DNA from: an uncultured Verrucomicrobiae bacterium
GTDB lineage: Bacteria; Verrucomicrobiota; Verrucomicrobiia; Chthoniobacterales; UBA10450
Length of the DNA: 64,000 nt
NCBI GenBank assembly: GCA_963815455.1
Contig: CAWFGO010000001.1
Location: forward strand, 512,001 to 576,000
Direction of reading: 5' to 3'
The position numbers and the translations under genes are program-made. The notes beneath the pieces are model-generated. The model was not told where the DNA came from. It made no database searches and worked only from the letters and a program-made list of their open reading frames with translations. Of this stretch, positions 1 through 64,000 are shown one piece after another (within the stretch, counting starts at the first letter, position 1; every line of letters begins with the position of its first letter).

Positions 1-1425
1 TTGGCCAAGCGCCCAGTGATCGAGCAGCGATTGGAATACGGAAAAATTGCAGATGTACTGATCGGCCAGTGAGGTCTCCAGCTCCTTCACTTCGTCGGGC
101 ACGTAGCGCAGCCCGCGGTGCATGTTCACGATTTGATGGGCCAACTGCCAGTAAACGGTGTCGATCTTCGCTTTCGATTCGAGATCGAGCAGGCCGAGAT
201 CGAACGTCTGCTGCCCTTCCTCCTTGATCTGGCGGATGTCGTGGAGGCTTTCCAGACGATTGCCGCGTTTCAGACGCTGCTTCACGTCCAGAATATCATG
301 CACCAGTTTGTGATCCTTCTCGCCGGCTTCGACTCTGAGTTTGGGCGCGGTTTTCTCAATCGAACCAAACGCTTCCACCACCAGGACAGAATGATGGGCC
401 ACAATCGCGCGCCCGCCTTCATTGACGATGGCCGGATGCGGCACGCCTTCGGAATCGCACACATCCATGATGTTCCAGACAACGTCGTTGGCGTATTCCT
501 GGAGTGAATAATTGGCCGAGCTATCGAAATCGCTGCGCGAACCGTCGTAGTCCACGCCAAGACCGCCGCCAACGTCGAGATAGCCCAGCTCATGCCCGAG
601 CTTGGCCAGCTTGGCGTAATATCGAGCCCCTTCCCGCACCGCGCGTTTGATCGTGGAAATATCCGGGACCTGCGAGCCGACATGGAAATGAACGAGCTTA
701 AAACAGTGGCCTAGTCCCGCTTCCTTCAACATCTGGCTAGCGGCGACCAAGCTGGTTGTGTCCAGACCGAACTTCGCGTTTTCACCACCGCTGGGCGACC
801 ATTTCCCAGAGCCCTTGCTATGCAGCCGGACCCGGATTCCGATGTGCGGCTCGACGCCGACTTCTTTCGCGGCCCGGATGGTTTGTTCGAGCTCTTCCAG
901 TTTTTCCACGACGATAACGACCGATTTGCCGAGCTTCCGGCCGAGAAGAGCGATGCGAATGAAAGCGCGGTCTTTATATCCGTTGCAGATGATCAAACTC
1001 TCGGGGTCTTTGTGCATGGCCAGCGCGGCGACCAGCTCCGGCTTGCTCCCTGCCTCGAGGCCGAAATGAAATTGCAGACCAGCATCGACGATTTCCTCGA
1101 TCACTTCGCGCAGTTGATTGACTTTGATCGGAAAAACACCCCGATACTGGCTGCGATAGCCAAACTCGCTGATGGCGGTTTGAAATGCGCGATTGACCGA
1201 TTCGACCCGATGCCGGAGCAAATCCTGGAAACGAATGACCAGCGGAAAACCGAGCCCGCGCGAGCGCGCTTCGTTTACCACTTCCAGGATGTCGATGTTC
1301 CCTCCGTTTTCCTGGAGCGGTTTGGCCACGACGTTGCCGCTGGCATTGATCGTGAAATAACCGCCGCCCCATCCATCAACATTGTAGGTGGAGATGGCCG
1401 ATTCGACGTCCCAGTCGTTTTTCAT
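1..1425 (-). CDS. speA: Biosynthetic arginine decarboxylase (3' end runs off the window)
   Basis: Manual minus-strand translation from ATG 1425 (MKNDWDVESAISTYNVDGWGGGYF) gives VFPIKVNQ (PLP lysine), GLEAGSKPEL, IICNGYKD and HFHVGSQ. Absent from the ORF track because it has no stop in the window. Confidence 0.93.
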   Translation of the reverse strand, partial: MKNDWDVESAISTYNVDGWGGGYFTINASGNVVAKPLQENGGNIDILEVVNEARSRGLGFPLVIRFQDLLRHRVESVNRAFQTAISEFGYRSQYRGVFPIKVNQLREVIEEIVDAGLQFHFGLEAGSKPELVAALAMHKDPESLIICNGYKDRAFIRIALLGRKLGKSVVIVVEKLEELEQTIRAAKEVGVEPHIGIRVRLHSKGSGKWSPSGGENAKFGLDTTSLVAASQMLKEAGLGHCFKLVHFHVGSQVPDISTIKRAVREGARYYAKLAKLGHELGYLDVGGGLGVDYDGSRSDFDSSANYSLQEYANDVVWNIMDVCDSEGVPHPAIVNEGGRAIVAHHSVLVVEAFGSIEKTAPKLRVEAGEKDHKLVHDILDVKQRLKRGNRLESLHDIRQIKEEGQQTFDLGLLDLESKAKIDTVYWQLAHQIVNMHRGLRYVPDEVKELETSLADQYICNFSVFQSLLDHWALGQ

Positions 1426-1578
1426 TTCGCTTTGCGGCGCCCCGAAAGCTTTCGGGGCAAAACGGATATTCAATATGCGCGGCCAACATGCAAGCCTGCA
1501 GAAAAAGAATCTTGCGCGCCGGATTCGTCCCGGGCCCGTCGCTTGTTTTTCCTGCCCCTGGCGGATAACGTTCGTTCG

Positions 1579-2061
1579 ATGAATAAAACGGTGATCGAGG
1601 TGCAGGTGCGCGCGGTTTTGCCCACCAGCGGAGGGTGCGCGGTCTTTCTGGGAAACAACGACAAGGTCTTTATCATTTATGTAGATCAGACGGTCGGAAG
1701 CGCGATCACCATGTTCATGCGCGAGATTTCCAAGGAGCGCCCGCTGACGCACGACCTGATCGCTCATCTCATGACCGCTCTCGGGGCAAAAGTCGAACGA
1801 GTGATCATCAACGACCTGAAAAACGCCACTTACTATGCCCGGATGATCATCCGGGCCGAAAACGAATTGCAGCAGAAAAAAATTATCGAGCTGGACGGGC
1901 GACCGAGTGATTGCATCGCCATGGCGATGCAGCAGAAGGCGCCGATTTATGTTAGCCAGGAAGTCTGGGACGAAGTGGACGACATGAGCGATGTCTTGCG
2001 CAAGATGGAGGAGGAAGGGCTCAAGCCCGATCCGGAGGCGGAGGCCAGCGAGGAAGAGTAA
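1579..2061 (+). CDS. Bifunctional nuclease family protein (DUF151)
   Basis: MNKTVIEVQVRAV...RPLTHDL...YYARMII...LDGRPSDCIAMA. The true start lies inside ORF 820..2061, whose N-terminal part is the antisense shadow of speA. Confidence 0.88.
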   Translation: MNKTVIEVQVRAVLPTSGGCAVFLGNNDKVFIIYVDQTVGSAITMFMREISKERPLTHDLIAHLMTALGAKVERVIINDLKNATYYARMIIRAENELQQKKIIELDGRPSDCIAMAMQQKAPIYVSQEVWDEVDDMSDVLRKMEEEGLKPDPEAEASEEE

Positions 2062-2087
2062 CAGCGCGTTTGCGACTGCGCGATTCC

Positions 2088-2227
2088 GTCATCCCGAGCG
2101 CAGCGAGGAACCTCGCAGTCGAAGGGGAACGGATCGAAACAACATTGAAACCGGGAGCGCTTTATCGCTCTCGAACGTTGTCATTACTCGCGAGATCCTT
2201 CTCCCGCGACGGCGGGATCAGGATGAC
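2088..2227. repeat. REP-like palindromic element, GTCATCCCGAGC...GGATGAC family
   Basis: Inverted ends gtcatcccgagcg / gatcaggatgac between convergent genes. Related copies at 37160 and 41013. Confidence 0.8.
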
Positions 2228-2238
2228 AGCGCGTGGCT

Positions 2239-4009
2239 TTACCCCAGCAGATCCCCGTAGCGTTCATTCGCCACCTCCAGACTGCGCGAAAGAATTTCCG
2301 CCGGCGTGTTCAGCTTGAGAGCCTCCTCGACGAGTTGGCGGCACACCGGAATGTCGAGAGATTGCACTGCGCGTTTCACTCGCGGCACGAGCATCGCGCC
2401 GACACTCAGCTCATCGATGTCCAGACCGAGCAGGAGCGGCATTAGGGCAATGTCGCCCGCCATTTCGCCGCATACGCCCACCCAGATTTTGTTCGCGTGC
2501 GCCGCGTCGGCGATCATTTTCAATAACCGCAGCACAGCTGGGTGCGTCGGCTCGTAGAGATGCGCGATCCGCTCGTTCATGCGATCGACTGCAAGCGCGT
2601 ACTGAATCAGGTCGTTGGTTCCGATGCTAAAGAAATCCACTTCGCGGGCCAGCGCATCGGCAGAAATGGCAGCGCTTGGGATTTCAATCATCGCACCGAC
2701 TTCCGTTTTCTCGCCGATGTCGATGTTCGCTTCGCGCAATTCCTCTCGACATTCCTCCAGAATCGAGATGGCCTGCCGCAGCTCGTTCAATCCCGAAATC
2801 ATCGGGAACATGATTTTCACGTTGCCAGCCGCGCTGGCCCGCAAAATGGCGCGCAACTGGGTCTTGAAGATGTCGATGTTCTCGAGGCAAAAACGAATCG
2901 CGCGCCAGCCAAGAAACGGGTTCAGCTCGTCGCTGATGTTCACCGTTCCAGGAGCGAGCTTGTCGCCGCCGAGATCGAACGTACGAATAATGAGCGGATC
3001 GGGCCGGACACGCTCCGCCACTCTCCGGTAGACTTCGGTACTGCTCGTCTTCGGTTGGCAAAGCGCGGCGGTTCAAATAAAGAAACTCGGTGCGATAAAG
3101 GCCGATTCCTTCCGCGCCATTGGCCGCGACAGCTTCCACGTCGCCGGGGAGTTCGATATTGGCGGAAAGAACAATGTGCTTCCCATCGCGCGTGGTCGAT
3201 TTCGTCTCGCGCAGCTCCTTCAGCTTGGCCACGACCTGGACGCGACGCGATTCGACCTCGCCGTAATAAAGGAGCGTCTCCGGTGTTGGATCCAAAATGA
3301 CCAAACCCTTTGTCCCGTCGACCAGAACATGCCGCCCGGTTTCGAGCTTGGCCGTAATATCGTGCAAGCCCACAACCGCCGGAATATTCAGCGAGCGCGC
3401 AATGATCGCCGTATGCGAAGTGCGGCTGCCCAAATCGGTCGCGATGCCCAGCACGCGTTCCCGGTTCATCATCGCGGCATCCGAAGGCGTCAGGTTGTGG
3501 GCCACCAGAATATGCGGTTCGTCCAGTTCGAGAAATGCCTTCTGCGCTTTTCCCTGCAAATTGCGAATCACGCGCTTGGTTACGTCCTGGATGTCGAGCG
3601 CCCGCTCGCGCAGGTAGGGATCGTCGATCTTGCTGAGTGTTTCTGCGTAATCGGTGGCGACTTCTTGGAACACCCACTCGACATTACACCGATCCGTTTC
3701 GAGTTTGCGCAGCACTTCATCGATCAATGTGCGGTCTTCCACGACCAGAAGGTGCGCATCGAAAATGGCGGCATCCTTGGCGCCGATCGATTCGGCGATG
3801 CGTTGCTGCAGTTCCAGAATCTGCATGCGCGTCTGGATGAGCGCGGCCTCAAAGCGCGCGATTTCATCGGAAATCTGCGAAGGAGCGATCTGATGCCGGA
3901 CAACATCATCGAGATCGTCGCGGACCACATGCGCTCTGCCGCGCGCGGTTCCCGGCGAGACGCCCGCAGCCTGAAATCGAGTTTCCTGTCCGGTGTTATC
4001 CGTGCTCAT
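2239..4009 (-). CDS. ptsI: PTS enzyme I (PEP-protein phosphotransferase); one frameshift near 3037
   Basis: ORF 2684..4009 has GSRTSHTAI (phospho-His) and GIGLYRTEFLYL. ORF 2239..3021 has RTFDLGGDK, NPFLGWRAIR, FFSIGTNDLIQY and GVCGEMAG. Confidence 0.93.
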
Positions 4010-4056
4010 TCGCCTGCGAGAGTACAGTAGATGTCAACTCGCACGGGGTTTTAGAC

Positions 4057-4364
<308 letters not shown>

Positions 4365-4365
<1 letters not shown>

Positions 4366-5360
4366 TATTTCGGTTCCGGTTCCATCAAACCAAGCAGTCT
4401 CGTGTTGAACTCGATGGCGCTGTTCTGTCCCAGGCCCTTGAGCTTTTGATCCATCGCCGCCACTTCCACCAGCCGGGCAATATCGCGTCCCGGCTTTATC
4501 GGAATGGTCACGTGCGGCACTTGCAGCCCCAGGATTTCGTAAAATTCACGGTCGAGTCCAATTCGATCTACTGATTCCACATCCTCCCACTCCTTTAAAG
4601 TAACAACCAGATCGAGCCGCTTCTCGATTCGAATACTGCCGATGCCGAAAATCTTGGCCACGTCGATGATACCGATGCCGCGCACTTCCATGTGATTGCG
4701 AGTGAGATTAGGCGCGGTCGCCATGAGCTCGCGACCTTCCAGCATGGTCAGGCGCGTTACGTCGTCTGCCACCAGGCTATAGCCCCGTTCGATTAAACCG
4801 AGCACGCATTCGCTCTTGCCGATTCCGCTCTGACCCCGAATCAAGACGCCGACGCCGAGCACATCGGCCATGCTTCCGAACTCAGTGACGGTGGGCGAAA
4901 AATCGACTTCCAGCGCGATGGTCGCGGCATTGATAAACTTCATCGTAATCATGGGCGTGCGAAACACCGCGATCTCCGCCTCCGCAGTCACGGCCAGGAG
5001 TTCAGGGGCAAGATGAAATCCGCGCGAAATCACCAGGCACGGAATTTTGCACTCGCACAGTTCGCGAAACCGCTTTACTCGCACGGTTGAGGGCAAGCTT
5101 TTCAAATATGAATTCTCGGCCGCACCGAGGACCTGCACCCTTTTTTCGGCGAAATAAGTGTAGAACCCCGACAGGGCGAGGCCGGGGCGATTAATGGTCG
5201 GTTCGCGAATCTTTCGATGAAACCCAACGCGCGGGCCTTCCAGCTTCATCTGCAGCTTTTCGGCATGCCCAATGAAAAAGCTCTCCACCGTAACGACCGG
5301 CACACTTTTTCTCTGGTGGCTTGTCGATGTAATTGTCTGGGTAGCCGCTGGCGCCGCCAT
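4365..5360 (-). CDS. hprK: HPr kinase/phosphorylase
   Basis: INRPGLAL, Walker A GQSGIGKSE, LVADD, MEVRGIGII and PGRDIARLVEVAA. Confidence 0.95.
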
Positions 5361-5450
5361 AGCCCTTAAGTTCTAACGCGGATAGAGCCTATTTTCCAAT
5401 GCCCATCGACAACGAGCACGATTTCGGGGCAACGGCCGCCTTCATTCCTA

Positions 5451-6236
5451 TCACATCTTGAATCGCTCGCCCAAATACAATTGCCGACTGATCGGATCGT
5501 TGATGAGAAAATCTTTCGTGCCTTCGCTCTCGACCCGGCCTTCGAAGATCAAGTAGGCCCGATCCACGATCGACAGCGTCTCGCGCACGTTGTGATCAGT
5601 AATCATGATGGCCAGTCCCGACTTGCGCAGATTGATAATGATTTGCTGCACGTCGTAGACCGCGATCGGATCGACGCCACTGAACGGCTCGTCCAACATT
5701 AACAATTTCGGTTTCGTTACCAGCGACCGGGCAATGGTCAGCCGTCGTTTTTCTCCTCCGCTCAACGTAAGCGCGATATTCTTCGCCACCCGCTCGATGC
5801 CAAATTGATGGAGCAATTGATCGCAGCGATTTCGCCGCTCGGCTTTGGTTAACGAAAGGGTTTCCAGAATCGCCATGATGTTTTGCTCGACCGTCATCTT
5901 GCGAAAGATCGATTCCTCCTGCGGCAAATAACCCATGCCGAGCCGGGCCCGTTTGTACATCGGGTAATTCGTCACGTCGGTACCGGAGAAAATCACGCGC
6001 CCGCTGTTTGGCCTGACCAACCCGACGATCATGTAGAAGCTGGTTGTCTTGCCGGCGCCGTTGGGTCCAAGGAGACCGACAATTTCGCCGGCGCCCACGT
6101 TGAGATTTACGCCATCCACGACCGCGCGACCGCCGTAAATCTTCACCAGCTGATCGGTCGCAAGGACGTTGTCGATCCCGGCGGCTTGGGACGAAGACAC
6201 TTTCGAACCGGTGACAGGCATGGCGGGGCTAATCAT
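5451..6236 (-). CDS. lptB: LPS export ABC transporter ATP-binding protein
   Basis: GPNGAGKTT, GYLPQEESIFRKMTV, LSGGEKRR, DEPFSGVDP, TDHNVRETL and YLGERF; follows lptC/lptA. Confidence 0.93.
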   Translation of the reverse strand: MISPAMPVTGSKVSSSQAAGIDNVLATDQLVKIYGGRAVVDGVNLNVGAGEIVGLLGPNGAGKTTSFYMIVGLVRPNSGRVIFSGTDVTNYPMYKRARLGMGYLPQEESIFRKMTVEQNIMAILETLSLTKAERRNRCDQLLHQFGIERVAKNIALTLSGGEKRRLTIARSLVTKPKLLMLDEPFSGVDPIAVYDVQQIIINLRKSGLAIMITDHNVRETLSIVDRAYLIFEGRVESEGTKDFLINDPISRQLYLGERFKM

Positions 6237-6886
6237 GGTTTTGGCGAGGGTGAAGCATTGGCCTTCTTGTCGCCCTTGGCTTCCTTGGCTTCCGGTGTTG
6301 GCTGCTGGCGAATTTCGGTTCGGCTCGGCCCGTGCGTAGTCAGTTGGCCATTCTGGTTAATGATCATGACCGTGTCCGGACTCGCCGCGACGTGCGTGTT
6401 CATTCCTTCCTGCACGCGAGGGTCTCCTCTCAACTCGACGTTGCCAGTCGACGCCACATAAGTTGCAGTCTCACCCCGCCCGACCGAGCGCGTCGGCTGT
6501 CCGCCGTTGGGATCGGGCCGATCCCGCACCACCGCGACGTTTCCTTCCGCAATTGCTTTTTCGAGTCCCTGGTTTTCGCCTTTGCTCACGTAAATGGTCA
6601 ACTTATCCGATTGAACATTGAACCGCGGATCGGTCACTTTCACGCTGCCGGTAAAAATTCCCATGTTTTTTGTTGAATCAAAAAACGCTTCATCGGCAAG
6701 AATTTCCGTTATCATCGGCTGGTTGGAAGGTGTGCCGCCACTCAAAAATTTGTCCATCCCTGATTTCTCTTCTTTCTTCGGTTTTTTCTCCGGCGCGGCC
6801 GATCCTGCCGGCGATGCCGCGGTTTGGGCAAACAATTGCCCAGCCAGACCGCCCAGAATCAACCACGTTAGCGCGGCATTTTTCAT
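6233..6886 (-). CDS. lptA: LptA/OstA-family LPS transport periplasmic protein
   Basis: Signal peptide, beta-jellyroll-like FTGSVKV...AEGNV...LRGDPRV; synteny between lptC and lptB. Confidence 0.75.
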   Translation of the reverse strand: MKNAALTWLILGGLAGQLFAQTAASPAGSAAPEKKPKKEEKSGMDKFLSGGTPSNQPMITEILADEAFFDSTKNMGIFTGSVKVTDPRFNVQSDKLTIYVSKGENQGLEKAIAEGNVAVVRDRPDPNGGQPTRSVGRGETATYVASTGNVELRGDPRVQEGMNTHVAASPDTVMIINQNGQLTTHGPSRTEIRQQPTPEAKEAKGDKKANASPSPKP

Positions 6887-7410
6887 TCGCTTTTCTTTCC
6901 CATCAGATGCGACTGATCCGTGATCACCATTTTCACATTGCCGATTAAGTGGCCCGTTCGGGTCACGGTATCAAACTGCACGGAATCGCCAACGATATTA
7001 AAATCCGCCCGGCGCACCACAGTGCGCTCCTGCGAACTCAAGACGCGCGTCTTCAAATTGAGGACCGACGTGCGCATATCGATTTGAAGATCGATGTTCT
7101 TCTCCGGGGTGTAGGTAGTGATTTTCAGATCTTTGAACCCGATATGCTCCTCGTCGATCCGCCGGGCGGTTCCAGCCTCAAATCGCCCGCGCAAATGCCC
7201 ATCGGCATCGAAATCCGGCAACACCAGTCCTTTCGCCTCATGGCCCGTGGCTAATGGAATATTGGTCAGGCTTTGCTCGCCCGGCGAAGGAGTTGGCGTC
7301 GCCGTAACCTTGCCTCGGTTCTTCTTCTTCTTGGCGCCCTTGGATTTGCCGAAGGAAGGCGACGCCGACAACGCGACGGATAGAGCCAGGATCGACAACA
7401 AGCCTAACAA
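6883..7410 (-). CDS. lptC: LptC-family LPS export protein (start possibly 7453 with a frameshift)
   Basis: N-terminal hydrophobic segment, beta-rich C-terminus (LIGNVKMVI); synteny kdsA-lptC-lptA-lptB. Confidence 0.65.
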   Translation of the reverse strand: MLGLLSILALSVALSASPSFGKSKGAKKKKNRGKVTATPTPSPGEQSLTNIPLATGHEAKGLVLPDFDADGHLRGRFEAGTARRIDEEHIGFKDLKITTYTPEKNIDLQIDMRTSVLNLKTRVLSSQERTVVRRADFNIVGDSVQFDTVTRTGHLIGNVKMVITDQSHLMGKKSE

Positions 7411-7436
7411 TCCAGCCGCAGCTTCCGAAGCGGCTG

Positions 7437-8258
7437 CTACGAAACAGCAGCATGAATAGCCTTTAACATGCGCAAATGCTTCGGCAAATTCTTTAGCGGA
7501 ACCTGATTGGCCGCATCCGACAAGGCCCGCGTCGGATTTTCGTGCACTTCCATGAAAATTCCGTCACACCCGGCCGCTACCGCCGCCCGCGCCAGCACCG
7601 GCGCAAGGACGCCGTCGCCCGAGGTTACATCTCCTGCCCCGCCCGGCCGCTGCACCGAATGCGTGGCGTCGAAAATAACCCGGTAACCGGCTTCGCGCAT
7701 CCAAAAAAGCGAGCGCATATCGGCCACGAGATTGTTGTAACCGAACGTCGTCCCGCGCTCGGTGAAACAAAATCTATCGTTTCCAAACGCAATCAGCTTT
7801 TCGGCGATGTTCTTCACGTCCCATGGCGCCAGGAATTGGCCTTTTTTCACATTCACCGCCCGCCCCGTTTCGGCGGCGGCCCGCAACAAATCGGTTTGCC
7901 GGCAAAGAAATGCCGGAATTTGCAGCATGTCGATCTTATCGCCGGCAATTTTGGCTTCGGCGGACGAATGCACATCGGTCGTGACCGGAATTTTCAAGTC
8001 CTGGCCGATTTCTGCGAGAATTTCGCAGCCTTCGCGCACGCCGATTCCGCGAAACGATCGCACCGAAGTCCGGTTCGCCTTGTCGTAGGAGGCTTTGAAA
8101 ATAAGATCGACATCTTCGTCCGCGCAGATCGCCGCAATTTTCCTCGCCATCCGCCAGACAAACTTCTCCGACTCGATCACGCATGGCCCAAGAATGAACA
8201 CGAGGCGCTTCCCGCCAATAGTGGCCTTTCCGACTTTAAGAGGCTTTGAGGCGACCAT
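7437..8258 (-). CDS. kdsA: 3-deoxy-8-phosphooctulonate (KDO8P) synthase
   Basis: GPCVIES, KASYDKANRTS, QIPAFLCRQTDLL, KKGQFLAP, ERGTTFGYNNLV and FDATHSVQ. Confidence 0.97.
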   Translation of the reverse strand: MVASKPLKVGKATIGGKRLVFILGPCVIESEKFVWRMARKIAAICADEDVDLIFKASYDKANRTSVRSFRGIGVREGCEILAEIGQDLKIPVTTDVHSSAEAKIAGDKIDMLQIPAFLCRQTDLLRAAAETGRAVNVKKGQFLAPWDVKNIAEKLIAFGNDRFCFTERGTTFGYNNLVADMRSLFWMREAGYRVIFDATHSVQRPGGAGDVTSGDGVLAPVLARAAVAAGCDGIFMEVHENPTRALSDAANQVPLKNLPKHLRMLKAIHAAVS

Positions 8259-8352
8259 GAATGTCTAAGGAAAGCAGGAACGCAGGAATTTTAAAGATTT
8301 CCTTCCGGCTTTCCTCACTGGAGTGGTTGTGCTTTTGGGGCTACAAATCCTG

Positions 8353-8755
8353 ATGCCACGCTCGGCAATAACTATATTGGCAGTTGCGTTCTCTTTCGCT
8401 GCTAGTGCGCAGGTGCAAACTACGTCATCAAAGGCTGTTCCAATTCACGGAAACAGGCCTGTTACAAAGGTCTTTGCGACCCACGGACCTCGCCCGTCCT
8501 TCCCAAAATCTGTCGCCATTTCCCTCGAGAAGCGCGGCATTACAAAAGCGCATTTCAAAGGCGTTTACGTGATGCATGTTGATATCGAAACTGGACTTGT
8601 GCGTTCGGTAGAAATCGAGAAGAGCATGGGGATCTCGGCGTTGGACAATGTTTGTACCTGAGTTTCTCAAGAAATGGAAATTCAAGCTTCCAACAGTAAA
8701 AAAAGTTCGCTGCCCCATTGAGTTTATTTCGCCGCAATCGCAAGGCGGCAGCTAG
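8353..8755 (+). CDS. Small secreted TonB C-terminal-domain protein; frameshift near 8658
   Basis: Signal peptide, then KGVYVMHVDIETGLVRSVEIEKSMGISALD, continuing in another frame as EFLKKWKFK...VRCPIEF. Confidence 0.6.
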
Positions 8756-9495
8756 AGATTTCCCTCCTGATTTCCTGCCCTTCTCAGCGATTTTCCTCTC
8801 GCCAGATCGACAATGGCAAACGGCGCGTAGAGCAGGGCGAAGAAGACCAACGCCAGCCCGTGCATTTGCAGAAGATAAAGAGGTCGCCAGTCGGAAAGAA
8901 AACTCAGGAGCGAGAACGCTTCCGGTTTGTGCAGGAGAAAGCCGTAGTTTTCACCAGTAAGAAGGTCGGTCGTGAAGGCGATGACGAAGTAGAGCTCGGT
9001 CCAGGCAAAAGTCCGCAGGATTCCGATCGGCCGCGGCCGGAACCCATAGATCAGCATCAGGAACACGATGCCGATGATGATTCCGGAATGGGCAACGAAA
9101 GAAACTAATGAAGCGCACATCGGGAAACCCAAATTGCAGATTCGGAGTGATGATGGCCTGAAGCGTTCCACCGATTCCCCAAAAATATGCGACTTCGAGC
9201 CAGCGGCGATTGCCCGTCCACAGCGCGCCGATGATGACGAACATGGCCCAATCGCAAAGCTGAAGCGGCAGCACTTTTGTCCACGTCGTCGCGCCGAAAT
9301 GCCGGGCCACGATCAGATAGGCGACGTAATTGACTCAGGAGCAACGCAGAGATCGCGAAACAAATCGAACGCTCCAGGAAACGCGATTTCGTCCGGTGCA
9401 CGATCAGCGCCAGCAGTAGCGGCAGCACAACGGTGAGAAAAATCACCGTCGAGATGTGCCAGACCAAAAGGCGTGAACAGATGTCTCTCAGTCAT
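8752..9495 (-). CDS. YwaF/TIGR02206-type integral membrane protein; several frameshifts
   Basis: Fragments carry LPLQLCDW, YFWGIGGTLQAIITP, HSGII, NYGFLLHKP and SLLSFL..W. Confidence 0.75.
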
Positions 9496-9578
9496 TGTGC
9501 CGTTTTGCAGGGGAAACTGTCAGCTTCCTTAGGGAAGGCAACGTCTTCTCCTCCGGATGGCGCGAACAAAAGAAGCTG

Positions 9579-9614
9579 TTGACATGATATAGAGTTCTCT
9601 ATTATACAGAGAAC
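9579..9614 (+). promoter_or_regulatory. Sigma70-like promoter with overlapping inverted-repeat operator
   Basis: TTGACA at 9579 and an AT-rich -10 region. Perfect 7-bp inverted repeat GTTCTCT-N7-AGAGAAC (9594-9614) upstream of the membrane protein/wHTH pair. Confidence 0.6.
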
Positions 9615-9629
9615 CAATCGATTAATACC

Positions 9630-10220
9630 ATGGAAACACAACCGCTTCATCCCGAGAAATTACGCGAAGATCTCCATTACGTGCGCGACGCGCTGGAGCG
9701 CCAGAAACGGCTTCACCGCCAATTGCTCCCGCTCCCCGGTGCGATTTTCCTCGGCCTTTATATTCTCTTGCTTTGCGCGCGGCGCGACCTCGCACCAGCC
9801 TGGCACAGTCCGGTACTCGATCTTATCGGCTATGCCGTCCTGGTGACTCTGGCCGTTACTCCCTGGGTGAGCGGACGCCGGCGCGGCGAGATCGTCCGCT
9901 GCGCGCCGAACGACGCGGTGCGGTTGCTCCTCCCATGGGCTGGCTTGGGATTCGCGATGGTCCTGCTCTTTCAGATCGTACATCGTCTCTCGGTTCCGAC
10001 GGAAGCGGTCTCGGCATTGTTGATCCTGCTCATCAGCCTGACTGCATTCGTTGCCGGGCTGGGCGGATTTCCAACGTTGCTCGGCGTCGGGCTTGCCATG
10101 GGCGCAGGCCTCGCCACGCGCCTCTTGCTACCGCAATCCGGATGGCTTCTGTTCGGCGCCTTGGTCTGCGCAGGGTTGATCGGCGGTGCTTTGCTGGAAC
10201 GTCGTGCCGAAAACAAATAA
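9630..10220 (+). CDS. Hypothetical multi-pass membrane protein
   Basis: About six hydrophobic segments after an N-terminal 'EDLHYVRDALER' helix; paired with a wHTH regulator. Confidence 0.7.
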   Translation: METQPLHPEKLREDLHYVRDALERQKRLHRQLLPLPGAIFLGLYILLLCARRDLAPAWHSPVLDLIGYAVLVTLAVTPWVSGRRRGEIVRCAPNDAVRLLLPWAGLGFAMVLLFQIVHRLSVPTEAVSALLILLISLTAFVAGLGGFPTLLGVGLAMGAGLATRLLLPQSGWLLFGALVCAGLIGGALLERRAENK

Positions 10221-10257
10221 AACCGCCGCGGACCAGGTGCGCGAGGGAACGCGTGCC

Positions 10258-10539
10258 ATGGACCGGCTTCTCGAGCACCGAAGCCGGCTGGGCGCTTGCC
10301 TGCTGCTTAGCCAGGCAGAAGCGATGACCTTCACTCGCTTGCGTGAACTACTGGATGAAACCGACGGGAACCTCGGGGCGCATCTCCGCAAACTGGAAGA
10401 GGCCAGTTACGTCGAAGTGCGCAAAGAGTTTGCCGACCGGAAGCCGGTAAGTTGGTACAGCCTGACGAAAAATGGCAGCAAGATGTTGCGCGCACACGTG
10501 GCGGCGTTGGAAGCGCTGGTAAATTCCGCCTCATCCTAA
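10258..10539 (+). CDS. Winged-helix transcriptional regulator (HTH_34/ArsR-like); start uncertain (10186-10258)
   Basis: RSRLGACLLL...FTRLRELLDETDGNLGAHLRKLEEASYV..RKEF..RKPVSWYSLT..G. Confidence 0.85.
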   Translation: MDRLLEHRSRLGACLLLSQAEAMTFTRLRELLDETDGNLGAHLRKLEEASYVEVRKEFADRKPVSWYSLTKNGSKMLRAHVAALEALVNSASS

Positions 10540-10627
10540 CGCACCGGAAGTGATTGCTCTGGCATCGACAGTTACAGGAAGAAAGCGGCCCCCCAAGACC
10601 TTGCGCGGAGCGAACTTTTCCTTGAGC

Positions 10628-11458
10628 CTATCGAATCACCCAAAGATTGCAGGGAATCACATCGGTAATCCAAGCAACCCGACTGGGCAGGCCGGTTCCA
10701 CCATTCCGATCGGGCTGGGCGGGAATGACGAGCAAATCGGCCGCCACCGATTGCACGAAATTCGACGCGGCAAAACCGGTGTTGCCCCGAAGACATCGGG
10801 CCTCTATCGGGACAACGGTGTCGCCGGCCGCGAGAATGAATTCTTCCAAGGCGGCTTCTTCTTGTTCCAATGTGCGAAGCTGCGCCTTCCCCTGTCCCGT
10901 CCTATCTTTCAGGCCGGCCCGGGCCTGGTCGAAAGTGGTGTAAACGCGAACCACGTAAAGCCGTTCGCACGATTCCGCCGCGGCCAGCCGAAAGGTCCGC
11001 TGCAGAGCGCTTTTTCCGTGCTCCAAATCATCGGCGACAAACACAATCCGGCGCAGCGGCTTCGGCTCCTGATCCGGTTTGGTAAAAAGCAGCACCGAAC
11101 ATCGAGCATCCCGAACGAGACGCCGGGCCACATCCCCCAGAAACGGCCGCAAAACGACCTCCTTCTCCAATGCGCCCGCTACGATTAGATCGACATTGTT
11201 CTCCGCCGCGGCTTTGAGAATCGCTTCCGCGGGATCGCCCTGCCCGTAAAGAATGGTTGAATTGGCCGGGAGTTTAAGTTGCGCGAAAACGTCGCTGAAT
11301 TTCTTGGTGGTTTCCGCGGTCTGCTCACCCACATAAACGACGCTCAGCTCCGATCCCATCCGGTCGCGGATGCGTTTAGCCTCGGCCAGGACCTGCTTGA
11401 ACCGGGGCGAAAACGTGCTGGCTACAGCAATGTTCCGGTATGTCGACGGGTTGATCAT
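10628..11458 (-). CDS. Universal stress protein (tandem USP domains)
   Basis: YRNIAVA..FS, GDPAEAILKAAAENNVDLIVAG, FLGDVARRLVRDARCSVL and a second degenerate domain. Confidence 0.85.
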   Translation of the reverse strand: MINPSTYRNIAVASTFSPRFKQVLAEAKRIRDRMGSELSVVYVGEQTAETTKKFSDVFAQLKLPANSTILYGQGDPAEAILKAAAENNVDLIVAGALEKEVVLRPFLGDVARRLVRDARCSVLLFTKPDQEPKPLRRIVFVADDLEHGKSALQRTFRLAAAESCERLYVVRVYTTFDQARAGLKDRTGQGKAQLRTLEQEEAALEEFILAAGDTVVPIEARCLRGNTGFAASNFVQSVAADLLVIPAQPDRNGGTGLPSRVAWITDVIPCNLWVIR

Positions 11459-11521
11459 CGAAGAGGCAATTTCCCGCTTTGCGCTGATTCGGCAAATCCA
11501 TGCATCCAGCCCCGTGAAAAA

Positions 11522-11554
11522 TGAACGTTGAACGTTGAGCGTTAAACGTTGAAC
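11522..11554. repeat. Heptamer tandem repeat (TGAACGT)n
   Basis: tgaacgt tgaacgt tgagcgt taaacgt tgaac just upstream of coaD; same unit as the arms at 48169 and 48589. Confidence 0.85.
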
Positions 11555-11565
11555 ATTTTCCGCTT

Positions 11566-12045
11566 ATGAGACGCGCGATTTACCCTGGCAGCTTCGATCC
11601 GGTCACGAATGGACACCTCGATATCATCGAGCGGGCCCGAAAATTATTCGACGAAGTCGTCGTGTCGGTTGCGAACAACGATGGGAAACAAGCGCTTTTC
11701 ACTCTGGAAGAACGGCTCGATATGCTTCGGGCAACGATTGGCAAGATCGACAATGTGCGCATTGCCCAGTTCGACGGGCTCCTGGTCGAGTTCGCCGTGG
11801 CCGAGAAAGCAGTGGCCGTCGTGCGCGGTCTGCGTGCGGTGTCCGATTTCGAGTTCGAATTTCAAATGGCGTTAATGAATCGAAAGCTCGAAACCGCAGT
11901 GGAAACGATTTTTCTGATGCCGAAGGAGGAATACACCTACCTTAGCTCGCGCATCATTAAGGAGATCGCGCGGCTGGGTGGAGATGCATCGCAGTTTGTT
12001 CCTGCCAGTGTGGTGACGGCTCTGCACAAGAAATTTGGGAACTGA
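11566..12045 (+). CDS. coaD: Phosphopantetheine adenylyltransferase
   Basis: YPGSFDPVTNGHLDII, RGLRAVSDFEFEFQMA and YLSSRIIKE. Confidence 0.97.
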   Translation: MRRAIYPGSFDPVTNGHLDIIERARKLFDEVVVSVANNDGKQALFTLEERLDMLRATIGKIDNVRIAQFDGLLVEFAVAEKAVAVVRGLRAVSDFEFEFQMALMNRKLETAVETIFLMPKEEYTYLSSRIIKEIARLGGDASQFVPASVVTALHKKFGN

Positions 12046-12055
12046 GATTTCGCGA

Positions 12056-12505
12056 GTGAAGGTTCATCTAAAACAAATTCCGGCGGAAGGGCTGCGTCTC
12101 GAAGGCGAGGAGGATTGCCCTCTGTCCGGTTTGGAAGCAGAGGAGATTCGCTGTGCCGGCCCGCTGCGCTACGGGATCGACATCGGCTTGTCGGACGGCG
12201 CGCTTTGGGCGAGCGGCTCACTAGTGCAGCCAGTGGAACTGCGCTGCGTTTCCTGTCTCGAAAATTTCGCCTACGAAATCAGTGTGCCTGCATTTGCAAT
12301 GCATACCGAACTGCGCGGGCCGGAGGTTGTCGATCTTACGCCATTCATGCGAGAGGACTTGCTGCTGAATCTTCCCGCGCATCCGCATTGCGATCGCGAC
12401 GGTGGCCGGGTCTGCAAAGCGACGCATCTTGAGACGCCGGAGCGGGAGGTGAAGCGCAAGCCGGACTGGAGCGCGCTGGATAAGCTCAAGATTGAGAAAC
12501 GTTGA
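12056..12505 (+). CDS. DUF177/YceD family protein
   Basis: CVSCL motif and DLTPFMREDLLLNLP..PHC; located immediately upstream of rpmF. Confidence 0.85.
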   Translation: MKVHLKQIPAEGLRLEGEEDCPLSGLEAEEIRCAGPLRYGIDIGLSDGALWASGSLVQPVELRCVSCLENFAYEISVPAFAMHTELRGPEVVDLTPFMREDLLLNLPAHPHCDRDGGRVCKATHLETPEREVKRKPDWSALDKLKIEKR

Positions 12506-12570
12506 ATCGAACGACTGCCGATGCTTCCACGTTGTCTTTCCCCCCAAATATGCTTTCGTAGCCGCCTGCC

Positions 12571-12753
12571 ATGGGAGTCCCAAAACGCAAAACTTCGAAA
12601 ATGCGCTTGCGCACGCGTAAAGCGGCCAACCGCTGGCATGCGGCCCAGCTGAATAAGTGTCCGCAATGCGGAAGCGCAGTCGCCTCGCACACAGCCTGTC
12701 CGTCTTGCGGCTACTACAGGGGCCGGCAGATTCTGACCATTGAGGGGAAATAG
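12571..12753 (+). CDS. rpmF: 50S ribosomal protein L32 (zinc-ribbon type)
   Basis: MGVPKRKTSK...CPQCG...HTACPSCGYY.GR. Confidence 0.97.
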   Translation: MGVPKRKTSKMRLRTRKAANRWHAAQLNKCPQCGSAVASHTACPSCGYYRGRQILTIEGK

Positions 12754-12758
12754 CGACC

Positions 12759-12816
12759 GTGGCATGGGCATCTTGCCCATGAATGATTGAGTCATCGGCA
12801 GGGATGCCGATGCCAC
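12759..12816. repeat. REP-like palindromic element (GTGGCATGGGCATCTTGCCCATG...GATGCCAC)
   Basis: Internal hairpin catgggc-atctt-gcccatg and inverted ends gtggcat / atgccac. Confidence 0.7.
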
Positions 12817-12874
12817 CTCTCCTGGTAATTTTCGTTTTGCATTGCGGCGCCAAAACCCGCACAGTTTTCTCCCA

Positions 12875-13913
12875 ATGAAGATCGCCTTGGACGCCATGGG
12901 CGGCGATTTTGGCCCGCCGAGTCTCGTGGCCGGCGCCGTAATGGCGCTGCGTGAATACCACCATATTCACAAGCTTTTCCTGGTCGGAGATACCGCCCAG
13001 ATCGAGGCCGAACTCAAGAAGCAGCAATGTAACGATGGCCGGATCGACATCGTCCATTCAACCCAGGTCGTGGATATGAGCGATCGCGCCTGGTCGGCCG
13101 TTCGCCGAAAAAAAGATTCATCCGTAAGCCGGGCAGTCGATCTCGTTAAGCGCGGCGACGCGGATGCAATCGTCAGCGCCGGACACACCGGCGCCGCGGT
13201 CGCAGCGAGCATGATCAAGTTGCGCACGCTGGAGGGAATCGATCGTCCAGGAATCGCGGCGGTTCTTCCCACTGAAACGAATGTCTTTGTTCTGATCGAT
13301 GCCGGGGCAAACATCGATGCACGCCCCGAGCATCTCGTTCAATATGCGTTCATGGGAACGGTTTATTCGCGACATGTGCTCGGGTACAAGAATCCAACGG
13401 TCGGCCTGGTCTCACTCGGCGAGGAAGACGTGAAAGGCAACGAGATGACGAAGGAAGTTTTCAAAATGTTAAAGAAAAGCTCCCTCAACTTTGTCGGTAA
13501 CATCGAGGGACGCCATCTGTTCGAGGATCCGGTTGAAGTCGTGGTCTGTGACGGTTTCGTGGGCAATGTAATCCTTAAGACATGCGAATCGATCTCGGTG
13601 GCGATTTTCAAATGGCTCAAGCACGAATTGACTGCGCACTCCTCTGCGCAAGGCCGGCGCGTTTCTGGCCAAAGACGCGTTCCTGACGATCAAGGACAAA
13701 ACAAATTACGAGGAATACGGCGGGAGCCCCCTTCTGGGGGTAAACGGAATCTGCATTATCGCGCACGGCTCCAGTACGCCCCTAGCCATCAAGAATGCAT
13801 TACGTGTCGCGGCCGAATCGATTGAACAGCAGGTCAATCCGCATATCGTCGAGGAGATTCGCCGTTACAATGAAAAAGCAGCCCCGCTCGAGCCCGCGCT
13901 CCCGGTCCGATAA
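12875..13913 (+). CDS. plsX: Phosphate acyltransferase PlsX; frameshift near 13640
   Basis: IALDAMGGD, VSAGHTGA, LIDAGAN and VVVCDGFVGN; the C-terminus (YEEYGGSPLLGVNG..IIAHGSS) is in another frame. Confidence 0.93.
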
Positions 13914-14898
13914 GGCCATCCGGACTGTTTCCATTATCGGCACCGGCAGTTACGCGCCGGAAAAGATTCTCACTAACGAAGATATCTCGCGCATAGTGGA
14001 CACCAGCGACGAGTGGATCACGACGCGCACCGGGATCAAGGAACGGCGAGTCGCGGCGAAAGACGAATACACCAGCGACATGGCCGCGAAAGCGGCGTTA
14101 AAGGCAATCGAGCAGGCCAACATCTCCCCGAAAGAAATTAATCTGATCCTCGTCGCTACGGCGACCCCGGACATGTTTTTTCCGGCCACGGCCTGTTTCG
14201 TTCAGAAAAAAATCGGTGCGACGAACGCGGCTTGCCTCGACATTTCTGCAGCATGCGCCGGGTTCCTTTTCGGAATCGCGATCGCGCAACAATTCATCAC
14301 GGCCCACACTTACGATACCGTGCTGGTCATCGGCGCGGACAAATTGACTTCGATCACCAACTGGACCGATCGCAATACCTGCGTGCTCTTTGGCGACGGC
14401 GCCGGCGCGGCCATTCTGCGTCACCGCGGCAGCCCTCACGGCATAATCAGTTCCCACATAGGAAGCGATGCCCAATACTCGGATATTCTGTTCATGCCAG
14501 GCGGCGGCTCGCGTTGCCCGATCACTCGCGATAATGCCGATCTCAATCTGGCGACCATCCACATGACCGGGAAAGAAGTCTACAAGCAGGCCGTTACCGC
14601 CATGGTAAGCGCCTCGAAGAAGGTCATCGAGCAAGCCGGTTTGACTGCCCAGGATATCGCCTGCGTTATTCCGCATCAGGCCAACTTGCGCATCATCGAA
14701 GCGATCGCCGATCGACTCGATATCTCGCTCGACAGGTTTTACGTAAATCTCGATCGCTACGGAAATACCTCAGCCGCGGCGGTGGCAATGGCGCTCGACG
14801 AAGCCAACCGCACCGGCCGAATCAAGGCTGGCGATTATGTTTTGATGGTCGTGTTCGGCGGCGGGCTCACCTGGGCTAGCACAGTGATCGAATGGTAA
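13870..14898 (+). CDS. fabH: 3-oxoacyl-ACP synthase III
   Basis: DTSDEWITTRTGIKERR, AACAGF (Cys), PHQANLRII (His) and GNTSAA (Asn). Confidence 0.96.
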   Translation: MKKQPRSSPRSRSDKAIRTVSIIGTGSYAPEKILTNEDISRIVDTSDEWITTRTGIKERRVAAKDEYTSDMAAKAALKAIEQANISPKEINLILVATATPDMFFPATACFVQKKIGATNAACLDISAACAGFLFGIAIAQQFITAHTYDTVLVIGADKLTSITNWTDRNTCVLFGDGAGAAILRHRGSPHGIISSHIGSDAQYSDILFMPGGGSRCPITRDNADLNLATIHMTGKEVYKQAVTAMVSASKKVIEQAGLTAQDIACVIPHQANLRIIEAIADRLDISLDRFYVNLDRYGNTSAAAVAMALDEANRTGRIKAGDYVLMVVFGGGLTWASTVIEW

Positions 14899-14904
14899 GA
14901 CAGA

Positions 14905-14996
14905 AGTTGAGAGTCTATAGTTGAGAGTTGAGAGATAAGAAATCGCAAGCCGCCCTTTCCGTGAGCTCTCAACCCTCAACTATCAACTCTCAACTA
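14905..14996. repeat. Inverted heptamer repeat pair (AGTTGAG)n / (CTCAACT)n
   Basis: agttgagag...gttgagagttgagag and ctctcaaccctcaactatcaactctcaacta; the right arm overlaps the tatD 5' end. Confidence 0.8.
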
Positions 14997-15854
14997 GTAG
15001 AGACCCACGCCCATCTCGATTATCCCGATTTCGCGCCGGACTTTGATGACGTCCTCGGTCGCGCGACCGATGCCGGCGTGACGCGGATCATTACGATCGG
15101 GACATCGGTTGAAAGCAGCCGGCGCGCAGTCGAGCTGGCCGAAAAATATTCCAATATCTACGCCGTGATTGGCGTTCATCCGACCTACATCGAAGAAGCC
15201 GGCGACGACGTAATCACGCCGTTACGCGAACTTGCCAAAAGCGCGCGCGTGGTCGGAATTGGCGAGACCGGCCTCGATTATCATCGTTTGCCGAGCTTCG
15301 AAACCGACAAAGAAGAGCGCGTTCAGGTGATGCACGCGTTGGGGAGTGAAACCGAGCAGGACATCGACGCGGGGATTCGCGACGGTGCTTATAAATCAAA
15401 ACAGGCGGGTCTGTTTCAACAGCAGCTTGATCTCGCTGTCGAACTTGGGCTCAATGTCGTTATCCACCAGCGCGACGCCTGGGACGATACGCTTGAAATC
15501 ATGAGAGAATGTTCAGGAAAGGTGCGAGGGGTGTTTCACTGCTTTGGTGGCTCGCTGGAACAGGCCAATGATGTGATCGATCTCGGACACCTTGTTTCCT
15601 TCACCGGCATCGTGACCTTCAAGAACGGGAAGCAGGTGCGCGAAGTCGCCGCCCGGGTTCCGCTGGATAAATTCATGGTCGAAACTGATTGCCCTTACCT
15701 GGCGCCCGAGCCGTTTCGCGGAAAGCGGTGCGAACCCGCCCACACCCGGCTCGTCGCCGAATCGATCGCGGCGGCCCGCGGCGTTTCCGTGGAAGAAATC
15801 GCTCGCGCCACGACCGAAACCGCCGAAGAGTTCTTCCGATTTAATCGTCCATGA
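14961..15854 (+). CDS. tatD: TatD family hydrolase
   Basis: ETHAHLD, IGVHP, IGETGLDY, IHQRDA, VFHCF and ETDCPYLAP; probable GTG start at 14961. Confidence 0.93.
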   Translation: MSSQPSTINSQLVETHAHLDYPDFAPDFDDVLGRATDAGVTRIITIGTSVESSRRAVELAEKYSNIYAVIGVHPTYIEEAGDDVITPLRELAKSARVVGIGETGLDYHRLPSFETDKEERVQVMHALGSETEQDIDAGIRDGAYKSKQAGLFQQQLDLAVELGLNVVIHQRDAWDDTLEIMRECSGKVRGVFHCFGGSLEQANDVIDLGHLVSFTGIVTFKNGKQVREVAARVPLDKFMVETDCPYLAPEPFRGKRCEPAHTRLVAESIAAARGVSVEEIARATTETAEEFFRFNRP

Positions 15855-16471
15855 AGATCGACAATCTCAATCACGGCGTGGCCGCGCTGCTGATTTCCCT
15901 TCTTATCTCGTCTTGCGCTACGCCGCCCGATACGCAACATCAGGTCGTCGTTAGCACCCGCGAACAAAAATTGGCCGTGCTCGAACATGGCAAGCTGCTT
16001 GCCGTTTATCCGATTTCCACCTCCAAATTCGGATTGAGCGACCGTCCTGGCAGCTACGGCACGCCATTGGGCAAACTCGAAATCGCCGAGAAGATAGGCG
16101 ACAATGCGCCTCCCGGGGCTGTGTTTAAGAATCGGCGCAGAACGGGCGAAATCGTCGCCGTAAATTCGCCGGGCCGCGATCCAATCGTTACCCGCATTAT
16201 TTGGCTGCGCGGCCGCGAAGTGCAGAACGCCAACGCGTTTCGTCGAGACATCTACATTCACGGCACGCCGGAGGAACGCAACATTGGGCGACCTGTCAGT
16301 TACGGCTGCATAAGGATGCGGTCCCGTGACGTGATCAATCTCTACAATATTGTTGGGGAAGGCGCGCAGGTAACCATTGTCGATACTCCGATTGCGTCTG
16401 CGGTTCCGGGCTTTGCTTCGGCGAGCTCGCTGGATCCGGCGAGGAATCGCAGCACGCTGGTTATTCGTTAA
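15851..16471 (+). CDS. L,D-transpeptidase (YkuD) family lipoprotein
   Basis: Lipobox-like LISSC, TPLG, and the catalytic motif IYIHGT...SYGCIRM. Confidence 0.9.
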   Translation: MKIDNLNHGVAALLISLLISSCATPPDTQHQVVVSTREQKLAVLEHGKLLAVYPISTSKFGLSDRPGSYGTPLGKLEIAEKIGDNAPPGAVFKNRRRTGEIVAVNSPGRDPIVTRIIWLRGREVQNANAFRRDIYIHGTPEERNIGRPVSYGCIRMRSRDVINLYNIVGEGAQVTIVDTPIASAVPGFASASSLDPARNRSTLVIR

Positions 16472-16477
16472 GCGACG

Positions 16478-17560
16478 ATGCGACGCTTTCTCCTGAGCGG
16501 GCTGGCCTTGTTCGCCGGCGCGGCCTCGGCCGCGCCGGCGAATGAGTTTCCAGGGTTTAACACCTTCCTCGAACGCTTTCGACACGAGCACCGCATTCCT
16601 GCGATGACCGCCGTCATCGTGCGCGACGGCAAGATTGCCTGGGAAGGCGCCTTTGGTACCAGCGACGACGAGGGCGACGTGCCGACCACACCCGACACCG
16701 TTTTCTGGATCGCCTCGGTCACCAAGCCGATCGCTGCCACGGCGATTTTGGCGGAGGCGGATGCCGGCCGCCTTTCGCTCGACACGCCGATGAGCGCCGA
16801 TCCGGCCTGGCAGGAGACATGCGAGCGGTTGCGCAAGAGTCATATCCCGTTTGGCGGCGGCGGAAAGGACGCGCACGGCACAACAATTCCGAAGGTTAAT
16901 TGCGGCCGCGCTGTCACGATTCGCGACATGCTGATGATGCGAGTGAATGGCGATGGCACCGCCTTTGCCTACAACCCAATCGCCTACGCCCGGCTCGATC
17001 GCGTCATCACGGGCGCGAAAGGCCGGCCGCTGCGCGAGATCGTTCGCGACAATGTCGCCACTCCTGCCGGAATCGACAATATCGCCTTAGGCTGGCGCGA
17101 TCCCAACGGCGGACTGGCGCTCACCCGCCTGGCTCCGCCGTTCCGGATGACAAAGGACGGTCCGCGCAAGAATGTCTTTCCTGATGATGATTTTCGGGCA
17201 GCCGCGGGCGTCTATGTCAGTGCGCGAAATCTCGCGAAGTTCGATATCGCCTTTGACTCTGGCAAGCTACTGAAACCGGCTCGCCAAAAAGAAGTTTTGA
17301 ACGCCTGGAAAACTTATCCCGGTTACGCCTATGGCTGGTTTAATCAGAGCTGGCGCGGTCATCGGCTGCTTTGGCATTCGGGCTGGGAACCGGACGCTTA
17401 TTCTGCGCTCTACCTTAAGGTGCCAGAGCAACACCTGACGCTGATGGTGCTCGCGAACACCGAAGGGCTGTGGTGGAACAACTCGCTCGTGCAGGCCGAG
17501 GTCGAAAACAGCCCCATCGCTGCCGAGTTCCTGAAGCGCTTCGTCGCGGATCAGTGGTGA
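16478..17560 (+). CDS. Serine hydrolase, beta-lactamase class C-like family
   Basis: Signal peptide, FWIASVTK (SxxK), FAYNP and WHSG. Confidence 0.88.
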
Positions 17561-17612
17561 CGACCTGCAACCAGCGCGGGTTCGACTCCTTTCTGACTCG
17601 GCGCCTAAGGAA

Positions 17613-18623
17613 TCACGGCATCTGCCCGAGGTGCTTCTGGGCGGTCGGCTTCGAGAGTAGTTGCATGTCCGCATCGACCATGATCCGCACAAGCTCCTTA
17701 AATCGCACCTTCGGTTCCCAGCCGAGAAGCTTCTTCGCTTTGGAGGCGTCGCCAATGAGCAGATCGACTTCGGCCGGCCGCTCATAGCGCGGATCGTGTT
17801 TGACGTATTTTTCCCAATCAAGATCGACATGGGCGAAAGCAGCTTCGGCAAATTCGCGCACGGTGCGCGTTTCGCCGGTCGCAATGACAAATCTTCACCT
17901 TGTCGTGCTGCAAAATTCGCCACATCGCCTCGACATATTCCGGCGCGTAACCCCAGTCGCGTTTGGCTTCCAGATTCCCCAGAAATAATTCATTTTGCAG
18001 ACCTTGCTTGATCGCTGCGACTGCCCGCGAGATTTTGCGCGTCACAAAAGTTTCGCCCCGACGCGGGCTTTCGTGATTGAACAGGATTCCGTTGCTTGCG
18101 TGTAGTCCGTAACTTTCCCGGTAATTCACCGTCGCCCAGTAGGCGAAAACTTTCGCCACCCCATACGGACTGCGCGGCCAAAACGGCGTCTTCTCATTTT
18201 GTGGAACCGTCTGGGCTTTGCCGAACATCTCACTGCTTGAGGCTTGATAAAATCGGGAACGAATTCCGGTCTCGCGAATCGCCTCCAGAATCCGAATCGT
18301 GCCGACACCGGAAATATCTGAGGTGTATTCGGGAATATCGAAACTCACCCGCACGTGGCTCTGCGCGCCGAGATGATAAATCTCGTCCGGCTTCAGATCG
18401 TAAAGCAGCTTTACAAGGTTTACTGAATCGCTCAGATCGCCGTAATGCAAAAACATCTTCACCCCGTTGATGTGCGGGTCGGCGTAAAGGTGGTCGATGC
18501 GCGCCGTGTTGAATGTGCTGGCCCGGCGAATGATGCCGTGCACTTCATAGCCTTTCTCGATAACAGATCGGCCAGATAACTTCCGTCCTGCCCGGTGATC
18601 CCGGTGATGAGTGCTTTCTTCAT
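17613..18623 (-). CDS. gmd: GDP-mannose 4,6-dehydratase; two frameshifts (near 18560 and 17890)
   Basis: [58 protein letters not shown] and [11 protein letters not shown]. Confidence 0.93.
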
Positions 18624-18672
18624 GAGCAGCTTGTTCTCCGCTTTAAAGCAAAGGAAGCTACGCTCCGTTCGC

Positions 18673-19467
18673 TCAGCGCGAAATGCATTTCACAGGCGCG
18701 CCCAAGCGTTGCGCTACTTCATTCTGGCGGCGTGAAATCATGATTCGGGCCAGAACTGCGCGCTGGGCAGCGATGAATTCCGCAATGCCTTTGCGGGCCA
18801 GCCCAACAAGTTCGTCCAGCTCCGATTGGGCAAAAGTCGATTCTTCGCCCGAGCCTTGGACCTCGACAAATTCACCATCCTCAGTTGCGACCAGATTGAA
18901 ATCGACAGTGACTGCTTTGTCTTCCTCGTAATTGAGATCGACGATTGCATTACCATCAAGCACGCCGGCACTTACCGCCGCGATAAGTTTCTTGACCGGC
19001 GGCGCCTCACTTTTTTTTCGTGTAGCCAGCCGGCGGCAGGCGACGGCGACCGCGAGACTCGCGCCAGTAATCGCAGCTGTCCGCGTTCCGCCATCGGCTT
19101 GGAGCACATCGCAATCGACCCACATCGTGCGCGGCCCGAGTTTTTCGAGATCGACAACCGCGCGCAACGATCGGCCGATCAATCGCTGGATTTCCGTGCT
19201 GCGGCCATCGAGTCGGCCCCTTGGCGATATCGCGTGGTTTTCGGGTCGCGGTCGAATACGGAACATTGAATATTCCGCAGTGAGCCAGCCGCCACTGATA
19301 TTTTGTTCTTTCATCCAGCGCGGCACACCTTCTTCAACCATCACGCCGCAAATGACCCGCGTCTTGCCTATCGACACGAGCACCGAACCGCTTGCATGCG
19401 GCGCAATGTTCAATTCGAAATTGACGGGACGAATTTGATCGGGCGCGCGACCATCGCTACGTTGCAT
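18673..19467 (-). CDS. rph: Ribonuclease PH
   Basis: [49 protein letters not shown] and VEVQGSGE; short compensated frameshifts are visible. Confidence 0.95.
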
Positions 19468-19649
19468 TCGGCAATTGTAGAGCGGCCGATCCGATTGCCA
19501 ACAAAAAACTGGAGGTCGGGTCAACTGCCGAAGGAGCGTCATTAACGTTTCGCCAAAGGCCCCCCGTAAAACGAGTCTCCATAGGTAAAGAGCTGCCTGC
19601 GAGGAAAATATTAGATTCCAGAACTCCGCAAAAAAAGTTTCTCTCCGAG

Positions 19650-19678
19650 TTGACGACGCTCTTGCTTCACGCTAGACT
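19650..19678 (+). promoter_or_regulatory. Putative rRNA promoter for the 23S-5S unit
   Basis: TTGACG-N17-TAGACT, preceded by an A-tract (UP-element-like) and followed by a GC-rich discriminator. Confidence 0.7.
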
Positions 19679-19765
19679 GCCTATCCCGCCTGACGCGGGA
19701 CTCCTCTAATCAAGGAGTTCGTTCTACGTACATTTGGGACTGCAAATTGGAACTCAATTTTGTCC

Positions 19766-19795
19766 CCGCCTTCGCCAAGGCTACGGCGGGCAAGC
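19766..19795 (+). repeat. Short palindromic repeat CCGCCTTCGCCAAGGCTACGGCGGGCAAGC
   Basis: Related inverted copy at 23774-23805 and a copy inside a CDS at 52320-52349. Confidence 0.75.
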
Positions 19796-19891
19796 CCGGC
19801 TGGCTTAGGAGGAGAATCGGGGCACGAAGTTGAGTTTTTTTGTTGCTCTCGAATGTGCGTAAAGCGTTTACCCCGAAGAATTTCGGGGCTG

Positions 19892-19914
19892 GTTCTTTGA
19901 CATCTACATACAGG
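19892..19914 (+). promoter_or_regulatory. boxA-like element and 5' arm of the 23S processing stem
   Basis: GTTCTTTGACATCTACATACAGG is complementary to 23444-23466 (one wobble, one mismatch); GTTCTTTGACA resembles boxA. Confidence 0.75.
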
Positions 19915-20622
19915 GTAGTAAGAAAGTACAACTTTAAGAGCTGAGTCTGAAATATGAAAGTGGCTGTAGGTTAAGATCTTCAGCCAAGAGAGTTTCAGTT
20001 ATCAAAGAATCTCTGGTCCGGCAGCAGCCGGACCGGAACAGATTGATCAAGCTACAAAGAGCGCATCATGGATGCCTTGGTGCCAATAGGCGATGAAGGA
20101 CGTGGTAAGCTGCGATAAGTCACGGAGAGCGGCAAACACGCTTTGACCCGTGAATTTCCGAATGGGATAACCTGAGCGAGGTAATACTTGCTCGAGTTCC
20201 TGTGAATACATAGCAGGAACATCGCGAAACCCGGTGAAGTGAAACATCTCAGTAACCGGAGGAACAGAAATCGAAAGAGATTCCGTCAGTAGTGGCGAGC
20301 GAAAGCGGAAGAGACCAAACCGGTCAATTTATTGACCGGGGTTGTAGGAGCCCGACGTGGTAGTGCAACGATTAGATGAAGCGAATGGAAAATCGCTCCA
20401 TAGAGGGTGACAGGCCCGTAATCGAAAATCCGCGCACGCCTAGGGATTTCCTGAGTAATACGATGCACGTGAAACTTCGTATGAATCTGCGCCGACCACG
20501 GCGTAAGTCTAAATACTAATTGGCGACCGATAGTGAACCAGTACCGCGAGGGAAAGGTGAAAAGAACCGCTGTGAGCGGAGTGAAATAGTACCTGAAATG
20601 ATGTGCTTACAAGGTGTCAAAG

Positions 20623-20909
20623 CCCAGCACTTTCTGATTCCATGGAAGACATGTTTTACGTCTACGTGCTAAAGAATCCGAAAAGTGCGGAGCTATACTA
20701 CGGCTTTAGTAGCAACCTGCGGCAGCGCTTCGATAGTGCATCAAAAGATGTCGAAGCATGCTGGATGGAAGTTAGTCTACTATGAAGCGTATGCCGATGA
20801 GCAGGATGCTCGCGATCGCGAACGGATGCTTAAGGATTACGGAGCCGCGAGAGGTCATCTCAAGAAACGTATAGCGCGAAGCACTTCCAAGGGGCCGGAA
20901 AGTGCTGGG
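20623..20909 (+). mobile_element. Intervening sequence in 23S helix 25, bounded by a 26-bp imperfect stem
   Basis: Arms cccagcactttctgattccatggaag (20623-20648) and cttccaaggggccggaaagtgctggg (20884-20909) replace the short helix between CTTACAAG and GCGTGCCTTTTG. Confidence 0.88.
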
Positions 20910-20912
20910 TGA
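20651..20912 (+). CDS. GIY-YIG nuclease family protein inside the 23S intervening sequence; one extra base near 20735
   Basis: MFYVYVLKNPKSAELYYGFSSNLRQRF, then in the next frame HQKMSKHAGWKLVYYEAYADEQDARDRERMLK...; both Tyr motifs and the conserved Arg, His and Glu are present. Confidence 0.85.
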
Positions 20913-22033
20913 TGGCGTGCCTTTTGCTTAATGAGTCTGCGAGTTATTATCAGTGGCGAGCCTAAGGCGTTCTGCGCTGGAGGCGAAGCGAAAGCGAGTC
21001 CGAAATGGGCGAACATAGTCGCTGGTAGTAGACCCGAAGCCGAGGTGATCTACCCATGAGCAGGATGAAGATTGCTTAACCGCAATTGAAGGACCGAACC
21101 CGTGAAGGTTGAAAATTTCTGGGATGACTTGTGGGTAGGAGCGAAAGACTAATCAAACCCCGTGATAGCTGGTTCTCCCCGAAATAGCTTGAGGGCTAGC
21201 CTCGTGTGCTGACCTGCGGAGGTAGAGCACTGGATGAACTAGGGCCCATACCAGGGTACCGAACTCAATCAAACTCCGAATGCCGCAGGGTGTAACACGG
21301 GAGTCAGTGCGTGAGGGATAAGCTTCACGCGCGAGAGGCAAACATGCCAGACCAGCAGCTAAGGTGCCCAAATACCGTTCAGTGGAAAGGATGTGAGGTT
21401 GCATAGACAGTGAGGATGTTGGCTTAGAGGCAGCCATCATTTAAACAGTGCGTAATAGCTGACTCATCGAGCGATCTCGCGCCGATAATGATTGGCGATA
21501 AGCGGTATACCGAAGCTCTGGAAGACATTTTGGTTCGCCAGAATGGATTGGTAGGGGAGCGTTCTGAATGCATCGAAGCAGAAGGGGAACCTACTGTGGA
21601 GCGTTCAGAAGTGAGAATGCAGACATGAGTAGCGATAAGCCAGGTTAAATTCCTGGCCGCCGTAAACCCAAGGTTTCCTGGGGAAGGTTCGTCCTCCCAG
21701 GGTTAGTCGGGACCTAAGTCGAGGCCGAAGGGCGTAGACGATGGAAAGCAGGTTCAATATTCCTGCACCGGCTGTGGTTAAGCTTGGTTGTGACATATCA
21801 GTGGAGACGGGCCGTCGATTGAAAGTGGCGGTCTGCTCGCAAGAGCAAGGACGTGGAGGCCTCGGCTGAAGCGGATCTGTTAAAACTTGAATCAAGAAAA
21901 GCACTTAAATGTTCCCACGGTTGCCCGTACCGTAATCCGACACAGGTGGGTGAGTAGAGTATACTCAGGCGCGTGAGTGAAACCTCGTTAAGGAACTCGG
22001 CAATCTAGCCCCGTAACTTCGGAAGAAGGGGTG

Positions 22034-22196
22034 CCCCGCTGCATTTTGCGAGAGCGCAAAACAACAGTGAAATTATATTGCCAATCCCAAATTACAAGAT
22101 CCAGTAAATCTGAGACGAAGGCTAATGTTTCGGGATCTTGGAGTTTGGCTATTGGGATTCATGCATTTTGAGCCACTGCTCTAAAATGCAGCGGGG
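22034..22196 (+). other. Non-coding expansion or intervening sequence in 23S helix 63
   Basis: Perfect 14-bp closing stem ccccgctgcatttt / aaaatgcagcgggg enclosing an AT-rich, 7-nt periodic inner stem; 163 nt in total. Confidence 0.8.
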
Positions 22197-22341
22197 TCGC
22201 AGTGAAATGGGTCAACCGACTGTTTAACAAAAACACAGCACTCTGCTAAGTCGTTAAGACGACGTATAGGGTGTGACACGTGACCAATGCGGAAAGATTA
22301 TGGTAAGACGTTAGCCGCAAGGCGAAGCGTTGAACCGAAGT

Positions 22342-22421
<80 letters not shown>

Positions 22422-22929
22422 GTGTAACGAGTTGACCGCTGTCTCAACGAGGAGCTCAGCGAAGTTGTAATGGCGGTGAAGATGCCGCCTACCCGCAGTA
22501 GGACGGAAAGACCCTATGCACCTTTACTACACGCTGTTACTGTTGTTTCGGTTTCGATGCTTAGCGTAAGTGGAAGGCTACGAAGCGGCCCTTTTGGGGG
22601 TCGCAGAGCCGCCAATGAAACACCACCCTTCGGTACTGGAATAACTAACCTTTGCCCGTATATCCGGGAAAGGGACACTGGCAGCCGGCTAGTTTTACTG
22701 GGGCGGTATCCTCCCAAAGAGTAACGGAGGAGTACGAAGGTTGGCTCAACCTGGTTGGCAATCAGGTGACGAGTATATGGATATAAGCCAGCTTAACTGT
22801 GAGAGACACACCTCGAGCAGATACGAAAGTAGGTCCAAGTGATCCGGTGGTTGAATGTGGAATTGCCATCGCTCAACGGACAAAAGGTACGCTAGGGATA
22901 ACAGGCTGATCCTGCCCAAGAGCTCATAT

Positions 22930-22996
<67 letters not shown>

Positions 22997-23011
22997 CCGG
23001 CTGTTCGCCGG

Positions 23012-23045
<34 letters not shown>

Positions 23046-23186
23046 CGAGACAGTTCGGTCCTTATCCACTGTGGGCGCAGGAGATTTGAGGGGTTCAGAC
23101 CTTAGTACGAGAGGACCGGGTCTGACGAACCGCTGGTGTTCCAGTTGTCGTGTCAACGGCAGTGCTGGGTAGCTATGTTCGGAAAG

Positions 23187-23217
<31 letters not shown>

Positions 23218-23600
23218 CTATCCCAAGATGAGATCTCCCTGAAGGGTCGTGGTAGACCACCACGTTGATAGGTCTCCGGTGTAAGTGCAGTAATGTATTC
23301 AGCTGAGAGATACTAATAACCCGTTCGGCTTGATCTTTTACTTTTCTGTTAACGCTGCGTTCCGGTGAAAATCGGGACAGCAGAATGGGAAATGAAAGAT
23401 CTCAAACAAAACGAAGCCTTAAGCGTGCGACTTTCCAAAAACTCCTGTATGTAGATATCAGAGAACAGCGACAGAATTTTGAGAAGATGACGTGATGTTT
23501 GATCTAAATGAATGCGCGCAATCGCGAGCGAAATAAATCTGACATCGTCCATCAAACCTCAAACATGCCAGAAGCGAGCGGCGAAGCATTCGCGGTTCGC

Positions 23601-23717
23601 TTCTGGTGATAATAGCGCAGTGGCACCACCCGTTCCCATTCCGAACACGGCAGTGAAACGCTGCAGCCCCGATGGTAGTACGGCGATAGGCTGTGCGAGA
23701 GTAGGACGTCGCCAGAA
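23601..23717 (+). rRNA. rrf: 5S ribosomal RNA
   Basis: TTCTGGTG...CCACCCGTTCCCATTCCGAACACGGCAGTGAAAC...CCGATGGTAGT...GAGAGTAGG...GCCAGAA. Confidence 0.97.
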
Positions 23718-23719
23718 CT

Positions 23720-23753
23720 AAAACCCCGCTAGGTTTATCTCAGCGGGGTTTTT
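23720..23753 (+). terminator. Intrinsic terminator after 5S
   Basis: aaaaccccgct-loop-agcggggttttt hairpin with a U-tract. Confidence 0.88.
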
Positions 23754-23773
23754 GCTTTCTATGCACCCTGCTC

Positions 23774-23805
23774 GCCTGTCGCGCAGTAAGCCTTGGCGAA
23801 GGCGG
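23774..23805 (-). repeat. Inverted copy of the CCGCCTTCGCCAAGGCT repeat
   Basis: Reverse complement reads ccgccttcgccaaggcttactgcgcgacaggc. Confidence 0.7.
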
Positions 23806-24049
23806 AAGCACGGCGCGGCGGAACACCGCATGCCGTAAGAGAATGGCGCCGACGGGAGTCGAGCGACATAGACGGTCGCGGCCCGTCGCGAAGCGACACT
23901 TCACTTTGGGTAAACTGTATCGGCCGTTTAGCGCCAGGGAGCGTAAGCCCGCGCAGGTTGCGGGCGAGTGAGCTGGAGCGAACGAGTCAATAAGACTCCG
24001 CCAGAACCGCGCCCCGAAAAGCAGTCGATCTCGTCACCTATAGTCAAGA

Positions 24050-24721
24050 TCACGCATCATCTCGATCGCGTAGTACAAAACAATTAAGGTGGTGTTCGAT
24101 AAGATCTGAACGAGTCGAACCCACCTTGATGCTCCGATAGATGTTCTGCAATCCCTCAAGAAGATCGAACGACCTAGGAAACGCGAGGCGAAGATCGGTG
24201 GAGTGTTCAAAACACGACGATAACCCCTCGATAACTTCGTCGAGCTTCACTTCAAAGTCGGGTGGCAATGAAGGTGTCCGCGACGACGCCAGGAATGATC
24301 GAACTGCACTTCGTGCTCTTCGAAAAAATCTGTGATCGATCCGTCCCGCGATGTCGACTGGAATCTTACACTCATTCTTCAGAAAGAGAATAAACCTGAA
24401 AACCTCCCCTCGAACACATCCCACAAGCCGATCAGCACCATGTCTGACTTGAAATCGAATAGAATGCTTCTGAACGAATGTCCCGACAACCACACCAATC
24501 GCAAGACCGATCGGCAACACCAGCAAACTTGCGATAAGATTTTGAGCGAATGCAATATTCCAAATCAACGCGGTACCACCGGCGATAGTCGCAAAAATTA
24601 TGACCAGCAACGACCATGTGAGTGTAAGAAGGGCGAGTTGGGCTACAAGCGGAATAAGGCGCCGATAATGGTGATATTCAAAGCCGCGATTCGACGAAAA
24701 CCCGCGGCGTGGCAACTTCAT
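24050..24721 (-). CDS. Hypothetical membrane protein (N-terminal TM helices)
   Basis: MKLPRRG start overlaps the vsr stop (ATGA); two to three hydrophobic segments followed by a helical soluble region. Confidence 0.55.
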   Translation of the reverse strand: MKLPRRGFSSNRGFEYHHYRRLIPLVAQLALLTLTWSLLVIIFATIAGGTALIWNIAFAQNLIASLLVLPIGLAIGVVVGTFVQKHSIRFQVRHGADRLVGCVRGEVFRFILFLKNECKIPVDIAGRIDHRFFRRARSAVRSFLASSRTPSLPPDFEVKLDEVIEGLSSCFEHSTDLRLAFPRSFDLLEGLQNIYRSIKVGSTRSDLIEHHLNCFVLRDRDDA

Positions 24722-25155
24722 AAAGAAACGGCGTTGCGGCGGCGACGTGCCTTGTCTATTCGCGCGCTGATCTTCAACCAAAAACGAGGATGCAAATCGC
24801 ACTCCCAAACGCGCACAACGTTCCAGCCAGCGTTACGTAATGCTCGTGTCACCTTACGGTCCCGCAGTTGATTCCCTGCTAACTTGGCTCGCCACCACTT
24901 CGCCCGACTTTTCGGCAGCGACGCATGTTTCGGTTTGGGGCAGCCATGCCAAAAACATCCATCGACAAACACAGCAACTCTTTCGCGTGGAAAAATAAAG
25001 TCAGGTTTTCCAAATAGTTGGACCTTTCGACGCCATCCAGTGATTCGATACTTTCGGAACAATCTAATCATGCGCAGTTCGGTATCGCGATTCTCACTGC
25101 TCCGAATCCGCGACATTATTTCGGATCGGCGTTGCGGTGAGTAAATGTCACTCAA
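24718..25155 (-). CDS. vsr: Very short patch repair endonuclease
   Basis: DIYS..RRSEIMSRI, GKPDFIF, FVDGCFWHGCP and GWNVVRVWEC. Confidence 0.95.
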   Translation of the reverse strand: MSDIYSPQRRSEIMSRIRSSENRDTELRMIRLFRKYRITGWRRKVQLFGKPDFIFPRERVAVFVDGCFWHGCPKPKHASLPKSRAKWWRAKLAGNQLRDRKVTRALRNAGWNVVRVWECDLHPRFWLKISARIDKARRRRNAVSL

Positions 25156-25160
25156 GCTTA

Positions 25161-26216
25161 TCAGCGCGTTTGAGATCGGTGAGCGATAATGGCCTTTGCT
25201 ATTTCAGCGGCAAAACGGACGGGAACTGCGTTACCGATCTGACTCGCGACTTCACTCAAAGAACCGCCGTAAAAAATGTAGTCGTCGGTAAAACTCTGCA
25301 AGCGCGCCGCTTCTCGCAACGAAATCGCGCGATGTTGTACGGGATGACCATACCGGCCATTCGAAATACTGTGACAGCGACATGTGAGCGTCGGCGCTGG
25401 AAAGTCCCATCGCATCCGACCGTATACGTCAGAATGCCCCTCATAGTCCCCGCTATGACAGGGAAGATGAAAGTGTTTGGGCCACTGTATTCGACCGCCT
25501 CCATCTTTGGGAGTTACACTGAGTCTCGCCAAGTTCGTTTCAGATAGTCCTGCGGCCCGATGATTTGGAACAGTCTTGTGCGTCTCACCTGCCGCCAATT
25601 TCGGCAAATTGCCAATAGCATCCCGGACCGTCCGGTATTTTCGGCGCGCGTTCGGGCCGTGACTTGGTGTAGGCAAGCTGGGGGACGGCGCTCGGCTTGC
25701 AATAACGATCCATCTCTGTCGATTCTGCGGCACTCCAAAAGACTTCGCGTTGAGTCGGCCCTCAGCCCACTCGTAACCATTACATTTAAGCGCTTTTAGA
25801 AACCGGTGATAAGTGCTGTTTCCAGCCACTCGGGCGATCCCCGGGACATTTTCGATAACGACGTATTGCGGCTGAAACGACGAGATGAAAACCGTAAGAG
25901 CGCTAAGCAAGCTCCGCTCAGCTTCATAATCACCTTCGCGGCGCTGCTGCGTAAACGGACGGCAAGGGGCGCAAGCCATAAATACAAGTGCTTCAGCAGC
26001 GGTATGCTTAATTAAGGGACGTAATTGTTTGATCGTCAGGTCCTGCATATCAACTTCCAGGAATCGAGCTGGCTTATTGTTCCGTTCGTAAGTCCACCGA
26101 CATGCTCCATTCGCGTCGATTCCAGCAATTACGTCAATTCCAGCGTCCAGGAACCCTCGCGTGAAACCGCCAGCGCCACAGAAAAAATCAACCGCTCTAA
26201 GTTTCTGCACTCGCAT
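25161..26216 (-). CDS. DNA (cytosine-5)-methyltransferase
   Basis: Motif I FCGAGG, IV APC, VI ENVPG, VIII PQNRQR, IX REAARLQSF and X IGNAVP. Confidence 0.95.
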   Translation of the reverse strand: MRVQKLRAVDFFCGAGGFTRGFLDAGIDVIAGIDANGACRWTYERNNKPARFLEVDMQDLTIKQLRPLIKHTAAEALVFMACAPCRPFTQQRREGDYEAERSLLSALTVFISSFQPQYVVIENVPGIARVAGNSTYHRFLKALKCNGYEWAEGRLNAKSFGVPQNRQRWIVIASRAPSPSLPTPSHGPNARRKYRTVRDAIGNLPKLAAGETHKTVPNHRAAGLSETNLARLSVTPKDGGGRIQWPKHFHLPCHSGDYEGHSDVYGRMRWDFPAPTLTCRCHSISNGRYGHPVQHRAISLREAARLQSFTDDYIFYGGSLSEVASQIGNAVPVRFAAEIAKAIIAHRSQTR

Positions 26217-27312
26217 CGGCTGGCAGGGATTTTAATATTGCGTCAACAAATTGATCGCTGTCAAGACTTGGCAAGCCTGGTCGGCCAGAAATTTGCGCGA
26301 ACGCCCAAGAAACACGCTCGCGAAATGGGCTATCAACGGAGGCGACCCGATACCATTCGACATTCGGATCCTCGTGAAGAGAGATCGCAGCCATGCCTAA
26401 CAATTGCAAGCTTTTCAGATCTACCGCCATCGCCGGAATAATTTTCGGCAACTCCGGGACGCAGAAAACGCCGTTTACCTGATCCGCGTTTAGGAAAATC
26501 GGTAGACGTTGCTTCAATCTTTTCTTTCCGGCCTGCCCCAGATTCGTTGCATCCAGGAACCGTTGCGGCGATTCGCATCGCGCGACCAAGGCATGCTCTA
26601 AACATCCGCCTCGATTGCGCACCAGGTCACAAGAAGGCGAAAGGACGACAAGAAAATCGCTGGGATCAAATCCTTCGGCAGCGCAACGACGAAGTATATC
26701 CCCGGTCATTAGATCGGGCGATAGACTGGGATAAACATATTGTTCCCACGGCCGAAGAGCAGTTTCGGCTTGCTGCACAATGTCCATCGACGCGGCTATG
26801 CGGCGTCTTGTGATTCGTCCTATAAGCTCACCCCTGGTCTCGGGAGCGCTGTCCTGCCAAATAACCTCGCACACGTCGCGAAGTGAATTGCCCATTGATT
26901 GTGCAACTTCCCGGCGAACTCCGTGAAGTACCTCGACGTGAGGCAAAAATTCTCCAAGGCTGTGTACTACTTGCTGATCGCTTTCGGCTGAGCCTGTTTT
27001 CGCATGCAATCGAATGAATGGATGCTTTGCCAGTTCCTCGTGGCTAGGTTGAGGCTTCGCAGTATATATGATTAGCGGACAAAAATGTCGCTCCCATATC
27101 TTCTTTCCAACTTTATCCCCTTCATTTTGATCTAGATTTGGATCCGCGAAAATGTCGATTACCACTACGTCGGGCATCTCCTCTTCAACTCGATCAAAGG
27201 CAGTGTCGAACATATTGTGCGTTATCGTGGTGCTTGATGCGAATTTCGCCTCAATCGCAAGTTTCAGATTCTCCGCTGGTACCGTTTGATCATCGATGAT
27301 AAGAATTTTCAT
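26197..27312 (-). CDS. Response-regulator receiver domain fused to an uncharacterised C-terminal domain
   Basis: KILIIDD, PDVVVID and PLIIYT at the N-terminus; C-terminal LMTGDIL...VVLSPSCDLV...DSPFRE, with no HTH seen. Confidence 0.75.
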   Translation of the reverse strand: MKILIIDDQTVPAENLKLAIEAKFASSTTITHNMFDTAFDRVEEEMPDVVVIDIFADPNLDQNEGDKVGKKIWERHFCPLIIYTAKPQPSHEELAKHPFIRLHAKTGSAESDQQVVHSLGEFLPHVEVLHGVRREVAQSMGNSLRDVCEVIWQDSAPETRGELIGRITRRRIAASMDIVQQAETALRPWEQYVYPSLSPDLMTGDILRRCAAEGFDPSDFLVVLSPSCDLVRNRGGCLEHALVARCESPQRFLDATNLGQAGKKRLKQRLPIFLNADQVNGVFCVPELPKIIPAMAVDLKSLQLLGMAAISLHEDPNVEWYRVASVDSPFRERVSWAFAQISGRPGLPSLDSDQFVDAILKSLPADASAET

Positions 27313-29465
27313 CGCGATTGCTCGACAGCCGGTAATTCGAACCTAAATGTCGCGCCACCCAATTTTCCCGGAGCTTGAACGGCTATTGTGCCTTTGTTGC
27401 CCTCGACCAATTCTCCCGCCACGGTTAAACCCATCCCTGATCCATTTGGTCTACGCGTAACTCCCGCGTTAAAGATACGGTTCTTGTCTTCTGATGCGAT
27501 ACCTGGCCCCGAATCGCTGATTTCACAAACAACCATGCCGTCCCGTCGGGAAGAACTAATTTTCAGCCGTCGCCGATCGGGCTTGCTGTGATGAAGCCAG
27601 TAGACAGCATTATCGACGAGGTTGTATACGATTGGATACAATTCACCTGGGTCAATACGAACCTCACCGTCGCGAATAGCACATTCGACCGCCACGCGGC
27701 CTTGCTTGAGCGGCTCTTGCAGCGTCTGCAAACAAGCATCGACAACCTCTTTCAGGTTTGCGTTCCGTTTTCCACGCTGAAACGCGCGACTGGCCAAAGG
27801 TCGGAATCTTTCTGCCAATCTTTGCAGCGCGGTGACGGCGTCCTTCGCTAACGCGAGCCTCTTCTCTAAGACGGCGCGATCCGCTAACTTGTTCTCTAAC
27901 CATTCGCGAACGCAATTGACGAACGCATCGAGGGCACCACAGTTGTTGCCGACCTCGTGGACAAGCATTTGCGAAATGGTGCCAATCGTCGCCAGCCGAC
28001 TGTAATAAAAAAATTGCCTCTCGATTTGCTGGCGCGCTTTCTCTGCCTTTTTTGAAAACTGAGTCAGGAGCGGTAACACGTCGCTAGCCGTCCCATTTTC
28101 CGAAACGATCTCTTCGGCATCACTCAGCAGCTTTTCAGGTGAAAGCTCTTCAAACAATTCTCTCAACTGCGGTTCTTCAGCCTCCTGGTCTTGATCACGT
28201 TCCAGTTCGAGTCGGCTAATCGCGTACCTGAGCAAACGTTCAAATTCTTGCACCTCGTCGTTCCTCGCGAGCCTTTCACGATCACTTGTGTCTTCAATCC
28301 GCGGGTTTACATCGGCAGAAACCGATACGTAGCCGACCATTTGACTCGTGCTTAGCCGCGTCCCCACCTTGCTGACGCGTCGAAGATCTAACCCAAGCCA
28401 ATCGCGATTGTTTTCCGATTTTGGCAAAACAAGGACACCGTCCCGATATAAAGAAAGACCCTTGAATGCGCGAATTTGCCGGCGCATTAGTGACCTACGG
28501 ATTTCAAACCGAGACTCCGCATCAGCCATGCTCTTTTGATCCAGGTCCCAAACTCGAATTTCGAAGGAAAACGGGCCGCACGTTGGTTGCTTCTTCAAAG
28601 GTATTCGATCTTGTTTGGGCAGAGTATCGTTTATATCGCGCTGAACGATCGCCCAATCGAAGCTCCTAGGAACAGACCGTCCTTTCGCGCGAAACGGATG
28701 AAACGTGTAGTTGTATTTAAGCGTTCCCGCCCGACTGAAACTTCCCTTCAAACTATACGGTGGATGCTTAAGAAATTCCGAGGTTTGAATTTTCGTTCGT
28801 GTAGGAACAGCACCGGGCGGAGTAAGAAAAATGTCAAAATCGGAGATCGCCTCGAATGGTGAGGTGAGTCTCGACAATGCCTCACTAAGTTCCTCAACTT
28901 CTTGCTCGCGCCAACGAGAATTGAGACTGCGAATCGTGATGGATGTGCCGGTCCCGTTCCGAAATTCAGTCCCGATGTACTTTCCCCGCAACGCGCAGCA
29001 TGCTTCGACAGACGAAGCCGCCGAAAGTCCAGACCAGTCAACGTCGACTTGCCACGCGCGATCCTCCTTTGCCTTTGTCACCAATGTCATTGATTGTCCT
29101 AGCCGAGCAGCAGAAAGACGCCCCAAACCCTTTGCACCGGTCGTGCGCCGAGTCTTATTTCCTTTGTGTGTGCGTGGATGTTCCTGGCGGAACGGAGTAG
29201 CGACCATGCACCAGACGTCGTCGATGATTTCCTTCGTCATGCCCTGCCCGTTATCAGCCACTTCGAGCGTTAACTTGCCACCAACGGACCCGAATCTCAC
29301 TTCGACGTGTGTTGCAAACGCATCGTACGAATTCTTCACGAGTTCAATAACAGCCACGACATCGCTCGTGACGAGCTCGGAACCGAGAGCCTGAAAGACA
29401 CGCGGATGCATCTTAAACGGCACCAGCTTGGCGTCCGCGCTCGTCGACTCGTCAGGCATTAGCAA
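27309..29465 (-). CDS. GHKL (HSP90/MORC-like) ATPase fused to a histidine kinase
   Basis: N-terminal ELVKNSYDA, DNGQGM, GAKGLGRLS, GTGT; C-terminal H-box LVHEVGN, NLVDNA, SDSGPGI, GSGMGL, GATF. Confidence 0.88.
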   Translation of the reverse strand: MLMPDESTSADAKLVPFKMHPRVFQALGSELVTSDVVAVIELVKNSYDAFATHVEVRFGSVGGKLTLEVADNGQGMTKEIIDDVWCMVATPFRQEHPRTHKGNKTRRTTGAKGLGRLSAARLGQSMTLVTKAKEDRAWQVDVDWSGLSAASSVEACCALRGKYIGTEFRNGTGTSITIRSLNSRWREQEVEELSEALSRLTSPFEAISDFDIFLTPPGAVPTRTKIQTSEFLKHPPYSLKGSFSRAGTLKYNYTFHPFRAKGRSVPRSFDWAIVQRDINDTLPKQDRIPLKKQPTCGPFSFEIRVWDLDQKSMADAESRFEIRRSLMRRQIRAFKGLSLYRDGVLVLPKSENNRDWLGLDLRRVSKVGTRLSTSQMVGYVSVSADVNPRIEDTSDRERLARNDEVQEFERLLRYAISRLELERDQDQEAEEPQLRELFEELSPEKLLSDAEEIVSENGTASDVLPLLTQFSKKAEKARQQIERQFFYYSRLATIGTISQMLVHEVGNNCGALDAFVNCVREWLENKLADRAVLEKRLALAKDAVTALQRLAERFRPLASRAFQRGKRNANLKEVVDACLQTLQEPLKQGRVAVECAIRDGEVRIDPGELYPIVYNLVDNAVYWLHHSKPDRRRLKISSSRRDGMVVCEISDSGPGIASEDKNRIFNAGVTRRPNGSGMGLTVAGELVEGNKGTIAVQAPGKLGGATFRFELPAVEQSR

Positions 29466-29626
29466 TCAATGGCGGAAATCCTACAGCGGCAATTGCCAGA
29501 GGACAAGCGCTGTGATGTTGCTGCTCCCGTCTCCTACGCTACGGGAAGGCGCCCTAGCAGAAGGTTTCGTACTCACGGGCAAAGATTCATCCGTTTGCAT
29601 CTGCGTAATCCGCGGTAGGTTCCACC

Positions 29627-30140
29627 ATGCTGACAAGTAAGAAAGTAATAGGCGCGATAAACGAGCAGATTGGATACGAGTTCAGCGCTTCGATGCAGTA
29701 TTACGCGATCGCCGCGCATTTCGCGGCTGAGGCTTTGCCGCAGTTGTCGCAGCATTTTTTCCAGCAAGCCGAAGAAGAGAAAGGTCACGCGCTGCGATTC
29801 ATCAAGTACGTGGTCGATGCCGGCGGACGCGTGGTGATTCCGGCAATCGACGCGCCGAGGTCCAATTTCAAAACTCCTAAAGACGCGGTGAAGCTTTCTC
29901 TTGATCAGGAAATTCACGTGACGAAACAGATCAATGCGTCTCGTTGATCTGGCCCGTAAGGAAAACGACCACATCACGATCAATTTTCTCCAGTGGTTCC
30001 TGACCGAGCAGCTCGAGGAAGTTTCCTCGATGGACAATTTGCTCAAGATCGTCGAAAGGGCGGGAACCGATCTGCTCCAGGCCGATGAATACCTCGCCCG
30101 CGTTGGTCTCCGGACGATGCCGGAGCCACCCAAGGAATAG
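29627..30140 (+). CDS. Ferritin; frameshift near 29937
   Basis: INEQIGYEFSAS.QY, QAEEEKGHA, QEIHVTKQIN and FLQWFLTEQLEE. Confidence 0.9.
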
Positions 30141-30144
30141 TCTG

Positions 30145-30281
30145 GGGAGCGCAGGCTGCCAGCCTGCAGCATTCGGCAGCCTGCCGAATGCACTCTCAGA
30201 TCGCTCTGGCCATCATTACCGGACCCGATATACATTCGCGGCAAGCTGCCGCGAACAACAGGCTGGCAGCCTGTGCTACCC
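30145..30281. repeat. Composite palindromic element GGGAGCGCAGGCTGCCAGCCTG...CAGGCTGGCAGCCTGTGCTACCC
   Basis: Inverted termini with internal hairpins; related copy at 50459-50553. Confidence 0.8.
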
Positions 30282-30341
30282 GGATTTCCTTGATTCAAAA
30301 GTCTTGAATAGAAAGCCTTAACGGCAGTCTAATCGAGCACT

Positions 30342-30653
30342 ATGAAAACTACCCTGTGCAGTTTGTTAGCAATAATGGCCCTCGCCCTGAGCGGCGCGGC
30401 GTTGGCCGGAGGCAAGGATTATCAAGTCACCGGCCCGGTGCTTGAAAAGACCGACTCAATGATCGCAGTGCAAAAAGGAAAGGACCGTTGGGAAATCCAA
30501 ATGTCGTCCAGCACAACGGGCGCGGCTGACGTAAAGGTCGGCGACAAAGTCACGATCCACTACACAATGTCGGCAACCTCGGTCGAAGCGAAGGCAGCCA
30601 AGGCCGATAAGGGCGCAAAGAAAGACGAAAAGACCGAAAAGAAGGCGAAATAA
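30342..30653 (+). CDS. Small secreted OB-fold-like protein
   Basis: Signal peptide, YQVTGPV...VKVGDKVTIHY, Lys-rich tail. Confidence 0.7.
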   Translation: MKTTLCSLLAIMALALSGAALAGGKDYQVTGPVLEKTDSMIAVQKGKDRWEIQMSSSTTGAADVKVGDKVTIHYTMSATSVEAKAAKADKGAKKDEKTEKKAK

Positions 30654-30830
30654 CGACTCGCTGCTAGCTATTCAAAATTGCCGGGGGCTCGTGCCCCGGC
30701 GATTTTCTTGGGTGGATCGTGCGCTCCGCGCGCGATGTTAAACCCAGGCGGCGAAAGCCGCCCAAGACGAAACAATTCGAGCGCCTCCGGCGGGATTATT
30801 ACCATCGAGCGACGGAGCGCTCGATCCACC

Positions 30831-32373
30831 TTAGAACCGGCTGCGCCGGCCTGCGCCGAGAATGCTTCCCAGAAGACCCCGAGCAATCTCACGGCCCACC
30901 GAAGAACTCGCCGCGCGCACGACACTTTTCATCGCGCTGGTCGCCATGGAATCGTGGACGGCTCCGCGCGGACCGATCGTCGGTTTGAAAATAGAACCTG
31001 CTGTTCCGAGGGCCTTTTCCAAAATCGATCCTCCGCCGCCCTCCTGCGGCGCACCTGCCGCTGGCGTTTGCGGAGTTCCCGCCGCCTCGACCCTTTCGCC
31101 GGCTCGTGCCTGCAACTTCTCGTAAGCCGATTCTCGATCGACGGCTTTTTCGTAGTGTCCGGCCAGGACTGATGAGTCGATGATTTGCTTGCGCTGCTGG
31201 GGTGTAATCGCTCCGACCTGACTGTGCGGCGGAACAATCTTCGCCCGCTCGACAATCTGTGGCGTGCCGTTCTCCTCCAACATCGAGACCAGCGCTTCAC
31301 CGACTGCGAGCTCGGTAATGACCGTCTCCACCTTGAACTTTGGGTTCTGTCGAAAAGTCTGCGCCGCAGCCGTCACTGCTTTTTGGTCGCGCGGCGTGAA
31401 TGCGCGCAAGGCGTGTTGGGCGCGATTGCCCAGCTGCCCGAGGACAACATCGGGAATATCGAGCGGATTCTGACTAACGAAGTAAACGCCAACGCCTTTG
31501 GAACGAATCAGCCGCACCATTTGTTCGATCTTCTGTTCGACTGACGGCGCGATATCGGTGAAGAGCAGATGCGCCTCATCGAAAAAGAATACCAGCGTCG
31601 GCTTTTCCGGGTCGCCGATCTCGGGCAACCGCTCGAATAATTCCGAAAGCATCCAAAGCAGGAACGTGGCGTAAACCTTGGGCGACTGTTGCATCAACTT
31701 GTCCGCCGCCAGAATATTGATCACGCCTTTCCCACCTTGGGTTTGGATCAAGTCCTCCAGGTTCAACGCCGGCTCGCCGAAAAATTTGTCTGCGCCCTGC
31801 GATTCCAGGGCCAGCAGGTTACGCTGGATCGCGCCGGCGCTAGCAGTGGAGACATTGCCAAACTCGGTTTTGAACTGGTCAGCATTGTCCGCGACATACT
31901 GCAAGCATCGAGCGCAGGTCTTTAAGATCGAGAAGGAGCAACCCGTTTTCGTCTGCGATCTTAAACACCATGTTTAGCACACCCTCCTGCGTGTCATTCA
32001 ATTCGAGCAATCGGCCCAGCAAAAGCGGCCCCATCTCGGAAATCGTCGCGCGAACAGGATGACCTTGCTCGCCGAATACATCCCAGAAAACGACCGGGCA
32101 TGCCTCCGGTTTGAAATCGTCGATCTTTAGCTCTTTGGCCCGCTCAACGATTTTCGGATTATTTCCGCCGGGTTGACTTAATCCGGCCAGATCGCCTTTG
32201 ACATCCGCCATGAAAACGGGAACGCCCCGCGCGCTAAAAGCCTCGGCCAACGTTTGCAACGTCACGGTCTTGCCGGTGCCGGTCGCTCCGGCAATCAAGC
32301 CGTGCCGATTGGCCATTTTCGGCAGCAAAAAGATCCGGTCTTTTGATTGGGCAATAAAAATTGGATCGCTCAT
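30831..32373 (-). CDS. HerA-like ATPase, DUF853/YjgR family; frameshift near 31905
   Basis: [40 protein letters not shown] and [15 protein letters not shown]. Confidence 0.9.
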
Positions 32374-32461
32374 AAATGAATCTTATGGAGGAACGACCGC
32401 AGCATGCCCGCCGTAGCGGGTGTCCTCCCCAATCTAGCGGGACGCGACGGAGCGCATCTCC

Positions 32462-32884
32462 TCATAATTCGCGCCGTCGCCACGCCCCCAAAACTATACC
32501 GCTAATCGCAAAGGCGAGAAAGGGCCGGCCCATGTTGATAAAAACAAGGGGCCAGGGGTTTGTCTCAAAGGCTGAAAAGACGGAGATCGTCGCGTATTGA
32601 GCGAGCAAAAATGCAAAATAGCAGACGAGCGCGATCTTCAATCCGGTCAGGGCATGGCCGACATGCAGCTTCGTGAATAACCATGCCAGCGCGTAATTAA
32701 CCAACACGGCCGAGACAATCGCGATTAAGTAGGGAATGACACTATGTGGCTGCTCGATGTCGGTCATCGTTCGCGCGTTATAGTTCAACCAGGCGTCGCC
32801 AAAGAGCGAATACCAGCCGAGCCCGATAAAGAAATGAATGATGACCAGGACCCAAACGGCGAGATGATGGATTTTGTGGTTCAT
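32462..32884 (-). CDS. DUF1761-like membrane protein
   Basis: Four TM segments with the GLGWYSLFG..W signature. Confidence 0.65.
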   Translation of the reverse strand: MNHKIHHLAVWVLVIIHFFIGLGWYSLFGDAWLNYNARTMTDIEQPHSVIPYLIAIVSAVLVNYALAWLFTKLHVGHALTGLKIALVCYFAFLLAQYATISVFSAFETNPWPLVFINMGRPFLAFAISGIVLGAWRRREL

Positions 32885-32974
32885 CCAGAAGCCGGGATTA
32901 TCCAGCGGCTATGGTTTGCAAGGCAAGCGGATTCTGAACTGCCGTCGCCCACAGGGCGACGGCGAACGCCCCAC

Positions 32975-34162
32975 CTATTCTTCAATGCGTTTCAACAGGA
33001 CGGCCGCACCGACAAAGGTAATCAGGGCGCCAAACAGAAGGACGACAAGATCGACAGCGTAAAACGAGATCCCGGCGTGATACATATTCACCAGCCGGAA
33101 GGCACGGCAGAAGTGGGTAAGCGGGAAGAGCTCGGCGATATAACGAACCCCGCCGGGTAGTTGTTCCAGTGGCGCAAACGCCCCCGAGAGCACGAACACC
33201 GGCAGCAGGAAGAAAACAGAAAACTGAATGGCCTGTGTCTGCGTCCGAGAGAACGCAGAGATCAACAGGCCGAGGCCGAGAGAACAAAGAAGAAAAAGAA
33301 AACAGACCAGGGCCAATGCGCCCGGTTGATAAAAGCGGACCCCGAAATGCCAGGCGGCCACGGCGGTGATCATTACCACCAAAAAACTGGAGACGACAAG
33401 ATACGGTAGAATTTTCCCTATCACGATCTCGCGGCGCCGGAGTGACGTCACCAACAGTTGATAAAGCGTGCCCGATTCGCGTTCACGCGCGATCGTGCAA
33501 GCCATGAGCGTGACAGTGAGTAATTGCAGAATCAAGCCGATCACGCCCGGCACGACGTAATCGATGAAGCGCGACTTCGGATTGTATAGATTTTTCGAAT
33601 CTGTCGTCCACGCGGTCATCAGTGAGACAAATTGCTTGCGGATATCGACCGGAAGTTTTTTGCCCAACTCTATTACGTCTTCAGGCAAACCCTCGACGAT
33701 CGAGTCGCGCTCCTTCGCCTGAAACTCACCCAGATTCTTTTGCACGGCGCCTTCGACTGCACTGGCGGTGTTCGTGTCGCTATCATCGAGATACAAAGGA
33801 AGTGGCATAGGGTCCCCCTTGTCGAGACGATCGGTCCAACCAGCCGGGATAACGAGACTCGCCTTCACTCCGTGTCCAACCAGGTCCGACTCACCCTGAA
33901 AACCCGGGGCCGGTTTTCGCCACTGAAAGGTTTTATCTTTCAAAATGATCTCGATGAAACGAGCCGCGCGCGGCGTTTGATCGCGATCGATCAACAAAGC
34001 GGGAACGCCGGTTAACTCTGTATTTTCGAATGCGTGCCCGAAAATCAGCATGAAGAAAGGCGGCAGAACGAGTAGCAAAATCAGGACGCGGCGATCGCGG
34101 TAGATGTGCAAAAATTCCTTGTAAGCGACGCTGGCGATTGCGTTGAGGGTGGCCGATTTCAT
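32975..34162 (-). CDS. ABC-2 transporter permease (YbhR/YbhS-like)
   Basis: KEFLHIYRDRR, YNP, IARERESGT and LSGAFAPLE..P. Confidence 0.9.
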   Translation of the reverse strand: MKSATLNAIASVAYKEFLHIYRDRRVLILLLVLPPFFMLIFGHAFENTELTGVPALLIDRDQTPRAARFIEIILKDKTFQWRKPAPGFQGESDLVGHGVKASLVIPAGWTDRLDKGDPMPLPLYLDDSDTNTASAVEGAVQKNLGEFQAKERDSIVEGLPEDVIELGKKLPVDIRKQFVSLMTAWTTDSKNLYNPKSRFIDYVVPGVIGLILQLLTVTLMACTIARERESGTLYQLLVTSLRRREIVIGKILPYLVVSSFLVVMITAVAAWHFGVRFYQPGALALVCFLFLLCSLGLGLLISAFSRTQTQAIQFSVFFLLPVFVLSGAFAPLEQLPGGVRYIAELFPLTHFCRAFRLVNMYHAGISFYAVDLVVLLFGALITFVGAAVLLKRIEE

Positions 34163-35109
34163 CAGGTCAATTTGTTCAGAACGGCTTCATATCCCTGCGA
34201 ATACGCGGTAAAGACGTCTTCCATGTCGGGCGCAACCCAGCGTTCGCCGAGCAACCGCAAATCGGGGAATGGCCAGTTCGCTCGCCAATTGGCGATTAAT
34301 TGTTCCGGGTCCGCGGCATAAATTCGGACCGCGCCGCTGCGCAGCGAAACGCCAAGGATTTCGGGAACGGTTCGCAACCGAACCAACGCGGGCATCACAG
34401 GATCGACATCGACCTCGAGAAGTTTCGTGCGGAAACTCGACTTCAAAGCGCGCGGCGGCGCCTTGGCCAGGAGCCGCCCGCCGTGGAGAAACCCAACCTC
34501 GGTGCAACGCTCGGCTTCATCCATGTAATGGGTCGTGACCAGGATGGTCTTGCCGGCGTTCCCTAAGTCGTAGAGTAAATTCCAGATTTGATGTCGATGC
34601 ACCGGATCGAGTCCGGAGGTCGGTTCGTCCAGAAAAAGCAACGGCGGATCGTGCACCAGCGCGCAACCAAGCGACAGGAGCTGCCGCATCCCGCCGGAGA
34701 GATTCCCGGCGGGTGTATCGCGTTTGGCTTCGAGATCGGTGAGCCCAAGCAGGCGAGCGATTTGGCCATCCAAATCGACGGCAGGCACGCGGCAGGCTCC
34801 GGCAAAGAAGCGGAAATTTTCCTCCACGGTCAGATCGGGATACAAGCTGAAGCGTTGCGCGACGTAGCCGAATTTCGTGCGGGCCAGATGTCGGTCTTTC
34901 CAGACATTCCGGCCGGCAATCTCGGCCGTTCCACTGGTGGGATGGGTCAGCCCGCACAGCATCCGAATAGTGGTCGTTTTGCCCGCGCCATTGGCGCCGA
35001 GAAGACCCAGGATGATGCCCGCATCGACGGTGAGCGAAAGATCCCGAACCGCCTGAAGGTGGCCAAAGGTTTTGCTCAATCCTTTGAGCACGATCACTGG
35101 TTCATTCAT
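34162..35109 (-). CDS. ABC transporter ATP-binding protein
   Basis: GANGAGKTT, LSGG, FLDEPTSGLDP and TTHYMDEAE. Confidence 0.92.
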   Translation of the reverse strand: MNEPVIVLKGLSKTFGHLQAVRDLSLTVDAGIILGLLGANGAGKTTTIRMLCGLTHPTSGTAEIAGRNVWKDRHLARTKFGYVAQRFSLYPDLTVEENFRFFAGACRVPAVDLDGQIARLLGLTDLEAKRDTPAGNLSGGMRQLLSLGCALVHDPPLLFLDEPTSGLDPVHRHQIWNLLYDLGNAGKTILVTTHYMDEAERCTEVGFLHGGRLLAKAPPRALKSSFRTKLLEVDVDPVMPALVRLRTVPEILGVSLRSGAVRIYAADPEQLIANWRANWPFPDLRLLGERWVAPDMEDVFTAYSQGYEAVLNKLT

Positions 35110-35177
35110 TTCCGAACTGTACTTGCAATGATGCAATCAGATTTGCAACCACTGGGTGCCATCGATTAGGTATCCTC

Positions 35178-36188
35178 ATGATCAAGCACTTGCTCACAGT
35201 TTCGGTTCTGCTGTTCTGGACAACACCAGGCATCGTTCGCGCAGACGCCGTGTCCGATCTCGATGGCTTTTCAGTTTTCGGCAAGATCGACATCGCCGAG
35301 CTGGCCAAGAGTGATGTTAAAACCCTGCCCGGTCCGCCCATGGACGGGCGTTTTCTGTCGGTGCAAACCTGCTACGTCATGCCAGGCTCGCCCGCACAGC
35401 AAATGGAAGCCCTTAAGAAATGGAACCCCGCCAAACATCGGGAGCTGAAGGTCCTCCTTCACTCGGATCTGCCCGCCGCGCCGGCACCTTCCAGCTTTTT
35501 AAAACTAAAGGACGCGCCTGATAACAGCGCAGTTGATGCATTCGTCTCGGCAACGCAGAAGCTTAGCTCCGACCTGCAAATCAGCAAAGACGAGGCGAAG
35601 AAATTCTCCGCCGGCGCAAGTGGCAGTGGAAAAATGCCTCCCGGAGTCGTCGTTTTTTGGAACGATCTGCTCGCTGCTCGCGCCAAAAACTTCGTTTCCG
35701 GCGGAACAGCGGCGCAGCCTCCTTACGATCATGGCGGCGACACCATTCGACCGAATGAGGAACTCAATTCTCTGCTGAAAAAGCAGGACAAAGTCCGGAA
35801 GCAATTTGCCGGCTTTCTCGGCGAAACTGGAATTGGACGTGGCGCGGGATCGATTTCTCCTGAGCTCTACTGGGAATTTCTTGATGTCGATGGAAACGGC
35901 GTCGTCACGCTCGGGGCATCTTACAACAAAGCCGTCGCCGACCGGGCCTATCAGGAGGCCGACGTTCTTTACTATGCCAGCGGCGGTTACTATGTTGCGC
36001 TTACGCTTTACCAAATGTGGCCAGTGACCGTGGACGGAAAAGCGTCTACTCTGGTCTGGCGCGGCGATCTTACCTCCTCGGCGTCGCTCGAGTCACTGCA
36101 CGGCGTCGAGCGGCTCGCCTCCGAATCGGCAATGATGAAAGATATTTCCAAGGCGGTAGCGATGTTCCGAAAGGATACAGCCCGTTAA
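35178..36188 (+). CDS. Hypothetical secreted protein
   Basis: Signal peptide and 336-aa ORF with natural composition; no family recognised. Confidence 0.7.
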   Translation: MIKHLLTVSVLLFWTTPGIVRADAVSDLDGFSVFGKIDIAELAKSDVKTLPGPPMDGRFLSVQTCYVMPGSPAQQMEALKKWNPAKHRELKVLLHSDLPAAPAPSSFLKLKDAPDNSAVDAFVSATQKLSSDLQISKDEAKKFSAGASGSGKMPPGVVVFWNDLLAARAKNFVSGGTAAQPPYDHGGDTIRPNEELNSLLKKQDKVRKQFAGFLGETGIGRGAGSISPELYWEFLDVDGNGVVTLGASYNKAVADRAYQEADVLYYASGGYYVALTLYQMWPVTVDGKASTLVWRGDLTSSASLESLHGVERLASESAMMKDISKAVAMFRKDTAR

Positions 36189-36201
36189 CCGACTAAAGGG
36201 C

Positions 36202-37155
36202 ATGATACCTTTCCGTTCTCGATCCTGCCGTCGGACCGGCCCGCCTAATTGGCGGACCTGGCCCAGAGCGAGCATCCTGGTACTGTTTTTCTTGACGACG
36301 TCGATCCTCGGCGAGGAGCCAACAGTCGATTGGTTCAAGCCGATCCTGTCGTTGACCAAGAGCGGTGAATATTCGATTGAAGAAACCTACGTCGGCGACG
36401 CCTCAGTAAGTCGAGGCGTGCATCACGTTGAAGACTTCGATGAACACAACATTCATTTCCGCTATGTTTCCACGCCACGGATGAGCTTGGGCGTTTTGCG
36501 CCTGGGCGTGGACTGGGAACACTTTTCATTCGGATTTCCAGGGGGCACACCGCTTCCGAATACATTTCAATCCGCCAATCTTATTCTCGGGATCGACACT
36601 CAACTTTCCGACTCGATCCTGATGAGGCTCGAGGTGCAGCCGGGATTTTACGGAACCAACAATGCCGACGTGAACCAGATCAACGTGCCGTTCATTGCCG
36701 GGGGGACTTATATTTACAATCCGAATTTGCAAATCATCGCCGGCGTGAGCATCGACGTGGAGCGCGATTATCCTGTTATTCCGGCGGCGGGGATCCGATG
36801 GAAAGTGGCCCGACAATGGGTAATCAATGCGGTATTGCCCACGCCGCGGCTCGAGTACGAAGCCACGAAAAGCGTAACTTTGTATACCGGAGCAAACATT
36901 AAGCAGACCAACTTCCGCGTGGAACGCGATTTCGGCTCCACCCACAGTATCAAACGCCTCAACAACGCAGTGCTCAGTTACAGCGAAGTTCGGGGAGGGA
37001 TCGGCATCGACTGGAAGCTGACTTCGTTCGCCACGCTCACCGCCGAAGCTGGCTACCAACCGTATCGAAACTTCGATTTCTACCGGGCCGACATCCGCTT
37101 CCACGAAGATGGCAGCGCGCCCTACGGGATGATTTCAGTGCACGGCGCGTTCTGA
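36202..37155 (+). CDS. Outer-membrane beta-barrel protein (DUF6268-like)
   Basis: Alternating beta-strands, PVIPAAGIRW...VLPTPRLEY, C-terminal Phe. Confidence 0.7.
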   Translation: MIPFRSRSCRRTGPPNWRTWPRASILVLFFLTTSILGEEPTVDWFKPILSLTKSGEYSIEETYVGDASVSRGVHHVEDFDEHNIHFRYVSTPRMSLGVLRLGVDWEHFSFGFPGGTPLPNTFQSANLILGIDTQLSDSILMRLEVQPGFYGTNNADVNQINVPFIAGGTYIYNPNLQIIAGVSIDVERDYPVIPAAGIRWKVARQWVINAVLPTPRLEYEATKSVTLYTGANIKQTNFRVERDFGSTHSIKRLNNAVLSYSEVRGGIGIDWKLTSFATLTAEAGYQPYRNFDFYRADIRFHEDGSAPYGMISVHGAF

Positions 37156-37159
37156 CCTT

Positions 37160-37200
37160 GTCATCCCGAGCGCGGCGCAGCGGAGTCGAAGGATCCCGCG
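37160..37200. repeat. Half REP-like element, GTCATCCCGAGC family
   Basis: gtcatcccgagcgcggcgcagcggagtcgaaggatccc between convergent genes. Confidence 0.75.
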
Positions 37201-37239
37201 ATGTCACGATAAAGTGATGCAACCGGGCTCCTTGGCATA

Positions 37240-38025
37240 TCAGTATAATTCCGGGCGACGATGCGCAAAGACCGCCATTCCCTGCCGGACCGATTCGATG
37301 ACTTCTAACGAGAGATCGGCCAGGAGCAGTTCCTCGCGATCGGCTGACGCCCCGGCGACGACGGTTCCGTAGGGATCGATGATCGCCGAGGTGCCACAAA
37401 ATTTGACGCCGTCATCCTTGCCCACGCGATTTGCCAGAACGAGATAGCTTTGATTCTCAATCGCCCGGCTCAGCGCCAGGATGCGGAGATGCTCGACGCG
37501 CGGGAACGGCCAGGCCGAAGAATTGACCAAGAGATTCACGCCATGCTCGACCGCCAGGGCGCGGCACACCTCGGGAAAGCGCAGATCGTAGCAAATCGTC
37601 AGGCCGAGATTGAACTTGCCGATCTTGCACGAAACGAATGCGTCGCCAGGAGTGAAAACCGGTCGCTCATCAAGCGGTGCGGCGGTAACAAGGTGCGTCT
37701 TGCGATATTTGGCAATAATCTGTCCGTTCGAATCGATAAAGACTTGCGAGTTATAGATGCGGGAACCATCGCGATCGGAAACGCCGGCGATGATGCCGAG
37801 GGACAATTCTTTCGCGATGCCTTGCCACTCAGGAACCGCGCCGTTATCCCACGTGGTCGCGTGTTTTTGGATCACTGGCATCGAATAGCCGGTGTCGATC
37901 ATTTCCGGAAAAACGATTAGCTCAGCGCCGGATCGTTTCGCGCGCGCAGCAAAGTCGCGAATTTTATGCAGGTTCGCGTTGAGATCGCCCGGCGTGCACG
38001 AGATTTGAGCGACAGCGATTTTCAT
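37240..38025 (-). CDS. Carbon-nitrogen hydrolase (nitrilase superfamily)
   Basis: Glu-Lys-Cys triad in VFPEM, YRKTHL and ICYDLRFPE; also RAIENQ. Confidence 0.92.
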   Translation of the reverse strand: MKIAVAQISCTPGDLNANLHKIRDFAARAKRSGAELIVFPEMIDTGYSMPVIQKHATTWDNGAVPEWQGIAKELSLGIIAGVSDRDGSRIYNSQVFIDSNGQIIAKYRKTHLVTAAPLDERPVFTPGDAFVSCKIGKFNLGLTICYDLRFPEVCRALAVEHGVNLLVNSSAWPFPRVEHLRILALSRAIENQSYLVLANRVGKDDGVKFCGTSAIIDPYGTVVAGASADREELLLADLSLEVIESVRQGMAVFAHRRPELY

Positions 38026-38128
38026 CGGTAGGGCGACGCTCCGCGGAGCCGTCGAATTCGACAAGCGAAATTCGTGGGCTCCCGCCGCAACGGGTAAACT
38101 GTAGAGTCCCGCCCTACCGACGCAATTG

Positions 38129-39526
38129 CTAACGCAAATCCTTGTCCAGCGCGCCGATCTTGCGCGTTTCGGGCCAGCCGAAGGCAACGACCAGCACGAC
38201 CAGAATGGTTCCGATTCCTCCGGCCACAACCGAAATCACGGGACCGAAGAGGGCCGCAGTCAGTCCGGATTCGAGCGCACCGAATTCGTTCGAGGTGCCA
38301 ATAAAAATATTATTCACGGACGAAACCCGGCCGCGCATTTCATCGGGGGTGACCAGCTGCACAATCGAGCCGCGGATAATCACACTCACGCTGTCGACCG
38401 CGCCGACGAGAAAGAGCAAGCCCAGGGAGAGCCAGAAGACTTTGGACAGACCAAAGAGAACCGTTGTAATCCCGAAAGCGGTCACGCACCAAAGCAATGT
38501 CCTGCCGGCATGTTTCATCGGTGGCAAATGCGCAACCGTTAGTGCCATGGCGAATGCGCCGACGGCGGGCGCGGCCCGCATCCACCCAAGACCGATCGGT
38601 CCGCAGTGGAGGATTTGATCGGCAAAAATAGGCAGCAAAGCGGTCGCGCCTCCCAGAAGCACCGCGAACAAATCGAGCGTAATTGTGGCCAGGATAACTT
38701 TCTTGCTAAAGACGAATCGCAAACCGGCCAGAAGACTTCGCCACGTTCCTTTTTCCGCGCGATTCGCAGTTCGCACGCCGCGACGGATCGGAAGCACGAG
38801 GAGAAAGAATGAAAACGCAAACAAAGCATCGAGCGCGTAGACAAACGGAAAACCAATATGAGCAATGAGCAGACCGCTAACTGCCGGACCGACTACCGAT
38901 CCAATTTGAAAAATGCTGTTATTCCAGGTTACGGCATTTGAGAACGCGTCGCGCGGTATCAGCGTAGGGAAGAACGCACTCCGCGCCGCCCAGCCGAAGG
39001 TGCGCGCGGTTCCGGCAAGGAAAAGCAAAAGATAAATCAGCGGAATAGATGCGTCGTCGAAATGGAACGCCGGATTATGCCGTTCGAAAACCGCGGCGAT
39101 GGCGGTGAGCGCGCCGTTGCTTTGACGCAAGATCGACCACTGCGGAATTGCCAGATGTTTCCATGAAACCAGAGCGAGCGCGATAGACGTGAGCGCGCTG
39201 AAGATTTGCGAGATCAAGATGATCCGTTTCCGGCTGAATCGGTCGGCCAAATGACCGGCTGGCAGGGAGAGACCGACCACCGGGATCACGATTACGAGAC
39301 CGACCAGTCCCAAGGCCGTCGCAGAATGAGTGCGCGCGTAAATTTCCCATTCCACGGCCACGGCCAACATTTGGCGTCCAATGATCGAGATCAGATTGCC
39401 GGCGGTGAAAAAACTAAATCCGCGCGAACGAAACGCGGCATAGGGATCGTGCGATCGAACTTCCGACTTAACGAATGGAGGAACCGATGGCCGCTGGCCA
39501 CGCGGCGGTTCGTAATCGGTCGGCAT
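38129..39526 (-). CDS. MFS transporter (MFS_3 type)
   Basis: GHLADRFSRK, about 12 TM segments, LDLFAVLLGGATALLP and TPDEMRGRV. Confidence 0.9.
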   Translation of the reverse strand: MPTDYEPPRGQRPSVPPFVKSEVRSHDPYAAFRSRGFSFFTAGNLISIIGRQMLAVAVEWEIYARTHSATALGLVGLVIVIPVVGLSLPAGHLADRFSRKRIILISQIFSALTSIALALVSWKHLAIPQWSILRQSNGALTAIAAVFERHNPAFHFDDASIPLIYLLLFLAGTARTFGWAARSAFFPTLIPRDAFSNAVTWNNSIFQIGSVVGPAVSGLLIAHIGFPFVYALDALFAFSFFLLVLPIRRGVRTANRAEKGTWRSLLAGLRFVFSKKVILATITLDLFAVLLGGATALLPIFADQILHCGPIGLGWMRAAPAVGAFAMALTVAHLPPMKHAGRTLLWCVTAFGITTVLFGLSKVFWLSLGLLFLVGAVDSVSVIIRGSIVQLVTPDEMRGRVSSVNNIFIGTSNEFGALESGLTAALFGPVISVVAGGIGTILVVLVVAFGWPETRKIGALDKDLR

Positions 39527-39600
39527 CGGGAAAAGTGACGCGGGCTTGTCCGGTTGCCAGCGAAAATTCAGTTTCTAAAGGCGGAGCCCTTTCCTGTTCG

Positions 39601-41047
39601 TCATTGATTCACGCCGGGTGCCGAAACGACATGCACAGGGCCAGAGGAAAAAAGGATGTCTCCATACTCTGCGGGTTTGGCGTTCTTGGGGAATTTTGTG
39701 ACGACGAGCACACTCTTGAAATTGCGGCCGGCTTGGGCCGATTCCAAACCCTTCATCCATTTTCCTGTCTTTAAGTAGACGTAACAGATGTCGTTTTGCT
39801 CGAGATTTGCATGCGTTAACTGATCGATGTCGATCTTATTGGCCTTCAGCCAATCAACGAGCGCCAGCCAGTTTTTTTCGGGCGGCTCCTGAAAGCGGAT
39901 CGGCGCCACCGCCGCAATGAGAAACAATGCGACCGCAACTGATGCGAGCCAGGGCAATCCCCGTTCATACCAATTCCGCAACGGCTTAAACGGAATCCGG
40001 CAGAGCGCCCAGGCCACGATCCAAGCCAGCATGGGATAGAGCGGCAATGCGTAGTTCGGCTTTTTATCTACGAAGAGGCTGATCGCGACGAACCAGACTC
40101 CTACCCACACCGCTGCAAATATTACAAAATGGCGTCGGCGACAATCCGCTTGATCGCGGTTTCCTAACCGCCAGATAAACCGCGTAAATCAGCCCGATCA
40201 TCCACGGCCAATACGTCGCCGCGTTTTCCTTCAAATAATAAAACACCGATCCACCTTGATTTTTTCTGGTCGCATACTCAACGACTTCGTGGCCAAAATA
40301 GCGATCGATGAAACTCTGGCCGAAAAGCGAATACATGTAGAGATGCCACGGCGCAGCGATGAGGATCGACAACGGCAGCGCTCCAAGCACCAGCCAAATG
40401 ATAAGGCGGGCCTGTCCGGCCATCGCCAGCCAGCCTGCGAGAATGGGCAGCGCGATCAGCGCGACGAACTGTTTGCACATCAGCCCAAGACCGATTGGGA
40501 TTCCGCATGCAACAAGCAGCCAGCCCCGACCCCTTTCCGAACCGCCTCGCAACACTTTGGTAACCAGCCAGACCGCGATCATGAGAAAAAAGAGCTGCCA
40601 CATGTCGATCGAGATCTCGCGGGTGCGCCGGAAGAATTCGTAGATCGAGGCGAGCACGATCCCGCTGACAACCGCTTCCCGTTGCGTTCCTAAATTGCGC
40701 ACCGACAACATGCTCAGGGCGAGAACGCCCATCGCCGCCAAAATGCTCGGAACACGCGCCGCGACCAGATTTGGTCCAAAGTGTTTCAGGAAAAATCCGT
40801 GGATCCAGAGCCCGAGCGGAGGCTTGTTGAAATACATTTTTTCCGCGTTGGCGTAAGGCGTGAGCAGCGAACCGCCTTGATACATGTAAAGACCGATGGC
40901 GGCGTAGCGGACCGTGTCGCGGCGAAATTCTCCCTGCTCCAGATGCGGCAGCGTAACCGCGAGCAGGATCAAAATCGGAATGAGATAGAGTTTGAGACGG
41001 CGGGAAGCTGAAGTCATTCCGAGCGGAGTCGAGGAATCCCGTTGCAT
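39601..41047 (-). CDS. ArnT/PMT-family (GT39/GT83-like) membrane glycosyltransferase; frameshift near 40115, start uncertain
   Basis: DTVRYA, YFNKPPL, ARVPS, PWHLY and KKPNYALPLYP. Confidence 0.85.
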
Positions 41048-41094
41048 TACTTTATGATACGTCCGCGGGATCCTTCGACTTCGCTCAGGATGAC
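41013..41094. repeat. REP-like palindromic element, GTCATTCCGAGC family
   Basis: gtcattccgagcggagtcgaggaatccc ... gggatccttcgacttcgctcaggatgac. Confidence 0.85.
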
Positions 41095-41113
41095 CGGCGC
41101 TATCGGTGAAGCG

Positions 41114-42688
41114 TTACAAGCTAGGATCGCGCGGGAATTTGGCGTAAGGCAAACGCGTGCCGCGGTAAATGAATTCGTCGGAACGGATTGAGTCGGGCGC
41201 GAGAAAATCGTGGGTACCGGATGCGCCGACGATGTCGTCCTGGTCGACGCCGTCGCCACTGATCCCAATCGCACCGATGAGCACGCCGTTACGATAAAGT
41301 CCAAATGATCCGGGAAAAATCGTGATGCCGTTGGGAAGCTCCGGGTTGAGCACGAACGCGGTGTTCGCCGTGATGCCGTTCACATCACAATGATCGCCCA
41401 GTAGACCGGAAAACGCTTCCTGTTGCCCGTTGAATGGTCCGGGAGGGTTGGCGTTGATGCCGGGTGGATAATTACATTGAGCGAGAAAACCAACACAGCG
41501 GACCGACATGGCAACGTCCAGGCCGAAGCCGAGAAAATCAGTTTTCGAATAATAAATGACAGTGCGCGCTTTTTGCACCGCCACGTCCCAGCTGAACAAG
41601 GTCGCTTCGCCGACGCGAAATGTGCCCAGAACCGTCGGGGCAACCCCCGGCATGTCGGGATTATTGACCACCGTAATGAACACCTTCATGGGCGTGCCGA
41701 TCGGCAATCGAATGGCGGCGCGCGTTATTTTCGCCCGGGCCGCAGCATAATCGATAATGCTCATCACTTCAGGCGCGGTGAGTCGGGCCTGGCCATCGAT
41801 CGGCGCCGGGAAAAACGGATCGTCAATGATCGGCTGGCGAATTTCGCCGCTCACGTTGCCAAACGTCGCACTGGGATATGGAAACGGCGCAGGCGCACCG
41901 AGGATCACAGGGTATTGCGGGTCGGGGTTGCCTTGCACCACGATCTTCTTCGTCTTTTTTGTCGTCGACTTCGTATAGACAAGCCGAATGCCGTTGATGA
42001 ACGCTTTATCTGCCGTGATCGACGATGCAGACGTATAGCCTTTCTGGCCGGCCAGTGCGATGTCTTCGTCCTTGTCCGAACCGGCAATGTAAATGAACGG
42101 ATTTTGATCCCGAAACCCGGCAATCGGCCCCGGCGTTCCGTCGCCGCTCACGCCGATTCCGCCGACCAGGTGGCCGCCCTTATAAAGCGGCAGACCGCCG
42201 GGCGTTCCGTCGAGTGATGTGAAGGGCACTGGCAGGATCGACAATCCCGGCTGCTGATTGAACACAATCACGCTGCCGGGCTTCCGGAATTTATTGATGT
42301 CGGAGAAAAATAGGTTCGACAACCCAACGCCCACCAGTGGACCGGGCTCGGTGTTGTTCACACCGGGCGGAAAATGTTGCTGGATGATGAATCCGGCTGT
42401 GCGCGAGCTAAAAGCGTTCTGATCGCTGCTCAAGTACGCCGCGGTGCCGGCCTTTGAAACGGCAGAGGCGATCTCGGGATCGGTCGCCGCTCCACCGCGC
42501 ACGACCCAAACGGCGAGGACGTCGCCTTCGCGGTCAGTGACGGCGATGACGCTATTGGGCGAAATGGTCCTCGCCCGGGTAATGGCTTGATTGACAATCT
42601 TGGTTACATCCGCGGCAGTCAGCTGGGCAAAAGCCGGAGTCGCGAGAAGAACCATGGCGGCGAAAACGAGCAGGGCGCGAGTTTTCAT
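41114..42688 (-). CDS. Secreted heme-binding protein with two GlcG/HbpS domains
   Basis: Signal peptide; KAGTAAY...GGLPLYKGGHLVGGIGVSG and KARTV...LYRNGVLIGAIGISGDGVDQDD. Confidence 0.85.
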   Translation of the reverse strand: MKTRALLVFAAMVLLATPAFAQLTAADVTKIVNQAITRARTISPNSVIAVTDREGDVLAVWVVRGGAATDPEIASAVSKAGTAAYLSSDQNAFSSRTAGFIIQQHFPPGVNNTEPGPLVGVGLSNLFFSDINKFRKPGSVIVFNQQPGLSILPVPFTSLDGTPGGLPLYKGGHLVGGIGVSGDGTPGPIAGFRDQNPFIYIAGSDKDEDIALAGQKGYTSASSITADKAFINGIRLVYTKSTTKKTKKIVVQGNPDPQYPVILGAPAPFPYPSATFGNVSGEIRQPIIDDPFFPAPIDGQARLTAPEVMSIIDYAAARAKITRAAIRLPIGTPMKVFITVVNNPDMPGVAPTVLGTFRVGEATLFSWDVAVQKARTVIYYSKTDFLGFGLDVAMSVRCVGFLAQCNYPPGINANPPGPFNGQQEAFSGLLGDHCDVNGITANTAFVLNPELPNGITIFPGSFGLYRNGVLIGAIGISGDGVDQDDIVGASGTHDFLAPDSIRSDEFIYRGTRLPYAKFPRDPSL

Positions 42689-43002
42689 AGGGCCGATTTA
42701 TCAGGTTTTATCCTCATTAGCCACGAAAAAGCGGCTGGCGAAAATCCGGGATTTCCGCGCTCCGGGGCTCAACGAGGTCGGCCTGCGAATTCGCTGCTAC
42801 TGTCACGACGGGTTCTTATCATTCCCGGCCTGTAGGTAAACGACCAAGTCATATCGACGACCCGAAGTGGGCCTGGCTTGGCCCGCCAGCGAACTAGTGT
42901 TCATTAACATCGTATCGAACCATCGCTGGTATCAAAATCCGGGCTGCTGCGCACTCACAAAAAGAGAATATTTGGGGGTTGGGCTTGCGATCACCCTTAC
43001 GC

Positions 43003-45795
43003 TTAAGGCAAGCCAGAGCCGATGCTCGATTTGATCGAAGCTGCGTCAGTCGCGTTGATTACGCCATTGGCGTTTACGTCCGAGCGAAAGTTCGCTGCGT
43101 CGACAGGCTGTCCGATGCGTGACTTGGTTTGGGCAACATCGGCAGAACTGACCGTGCTGCTGGCGTTCGTATCGCCGACAAGGACTGACATGGTTCGTGA
43201 CACATTTCCAATGTTTCCAGACGCGTCCTGAACCGTGTTCAACGTGACGGTTGTCAGCTGCGCGTTGGGGACACTCGTGAGATTGACAGTGTACTCGTTT
43301 GGATTTGGTCCAATCGAGCCGCCGTTCACGGTTCCGCCGGTGGCCGTGGCGCTGCTGACACTTGTCAGGTTATTCATGAAACTGAAGACCAACTGGTAAG
43401 CCGCACTCGCTCCCCCGCTGCGGCATTCGATCCCAGGAAGAGCAACACTAAACGTGCCCGCACTGCCGTGCGTTTTGCGGGATGCGGCGCCGGTCAAAGA
43501 AGGAGCAACGGTAAACTGCTCGATCAAAGTCTGATCGTCCGGAGAGCCATCAGAATAATGCTCGCCGACCGCCCAACAGTCCGATCCCGAAACACACGCG
43601 AGGCTGTAGAGCGCGTTATGGCGAGTTGTCGAAAAATTTGGTGAACTGACGATTGACCAGGACGTCCCGTCCCATTGCTCGGTTAGCGTCCGATAAAACC
43701 CACCAGTCGAGTAGGTCCCAACCGCCCAACATTGTGAGCTGGTTGCACATTTTACGCCCTCCAAGAGATATTGCGACGAACCGCTGTTTGGCGTAATTTG
43801 CCATGACGTTCCATTCCAGTGCTCAATTAGACCTCCGGCGCCAGTAAACAAGCCCACCGCCCAGCAATCAGTAAGCGAATTGCAGGTTACGGCATTTAGG
43901 AATTCTTCATTGCCAGCACCGGTGCTGGGCGCGGCTACAAGTGACCATGCCGTCCCATTCCATCGTTCAATCAACGCCTTGCGCACGCCACCGGTATCGG
44001 CGTACCAACCCACGGCCCAGCAACTGGAGCTCGATGTGCAGGTGACTGCGTTAAGCCAATTCCATCCGGTCGATGCGTTCGGCGAGCTCACCACCGCCCA
44101 TGCCGCTCCGTTCCAGTGCTCAATCAGAGTCCGATAGGCACCGACGCCATTGTCATAATAAGCCCCTACGGCCCAGCAACTCGAAGATGAGGCGCACGCA
44201 ACGCCATAAATGACGCCCTCGATATCTGGCGAAGGCATGATCGCCCAGGCACTGCCATTCCAATGTTTCATCAACGGTCGATTGGTGTATCCGACCGCCC
44301 AGCAGTCACTCGGAGATACGCAGGCCACATCTGCTAGGACACCATCCCCTGCGGCCACAATCGTCCATTGTGTGCCGTCCCAATGCTGAATCAGACCTTT
44401 GGGGATATTGGCGTCGTAATGGCCAACCGCCCAGCAATCAGAAGCCGACGTGCAGGTTACTCCCGAGAGATTGTTGGCTTGAATACCCGCGGTGTTGGCC
44501 GAATTCACGACAGCCCACGAACTTCCGTTCCAACGCTGGGCCAGGGTTTGTTCGACGATGGGGCTGTCGAGCTTGTAACGGCCGACGCTCCAACAGTTGG
44601 CCGCAGAGGTGCAGGCGACGCCGTAAAGCCGGTCGTCAGCGGCACTGGCATTTGGGGAAGCAATGAGGGACCATGTGTTTCCGTCCCAGTGTTCCACCAG
44701 AGTCCTGTAGCGGTTGAACGAACCCACAGCCCAGCAATTCTGTGTCGAAACACACGTCAGACCAGAGAGTTGATTATCCTCCTGGGCGCCTGTGTTAGGC
44801 GAGTTAACAACTGTCCATGAACTTCCATTCCACCTCTCGATCAACGTCTGAGCGTAGCCATTGTTGTTGAACTCCCCTACGGACCAGCATTCTGAGACTG
44901 AAATGCATCTTACGGCATGCAAATAACTGTACATTCCAACGTTTGGAGAACCGACAACGGACCAACTCGCGCCGTCCCAATGCTCAACGAGTGTTCGATC
45001 TTCTCCGAATCCGCCATCGTCGACGTGATAGTAGCCAACGCCCCAGCAGTTTGACGGCGAAAGACACGCGACACCGTCGAGGCTGCTGGTCTCGGTCGGA
45101 CTTGGAGAAGCAACGATCGACCAGGAAGCGCCGTTCCAATGTTCGGTCAGAGTCTTCGGTGCGCCGTTTTCGTCAAAGAAACCCACAGCCCAGCAGTCGG
45201 ACGCGGATGTGCAGGTGACCGACATAAGCGCATTGGATTCTTCATCGTTTAGGTTGGGCGAAGCGACGACCGACCATGAAAGTCCATCCCAATGCTCCAC
45301 CAGCGTTTTTTGGACAAATGACAGAGTGTGATACTCGCCCACAGCCCAGCAATTCGAAGCCGAGACGCAGATTACGCTGTAAAGGATATTGTATTCTGTG
45401 ACGACATTCGGCGAGGCAATGATCGACCAAGCCGTCCCGTCCCAATGCTCAATCAGCGTCTGATGTCCGTAATGAACGTTCTGATATTCGCCGACCGCCC
45501 AGCAATCGGACGCCGAAACACATGTGACGCTATAAAGCCAATTGGGCTCGGCGCGGTCGTTCTTGTTTGGCGACGGAACCAAGGCCCATTCGCCTACTGC
45601 GGGGATTAACGCCGCGCCGCTCGCATTCTTCTCTGCGATTGGAGAGTTAGAGATTAGATGCCGCTCCGTTTCGGGCGACGAACTCGCCGATAGACTAAGC
45701 AGAGCCAACGCAACGCCAACTAGAGAGAATACGAAACCCAGCAGAACGCGTGGATTAAAGATGCCGGCCTGGCGGCGACGTCGATATTGGTGCAC
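43003..45795 (-). CDS. Secreted Cys/Trp-repeat (probable double beta-propeller) protein with C-terminal dockerin-like domain
   Basis: 14 repeats of L.GV.C.S...CW.VG...L.EHW.G..W; then SRKTHG..ECR module and GDTN...SDVNANGVINATD. Probable GTG start at 45795. Confidence 0.8.
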   Translation of the reverse strand: MHQYRRRRQAGIFNPRVLLGFVFSLVGVALALLSLSASSSPETERHLISNSPIAEKNASGAALIPAVGEWALVPSPNKNDRAEPNWLYSVTCVSASDCWAVGEYQNVHYGHQTLIEHWDGTAWSIIASPNVVTEYNILYSVICVSASNCWAVGEYHTLSFVQKTLVEHWDGLSWSVVASPNLNDEESNALMSVTCTSASDCWAVGFFDENGAPKTLTEHWNGASWSIVASPSPTETSSLDGVACLSPSNCWGVGYYHVDDGGFGEDRTLVEHWDGASWSVVGSPNVGMYSYLHAVRCISVSECWSVGEFNNNGYAQTLIERWNGSSWTVVNSPNTGAQEDNQLSGLTCVSTQNCWAVGSFNRYRTLVEHWDGNTWSLIASPNASAADDRLYGVACTSAANCWSVGRYKLDSPIVEQTLAQRWNGSSWAVVNSANTAGIQANNLSGVTCTSASDCWAVGHYDANIPKGLIQHWDGTQWTIVAAGDGVLADVACVSPSDCWAVGYTNRPLMKHWNGSAWAIMPSPDIEGVIYGVACASSSSCWAVGAYYDNGVGAYRTLIEHWNGAAWAVVSSPNASTGWNWLNAVTCTSSSSCWAVGWYADTGGVRKALIERWNGTAWSLVAAPSTGAGNEEFLNAVTCNSLTDCWAVGLFTGAGGLIEHWNGTSWQITPNSGSSQYLLEGVKCATSSQCWAVGTYSTGGFYRTLTEQWDGTSWSIVSSPNFSTTRHNALYSLACVSGSDCWAVGEHYSDGSPDDQTLIEQFTVAPSLTGAASRKTHGSAGTFSVALPGIECRSGGASAAYQLVFSFMNNLTSVSSATATGGTVNGGSIGPNPNEYTVNLTSVPNAQLTTVTLNTVQDASGNIGNVSRTMSVLVGDTNASSTVSSADVAQTKSRIGQPVDAANFRSDVNANGVINATDAASIKSSIGSGLP

Positions 45796-45950
45796 GTATC
45801 CGTTGTACCCTACGCCCGCCAAAAGGACTACGAAATTCGCCCGGTCCGAGGCGCTTAATTCGGTCTCCCATGGTCTGATCCGAACCGAGGCAAGCATGCT
45901 TGGGGTTGAGCTTGCAAGCAAGGGCCCTTTTCCGGCATCCTCGCCCTCCC

Positions 45951-48074
45951 ATGCGCTGGTCAAATCAGGGCCATGCCGGCGCAACGTTGCGCTGGACAGG
46001 GTTGGTGTTCGCCGGACTTCTCGTCTGGAAGGTCGTCGGCGTGGCTCGCGCACAAACGGTCGAGGTTCAAGCCGCGTCCAGAGGCGGGCCGTTGGTGGAA
46101 TTGGTAAGCGCGCGACGCTCCCCGCCCGACGCTCAATGTCGGGTGGAAGTGTTTAGTTTTGCCAATGTCGATGTCGTCGGACGAAACGAGGACGCCGGAG
46201 AAATTGAGCCTCTCTCCCCCTCGCAATTCAATCCTGATCCCGGCGCTGGTGGACAAATCGAGCCGTTGGCGCCGCCCGAGCTTTTTCCACCGATCCTTCC
46301 TCAGCTTCCCGATTACGGAGAGGAACCGTTGCCGCGATCTCTAGAGCTTCCGCGTAAAGGAGTGCGCGAGATCGTTCCCCGTCGCAAGAAACTCGAATAC
46401 GAAACCTATCCGGAATCGGAGCAAGGCCAGGGGCTCCTGCCCAGCTCAACACCGGTGCCGAATCGATGGTTCATCGGATTCGGCCGGTGGAAACGGTATG
46501 CCGATCCGTCAACCGAAACAACTTATCAGTCGGACCTGCATCTCTGGCATCCGTACTTGCAAAGCAAATTCAAAGGCGACGCGCCGATCATCGGCCAGGA
46601 CATTTTCCTCAACCTCACCGCGGAAGATTTCTTTCAGTTCGAGACCCGCAGACTGCCTACGCCGAGCGGGGTGAGCGCGGCTCAGCCGAACAGTTCGGAA
46701 TTTTTTGGGCGGAGCGAACAGCTTTTTTACGCGAATGATTTTTCCATCGGAATTGATTTGTTCAAAGGCGAGACGGCGTTCAAGCCGGTCGAATGGGCGG
46801 TGCGAATCCTCGGCGTCTACAACCACAACTACACCGACGTGGAGGAGAACAAGATCATTAATCCCAATCCGCAGAATGGCACTACTCGCGAAAAGGAGTT
46901 TTTCTCGCTGCAGGAGGCATTCGCCGAGATTCACATCCGCGATCTGTCCAGCAATTACGATTTCATTTCCTCCCGCATCGGTATTCAGCCGTTCGTGAGC
47001 GATTTTCGCGGGTTCATTTTCAACGATACAAACCTGGGCATTCGCATTTTCGGTAACTACGACAACAACCGCTGGCAGTACAACATCGCCGCGTTCGACA
47101 TGCTGGAGAAGGACACCTACTCGGACTTGAACGAGTTCAAAATGCGCGACCAGCAAGTCTATGTGGCAAACGTCTTCCGGCAGGACCTGATCTGGAAGGG
47201 TTATACGGGCGAGTTGAGTTTTCTGGGCAACTTCGACAATACCAGCCGGCATTACGACAAGAACGGATTCGTCACCCGGCCGTCGCCGATTGGCACAGTC
47301 GCCGATCACTACGTGCAAGCGTATTATCTCGGTTGGGCGGGCGACGGACACATCGGCTGGCTCAATATCGACCACGCGTATTATCATGTCGTCGGTCAGG
47401 AAGGATTAAACGGAGTCGCCGGGCGGCGGATCGACATCAGCGCTGATATGGCTGCGCTGGAACTCTCCATCGATAAGGATTGGCTCCGTCACAAGATCTC
47501 AGTGTTCTACGGCAGCGGCGATTCGCGCCCGACTAATGGCACCGGCACCGGATTCGACACCGTGCTCGACCGCCCATTCTTTGTCGGCGGCCCCTTCAGT
47601 TTCTTTTCGCATCAAGGATTCAATCTCGGCGGCACGGCGGTGAATTTTAAGCAACGTGACAGTCTGGTGATCGATTTCCGCTCGAGCAAGGCTGAAGGTC
47701 AGGCCAATTTCGTGAATCCCGGCGTCTTCATTGCCGGTTACGGCCTCGATGCCGATATCCTGCCGAAGCTGCGGGCATTCATGAATGTAAATTACATCCG
47801 CACCATCGACACTGCGGTAACCGAGCTGGTCCTTTTCACCAATCATTCCAGCAACGATTTCGGGCTCGATTGCAGCCTCGGTTTTGAATGGCGGCCGTTG
47901 CTCACCGATAACATTATCATTACCGCCGGCGCGGGCTTCTTCGTTCCGCGCTGGGGTTACAAATTTATTTATCGCACGAACACCGTGCCGGTGCCCGGAT
48001 ACGACAACCCGCCAGCCGGCCAGGTCGATGATTTTCTCTACAGCGGAATCGTGACGCTGACGCTGACCTACTGA
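45951..48074 (+). CDS. Large outer-membrane beta-barrel (porin-like) protein
   Basis: Signal-like N-terminus, Pro-rich linker, aromatic beta-strands and C-terminal LTLTY; directly upstream of the multiheme cytochrome. Confidence 0.7.
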   Translation: MRWSNQGHAGATLRWTGLVFAGLLVWKVVGVARAQTVEVQAASRGGPLVELVSARRSPPDAQCRVEVFSFANVDVVGRNEDAGEIEPLSPSQFNPDPGAGGQIEPLAPPELFPPILPQLPDYGEEPLPRSLELPRKGVREIVPRRKKLEYETYPESEQGQGLLPSSTPVPNRWFIGFGRWKRYADPSTETTYQSDLHLWHPYLQSKFKGDAPIIGQDIFLNLTAEDFFQFETRRLPTPSGVSAAQPNSSEFFGRSEQLFYANDFSIGIDLFKGETAFKPVEWAVRILGVYNHNYTDVEENKIINPNPQNGTTREKEFFSLQEAFAEIHIRDLSSNYDFISSRIGIQPFVSDFRGFIFNDTNLGIRIFGNYDNNRWQYNIAAFDMLEKDTYSDLNEFKMRDQQVYVANVFRQDLIWKGYTGELSFLGNFDNTSRHYDKNGFVTRPSPIGTVADHYVQAYYLGWAGDGHIGWLNIDHAYYHVVGQEGLNGVAGRRIDISADMAALELSIDKDWLRHKISVFYGSGDSRPTNGTGTGFDTVLDRPFFVGGPFSFFSHQGFNLGGTAVNFKQRDSLVIDFRSSKAEGQANFVNPGVFIAGYGLDADILPKLRAFMNVNYIRTIDTAVTELVLFTNHSSNDFGLDCSLGFEWRPLLTDNIIITAGAGFFVPRWGYKFIYRTNTVPVPGYDNPPAGQVDDFLYSGIVTLTLTY

Positions 48075-48568
48075 TGAAGAAGAAGACGCCGAAAGCCCAA
48101 CGCCGAAGGCCGACGATTCAATGGAATCGTGTGAGCGAGGACCAAGGCACCTACCCAGGCAAGGCAAAAACGTTCAACGCTCAACGTTCAACGTTCAACG
48201 TTCAACGACAGAGTGAACCGCGTTTCGACTTGGAAGAACGGTTGCTTGAATTCAGCGCACGGATTATTCGATTGGTAAACGCACTGCCAAACACGAGAGC
48301 TGCGAACCACGTAGCCGGCCAGTTACTTCGCTGCGGAACTTCTCCATTCGGAAACCACGGCGAGGTTCAGGCAGCGGAATCAAGAAAGGATTTCGTGCAC
48401 AAGCTCCGTATATGTCTGAAGGAGCTGAAAGAAACCAAGCGCTGGCTGCGACTGATTGAACGCGCGGCATTACTCCCAGATTCAGAAACGGGACCTCTGC
48501 TTCGAGAAACGGAAGAGCTCATCAAGATCTTTTTCACCAGCATTCGCACGATAGAGAAGAACGCATGA
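48074..48568 (+). CDS. Four-helix-bundle protein (23S rRNA IVP / TIGR02436-type family)
   Basis: DLEERLLEFSARII...QLLRCGTS..N..E...AESRKDFVHKLRICLKELKET..WLRLI...ETEELIKIF. Confidence 0.9.
   Translation: MKKKTPKAQRRRPTIQWNRVSEDQGTYPGKAKTFNAQRSTFNVQRQSEPRFDLEERLLEFSARIIRLVNALPNTRAANHVAGQLLRCGTSPFGNHGEVQAAESRKDFVHKLRICLKELKETKRWLRLIERAALLPDSETGPLLRETEELIKIFFTSIRTIEKNA
48169..48207. repeat. Heptamer repeat arm (TCAACGT)n, left
   Basis: aacgttcaacgctcaacgttcaacgttcaacgttcaacg; reverse complement of the arm at 48589. Confidence 0.88.
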
Positions 48569-51500
48569 CCAGGTCACGCCCCATTTCATTGAACGTTGAG
48601 CGTTGGGCGTTGAACGTTGAACGTTTCCTCCTGCTTTTTGTTTCGATCTCTACAATCCACGCCCAAGAAGCAACTTCCGGCTATGGTCCTCCCACCTCCA
48701 TCCCGGTAACAAGATCGACAATCGCGCCGGTCTCCTTGCCGCCGCGCAACTGGATCAACCAATCCCAGGCCGAGGCCGACGCGAAAAGCATCGGCTGTTT
48801 GCAATGTCATCAAGGCGTCGAGCCGATGCACAAGGCCGAGCAAAACGTCGTGCTCGGCTGCACGGATTGTCATGGAGGAAATCCGGCACGCGGACTGAAA
48901 AAAGAACAGGCTCACATTTTGCCGAACAATAAAGAATTTTGGAAAACATCGGCTAATCCACCAGATTCGAATGTCTGGCTAAATCATGAATCGCCGGAGT
49001 TTATACGGTTCATGAACCCGGGCGATTTGCGCGTGGCGCAGCAATCGTGCGGACTTTGCCACGGCGAAATCATTCGCAACGTCGATCACAGCATGATGAA
49101 CCATGGCGCGATGCTGTGGGGCGCAGCTCTCTATAATAATGGCGGCTTCTACCTTAAGAATTACCGGTTCGGCCAGGCCTATGGCGCAGATGGCGCACCG
49201 TTGAAACTAATCAATTACACGCCGGTCACTCCCGAGGACACCCGGGTGCGCGGCATTCTTCCATTCATCGAGCCCGTACCGCGATTCAACTTGAGCAATC
49301 CGGGCAACATCCTGCGCATCTTCGAGAAAGGCGGTGAAAAACCACTGCAACTCGGGCTTCCCACGAGAAACGAGCCGAATGGTCGGCCGCGTAATCGTCT
49401 TTCCCAGCGCGGTCTCGGCACGCTCAACCGAACCGATCCGGTCTTTCTCGGTATTCAAAAAACGCGGTTACACGATCCGCTGCTCGGATTTCTCGGTTCC
49501 AACGATCATGCGGGCGATTATCGATCAAGCGGTTGCTCGGCTTGTCACGTCGTTTACGCCAACGATCGCTCGCCGACGAATTCCGGTTGGTGGAGCAAGT
49601 ACGGACACCAAGGGCTCAGCTTCACCGAGGATCCCACCATCCCGAAAGTCGAGCGCGGGCATCCGGTCGTGCATCAATTTACGCGTTCGATTCCGTCCAG
49701 CCAATGCATGAACTGTCACATGCATCAGGGAAATTTATTCGTGAATCCATATCTCGGTTACACCTGGTGGGACCAGGAAACCGATGGCGAATTTATGTAT
49801 CCGCTAAAGCAGCACGATCCGACCGACTCCGAACTGGTTAAAGCGGCCATGGTGAATCCCGAAGCCGCCGCCGCCCGCGGGCTGTGGGGTGACAAGCATT
49901 TCCTGGAATCCGTCGCGGAATTGAATCCGCAATTGAAGCACACGCAATTCGCCGATTATCACGGACACGGCTGGGTGTTCCGCGCTGTGTTCAAACACGA
50001 TCGCAAAGGCAACCTGCTTGATCTGGACGACAACAAGATCGACAACGGCGACGCGCAGAAGTTCGCCAAAGCGGTACACTTAAAAGACGTGCATCTCGCG
50101 CACGGAATGCAATGCGGCGATTGCCATTTCGATCTCGATGTTCATGGTAACGGCATGTTGTATGGCGAGCCGCGCAACGCGACGACGATCACGTGCGTCG
50201 ATTGTCACGGCACGATCGAGAAACGTCCGACGCTGGTAACGAGCGGCAACGCCGGCCAGATCGATCTGCTCAACAACAGCAACACTCCGTTCGGGCCGCG
50301 ATTCATTTGGGAAGGCGCCAAGCTTTTCCAGCAATCCAGCATGTCGCCCGATGTGCGCTGGGAAATTCCGCAAACGATTGATACGATTGATCCCCTCTCG
50401 CCGCGCTACAACCCGAAGTCGGCATACGCTAAAACGCTGCAACGTGACCGGTCGACATGGGAGCACAGGCAGCCTGCCTGTGGCGGCGGGCAGCTTGCCC
50501 GCCGAAAACGTCGCGGCTGGCAGCCGCGACCAACAGCTGCACCTGCGCTACCCGAGCAGCGCGCGTCAAACTCGCACACGATAACTCCGCGATGGATTGC
50601 CAAATCTGTCACACCTCATGGGCAACGAGTTGTTTCGGTTGCCATTTGCCGATGAAAGCGAATCAGCGCGTGCCGCTAAACAAGTTTGAGGGCGTTACCG
50701 ACCGCAATTTTACAACCTATAATCCGCAAGTCGTCCGGGACGACGTTTTCATGCTCGGCATTGACGGCAGCGTGAAGAAAAACCGGATGGCTGTGATCCG
50801 TTCGTCGAGCGCGGTCGTGGTCAGCTCGCAAAATCAAAACCGCGAATGGGTTTATTCCCAGGCCCAGACGATTTCTGCCGAAGGTTACAGCGGACAGGCA
50901 TTCAATCCGCATTTTCCCCACACCACGAGCGGAGTCGGCACGACAAAAAATTGCACCGATTGTCATCTGTCGAAGCAAAACGATAACAATGCCTGGATGA
51001 CCCAGTTGTTAGGCTTCGGCACCGGCACGGTAAATTTCTTCGGGCGCTACGCCTACGTCGGCGAAGGGAAACACGGATTTCATGCCGTGGTGTGGACCGA
51101 GCCGGATGAGCCGCAGGCCGCCATCGGCAGTCATCTTCATTCCATCGCTTATCCCGCCAATTACAAAAAGCATGTCGATGCGTGGCGGCGAATTAGAAGA
51201 GGCCTACGAGCATTCCGGCAAAGACATTCAGGACATCGTTTTGCGCGGCGAATATCTTTACACCGCGAATGGTCCCGGCGGCTTTGAGGTCTTCGACGTC
51301 GCCAACATCGACCAGAAAGGATTTTCGGAACGGATCGTCAACGCACCGGTTTCCCCGCTTGGTCAACGCACCCGGATTCACACGAAATACGCAACCAGCA
51401 TCGCCTTGCCCAGCACGCTCGCGCTTGATCCCGCGCGAGAACGTCTCCCCGAGAACGAGGAGCAACCAATCGATCTTTTCTACGCATTCGTTTACATATC

Positions 51501-52539
51501 GGATCGCGAAGAGGGACTCGTTATCAGCAACGTCGCCACGCTCGTCGATGGAAATCCTGACAACAATTTTCTCAAGGAAAGCGAAACAATTCGATTCAAT
51601 CCCGGCGGTATTTTGACAGGCGCAACATTTGTCACCGCGGCGGGGCACCGCCTTTACATGACCACACCGCGCGGACTTTATGTTGTCGATGTCAGCGACC
51701 CGATGCATCCGCGCATCGCCGGACAATTGACGAACGGTTTCCTGAAAAATCCGCGCTGCGTTTCAGTCCAATTCCGCTACGGATTCATTACCGACGATGA
51801 CGGATTGAAGATTGTCGATCTTACCGAGCCGACGCGACCGGTTGCGATTCCGCGCGCGACCGTGCGGCTCAATCACCCGCACCGTTTGTATCTGGCCAGA
51901 ACGTATGCCTACATCGCGAACGGCCCGGAAGGCCTGGCGATCGTCGATGTTGAAAATCCGGAGCGGCCGTTCATCGATCAAATGTTCAATGCCGGCGGCG
52001 CCTTGAATGATACGCAAGCGGTTCAGATTGGCAGCGTGAACGCATCGCAATTTGCGCTGGTAGCCGATGGGAAAAATGGTCTGCGCGTCATTCAATTGAT
52101 TTCGCCCGACACGGTTCCCGGTGCGCAGGGATTCAGTCCCCGGCCAAATCCGAAATTGATCGCGACCCATCACACCAAAGGCGAAGCGATTTGCGTTTCG
52201 CGAGGGCTGGAACGCGACCGCGTAGTCGATGAAACTGGCGGGCAAACGGTTGTGTTCGGCCGGCGCGGTGCGCGTCCGTTCCATCTCGACGAAATAGAAC
52301 GCTTCTATCGAAAATCGACCCGCCTTCGCCCGGCTACGGCGCGGCAGGCATCGGGCGACGGAAAAAATGTTGTGGGCAACGGCGATCTGTATCGTGTCGA
52401 GGACGTCACACTTTCCGGCAGCGTGTTAACGACCAGGAGTGGTGAAATTCTCACGCCGGCGGTGACTCCGACTCCATCGCCAACACCCGAATCAACCGAG
52501 CCGGAAGTGGAGCCAACAGCAATTCCATCTCCACACTAA
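48565..52539 (+). CDS. Multiheme c-type cytochrome (10 CxxCH) fused to LVIVD-repeat beta-propeller; two frameshifts (near 50460-50580 and 51180)
   Basis: CLQCH, CTDCH, CGLCH, CSACH, CMNCH, CGDCH, CVDCH, CQICH, CFGCH, CTDCH; repeats [35 protein letters not shown] and [18 protein letters not shown]. Confidence 0.85.
48589..48625. repeat. Heptamer repeat arm (ACGTTGA)n, right
   Basis: ttgaacgttgagcgttgggcgttgaacgttgaacgtt. Confidence 0.88.
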
Positions 52540-52588
52540 GGGTAGAGCTCCAAGTTGAATGCCTGAATTATTAAGGCAAATTACCTCG

Positions 52589-52806
52589 ATGAGTACCAGG
52601 CAGAGAAGATTTTTCAGAAGGCGCAATGCTTGCCTGAAGAGGCCCAGGACAAACTTTTGGACGCCGCGGAGCAACTTGCTCACCAATACTCATCATCCAA
52701 ATCCCCCCCATTGACGGTACGCGAAGCTGCCGACTTGCGTGGCAAACTCGCCGCATGGGAGGAGGACTGGAACGCGCCAGGCATGGAAGTTTATGACCGG
52801 GCTTAG
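52589..52806 (+). CDS. Putative antitoxin (DUF2281-like); frameshift just after the start
   Basis: Manual translation AEKIFQKAQCLPEEAQDKLLDAAEQL...LAAWEEDWNAPGMEVYDRA*, overlapping the toxin start. Confidence 0.65.
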
Positions 52807-53143
52807 GCGCGGTGATGTGGTTCTCGTTCTGTTTCCCGACTCGAATTTGGCAACTTTCAAACGGCGACCGGCTTTGGTCGTGCAGGCGGATGATCTGGGC
52901 ACCGGGCTTCCGCAGATCGTGATCGCGATGATTACGAGCAATTTGGCGCGCCGCGATCATCCCAGCCGCGTATTCATCCCCTTACGGTCGCCGGTGGCGG
53001 AGGGCTCTGGTTTGCTCACGGATTCCGTGATCATGACGGACAATCTCGCGACAGGTTTAAACAAGGCAATTGTGAGAAAGCTTGGCCGATTAGCGAACAT
53101 GAAGCCGGTGGACGCAGCGCTTCGCGCAACGCTCGGGCTATGA
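52793..53143 (+). CDS. PemK/MazF family toxin
   Basis: RRGDVVLVLFP.S.....KRRPALVVQ, IAMITS and GLLTDSVI..D.L. Confidence 0.9.
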   Translation: MTGLRRGDVVLVLFPDSNLATFKRRPALVVQADDLGTGLPQIVIAMITSNLARRDHPSRVFIPLRSPVAEGSGLLTDSVIMTDNLATGLNKAIVRKLGRLANMKPVDAALRATLGL

Positions 53144-53328
53144 GCCCCGAAGCCACATTGAGCAGACGCAACAAATCTTGCCTGAAGTAGAGTTCGCTTT
53201 AGTGCGCCGGTGACACACAAAACGGCCGAGCTGGGAACGTTTATCCTGCCTTGATAATTCTTTCGATCTTCAAGGCCGAGAATGAGAAAGAATTTGCTGC
53301 TTCGGGTGAAGTTCGTTAAAACTTTTTT

Positions 53329-53559
53329 GTGGCGGACAAAGCAAACAAGCAGCCCGAGAATGTTCCCGGGCCCTGGTATGTGGATACGACCTGCACGCCG
53401 TGCGGCGTTTGTCTGGATCAAGCGTCGAAACTTATCAAATATAACAAGGACGAAACGGCGGTTTACTTTTTCAAACAACCGGCGACCGACGAAGAACGGG
53501 CTGCGGCGCAACGGGCAGCGGAAGTTTGTCCCACCCTGGCCATCGGAAACGACGGTTAG
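53329..53559 (+). CDS. Single-cluster ferredoxin
   Basis: YVDTTCTPCGVC...CPTLAIG. Confidence 0.9.
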   Translation: MADKANKQPENVPGPWYVDTTCTPCGVCLDQASKLIKYNKDETAVYFFKQPATDEERAAAQRAAEVCPTLAIGNDG

Positions 53560-53628
53560 TTCTGCAGCGGCGAACGCGCGGAAATTAGCTTAGAATATTT
53601 GCGACGGTGGCAGACTGCCGCTACAGAA
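53560..53628. repeat. Palindromic intergenic element (TCTGCAGCGGC...GCCGCTACAGA)
   Basis: Inverted ends ttctgcagcggc / gccgctacagaa. Confidence 0.55.
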
Positions 53629-53633
53629 GTGAC

Positions 53634-54803
53634 ATGGCAGAAGTTACTGCTCCACCAAAACCTGCAGCGCCGGCTTCGCCTTGGACGCGGAGCAATCCGT
53701 TTCCCGGCAAACTCGCGGTCAATCGACGTTTAAGCGGACCGGAATCGGCCAAGGATACGCGGCATTTTGAGATCGATCTCACCGGCTGGGGACTGAGCTT
53801 CGAAGTGGGCGACTCGGTGGCGGTCTATCCAACGAACGATCCAAAGCTCGTCGAAGAAATCATTCGTGCGCTCGGCGCGAAGGGCGATGAAACGGTGCCC
53901 GCTGCCAAAACTCAAAAAAGTCTGCGCGAGGCGCTGCTGCGCGATTATTCCATCACCCAGCCAACGCCGAAGTTCTTGAGGGCGATTGCGGATCGGTGCG
54001 AATCGGCGCCGTTGCTGAAGGAATTGTTGCACCCCGAGCGCAAACAGGATCTCGAGAATCATGTTTGGGGCATGGAAGTGATCGATTTTCTGGTCGACCA
54101 TCCTTCCGCCAAATTTACGCCAGAAGAATTCGTCGGGCTGCTCACGAAACTGCAGCCACGGCTTTACTCCGTCGCCTCGAGCCTCCGCGTCTTCCCCGAT
54201 CAAGTGCATTTCATTATCGATGTTGTCCGTTACGAAAGTCATGGCCGCGTGCGCAAAGGCGTGGCCTCGACGTTTCTGGCCGAGCGGGCGGACAACGTTC
54301 CAGTGCCGGTTTATCCCAGCCTGGCAAAACATTTTCATCTGCCGGAAAATGGGGACATACCGCTCATCATGGTTGGACCCGGTACCGGCGTCGCGCCGTT
54401 CCGCGCGTTTTTACAGGATCGACAAGCGACCGGCGCGAAGGGAAAGAACTGGCTCTTCTTCGGGGCGCAAAAGGAAAGCTGCGATTATTCTTACAAAGAG
54501 GATTTCGCGCGGTTCAAACATGACGGGATTCTTACCCGGCTCGATTGCGCCTGGTCGCGCGATCAAGCCCACAAAATTTATGTCCAGAACCGGATGCTGG
54601 AGAATGCCGCAGAAATTTGGAAATGGATCGACAGCGAAGGCGCGCAGTTTTTTGTATGCGGCGACGCGCGGCGGATGGCCAAGGATGTCGATGCTGCGTT
54701 GCGACAGATTGTGCAGGAGCACGGCGGGAAATCGCCCGATGACGCCAACGCCTACGTCGAGAAACTTAAGAGCGACAAGCGCTACAAGCGCGACGTGTAC
54801 TGA
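53634..54803 (+). CDS. CysJ-like (sulfite reductase flavoprotein-type) FAD/NADPH oxidoreductase without a flavodoxin domain
   Basis: PRLYSVASS, GVASTFL, MVGPGTGVAPFRAF, LFFG, KIYVQ, VCGDARRMAKDV and RYKRDVY. Confidence 0.88.
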   Translation: MAEVTAPPKPAAPASPWTRSNPFPGKLAVNRRLSGPESAKDTRHFEIDLTGWGLSFEVGDSVAVYPTNDPKLVEEIIRALGAKGDETVPAAKTQKSLREALLRDYSITQPTPKFLRAIADRCESAPLLKELLHPERKQDLENHVWGMEVIDFLVDHPSAKFTPEEFVGLLTKLQPRLYSVASSLRVFPDQVHFIIDVVRYESHGRVRKGVASTFLAERADNVPVPVYPSLAKHFHLPENGDIPLIMVGPGTGVAPFRAFLQDRQATGAKGKNWLFFGAQKESCDYSYKEDFARFKHDGILTRLDCAWSRDQAHKIYVQNRMLENAAEIWKWIDSEGAQFFVCGDARRMAKDVDAALRQIVQEHGGKSPDDANAYVEKLKSDKRYKRDVY

Positions 54804-54874
54804 TGGAGTATTGGAGTGCTGGAGCAATGAGGCGATAGTTTTCGAGCCATTGCTCCACCACTCATGAATACCCC
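54804..54874. repeat. Inverted short-period repeat (TGGAGTAT)n / (ACTCCA-like)n
   Basis: tggagtat tggagtgc tggagcaa ... ccattgctccaccactc. Confidence 0.6.
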
Positions 54875-56405
54875 GGTCCCGAGACGCAACGCGCTCCTGA
54901 TCACCGCCCTGGCCCCGGTCATCCCGCAAATTTTCGGCAGCATCTTCAATATTTGGTACAACATGGTCGTGATCAATCCGCTGCTTTCGGCAGCGGCCCT
55001 GCAGCAGCGCTTTCTTGCGACTGTCATTGTTTGGAATGTCATCGCTTATCCCGCCGCGGTTGCGCTCTGGGTGTGGCTGATTCTTTCGCTGCGACCGGCC
55101 TTTCGCCAATTGCTTCGAGGCGAAGCTGTTCCGCCGGCGGACACGTTGGAAGTGGCACGACGGCGGCTGGTTCATTTGCCCTGGTATGGTGCTGCGATTT
55201 CCGGCGTCGCGTGGCTGCTCGGGGCCGCGGTGTTTCCGATTTCCTTGTCGCTTGGCGGTCATCCCATGGATCCGCAGTTGCTCTGGCATCTGCCGATTTC
55301 GTTCGCGGTGTCGGGGTTCATTGCCCTCACCCAAAGTTTTTTTCTGATCGAATGGTCGAGCCAATGGGGATTATACCCGGCGTTCTTTCAAGATGTGCGG
55401 CCGGACCGTTTGAAGGGGATCCATCCGATTTCGTTGCGCACCCGCGGCCTGATGTGGGTAATTTCCACCGGCATTTGCCCGATTGCGTCACTTTTGCTTT
55501 TGATTTTTGCGCCGGCCGCGCCGGGAACCAATCCCCAATGGTTCGGTCTTTTTGTCGGCACGATTAGCATCGTTTTCGGGCTTGGTTCGGCATTACTGAT
55601 TGGCCATTCGGTGGCACAACCGGTCGATCAATTACGCGTTGCCGCCCAATCCATCACCGACGGCAACCTCGATGTGCACGTCCCATTGCAGCGGGCAGAC
55701 GAATTCGGCGCGCTCATCGGCGAGTTCAATCATATGGTGACCGGCCTGCGCGAAAAAGAGCACTTGCGCAACACCTTCGGCTTGCACGTCGGACGAAAAG
55801 CGGCTGAACAAATCCTGGCCCGCGATCCCGGGCTTGGCGGCACCGAGCAGGAGATCACGGTCATGTTTGTCGATATTCGCTCGTTCACCGCGCGCTCGGC
55901 CCATTTGTCGCCTAGCGAAGCCGTCAATCTGCTCAATGAATTCCTGCGCGTGATGGTCGAAGCCGTGGAAGGAGAGCACGGGGGCATGATTAACAAATTT
56001 CTCGGTGACGGGTTCATGGCTCTTTTTGGCGTCGAAAGCCATGCCCACAATCACGCCGATCGCGCGGTGGCATCGGGGCGATCAATGCAGCGCGCGCTGG
56101 AGCGGCTGAATCTGCAGCGCGTCCAGCTCGGCCAGGATGCGATTGCCATCGGCATTGGCATTAACACTGGCCCGGTCATCGTCGGCAGCATCGGTTCCCC
56201 GGAACGCATGGAGTTCACGGTAATTGGCAACACAGTCAATGTGGCATCGCGCATCGAGGGATTGAACAAAACGCTCGGCACCACGTTGCTCATGAGCAAG
56301 ACAACCCGGGATGCGTTGCAACGCCCGCCGCAGTTACGACCCCTGCCGGCGCAACCGGTAAAAGGCGTGGACCAGCCGGTGGAAATTTTTACGATCGAGA
56401 GCTAG
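54864..56405 (+). CDS. Membrane-bound class III adenylate/guanylate cyclase with HAMP domain
   Basis: Six TM segments, HAMP (RADEFGAL..EFNHMV), VMFVDIRSFT, KFLGDG and TVIGNTVNVASRIE. Confidence 0.92.
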   Translation: MNTPVPRRNALLITALAPVIPQIFGSIFNIWYNMVVINPLLSAAALQQRFLATVIVWNVIAYPAAVALWVWLILSLRPAFRQLLRGEAVPPADTLEVARRRLVHLPWYGAAISGVAWLLGAAVFPISLSLGGHPMDPQLLWHLPISFAVSGFIALTQSFFLIEWSSQWGLYPAFFQDVRPDRLKGIHPISLRTRGLMWVISTGICPIASLLLLIFAPAAPGTNPQWFGLFVGTISIVFGLGSALLIGHSVAQPVDQLRVAAQSITDGNLDVHVPLQRADEFGALIGEFNHMVTGLREKEHLRNTFGLHVGRKAAEQILARDPGLGGTEQEITVMFVDIRSFTARSAHLSPSEAVNLLNEFLRVMVEAVEGEHGGMINKFLGDGFMALFGVESHAHNHADRAVASGRSMQRALERLNLQRVQLGQDAIAIGIGINTGPVIVGSIGSPERMEFTVIGNTVNVASRIEGLNKTLGTTLLMSKTTRDALQRPPQLRPLPAQPVKGVDQPVEIFTIES

Positions 56406-56806
56406 GCGAAGATGCTCGCCAGATGCGGCCAAAAAATGAGCGCCCCGATTATGACGGCTGCGATTGCAGTGACGAGCACCGCGCCCGCCGCGACATCCTT
56501 GGCGTCGCGCACCAAGGGGTGAAACTCGGGTGAAGCGGCATCGGCCAGAAATTCAAAAGCGGTATTAAGCGCCTCCGCTGTCCACACGATCGCCATGGCA
56601 AGCACGATCCAGCACCATTCAGCGCGCGTTAGTTGAAGGAAAAATCCGCCCGCGAGCACGATTATCGTCGATGCAGCGTGAATCCAGGCATTGTGTTGGC
56701 ATCGGATCATGCGAAGGATACCTGTGATAGCGTGACGGAAACTTCGAATCCGCCCCGTGAATTCGAAGGGCCGCGTTTCAAAGACGCCATGTGACGTGCG
56801 CTTCAC
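56402..56806 (-). CDS. dgkA: Diacylglycerol/undecaprenol kinase family protein (start approximate)
   Basis: SFRHAITGI, EALNTAFE and AKDVAAGAV. Confidence 0.88.
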   Translation of the reverse strand: MKRTSHGVFETRPFEFTGRIRSFRHAITGILRMIRCQHNAWIHAASTIIVLAGGFFLQLTRAEWCWIVLAMAIVWTAEALNTAFEFLADAASPEFHPLVRDAKDVAAGAVLVTAIAAVIIGALIFWPHLASIFA

Positions 56807-56828
56807 AATAAATCGCGCCAATCGATTC

Positions 56829-57446
56829 TCACTTATGATCTCCGTCCCAGGTTTTCTTCTGGAACGATTCGCGGCCCGATCCTTTCTCGAACGCCTCGAA
56901 GTGTTCCGGATTCTGCCGGTAATATTTTTGATGATACTCTTCGGCTGGCCAAAATTTTGTCGCCGGAAGAATTTCGGTTGCAATCAGTTCCTTAAACTTC
57001 CCCGAGTGCGCCAACTTTTCTTTTGAGGCTTCGGCGATCTTTTTTTCCTCAGCGTTGCTGAAAAAAATCGCGGCCCGATAACTCGGACCGATGTCGGTGA
57101 ACTGGCCATCGGCCTGGGTCGGGTCGATCTGTCGCCAGTAAATATCGAGCAACTGATTGTAGGAAATTTTCGATGGATCGTAAGTGATCTCGATCGATTC
57201 CCGGTATTTCGTCTTTTCCGAAGTGACGAGGGCATAGGTCGGATTGGGTTCGGTTCCTCCGCAATAGCCGACCACGGTCTTGATCACGCCATCGGCTTTG
57301 TCGAACGCAGGCTGAATGCACCAAAAACAGCCGCCGGCAAAAACAGCGGTTTTGGTTGCGACGGGCGACGAATCTTGCGCCGAGGCAAGATAGGCGGCCA
57401 GGCCGAGGAACAGTCCGACGATCAACACCGGGAGAATCTTTCTCAT
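56829..57446 (-). CDS. msrA: Peptide-methionine (S)-S-oxide reductase, secreted
   Basis: Signal peptide, FAGGCFWC, DPT..GQF.D.G..YR and AEEYHQKYY. Confidence 0.95.
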   Translation of the reverse strand: MRKILPVLIVGLFLGLAAYLASAQDSSPVATKTAVFAGGCFWCIQPAFDKADGVIKTVVGYCGGTEPNPTYALVTSEKTKYRESIEITYDPSKISYNQLLDIYWRQIDPTQADGQFTDIGPSYRAAIFFSNAEEKKIAEASKEKLAHSGKFKELIATEILPATKFWPAEEYHQKYYRQNPEHFEAFEKGSGRESFQKKTWDGDHK

Positions 57447-57463
57447 GCGGTCATTTTAGCATA

Positions 57464-58150
57464 ATGGCGGCGGGGACGCTCCTGGTGGTTGCGTGGTTGA
57501 ATCACGTCGCGGCAACGACGATTTTATCCGCGTGGTCGGAACTAATCCCGGAATCGTACGTCGCGCGGCTCGATCTGCCGAAAATTTTTGGGCGGATCGC
57601 GCCGTTGCATGTCGATCTTGGTTGCGGCGACGGATCGTTTCTTGCCGCGCTGGCCGAGCGGAATCCGGAAAAGAACTTTCTTGGAATCGAGCGGCGGGCC
57701 GGGCGCGTTGGCAAAGCCTGCCGAAAAGCCGGTCCGAGCCGGACTGGCGATCCGAGCCGGATTGGCGGCAGGATCGACAATATGCGGGTTCTGCATTTGG
57801 AAACTTCTTACGCTGTCCGGTATTTGTTGCCGGAGCAATCGGTGGCGACATTTTATCTTTTGTTTCCCGACCCGTGGCCGAAGCGGCGTCATCAACGCCG
57901 GCGCGTGGTGTCGCCGGATTTTCTGCAATCGATCCATCGCGCGCTGGCGCCAGGCGGGGTTCTCCAAATCGCGACCGATCAACTCGATTACTTCCAGCAG
58001 ATGCAAAGTTTGACGGAAAACGGTCCTCAATTTGAGAAGATCGACATCGGCGTGGATGATCTTCCGAAAACCAAGTTCGAGCGCATTTTTCAGCAACAAG
58101 GCGCGCCGATCTATCGATGTTCGCTGCGGAAGATTTCGCCGGTGATGTAG
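57464..58150 (+). CDS. trmB: tRNA (guanine-N7)-methyltransferase (start approximate)
   Basis: VDLGCGDG, NFLGIE, FPDPWPKRRH..RR, ATD and TKFE. Confidence 0.9.
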   Translation: MAAGTLLVVAWLNHVAATTILSAWSELIPESYVARLDLPKIFGRIAPLHVDLGCGDGSFLAALAERNPEKNFLGIERRAGRVGKACRKAGPSRTGDPSRIGGRIDNMRVLHLETSYAVRYLLPEQSVATFYLLFPDPWPKRRHQRRRVVSPDFLQSIHRALAPGGVLQIATDQLDYFQQMQSLTENGPQFEKIDIGVDDLPKTKFERIFQQQGAPIYRCSLRKISPVM

Positions 58151-60412
58151 CTCTCGGCCTCCCAGTTGCGCCGACCAAATCGCAGGATCACCGCGCCGGT
58201 CTCATCCTGGCGGAAAAGCTTGATCCCGCGCGCCGCGGATCCTGGCGGCCCATTCGTCGTTGATTCGTTCGTTTTCTGGAAATTCGCGCGACGTGGCGAT
58301 AATCAATCTTGGCTGAACAGCGTCCAGAAAGGCATCGGAACCGGAGATTCCCGAAGGATGTTGTCCTTTAACGAGAATGTCGCTTCGCAAATCTTGACCG
58401 GAGCTGAGAAGGCGCCGTTCGGTTTCTTCACCGGCATCCGACACGAACAAGATAGACCCGGACGAACCGACGACCAGCCGAATGACATATGCTTGATCGT
58501 CTACTCTTGTCGTTGGCAGAACTCGCGGGGGATAGAGAATGTGCGCCGTGACGTTGCGTGAAAGCCGGAAATTATCGCCCAGAACCAGATCGTCTCGTTT
58601 GATTCCCTGTTCCTTTAAAAGGCTACGCAATCGCTGATGAACACGCGATCTATCCGGCAACGGATTGTCGATTACACGCGCGGGTCGAAGATCGCCTAGC
58701 AAAGGCGCGGCGCCACCGATGTGGGCCGAGTCGCCGTGGGTCAGAACCAAACCATGAAGCCGGTTTACGCCCGACCAGTGTAAATATTCGCGAAGAGTGC
58801 GGGCGTAATTTCGTTCGCTTCCGCAATCGAGCAGCCAGTTGGCGCCACCGGCCCGGATATGAACGGCCGCGCCTGTGCCAACGTCGAGCACCGTGACCCT
58901 GGCAACAAGGTTTTCGGGCCCATGTGGATGTTCGACATAAAAATGTCCGCCCGGAATCTGGGCAAATAGATGAACAATTCCCAGGACAAGCTTCGCCAAA
59001 GACCAGTTCGCGTTGTTAAAAACGACGGAGAGCCAGGGGATTAGCGGCGCAAAGAGAAGCGAGAGCAGTGCGATTGCCAGGATGAAGAAAGCGAGCGGGA
59101 CGACAAGCAGATTCGCCAATAATGAGATCGGCGTGACCAGGTGAAAATACCAGAGGATGAGCAGGAGCGAGCCAGTCCATGCGGCAAGCGAGACGGCTGC
59201 CCCCTGACAAAGCCATTCGAAACACGCGTGCAGCCAATATCGCGGGCCGCGCAGCAAACTTCGCGGCACGAAAGGATCAGGCGCGCCCCAGCCCTGAAGA
59301 AATCCGGAGAGCGGATCTGCCAGCAAAACAATCGCGCTGACTACGGCAAAGGAGAGTTGGAATCCGGCGGAAAATAATTCGTTCGTATTCCAGCAGAGAA
59401 GAAAAAATGCGGCACCGGCCAGGCTGTTGAGCAGGAAAACTTTTCGTTCGAAAAAAATGCCGCCGAGCAGGATCGAGCCCATAACCGCAGCGCGCACACT
59501 TGAAACATGCAACCCAGTCACTGCCGCATAGAAGAAAAGCGCTGGAATGATGAGGACGGTTGCCCATTTTTGCGAAAGCCGGGCCACACTGGTCAATATC
59601 CAGAGTAGCGACGCAAAGATTCCCACGTGCAGACCGGCGACGGCGAAAAGATGCAGCGTGCCTGTTTGTTGAAACGGTTCCTCAATGTCCTCTGGTGTCT
59701 GGCGCCTGAGGCCGAGCGCGATGCCGCTAATGAAGCCCTGCACGTCAGGCGAGTCTTCCAATCCGCGACAAAGCGCGTATTGCAGCCAGGCTCGCGACTT
59801 CTGGGCGCCTCGAAGGACAAAATTTCCCCCGCCCTGACGAAGCACGACGCCGTCCTCCTCATAACGGACGAATAAGGTTCTGCGAATGTCGTCGCGCGCG
59901 AGATAAGCGCGCAGATCGAACTCGCCCGGGTTCCGCGACGGTGCAATCGGCTCCGCCATTCCAAAAAGTTTCAATTCGTCGCCAAATACGGGTTTGCCAC
60001 GCCAGCGGACAAACCATGTCGTATCTCCGAGCTGCGTTTTTCCTTCAAACTCAATCGACTCGAGCTTGAGCAGAAAGCTGGCGAATCCACTCGGCGCGAT
60101 TTTGGGTTCGCTGACCACCGAGCCAAGCACGCTAACGACTCGCGGACGGTCTCCAAGTTGAGCGGCCAATCGCTCGCCTACAGTGTCCGTCGTGCGAAAG
60201 TTATGCAGCAGGAAAAAGCACACGCCGACAATCGCATAGGTCGCGATCAAGACGGGACGGAGCAAGGCGACCAGACCACAGGCCGCAACCGAAATGGCAG
60301 TCACGACAAGCGCAGACGAAGGGAGCGGATAGAAGTCCGCCAGAATAATTCCGAGTCCCGCTGCCAGGGCTAAGCCGACAAACGGCTGGCGCGGTGCACT
60401 CAGCAACTTCAT
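58111..60412 (-). CDS. comEC: ComEC/Rec2 competence protein; frameshift near the C-terminus
   Basis: RNPGEFD, GTLHLFAVAGLHV, GFQLSF, LDVGTG and LTHGDSAHIGG; the tail LFRQDETGAV is in another frame, ending at 58111. Confidence 0.9.
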
Positions 60413-60479
60413 CGACCGGCTTTTCGCTCATTCGGGCCTGGTTAGGCAAGCCTCAATCGCGTGGTCGCTCACTAAATTA

Positions 60480-61148
60480 TCACACAAACGATCTGATAAG
60501 ATCGACATCCTTGCGCGTGATATTGGGAACGACGGCGCCGTCAGCCGGATGGCCCACCACCAGGAGCAGAAATGGTTTTTCATAATTCGGGCGTTTCAGA
60601 ATTCGATTCAGGAAGGCCATCGGGCTGGGTGTGTGCGTAAGCGAGGCGAGCCCGGCCTGATGAATCGCTGCAACAAGGAAACCGGTGGCGATACCGACCG
60701 ATTCGGTCGCGTAGTAATGTTTCATCCGCCGACCATCAGGCAAGATCTTGTATGGTTGGGAAAAGACCCCGATCAACCAGGGCGCGATCTCCAGAAACGG
60801 CTTGTGCCAGTCGGTGCCAATCGGCGCCAGCGCTTCAAGCCATTCTTTCGGCGCGCGATGCTGGTAAAACTCGCGCTCCTCGCTCTCAGCTCCGATGCGG
60901 ATCTCATGTTTGATCGCCGGATCGCTGATCGCCACAAAATGCCACGGTTGCAGGTTCGCTCCGCTCGGCGCGCTCCCGGCCACGCGCAGGCAATCCTCGA
61001 TCACTTCACGGGCGATTGGCCGCTCGGAGAAATCCCGCACGGTCCGCCGTTGGGCCATCATTTTGGCAAACGTTGCGACTTTCGTTGCGACGTCGGAATC
61101 CGAAACGCTCGGCCGTTGCGGCAAGGGGATAAAGTGCGGCTTGCTCAT
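60480..61148 (-). CDS. Nitroreductase family, iodotyrosine deiodinase-like
   Basis: RRTVRDFS, APSGANLQPWHF, EEREFY, EWLEALAPIGTDWHKPFLE and LTHTPSPM. Confidence 0.85.
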   Translation of the reverse strand: MSKPHFIPLPQRPSVSDSDVATKVATFAKMMAQRRTVRDFSERPIAREVIEDCLRVAGSAPSGANLQPWHFVAISDPAIKHEIRIGAESEEREFYQHRAPKEWLEALAPIGTDWHKPFLEIAPWLIGVFSQPYKILPDGRRMKHYYATESVGIATGFLVAAIHQAGLASLTHTPSPMAFLNRILKRPNYEKPFLLLVVGHPADGAVVPNITRKDVDLIRSFV

Positions 61149-61258
61149 GGCGCACAATTTAGCGGCGCGAGCACGGATATGCTAAGAAAGATCGCTGGCT
61201 TTTGCATACCTCGCGCATCTGCATTGCAAATCTGCCATAAGTGCGCCATGGTTGTGGC

Positions 61259-61507
61259 ATGACAGCAACCATACGACTGGACGAATCGAACCGGATTGTT
61301 CTTTCTCGCGATTTGCGGCGGGCGGCGGGCATTGCCGCCGGCCAAATCCTTCAAGCCTCGGCCGTGCCCGGGCGCATAGTGATTGAGGCGGCGGCCAACC
61401 CACGAGGCAAAATTGTCAAACGCGGCCGGCTGAAGGTGTGGACTGGCGCCGTGCCGCGCACGCCGCTGGCAGAAGCAGTCGAGCAAGCTCGTCGTTACGA
61501 GCGATGA
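61259..61507 (+). CDS. AbrB/MazE-type antitoxin
   Basis: MTATIRLDESNRIVLSRDLRRAAGI..G; ATGA-coupled to a PIN toxin. Confidence 0.8.
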   Translation: MTATIRLDESNRIVLSRDLRRAAGIAAGQILQASAVPGRIVIEAAANPRGKIVKRGRLKVWTGAVPRTPLAEAVEQARRYER

Positions 61508-61906
61508 CATTTCTCGACACCGGCATCCTGGTCGGAGCGTTGCTGGCAAAACACCCCGAACACACCAAATGCATCGCGGCGCTTGAACAATTTAAGGATT
61601 GCTTCACCGATGCCCACGCCTTGGCGGAAACGTTCGCGACCCTCACCGGCGCGTATCAAGTTCCCACAGGAATTGCCGCCGAGTTGACTCTGAGCTTGCG
61701 ACAAAAACTCACCATCGAGCCGCTCGCGATGAAGGATTACGAGACAGCCATCAGTGAGGCACGTAGCCGCGGTGTGATGGGTGGCGGCATCTACGATTCT
61801 CTGCACGCACACGTTCGCCCGGCGCAAAGGCGTCGAGCGCATTGTAACGCGCAATCCCTCCCATTTCGCGCATACAGCGCCCGATATCGAAGTGCTGACG
61901 CCTTGA
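61504..61906 (+). CDS. PIN-domain (VapC-like) toxin; frameshift near 61810
   Basis: MTFLDTGILV, AETFATLT, GGGIYDSLHA and, in the shifted frame, IVTRNPSHF. Confidence 0.85.
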
Positions 61907-62163
61907 TGCTGCCGCTCTCTTCCTTTATTTCCGGAAGTCACTGGTCCGCTCGCGCCTCATCGCGGGCCTCCGCAACAAAACGAAAGTATGGCCCGCGGTT
62001 TGGGTAGTGGTACAGTTTCAAACTTTTCCCCGGCACGAGTGCAGCTTGTTCGAAAAGGTCCATCTTGGGGCGCCGCGTTTTGTTTTGCCAATAGGAGCCC
62101 CCATGCACTACAATCCGCGCGCAATCGGAACAGATGCTCCAGCCCGGGGCGGACCGAACACCT

Positions 62164-64000
62164 ATGAAAAAAAATACGATATCCAGGCCAGGAGCGCTGC
62201 GGCGCGTCTTTTCAATTCTTCTTCTCGGGAGCGCGGCCGTCGCGGGGATTTACGCCATCGCGCCGTCGGCTGCCATAAACGGTTCGCGTGGCCAGGGCCA
62301 GGAGGTGGCCATGAGCAAAATCATGCCTTGGGTGCTTGAGCATACCGCGGGAGGCAACCAGGCGGAATACATGGTTGTGCTTGCCGATCAGGCCGATCTG
62401 AGCGGGGCGGATGCGTTGCACACAAAAGAAGAAAAAGGGCGCTACGTTCGAGATATTCTTTGGGAAAAAGCCCAGAAAACGCAGGCACCGCTCTTAAAAG
62501 AATTGCGCGATCGCGGGGTCGAGCACCGCTCGTTTTATATCGTCAATATGATCCTGGTGAAGGGTAACTTTGATCTCGCCATGTCGCTGGCTGCTCGGCC
62601 TGACGTTGCCCGCATCGAGGGCAATCCTGTGATCCGGAACGTTCAAAACCCGCTCCCGGTGGGAAGAATTAGCTATCAGCCAGACGTACCCAACACCGCC
62701 GAGGCTGGAATTACTTATACGAAGGCTCCGCTGGTCTGGGCAACTGGCAACACCGGCCAGGGGGTGGTCATCGGCGGCGCCGATACCGGTTACCGTTGGA
62801 CGCATAATGCGCTCAAGAACCACTACCGCGGCTGGGATGGTGTTACTGCCAACCATAATTACAACTGGCATGACAGCATTCACGTCGCGAACACCAGTTG
62901 TGCAGGGAATTCGCCCGAACCCTGCGACGATAACAACCATGGCACGCACACGATGGGAACGGCAGTCGGCGACGATGGCGCGGGCAATCAAGTTGGCATG
63001 GCGCCGGGCGCAAAATGGATTGGCTGCCGGAACATGAATCAGGGCGCCGGCACGCCGGCTTCATATACAGAATGCTTTGAATTTTTCCTGGCGCCATACC
63101 CCGTGGGCGGCACTCCGGCTCAGGGCGATCCGAGTAAAGCGCCGGATATCACAACCAACTCTTGGAGCTGTCCCACAACGGAAGGTTGTTCGGCCGCAAC
63201 TCTGCAAGCCGGAGTCGCAGCACAACGCGCTGCCGGCATCATGATGGTCGTAGCCGCGCAAAATGGCGGCCCGACCTGTTCTACGGTTGTCGATCCTCCC
63301 GGAATCTACGAGGAAGCTTATTCAGTGGGCGCGTTAACCACCGGCACCGATAACCTGGCTTCGTTCAGCAGCCGCGGGCCGGTCACAGCGGATGGCAGCA
63401 ACCGAATCAAACCGGATATCGCCGCGCCAGGGACGAGCACGCGCTCCTGTATTGCCACCAGCGATACCGCTTACAGCAGCAACTTTAGTGGCACATCAAT
63501 GGCCACACCGCACGTGGCCGGCGGAATTGCCTTACTTCTTTCGGCACGGCCCACACTACGGCACGACATTGCCATGATTAGAACAGTCATGAACAATTCT
63601 GCTTTTCATATTAACTCGAGTTCCTGCAGTAGCTCCGGAACGTATCCCAACAATCTCTTCGGCTATGGCCGCATCGACGCGAAAGCGGCGGTAGATGCTT
63701 TGCTTCTGATCGGCGCCGTCTCGCGCAAAACTCATGGCGGAGCGGGCGCCTTTGATATTCCATTGCCTCTTTCGGGCGCGCCGGGGGTGGAATGTCGCAA
63801 CACCGGCGGGAGTTACACGATTGTCCTCACGTTTGGAAACAGCGTGGTCGCCGGAAATGCGACTGTCACCAGCGGCACAGGCAGCGTTTCGGGCAGCCCG
63901 ACATTTTCGGGCAACACTATGACGGTGAATTTAACTGGCGTCGCAGATGTCCAGAAAATTACGGTCACATTGCAAGGCGTGACCGACACCATGGCGCAGA
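62164..64000 (+). CDS. Secreted S8 (subtilisin-like) serine peptidase (runs off the window)
   Basis: Manual translation gives ADTG (Asp), HGTHTMG (His) and SGTSMATPHVAG (Ser), then the SRKTHG..VECR C-terminal module. Confidence 0.92.
   Translation, partial: MKKNTISRPGALRRVFSILLLGSAAVAGIYAIAPSAAINGSRGQGQEVAMSKIMPWVLEHTAGGNQAEYMVVLADQADLSGADALHTKEEKGRYVRDILWEKAQKTQAPLLKELRDRGVEHRSFYIVNMILVKGNFDLAMSLAARPDVARIEGNPVIRNVQNPLPVGRISYQPDVPNTAEAGITYTKAPLVWATGNTGQGVVIGGADTGYRWTHNALKNHYRGWDGVTANHNYNWHDSIHVANTSCAGNSPEPCDDNNHGTHTMGTAVGDDGAGNQVGMAPGAKWIGCRNMNQGAGTPASYTECFEFFLAPYPVGGTPAQGDPSKAPDITTNSWSCPTTEGCSAATLQAGVAAQRAAGIMMVVAAQNGGPTCSTVVDPPGIYEEAYSVGALTTGTDNLASFSSRGPVTADGSNRIKPDIAAPGTSTRSCIATSDTAYSSNFSGTSMATPHVAGGIALLLSARPTLRHDIAMIRTVMNNSAFHINSSSCSSSGTYPNNLFGYGRIDAKAAVDALLLIGAVSRKTHGGAGAFDIPLPLSGAPGVECRNTGGSYTIVLTFGNSVVAGNATVTSGTGSVSGSPTFSGNTMTVNLTGVADVQKITVTLQGVTDTMAQ

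Follow-up and report, generated by a model that had tools for sequence, protein, structure and literature searches.

A nuclease gene inside helix 25 of the 23S rRNA gene

The window, i.e., the whole stretch of 64,000 nucleotides analyzed here, corresponds to C1:512001-576000 of the source assembly G000 (7 contigs, 3.62 Mb) and contains a 23S rRNA gene (Table 1) that is single-copy in G000, with one BLAST match in the assembly. The 5S rRNA at 23602-23717 is the sole other match at Rfam gathering score in the window. No 16S rRNA gene was found within 20 kb upstream of the 23S rRNA gene; the 16S rRNA gene of G000 (G000:C5:165177-166832) is on a different contig and unlinked to the 23S-5S pair (20045-23717).

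Alignment of the 23S rRNA gene to the Rfam model is interrupted within the hairpin of helix 25, where a long unaligned insert follows position 583 of the model. This fixed the site of an insert that an earlier note had placed in this helix from the letters of the window alone. Empty sites were taken from the genomes of 29 relatives, with both flanks obtained for 27, and read AAAGCC-GGGCAACC-GGTGATGG or AAAGCCC-GCAA-GGGTGATGG. Metagenome contigs with an empty site join position 20625 to position 20907 via GCAA or TTCG. Measured against an empty GCCC-GCAA-GGGT site, the insert spans 20626-20906 (281 nt); the slightly wider cassette limits in Table 1 include the CCC and GGG that also accompany copies outside rRNA. 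The earlier description of a helix replaced by about 290 nt is thus right as to helix 25 and too broad in extent, as only the hairpin tip (GCAA loop or GGGCAACC) is exchanged for the insert and the rest of the helix is kept. An intron reading of the insert was rejected because no intron family reached the Rfam gathering score anywhere in the window.

A sense-strand open reading frame for a GIY-YIG nuclease takes up 262 of the 281-287 nt of the insert, in agreement with the non-intron, nuclease-encoding insert that the earlier note had described. An alternative ATG lies at 20642, and no Shine-Dalgarno-like signal was evident on inspection of the sequence upstream of the start. The conserved helix-25 3' strand, identical in empty sites, supplies both the last sense codon (GGG) and the TGA stop codon. 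PF01541 is matched by both halves of the broken ORF, with 25.6 bits by the N-terminal half (cut-off 22.6) and with 15.6 bits, below the cut-off, by the C-terminal half. The reference-guided read-through product (P0001) has 86 aa. Invariant columns of the family include Y3, Y5, Y17, G18, R26, H30, and E57; we take the GIY-type and YIG-type tyrosines, the glycine, the arginine, and the glutamate among the motif residues to be catalytic. The C-terminal ...ESAG is invariant among homologues, yet encoded by an arm of the closing stem.

The predicted structure model (pLDDT 78) has strands at residues 2-8, 15-20, and 40-47 and helices at residues 23-32 and 50-64, which matches the beta-beta-alpha-beta-alpha fold of the GIY-YIG superfamily, while residues 76-86 are predicted to be disordered (pLDDT < 50). 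The nearest folds are the UPF0213 protein 1ZG2, Slx1, HIGLE, and the catalytic domain of I-TevI (1LN0), with a best E-value of 3.4e-3; no fold in the PDB matched the model at E ≤ 0.001, and a sequence search of the PDB returned no match at E ≤ 1. Profile, conserved motif residues, and predicted fold together place the protein in the GIY-YIG superfamily, as an 86-aa bare catalytic domain without a DNA-binding domain.

The single frameshift noticed earlier in an ORF of about 86 aa was borne out, and it results from one extra base. This base is unique to the window; the other 48 aligned copies (49 rows) have 6 nt at this place. An assembly or sequencing indel is a plausible origin, given that two other genes of the window, plsX and a HerA-like gene, contain frameshifts as well. 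The plsX gene changes frame near position 13650 (about 13600-13700), and the HerA-like helicase gene is split between 31879-32382 and 30831-31973, with the frame change in 31879-31973; both are either assembly indels or pseudogenes. Completeness of the genome is 89.98% although it comprises only 7 contigs. Ten other cassette copies, on short-read metagenome contigs, are broken too, at other places. If the frameshift is real, G000 would be without an intact nuclease of the cassette family; its six other matches to the nuclease profile each score below 36 bits.

Such frameshifts might also suggest that the locus itself is an assembly or annotation artefact, arising from chimeric assembly of an rRNA contig or from a fortuitous ORF within an otherwise ordinary, non-coding intervening sequence (IVS). 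Read data are compatible with this suspicion in that no sequencing run confirmed the insert: reads of four runs over 20300-21300 covered only rRNA flanks, derived from many soil organisms, and included empty-site joints, with depth 0 over 20640-20877 in all four. A run search gave no carrier of the insert (best share 0.57). An artefact is nonetheless hardly credible, as the same insert occupies the same site in 52 independent loci with both flanks and in genome G472, and the ORF is conserved with a dN/dS of 0.11.

Table 1 Features of the insert-bearing 23S rRNA gene and the end-matched insert in the 16S rRNA gene
Feature	Position	Strand	Evidence or remark
23S rRNA gene	20045..23337	+	Rfam RF02541, 2702.9 bits, model 1-2925, complete bacterial LSU
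Closing stem, 5' arm (terminal inverted repeat)	20622..20648	+	MFE pairs; covariation
Hairpin cassette CCCAGCAC...GTGCTGGG	20623..20909	+	Relatives' empty sites; ends common to ectopic copies
GIY-YIG nuclease ORF, 86 codons read through, +1 frameshift	20651..20912	+	Pfam PF01541; homologues
Frameshift site	20732..20738	+	7 nt in the window vs 6 nt (two codons) in homologues
Closing stem, 3' arm	20884..20910	+	MFE pairs; covariation; also codes C-terminal ...ESAG
Stop codon TGA	20910..20912	+	From conserved helix-25 3' strand GGGTGATGG, present in empty sites
Second 23S hairpin insert, ORF-less, ends GCATTTTG...CTAAAATGC	22041..22192	+	cmscan; relatives
16S hairpin insert, 102 nt, ORF-less	G000:C5:165396-165496 (L151 597-697; outside the window)		End match

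The closing stem

The two ends of the cassette pair with each other and extend helix 25 by a long imperfect stem of about 25 pairs, G-U included, close to the 26 pairs counted in the earlier note. The insert folds with a minimum free energy of -124.9 kcal/mol (z -4.04), a stability that was not reached by any of 100 shuffled sequences. Covariation was analyzed with the structure taken from the window and with an alignment made without fitting to that structure. Pairing is retained in 93.8% of cells across 49 distinct sequences, both sides have changed in 15 of 28 pairs, and none of 500 shuffles reached any of the five measures. In a slid control, with partners moved by 1-3 columns, pairing dropped to just 39-46% of cells. 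The stem arms of loci L087, L088, L091, and L097, for instance, differ from those of the window at matching positions. Covariation hence supports the closing stem. A separate hairpin for each arm was also considered and dropped; the 10-nt palindrome in the 5' arm of the window is missing from most other copies.

Conservation of the nuclease family

Searches with P0001 returned 268 relatives at E ≤ 1e-3, mostly of 84-89 aa and on short contigs. The best 120 of these 268 are 72-95% identical to the query, 81-102 aa long, and all contain PF01541; most of them are on contigs shorter than 3 kb, as fragments of rRNA genes would be. A metagenome scan with the nuclease yielded 80 loci. The ORF is located between the same two 23S flanks in 52 loci, including L097-L100, whose flanks are just 67-80% identical. 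In a Saccharibacteria locus (L003), a GIY-YIG ORF follows immediately after the same 23S position. A single-protein scan of genome contigs gave distant relatives only (42-51% identity), the family profile found just distant paralogues in a sample of 400 genomes of the phylum (best 69 bits), and the protein atlas returned merely generic GIY-YIG clusters.

The ORF is intact (open over at least 80 aa) in 45 of the 56 copies from the window, G472, and L041-L094. Breaks in the other 11 are scattered and comprise single-base indels, stop codons, and one 5' deletion. Codons 2-72 of 34 unique intact ORFs gave a median dN/dS of 0.11 (median dN 0.115, median dS 1.04); 416 of 561 pairs were usable, all of these were below 0.5, and dS was saturated in 137 pairs. 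Judged by these substitution rates, the nuclease family is under purifying selection, and the general decay (dN/dS near 1) that the earlier note had named as a possible objection did not materialize. Low dN/dS together with mostly open copies would imply that the protein is made and needed by something.

Occurrence among relatives

The order sample comprised 151 genomes including G000, and 55 of the others matched an 801-nt query across the site. The insert aligned in only one of these 55 (G472 of family f8, 83% identity). Both flanks were present in nine genomes of the same family. The site is empty in eight of them, and the ninth (G022) has an unrelated ORF-less insert of about 146 nt at the helix-25 tip (L133, G022:C1). 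A search for the insert DNA in 40 relatives gave no match.

In a tree of the 23S flanks (699 columns), insert-bearing and empty rows are interleaved; parsimony requires 10 changes, of which the starred branches force at least 3. A single clade for the 31 family-type insert-bearing rows was rejected (p-AU 1.8e-5). Testing a clade defined by the insert tree against the flanks revealed no significant conflict (p-AU 0.32); therefore, transfer between 23S backgrounds is not demonstrated, and loss alone could account for part of the patchiness. The patchy and incongruent distribution expected in the earlier note was thus recovered as far as patchiness and the rejected single clade are concerned, and not as a conflict between insert and flanks. 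Metagenomic rRNA contigs can be chimeras, and the metagenome loci are uninformative on the frequency of the cassette because they were fetched via the ORF.

Further inserts and copies outside rRNA

Both 12-nt ends of the cassette recur at exactly one further place in G000, with about 0.4 such places expected by chance. This place is in the 16S rRNA gene (Table 1), where an element with a perfect 21-bp stem stands in place of a 4-nt loop, at a hairpin tip around SSU model positions 205-215 that we take to be helix 10 (h10). At its two ends, 13 and 14 nt match the 23S cassette without a difference; the interior is unrelated. A 16S match was obtained in 107 other genomes of the order, none of which aligned across the element. 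In relatives, the empty 16S tip has the sequence TCAAAGCCG-GGG[C/T]AACC-TGGCG at 8 of 11 loci listed, among them those of the same-family genomes G087 and G017. It is nearly alike in sequence to the empty helix-25 tip, TCAAAGCC-GGGCAACC-GGTGATGG, which is found in four of the eight empty same-family 23S sites, the other four having other tips. Judging from the empty sites of relatives, a near-identical tip would have been replaced in both the 16S and the 23S rRNA gene of G000. No further match to either 21-22-nt target was present in G000 within 2 errors. Recurrence of the cassette ends at a near-identical 16S hairpin indicates site-specific insertion, and the common target tip may be taken as the strongest sign that insertion is specific for a sequence or structure. 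Elsewhere in G000, four 12-mers with one mismatch to the 5' end of the cassette are spaced exactly 126 nt apart (G000:C1:118738-119127) and probably belong to an unrelated tandem repeat.

The 23S rRNA gene of the window contains a second insert, in which 139 unaligned nt replace 2 nt of the model (cmscan) at about LSU model position 1763. It lies at the tip of the hairpin at 1750-1775, presumably helix 63, and has inverted ends of its own that differ from those of the helix-25 cassette. Four other genomes (G021, G087, G478, and G472) have 3-5 nt at this site. At the same tip, loci L056 (1998-2261) and L067 (4759-5016) harbor GIY-YIG ORFs of 87 and 85 aa, respectively, bounded by other ends; these ORFs match PF01541 with 44-45 bits and are 51% identical to P0002, an intact homologue of the window nuclease. 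L056 thereby carries two cassettes within a single 23S rRNA gene, and L048 retains a 159-nt remnant of a second-tip cassette, including the start of the ORF. The second insert of the window is probably part of the same phenomenon as the helix-25 cassette.

Whole cassettes with both arms also occur without rRNA, on seven contigs (L073, L074, L078, L079, L082, L083, and L084). They are 72-73% identical to the window cassette at the nucleotide level, with identity extending from GCCCAGCAC to GCTGGGTGAC. These ectopic copies keep the GCCC...GGGTGAC ends and have no homology to rRNA beyond a few bases; they are located just upstream of a gene for a DUF255 thioredoxin-like protein, with two different left neighbours. 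Six of the seven have an intact ORF. In the insert tree, they form one clade nested among rRNA-borne copies (support of the enclosing group 85/81), in a rooting that depends on the divergent rRNA-borne rows.

These observations bear on the proposal that the insert is old and vertically inherited, that its protein serves the host in rRNA maturation or in the handling of single-stranded DNA (as SsnA does in transformation), and that the patchiness arose by repeated loss. Strong purifying selection would be expected under this proposal, most copies come from one bacterial family, a conflict between insert and flank trees was not shown (p-AU 0.32), and the Ssn nucleases, to which we return below, have themselves been proposed to be a domesticated element in the available text of PMC11893778. 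Against this stand the whole cassettes outside rRNA, the 16S insert with the same ends that 0 of 107 other order genomes align across, and related cassettes with other ends at other hairpin tips. One in five copies is broken, and the single-clade hypothesis was rejected. We therefore regard a host-serving, purely vertical insert as rather improbable.

Relation to known systems

RNase III removes the intervening sequences of 23S rRNA helices 25 and 45, and the rRNA is not religated. Most classical IVSs have a length of about 100-200 nt and are either non-coding or encode a four-helix-bundle protein (23S_rRNA_IVP). The cassette resembles them in its position at the tip of helix 25, which it replaces with a long stem formed by complementary ends, and in its sporadic occurrence among close relatives, but differs in that its loop is filled by a nuclease gene. 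RNase III cleavage of helix-25 IVSs without religation is also cited in PMC11270868 (J Bacteriol 2024), a study of the rRNA insertions of the CPR (Patescibacteria), which contain LAGLIDADG and GIY-YIG proteins. As the available text of that study has it, all GIY-YIG proteins of the CPR are in insertions unlike either intron class, are sparse over several sites, and seem to be outside homing (PMC11270868). The possible novelty of kind raised in the earlier note thus falls away, as rRNA insertions that are not introns and contain GIY-YIG ORFs have already been published from the CPR.

Like these CPR inserts, the cassette combines an rRNA site, the lack of a match to group I or II introns, and a small GIY-YIG ORF, and both are found at stem-loop tops and scattered over several rRNA sites. 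The host of the cassette, however, is probably not a member of the CPR, to judge from its genome of 3.6 Mb and those of its relatives (1.4-6 Mb). The available account in PMC11270868 mentions neither terminal inverted repeats nor ORF-less partners sharing their ends, and neither ectopic copies nor a common target, all of which apply to the cassette. In the full-text literature within our coverage, which excludes subscription journals, we found no such cassettes outside the CPR, no link between Ssn and rRNA, and no account of inverted ends or gene-less partners for such cassettes. Beyond the CPR precedent, the novel aspects would be the group of the host, an ORF-less partner with matching ends, and the target that the two have in common.

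By analogy, the nearest biochemical model for the cassette nuclease is the Ssn family (cd10448), whose members are site-specific nucleases of single-stranded DNA (ssDNA) and are flanked by hairpin repeats termed NTS/SRM (PMC11893778, Nat Commun 2025). According to the available parts of that paper, Ssn proteins, which are single-domain GIY-YIG proteins of 94 aa, bind ssDNA and cleave it beside the hairpin repeats on either side of their own genes, and the layout of repeat, gene, and repeat is likened there to an insertion sequence. Both Ssn (~90 aa) and the window nuclease are single-domain GIY-YIG proteins of less than 150 aa, and in both systems the gene is bracketed by hairpin-forming inverted sequence. 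In the Ssn system as described in the available text, however, each repeat forms its own hairpin and occurs in hundreds of copies, whereas the arms of the cassette pair across the gene and occur at 2 loci per genome. The published SRM motif had no match in 20401-21100 and 20 matches in the genome, without enrichment (for contig C2, 5 vs 6-10 in shuffled sequence). The term "rRNA" is absent from the main text of PMC11893778, as far as this was available.

Endonucleases of the I-TevI type share with the cassette the GIY-YIG catalytic fold and a selfish lifestyle at a fixed site. They differ in being borne by introns and in having a linker and a DNA-binding domain, while the cassette has neither an intron nor such a domain. 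Elements of the IS200/IS605 and REP/RAYT groups are hairpin-ended and are moved as ssDNA by HUH transposases. Hairpin-forming ends, ORF-less partners with the same ends, and small size are common to these elements and the cassette, but these elements rely on an HUH Y1 transposase, in place of which the cassette has a GIY-YIG nuclease. We know of no strand-transfer chemistry for GIY-YIG proteins. Both element groups are named in the discussion of the Ssn paper (PMC11893778), in the text available.

Possible mechanism and implications

Taken together, these findings describe the insert as a cassette with hairpin ends and a gene for a minimal GIY-YIG nuclease, and make it likely to be a mobile DNA element with a specific target site. 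It is tempting to go further and to propose, tentatively, that bacterial rRNA intervening sequences might have been left behind by a type of mobile DNA not described so far, in which a cassette with hairpin ends is moved by a minimal, Ssn-like nuclease of the GIY-YIG type. This nuclease would read one DNA hairpin tip (GGGCAACC closed by GCC/GG), swap in the hairpin of the cassette, and mobilize gene-less partners with the same ends. We infer that the nuclease would recognize and cut the particular hairpin tip in DNA, perhaps in a single-stranded or extruded state, as Ssn nucleases do, and that the cut tip would then be exchanged for the cassette's own hairpin. The window copy, if truly broken, would be immobile along with its 16S partner.

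The earlier note favored homing. In the classical form of this process, a 23S allele without the insert would be cut through both strands by the GIY-YIG protein, and an allele with the insert would serve as the template for repair. Homing would account for the site-specific insertion point, which is also filled in divergent 23S rRNA genes (L097-L100 and the Saccharibacteria locus L003), for the filled look-alike target in the 16S rRNA gene, and for the commonness of broken copies (11 of 56), which resembles a cycle of gain, decay, and loss. Double-strand homing into IVS-free alleles fits poorly, however, because the 86-aa protein is catalytic domain only, the genome has a single rRNA operon, and the interior of the partner is unrelated. 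The resemblance to TIGR01453 is limited to profile positions 4-36 of 215 (15.9 bits vs a cut-off of 56.05), with one 23S rRNA gene per genome homing would require incoming DNA, and the 16S element, having only its ends in common with the 23S cassette, is not a gene-conversion copy. Intergenic copies moreover lack rRNA homology past a few bases, and the authors of PMC11270868, in the text available, placed the GIY-YIG inserts of the CPR outside homing. Classical homing thus appears unlikely.

Rather than duplex recognition of the I-TevI type, we think that recognition of a DNA hairpin or cruciform by the cassette nuclease is likelier because the protein is a bare catalytic domain. This view is supported by the closest shapes to its predicted fold, which include the structure-specific nuclease Slx1, and by the single-domain GIY-YIG proteins of the Ssn family, which cut ssDNA beside hairpin repeats. 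At the RNA level, we infer that the long stem would be excised from the transcript by RNase III, whose gene is present in G000, or else tolerated at the ribosome surface; either way, insertion would be cheap for the host. All three insertion sites presumably carry expansion segments in eukaryotic rRNAs, so that tolerance without excision is also possible.

Ever since rRNA intervening sequences were discovered, their origin and scattered occurrence have awaited an explanation. A mobile cassette that targets one hairpin sequence could explain the origin of some of these sequences. As a model for bench tests, the locus provides a nuclease of about 86 residues, a defined pair of ends, a natural gene-less partner, and a defined target hairpin of about 20 nt that both rRNA genes contain. 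Cleavage of this hairpin as ssDNA by the nuclease would tie the Ssn family to a transposon-like lifestyle; if such cutting is genuine, a compact site-specific nuclease with a known target would be gained. In practice, 16S and 23S rRNA genes become longer through such inserts (the 16S rRNA gene by 102 nt in the present case), which can interfere with amplicon surveys and with binning based on rRNA.

Two further kinds of rRNA insert were observed in the metagenome loci. Between the positions equivalent to window LSU 2323 and 2337, the divergent cassette-bearing 23S rRNA genes of L088 and L089 contain an insertion of about 1.5 kb that may be an intron. The 23S rRNA gene of L004, a Planctomycetota MAG, harbors two GIY-YIG ORFs (about 2064-2327 and 4001-4270), each surrounded by a strong stem and at positions that differ from the helix-25 site.
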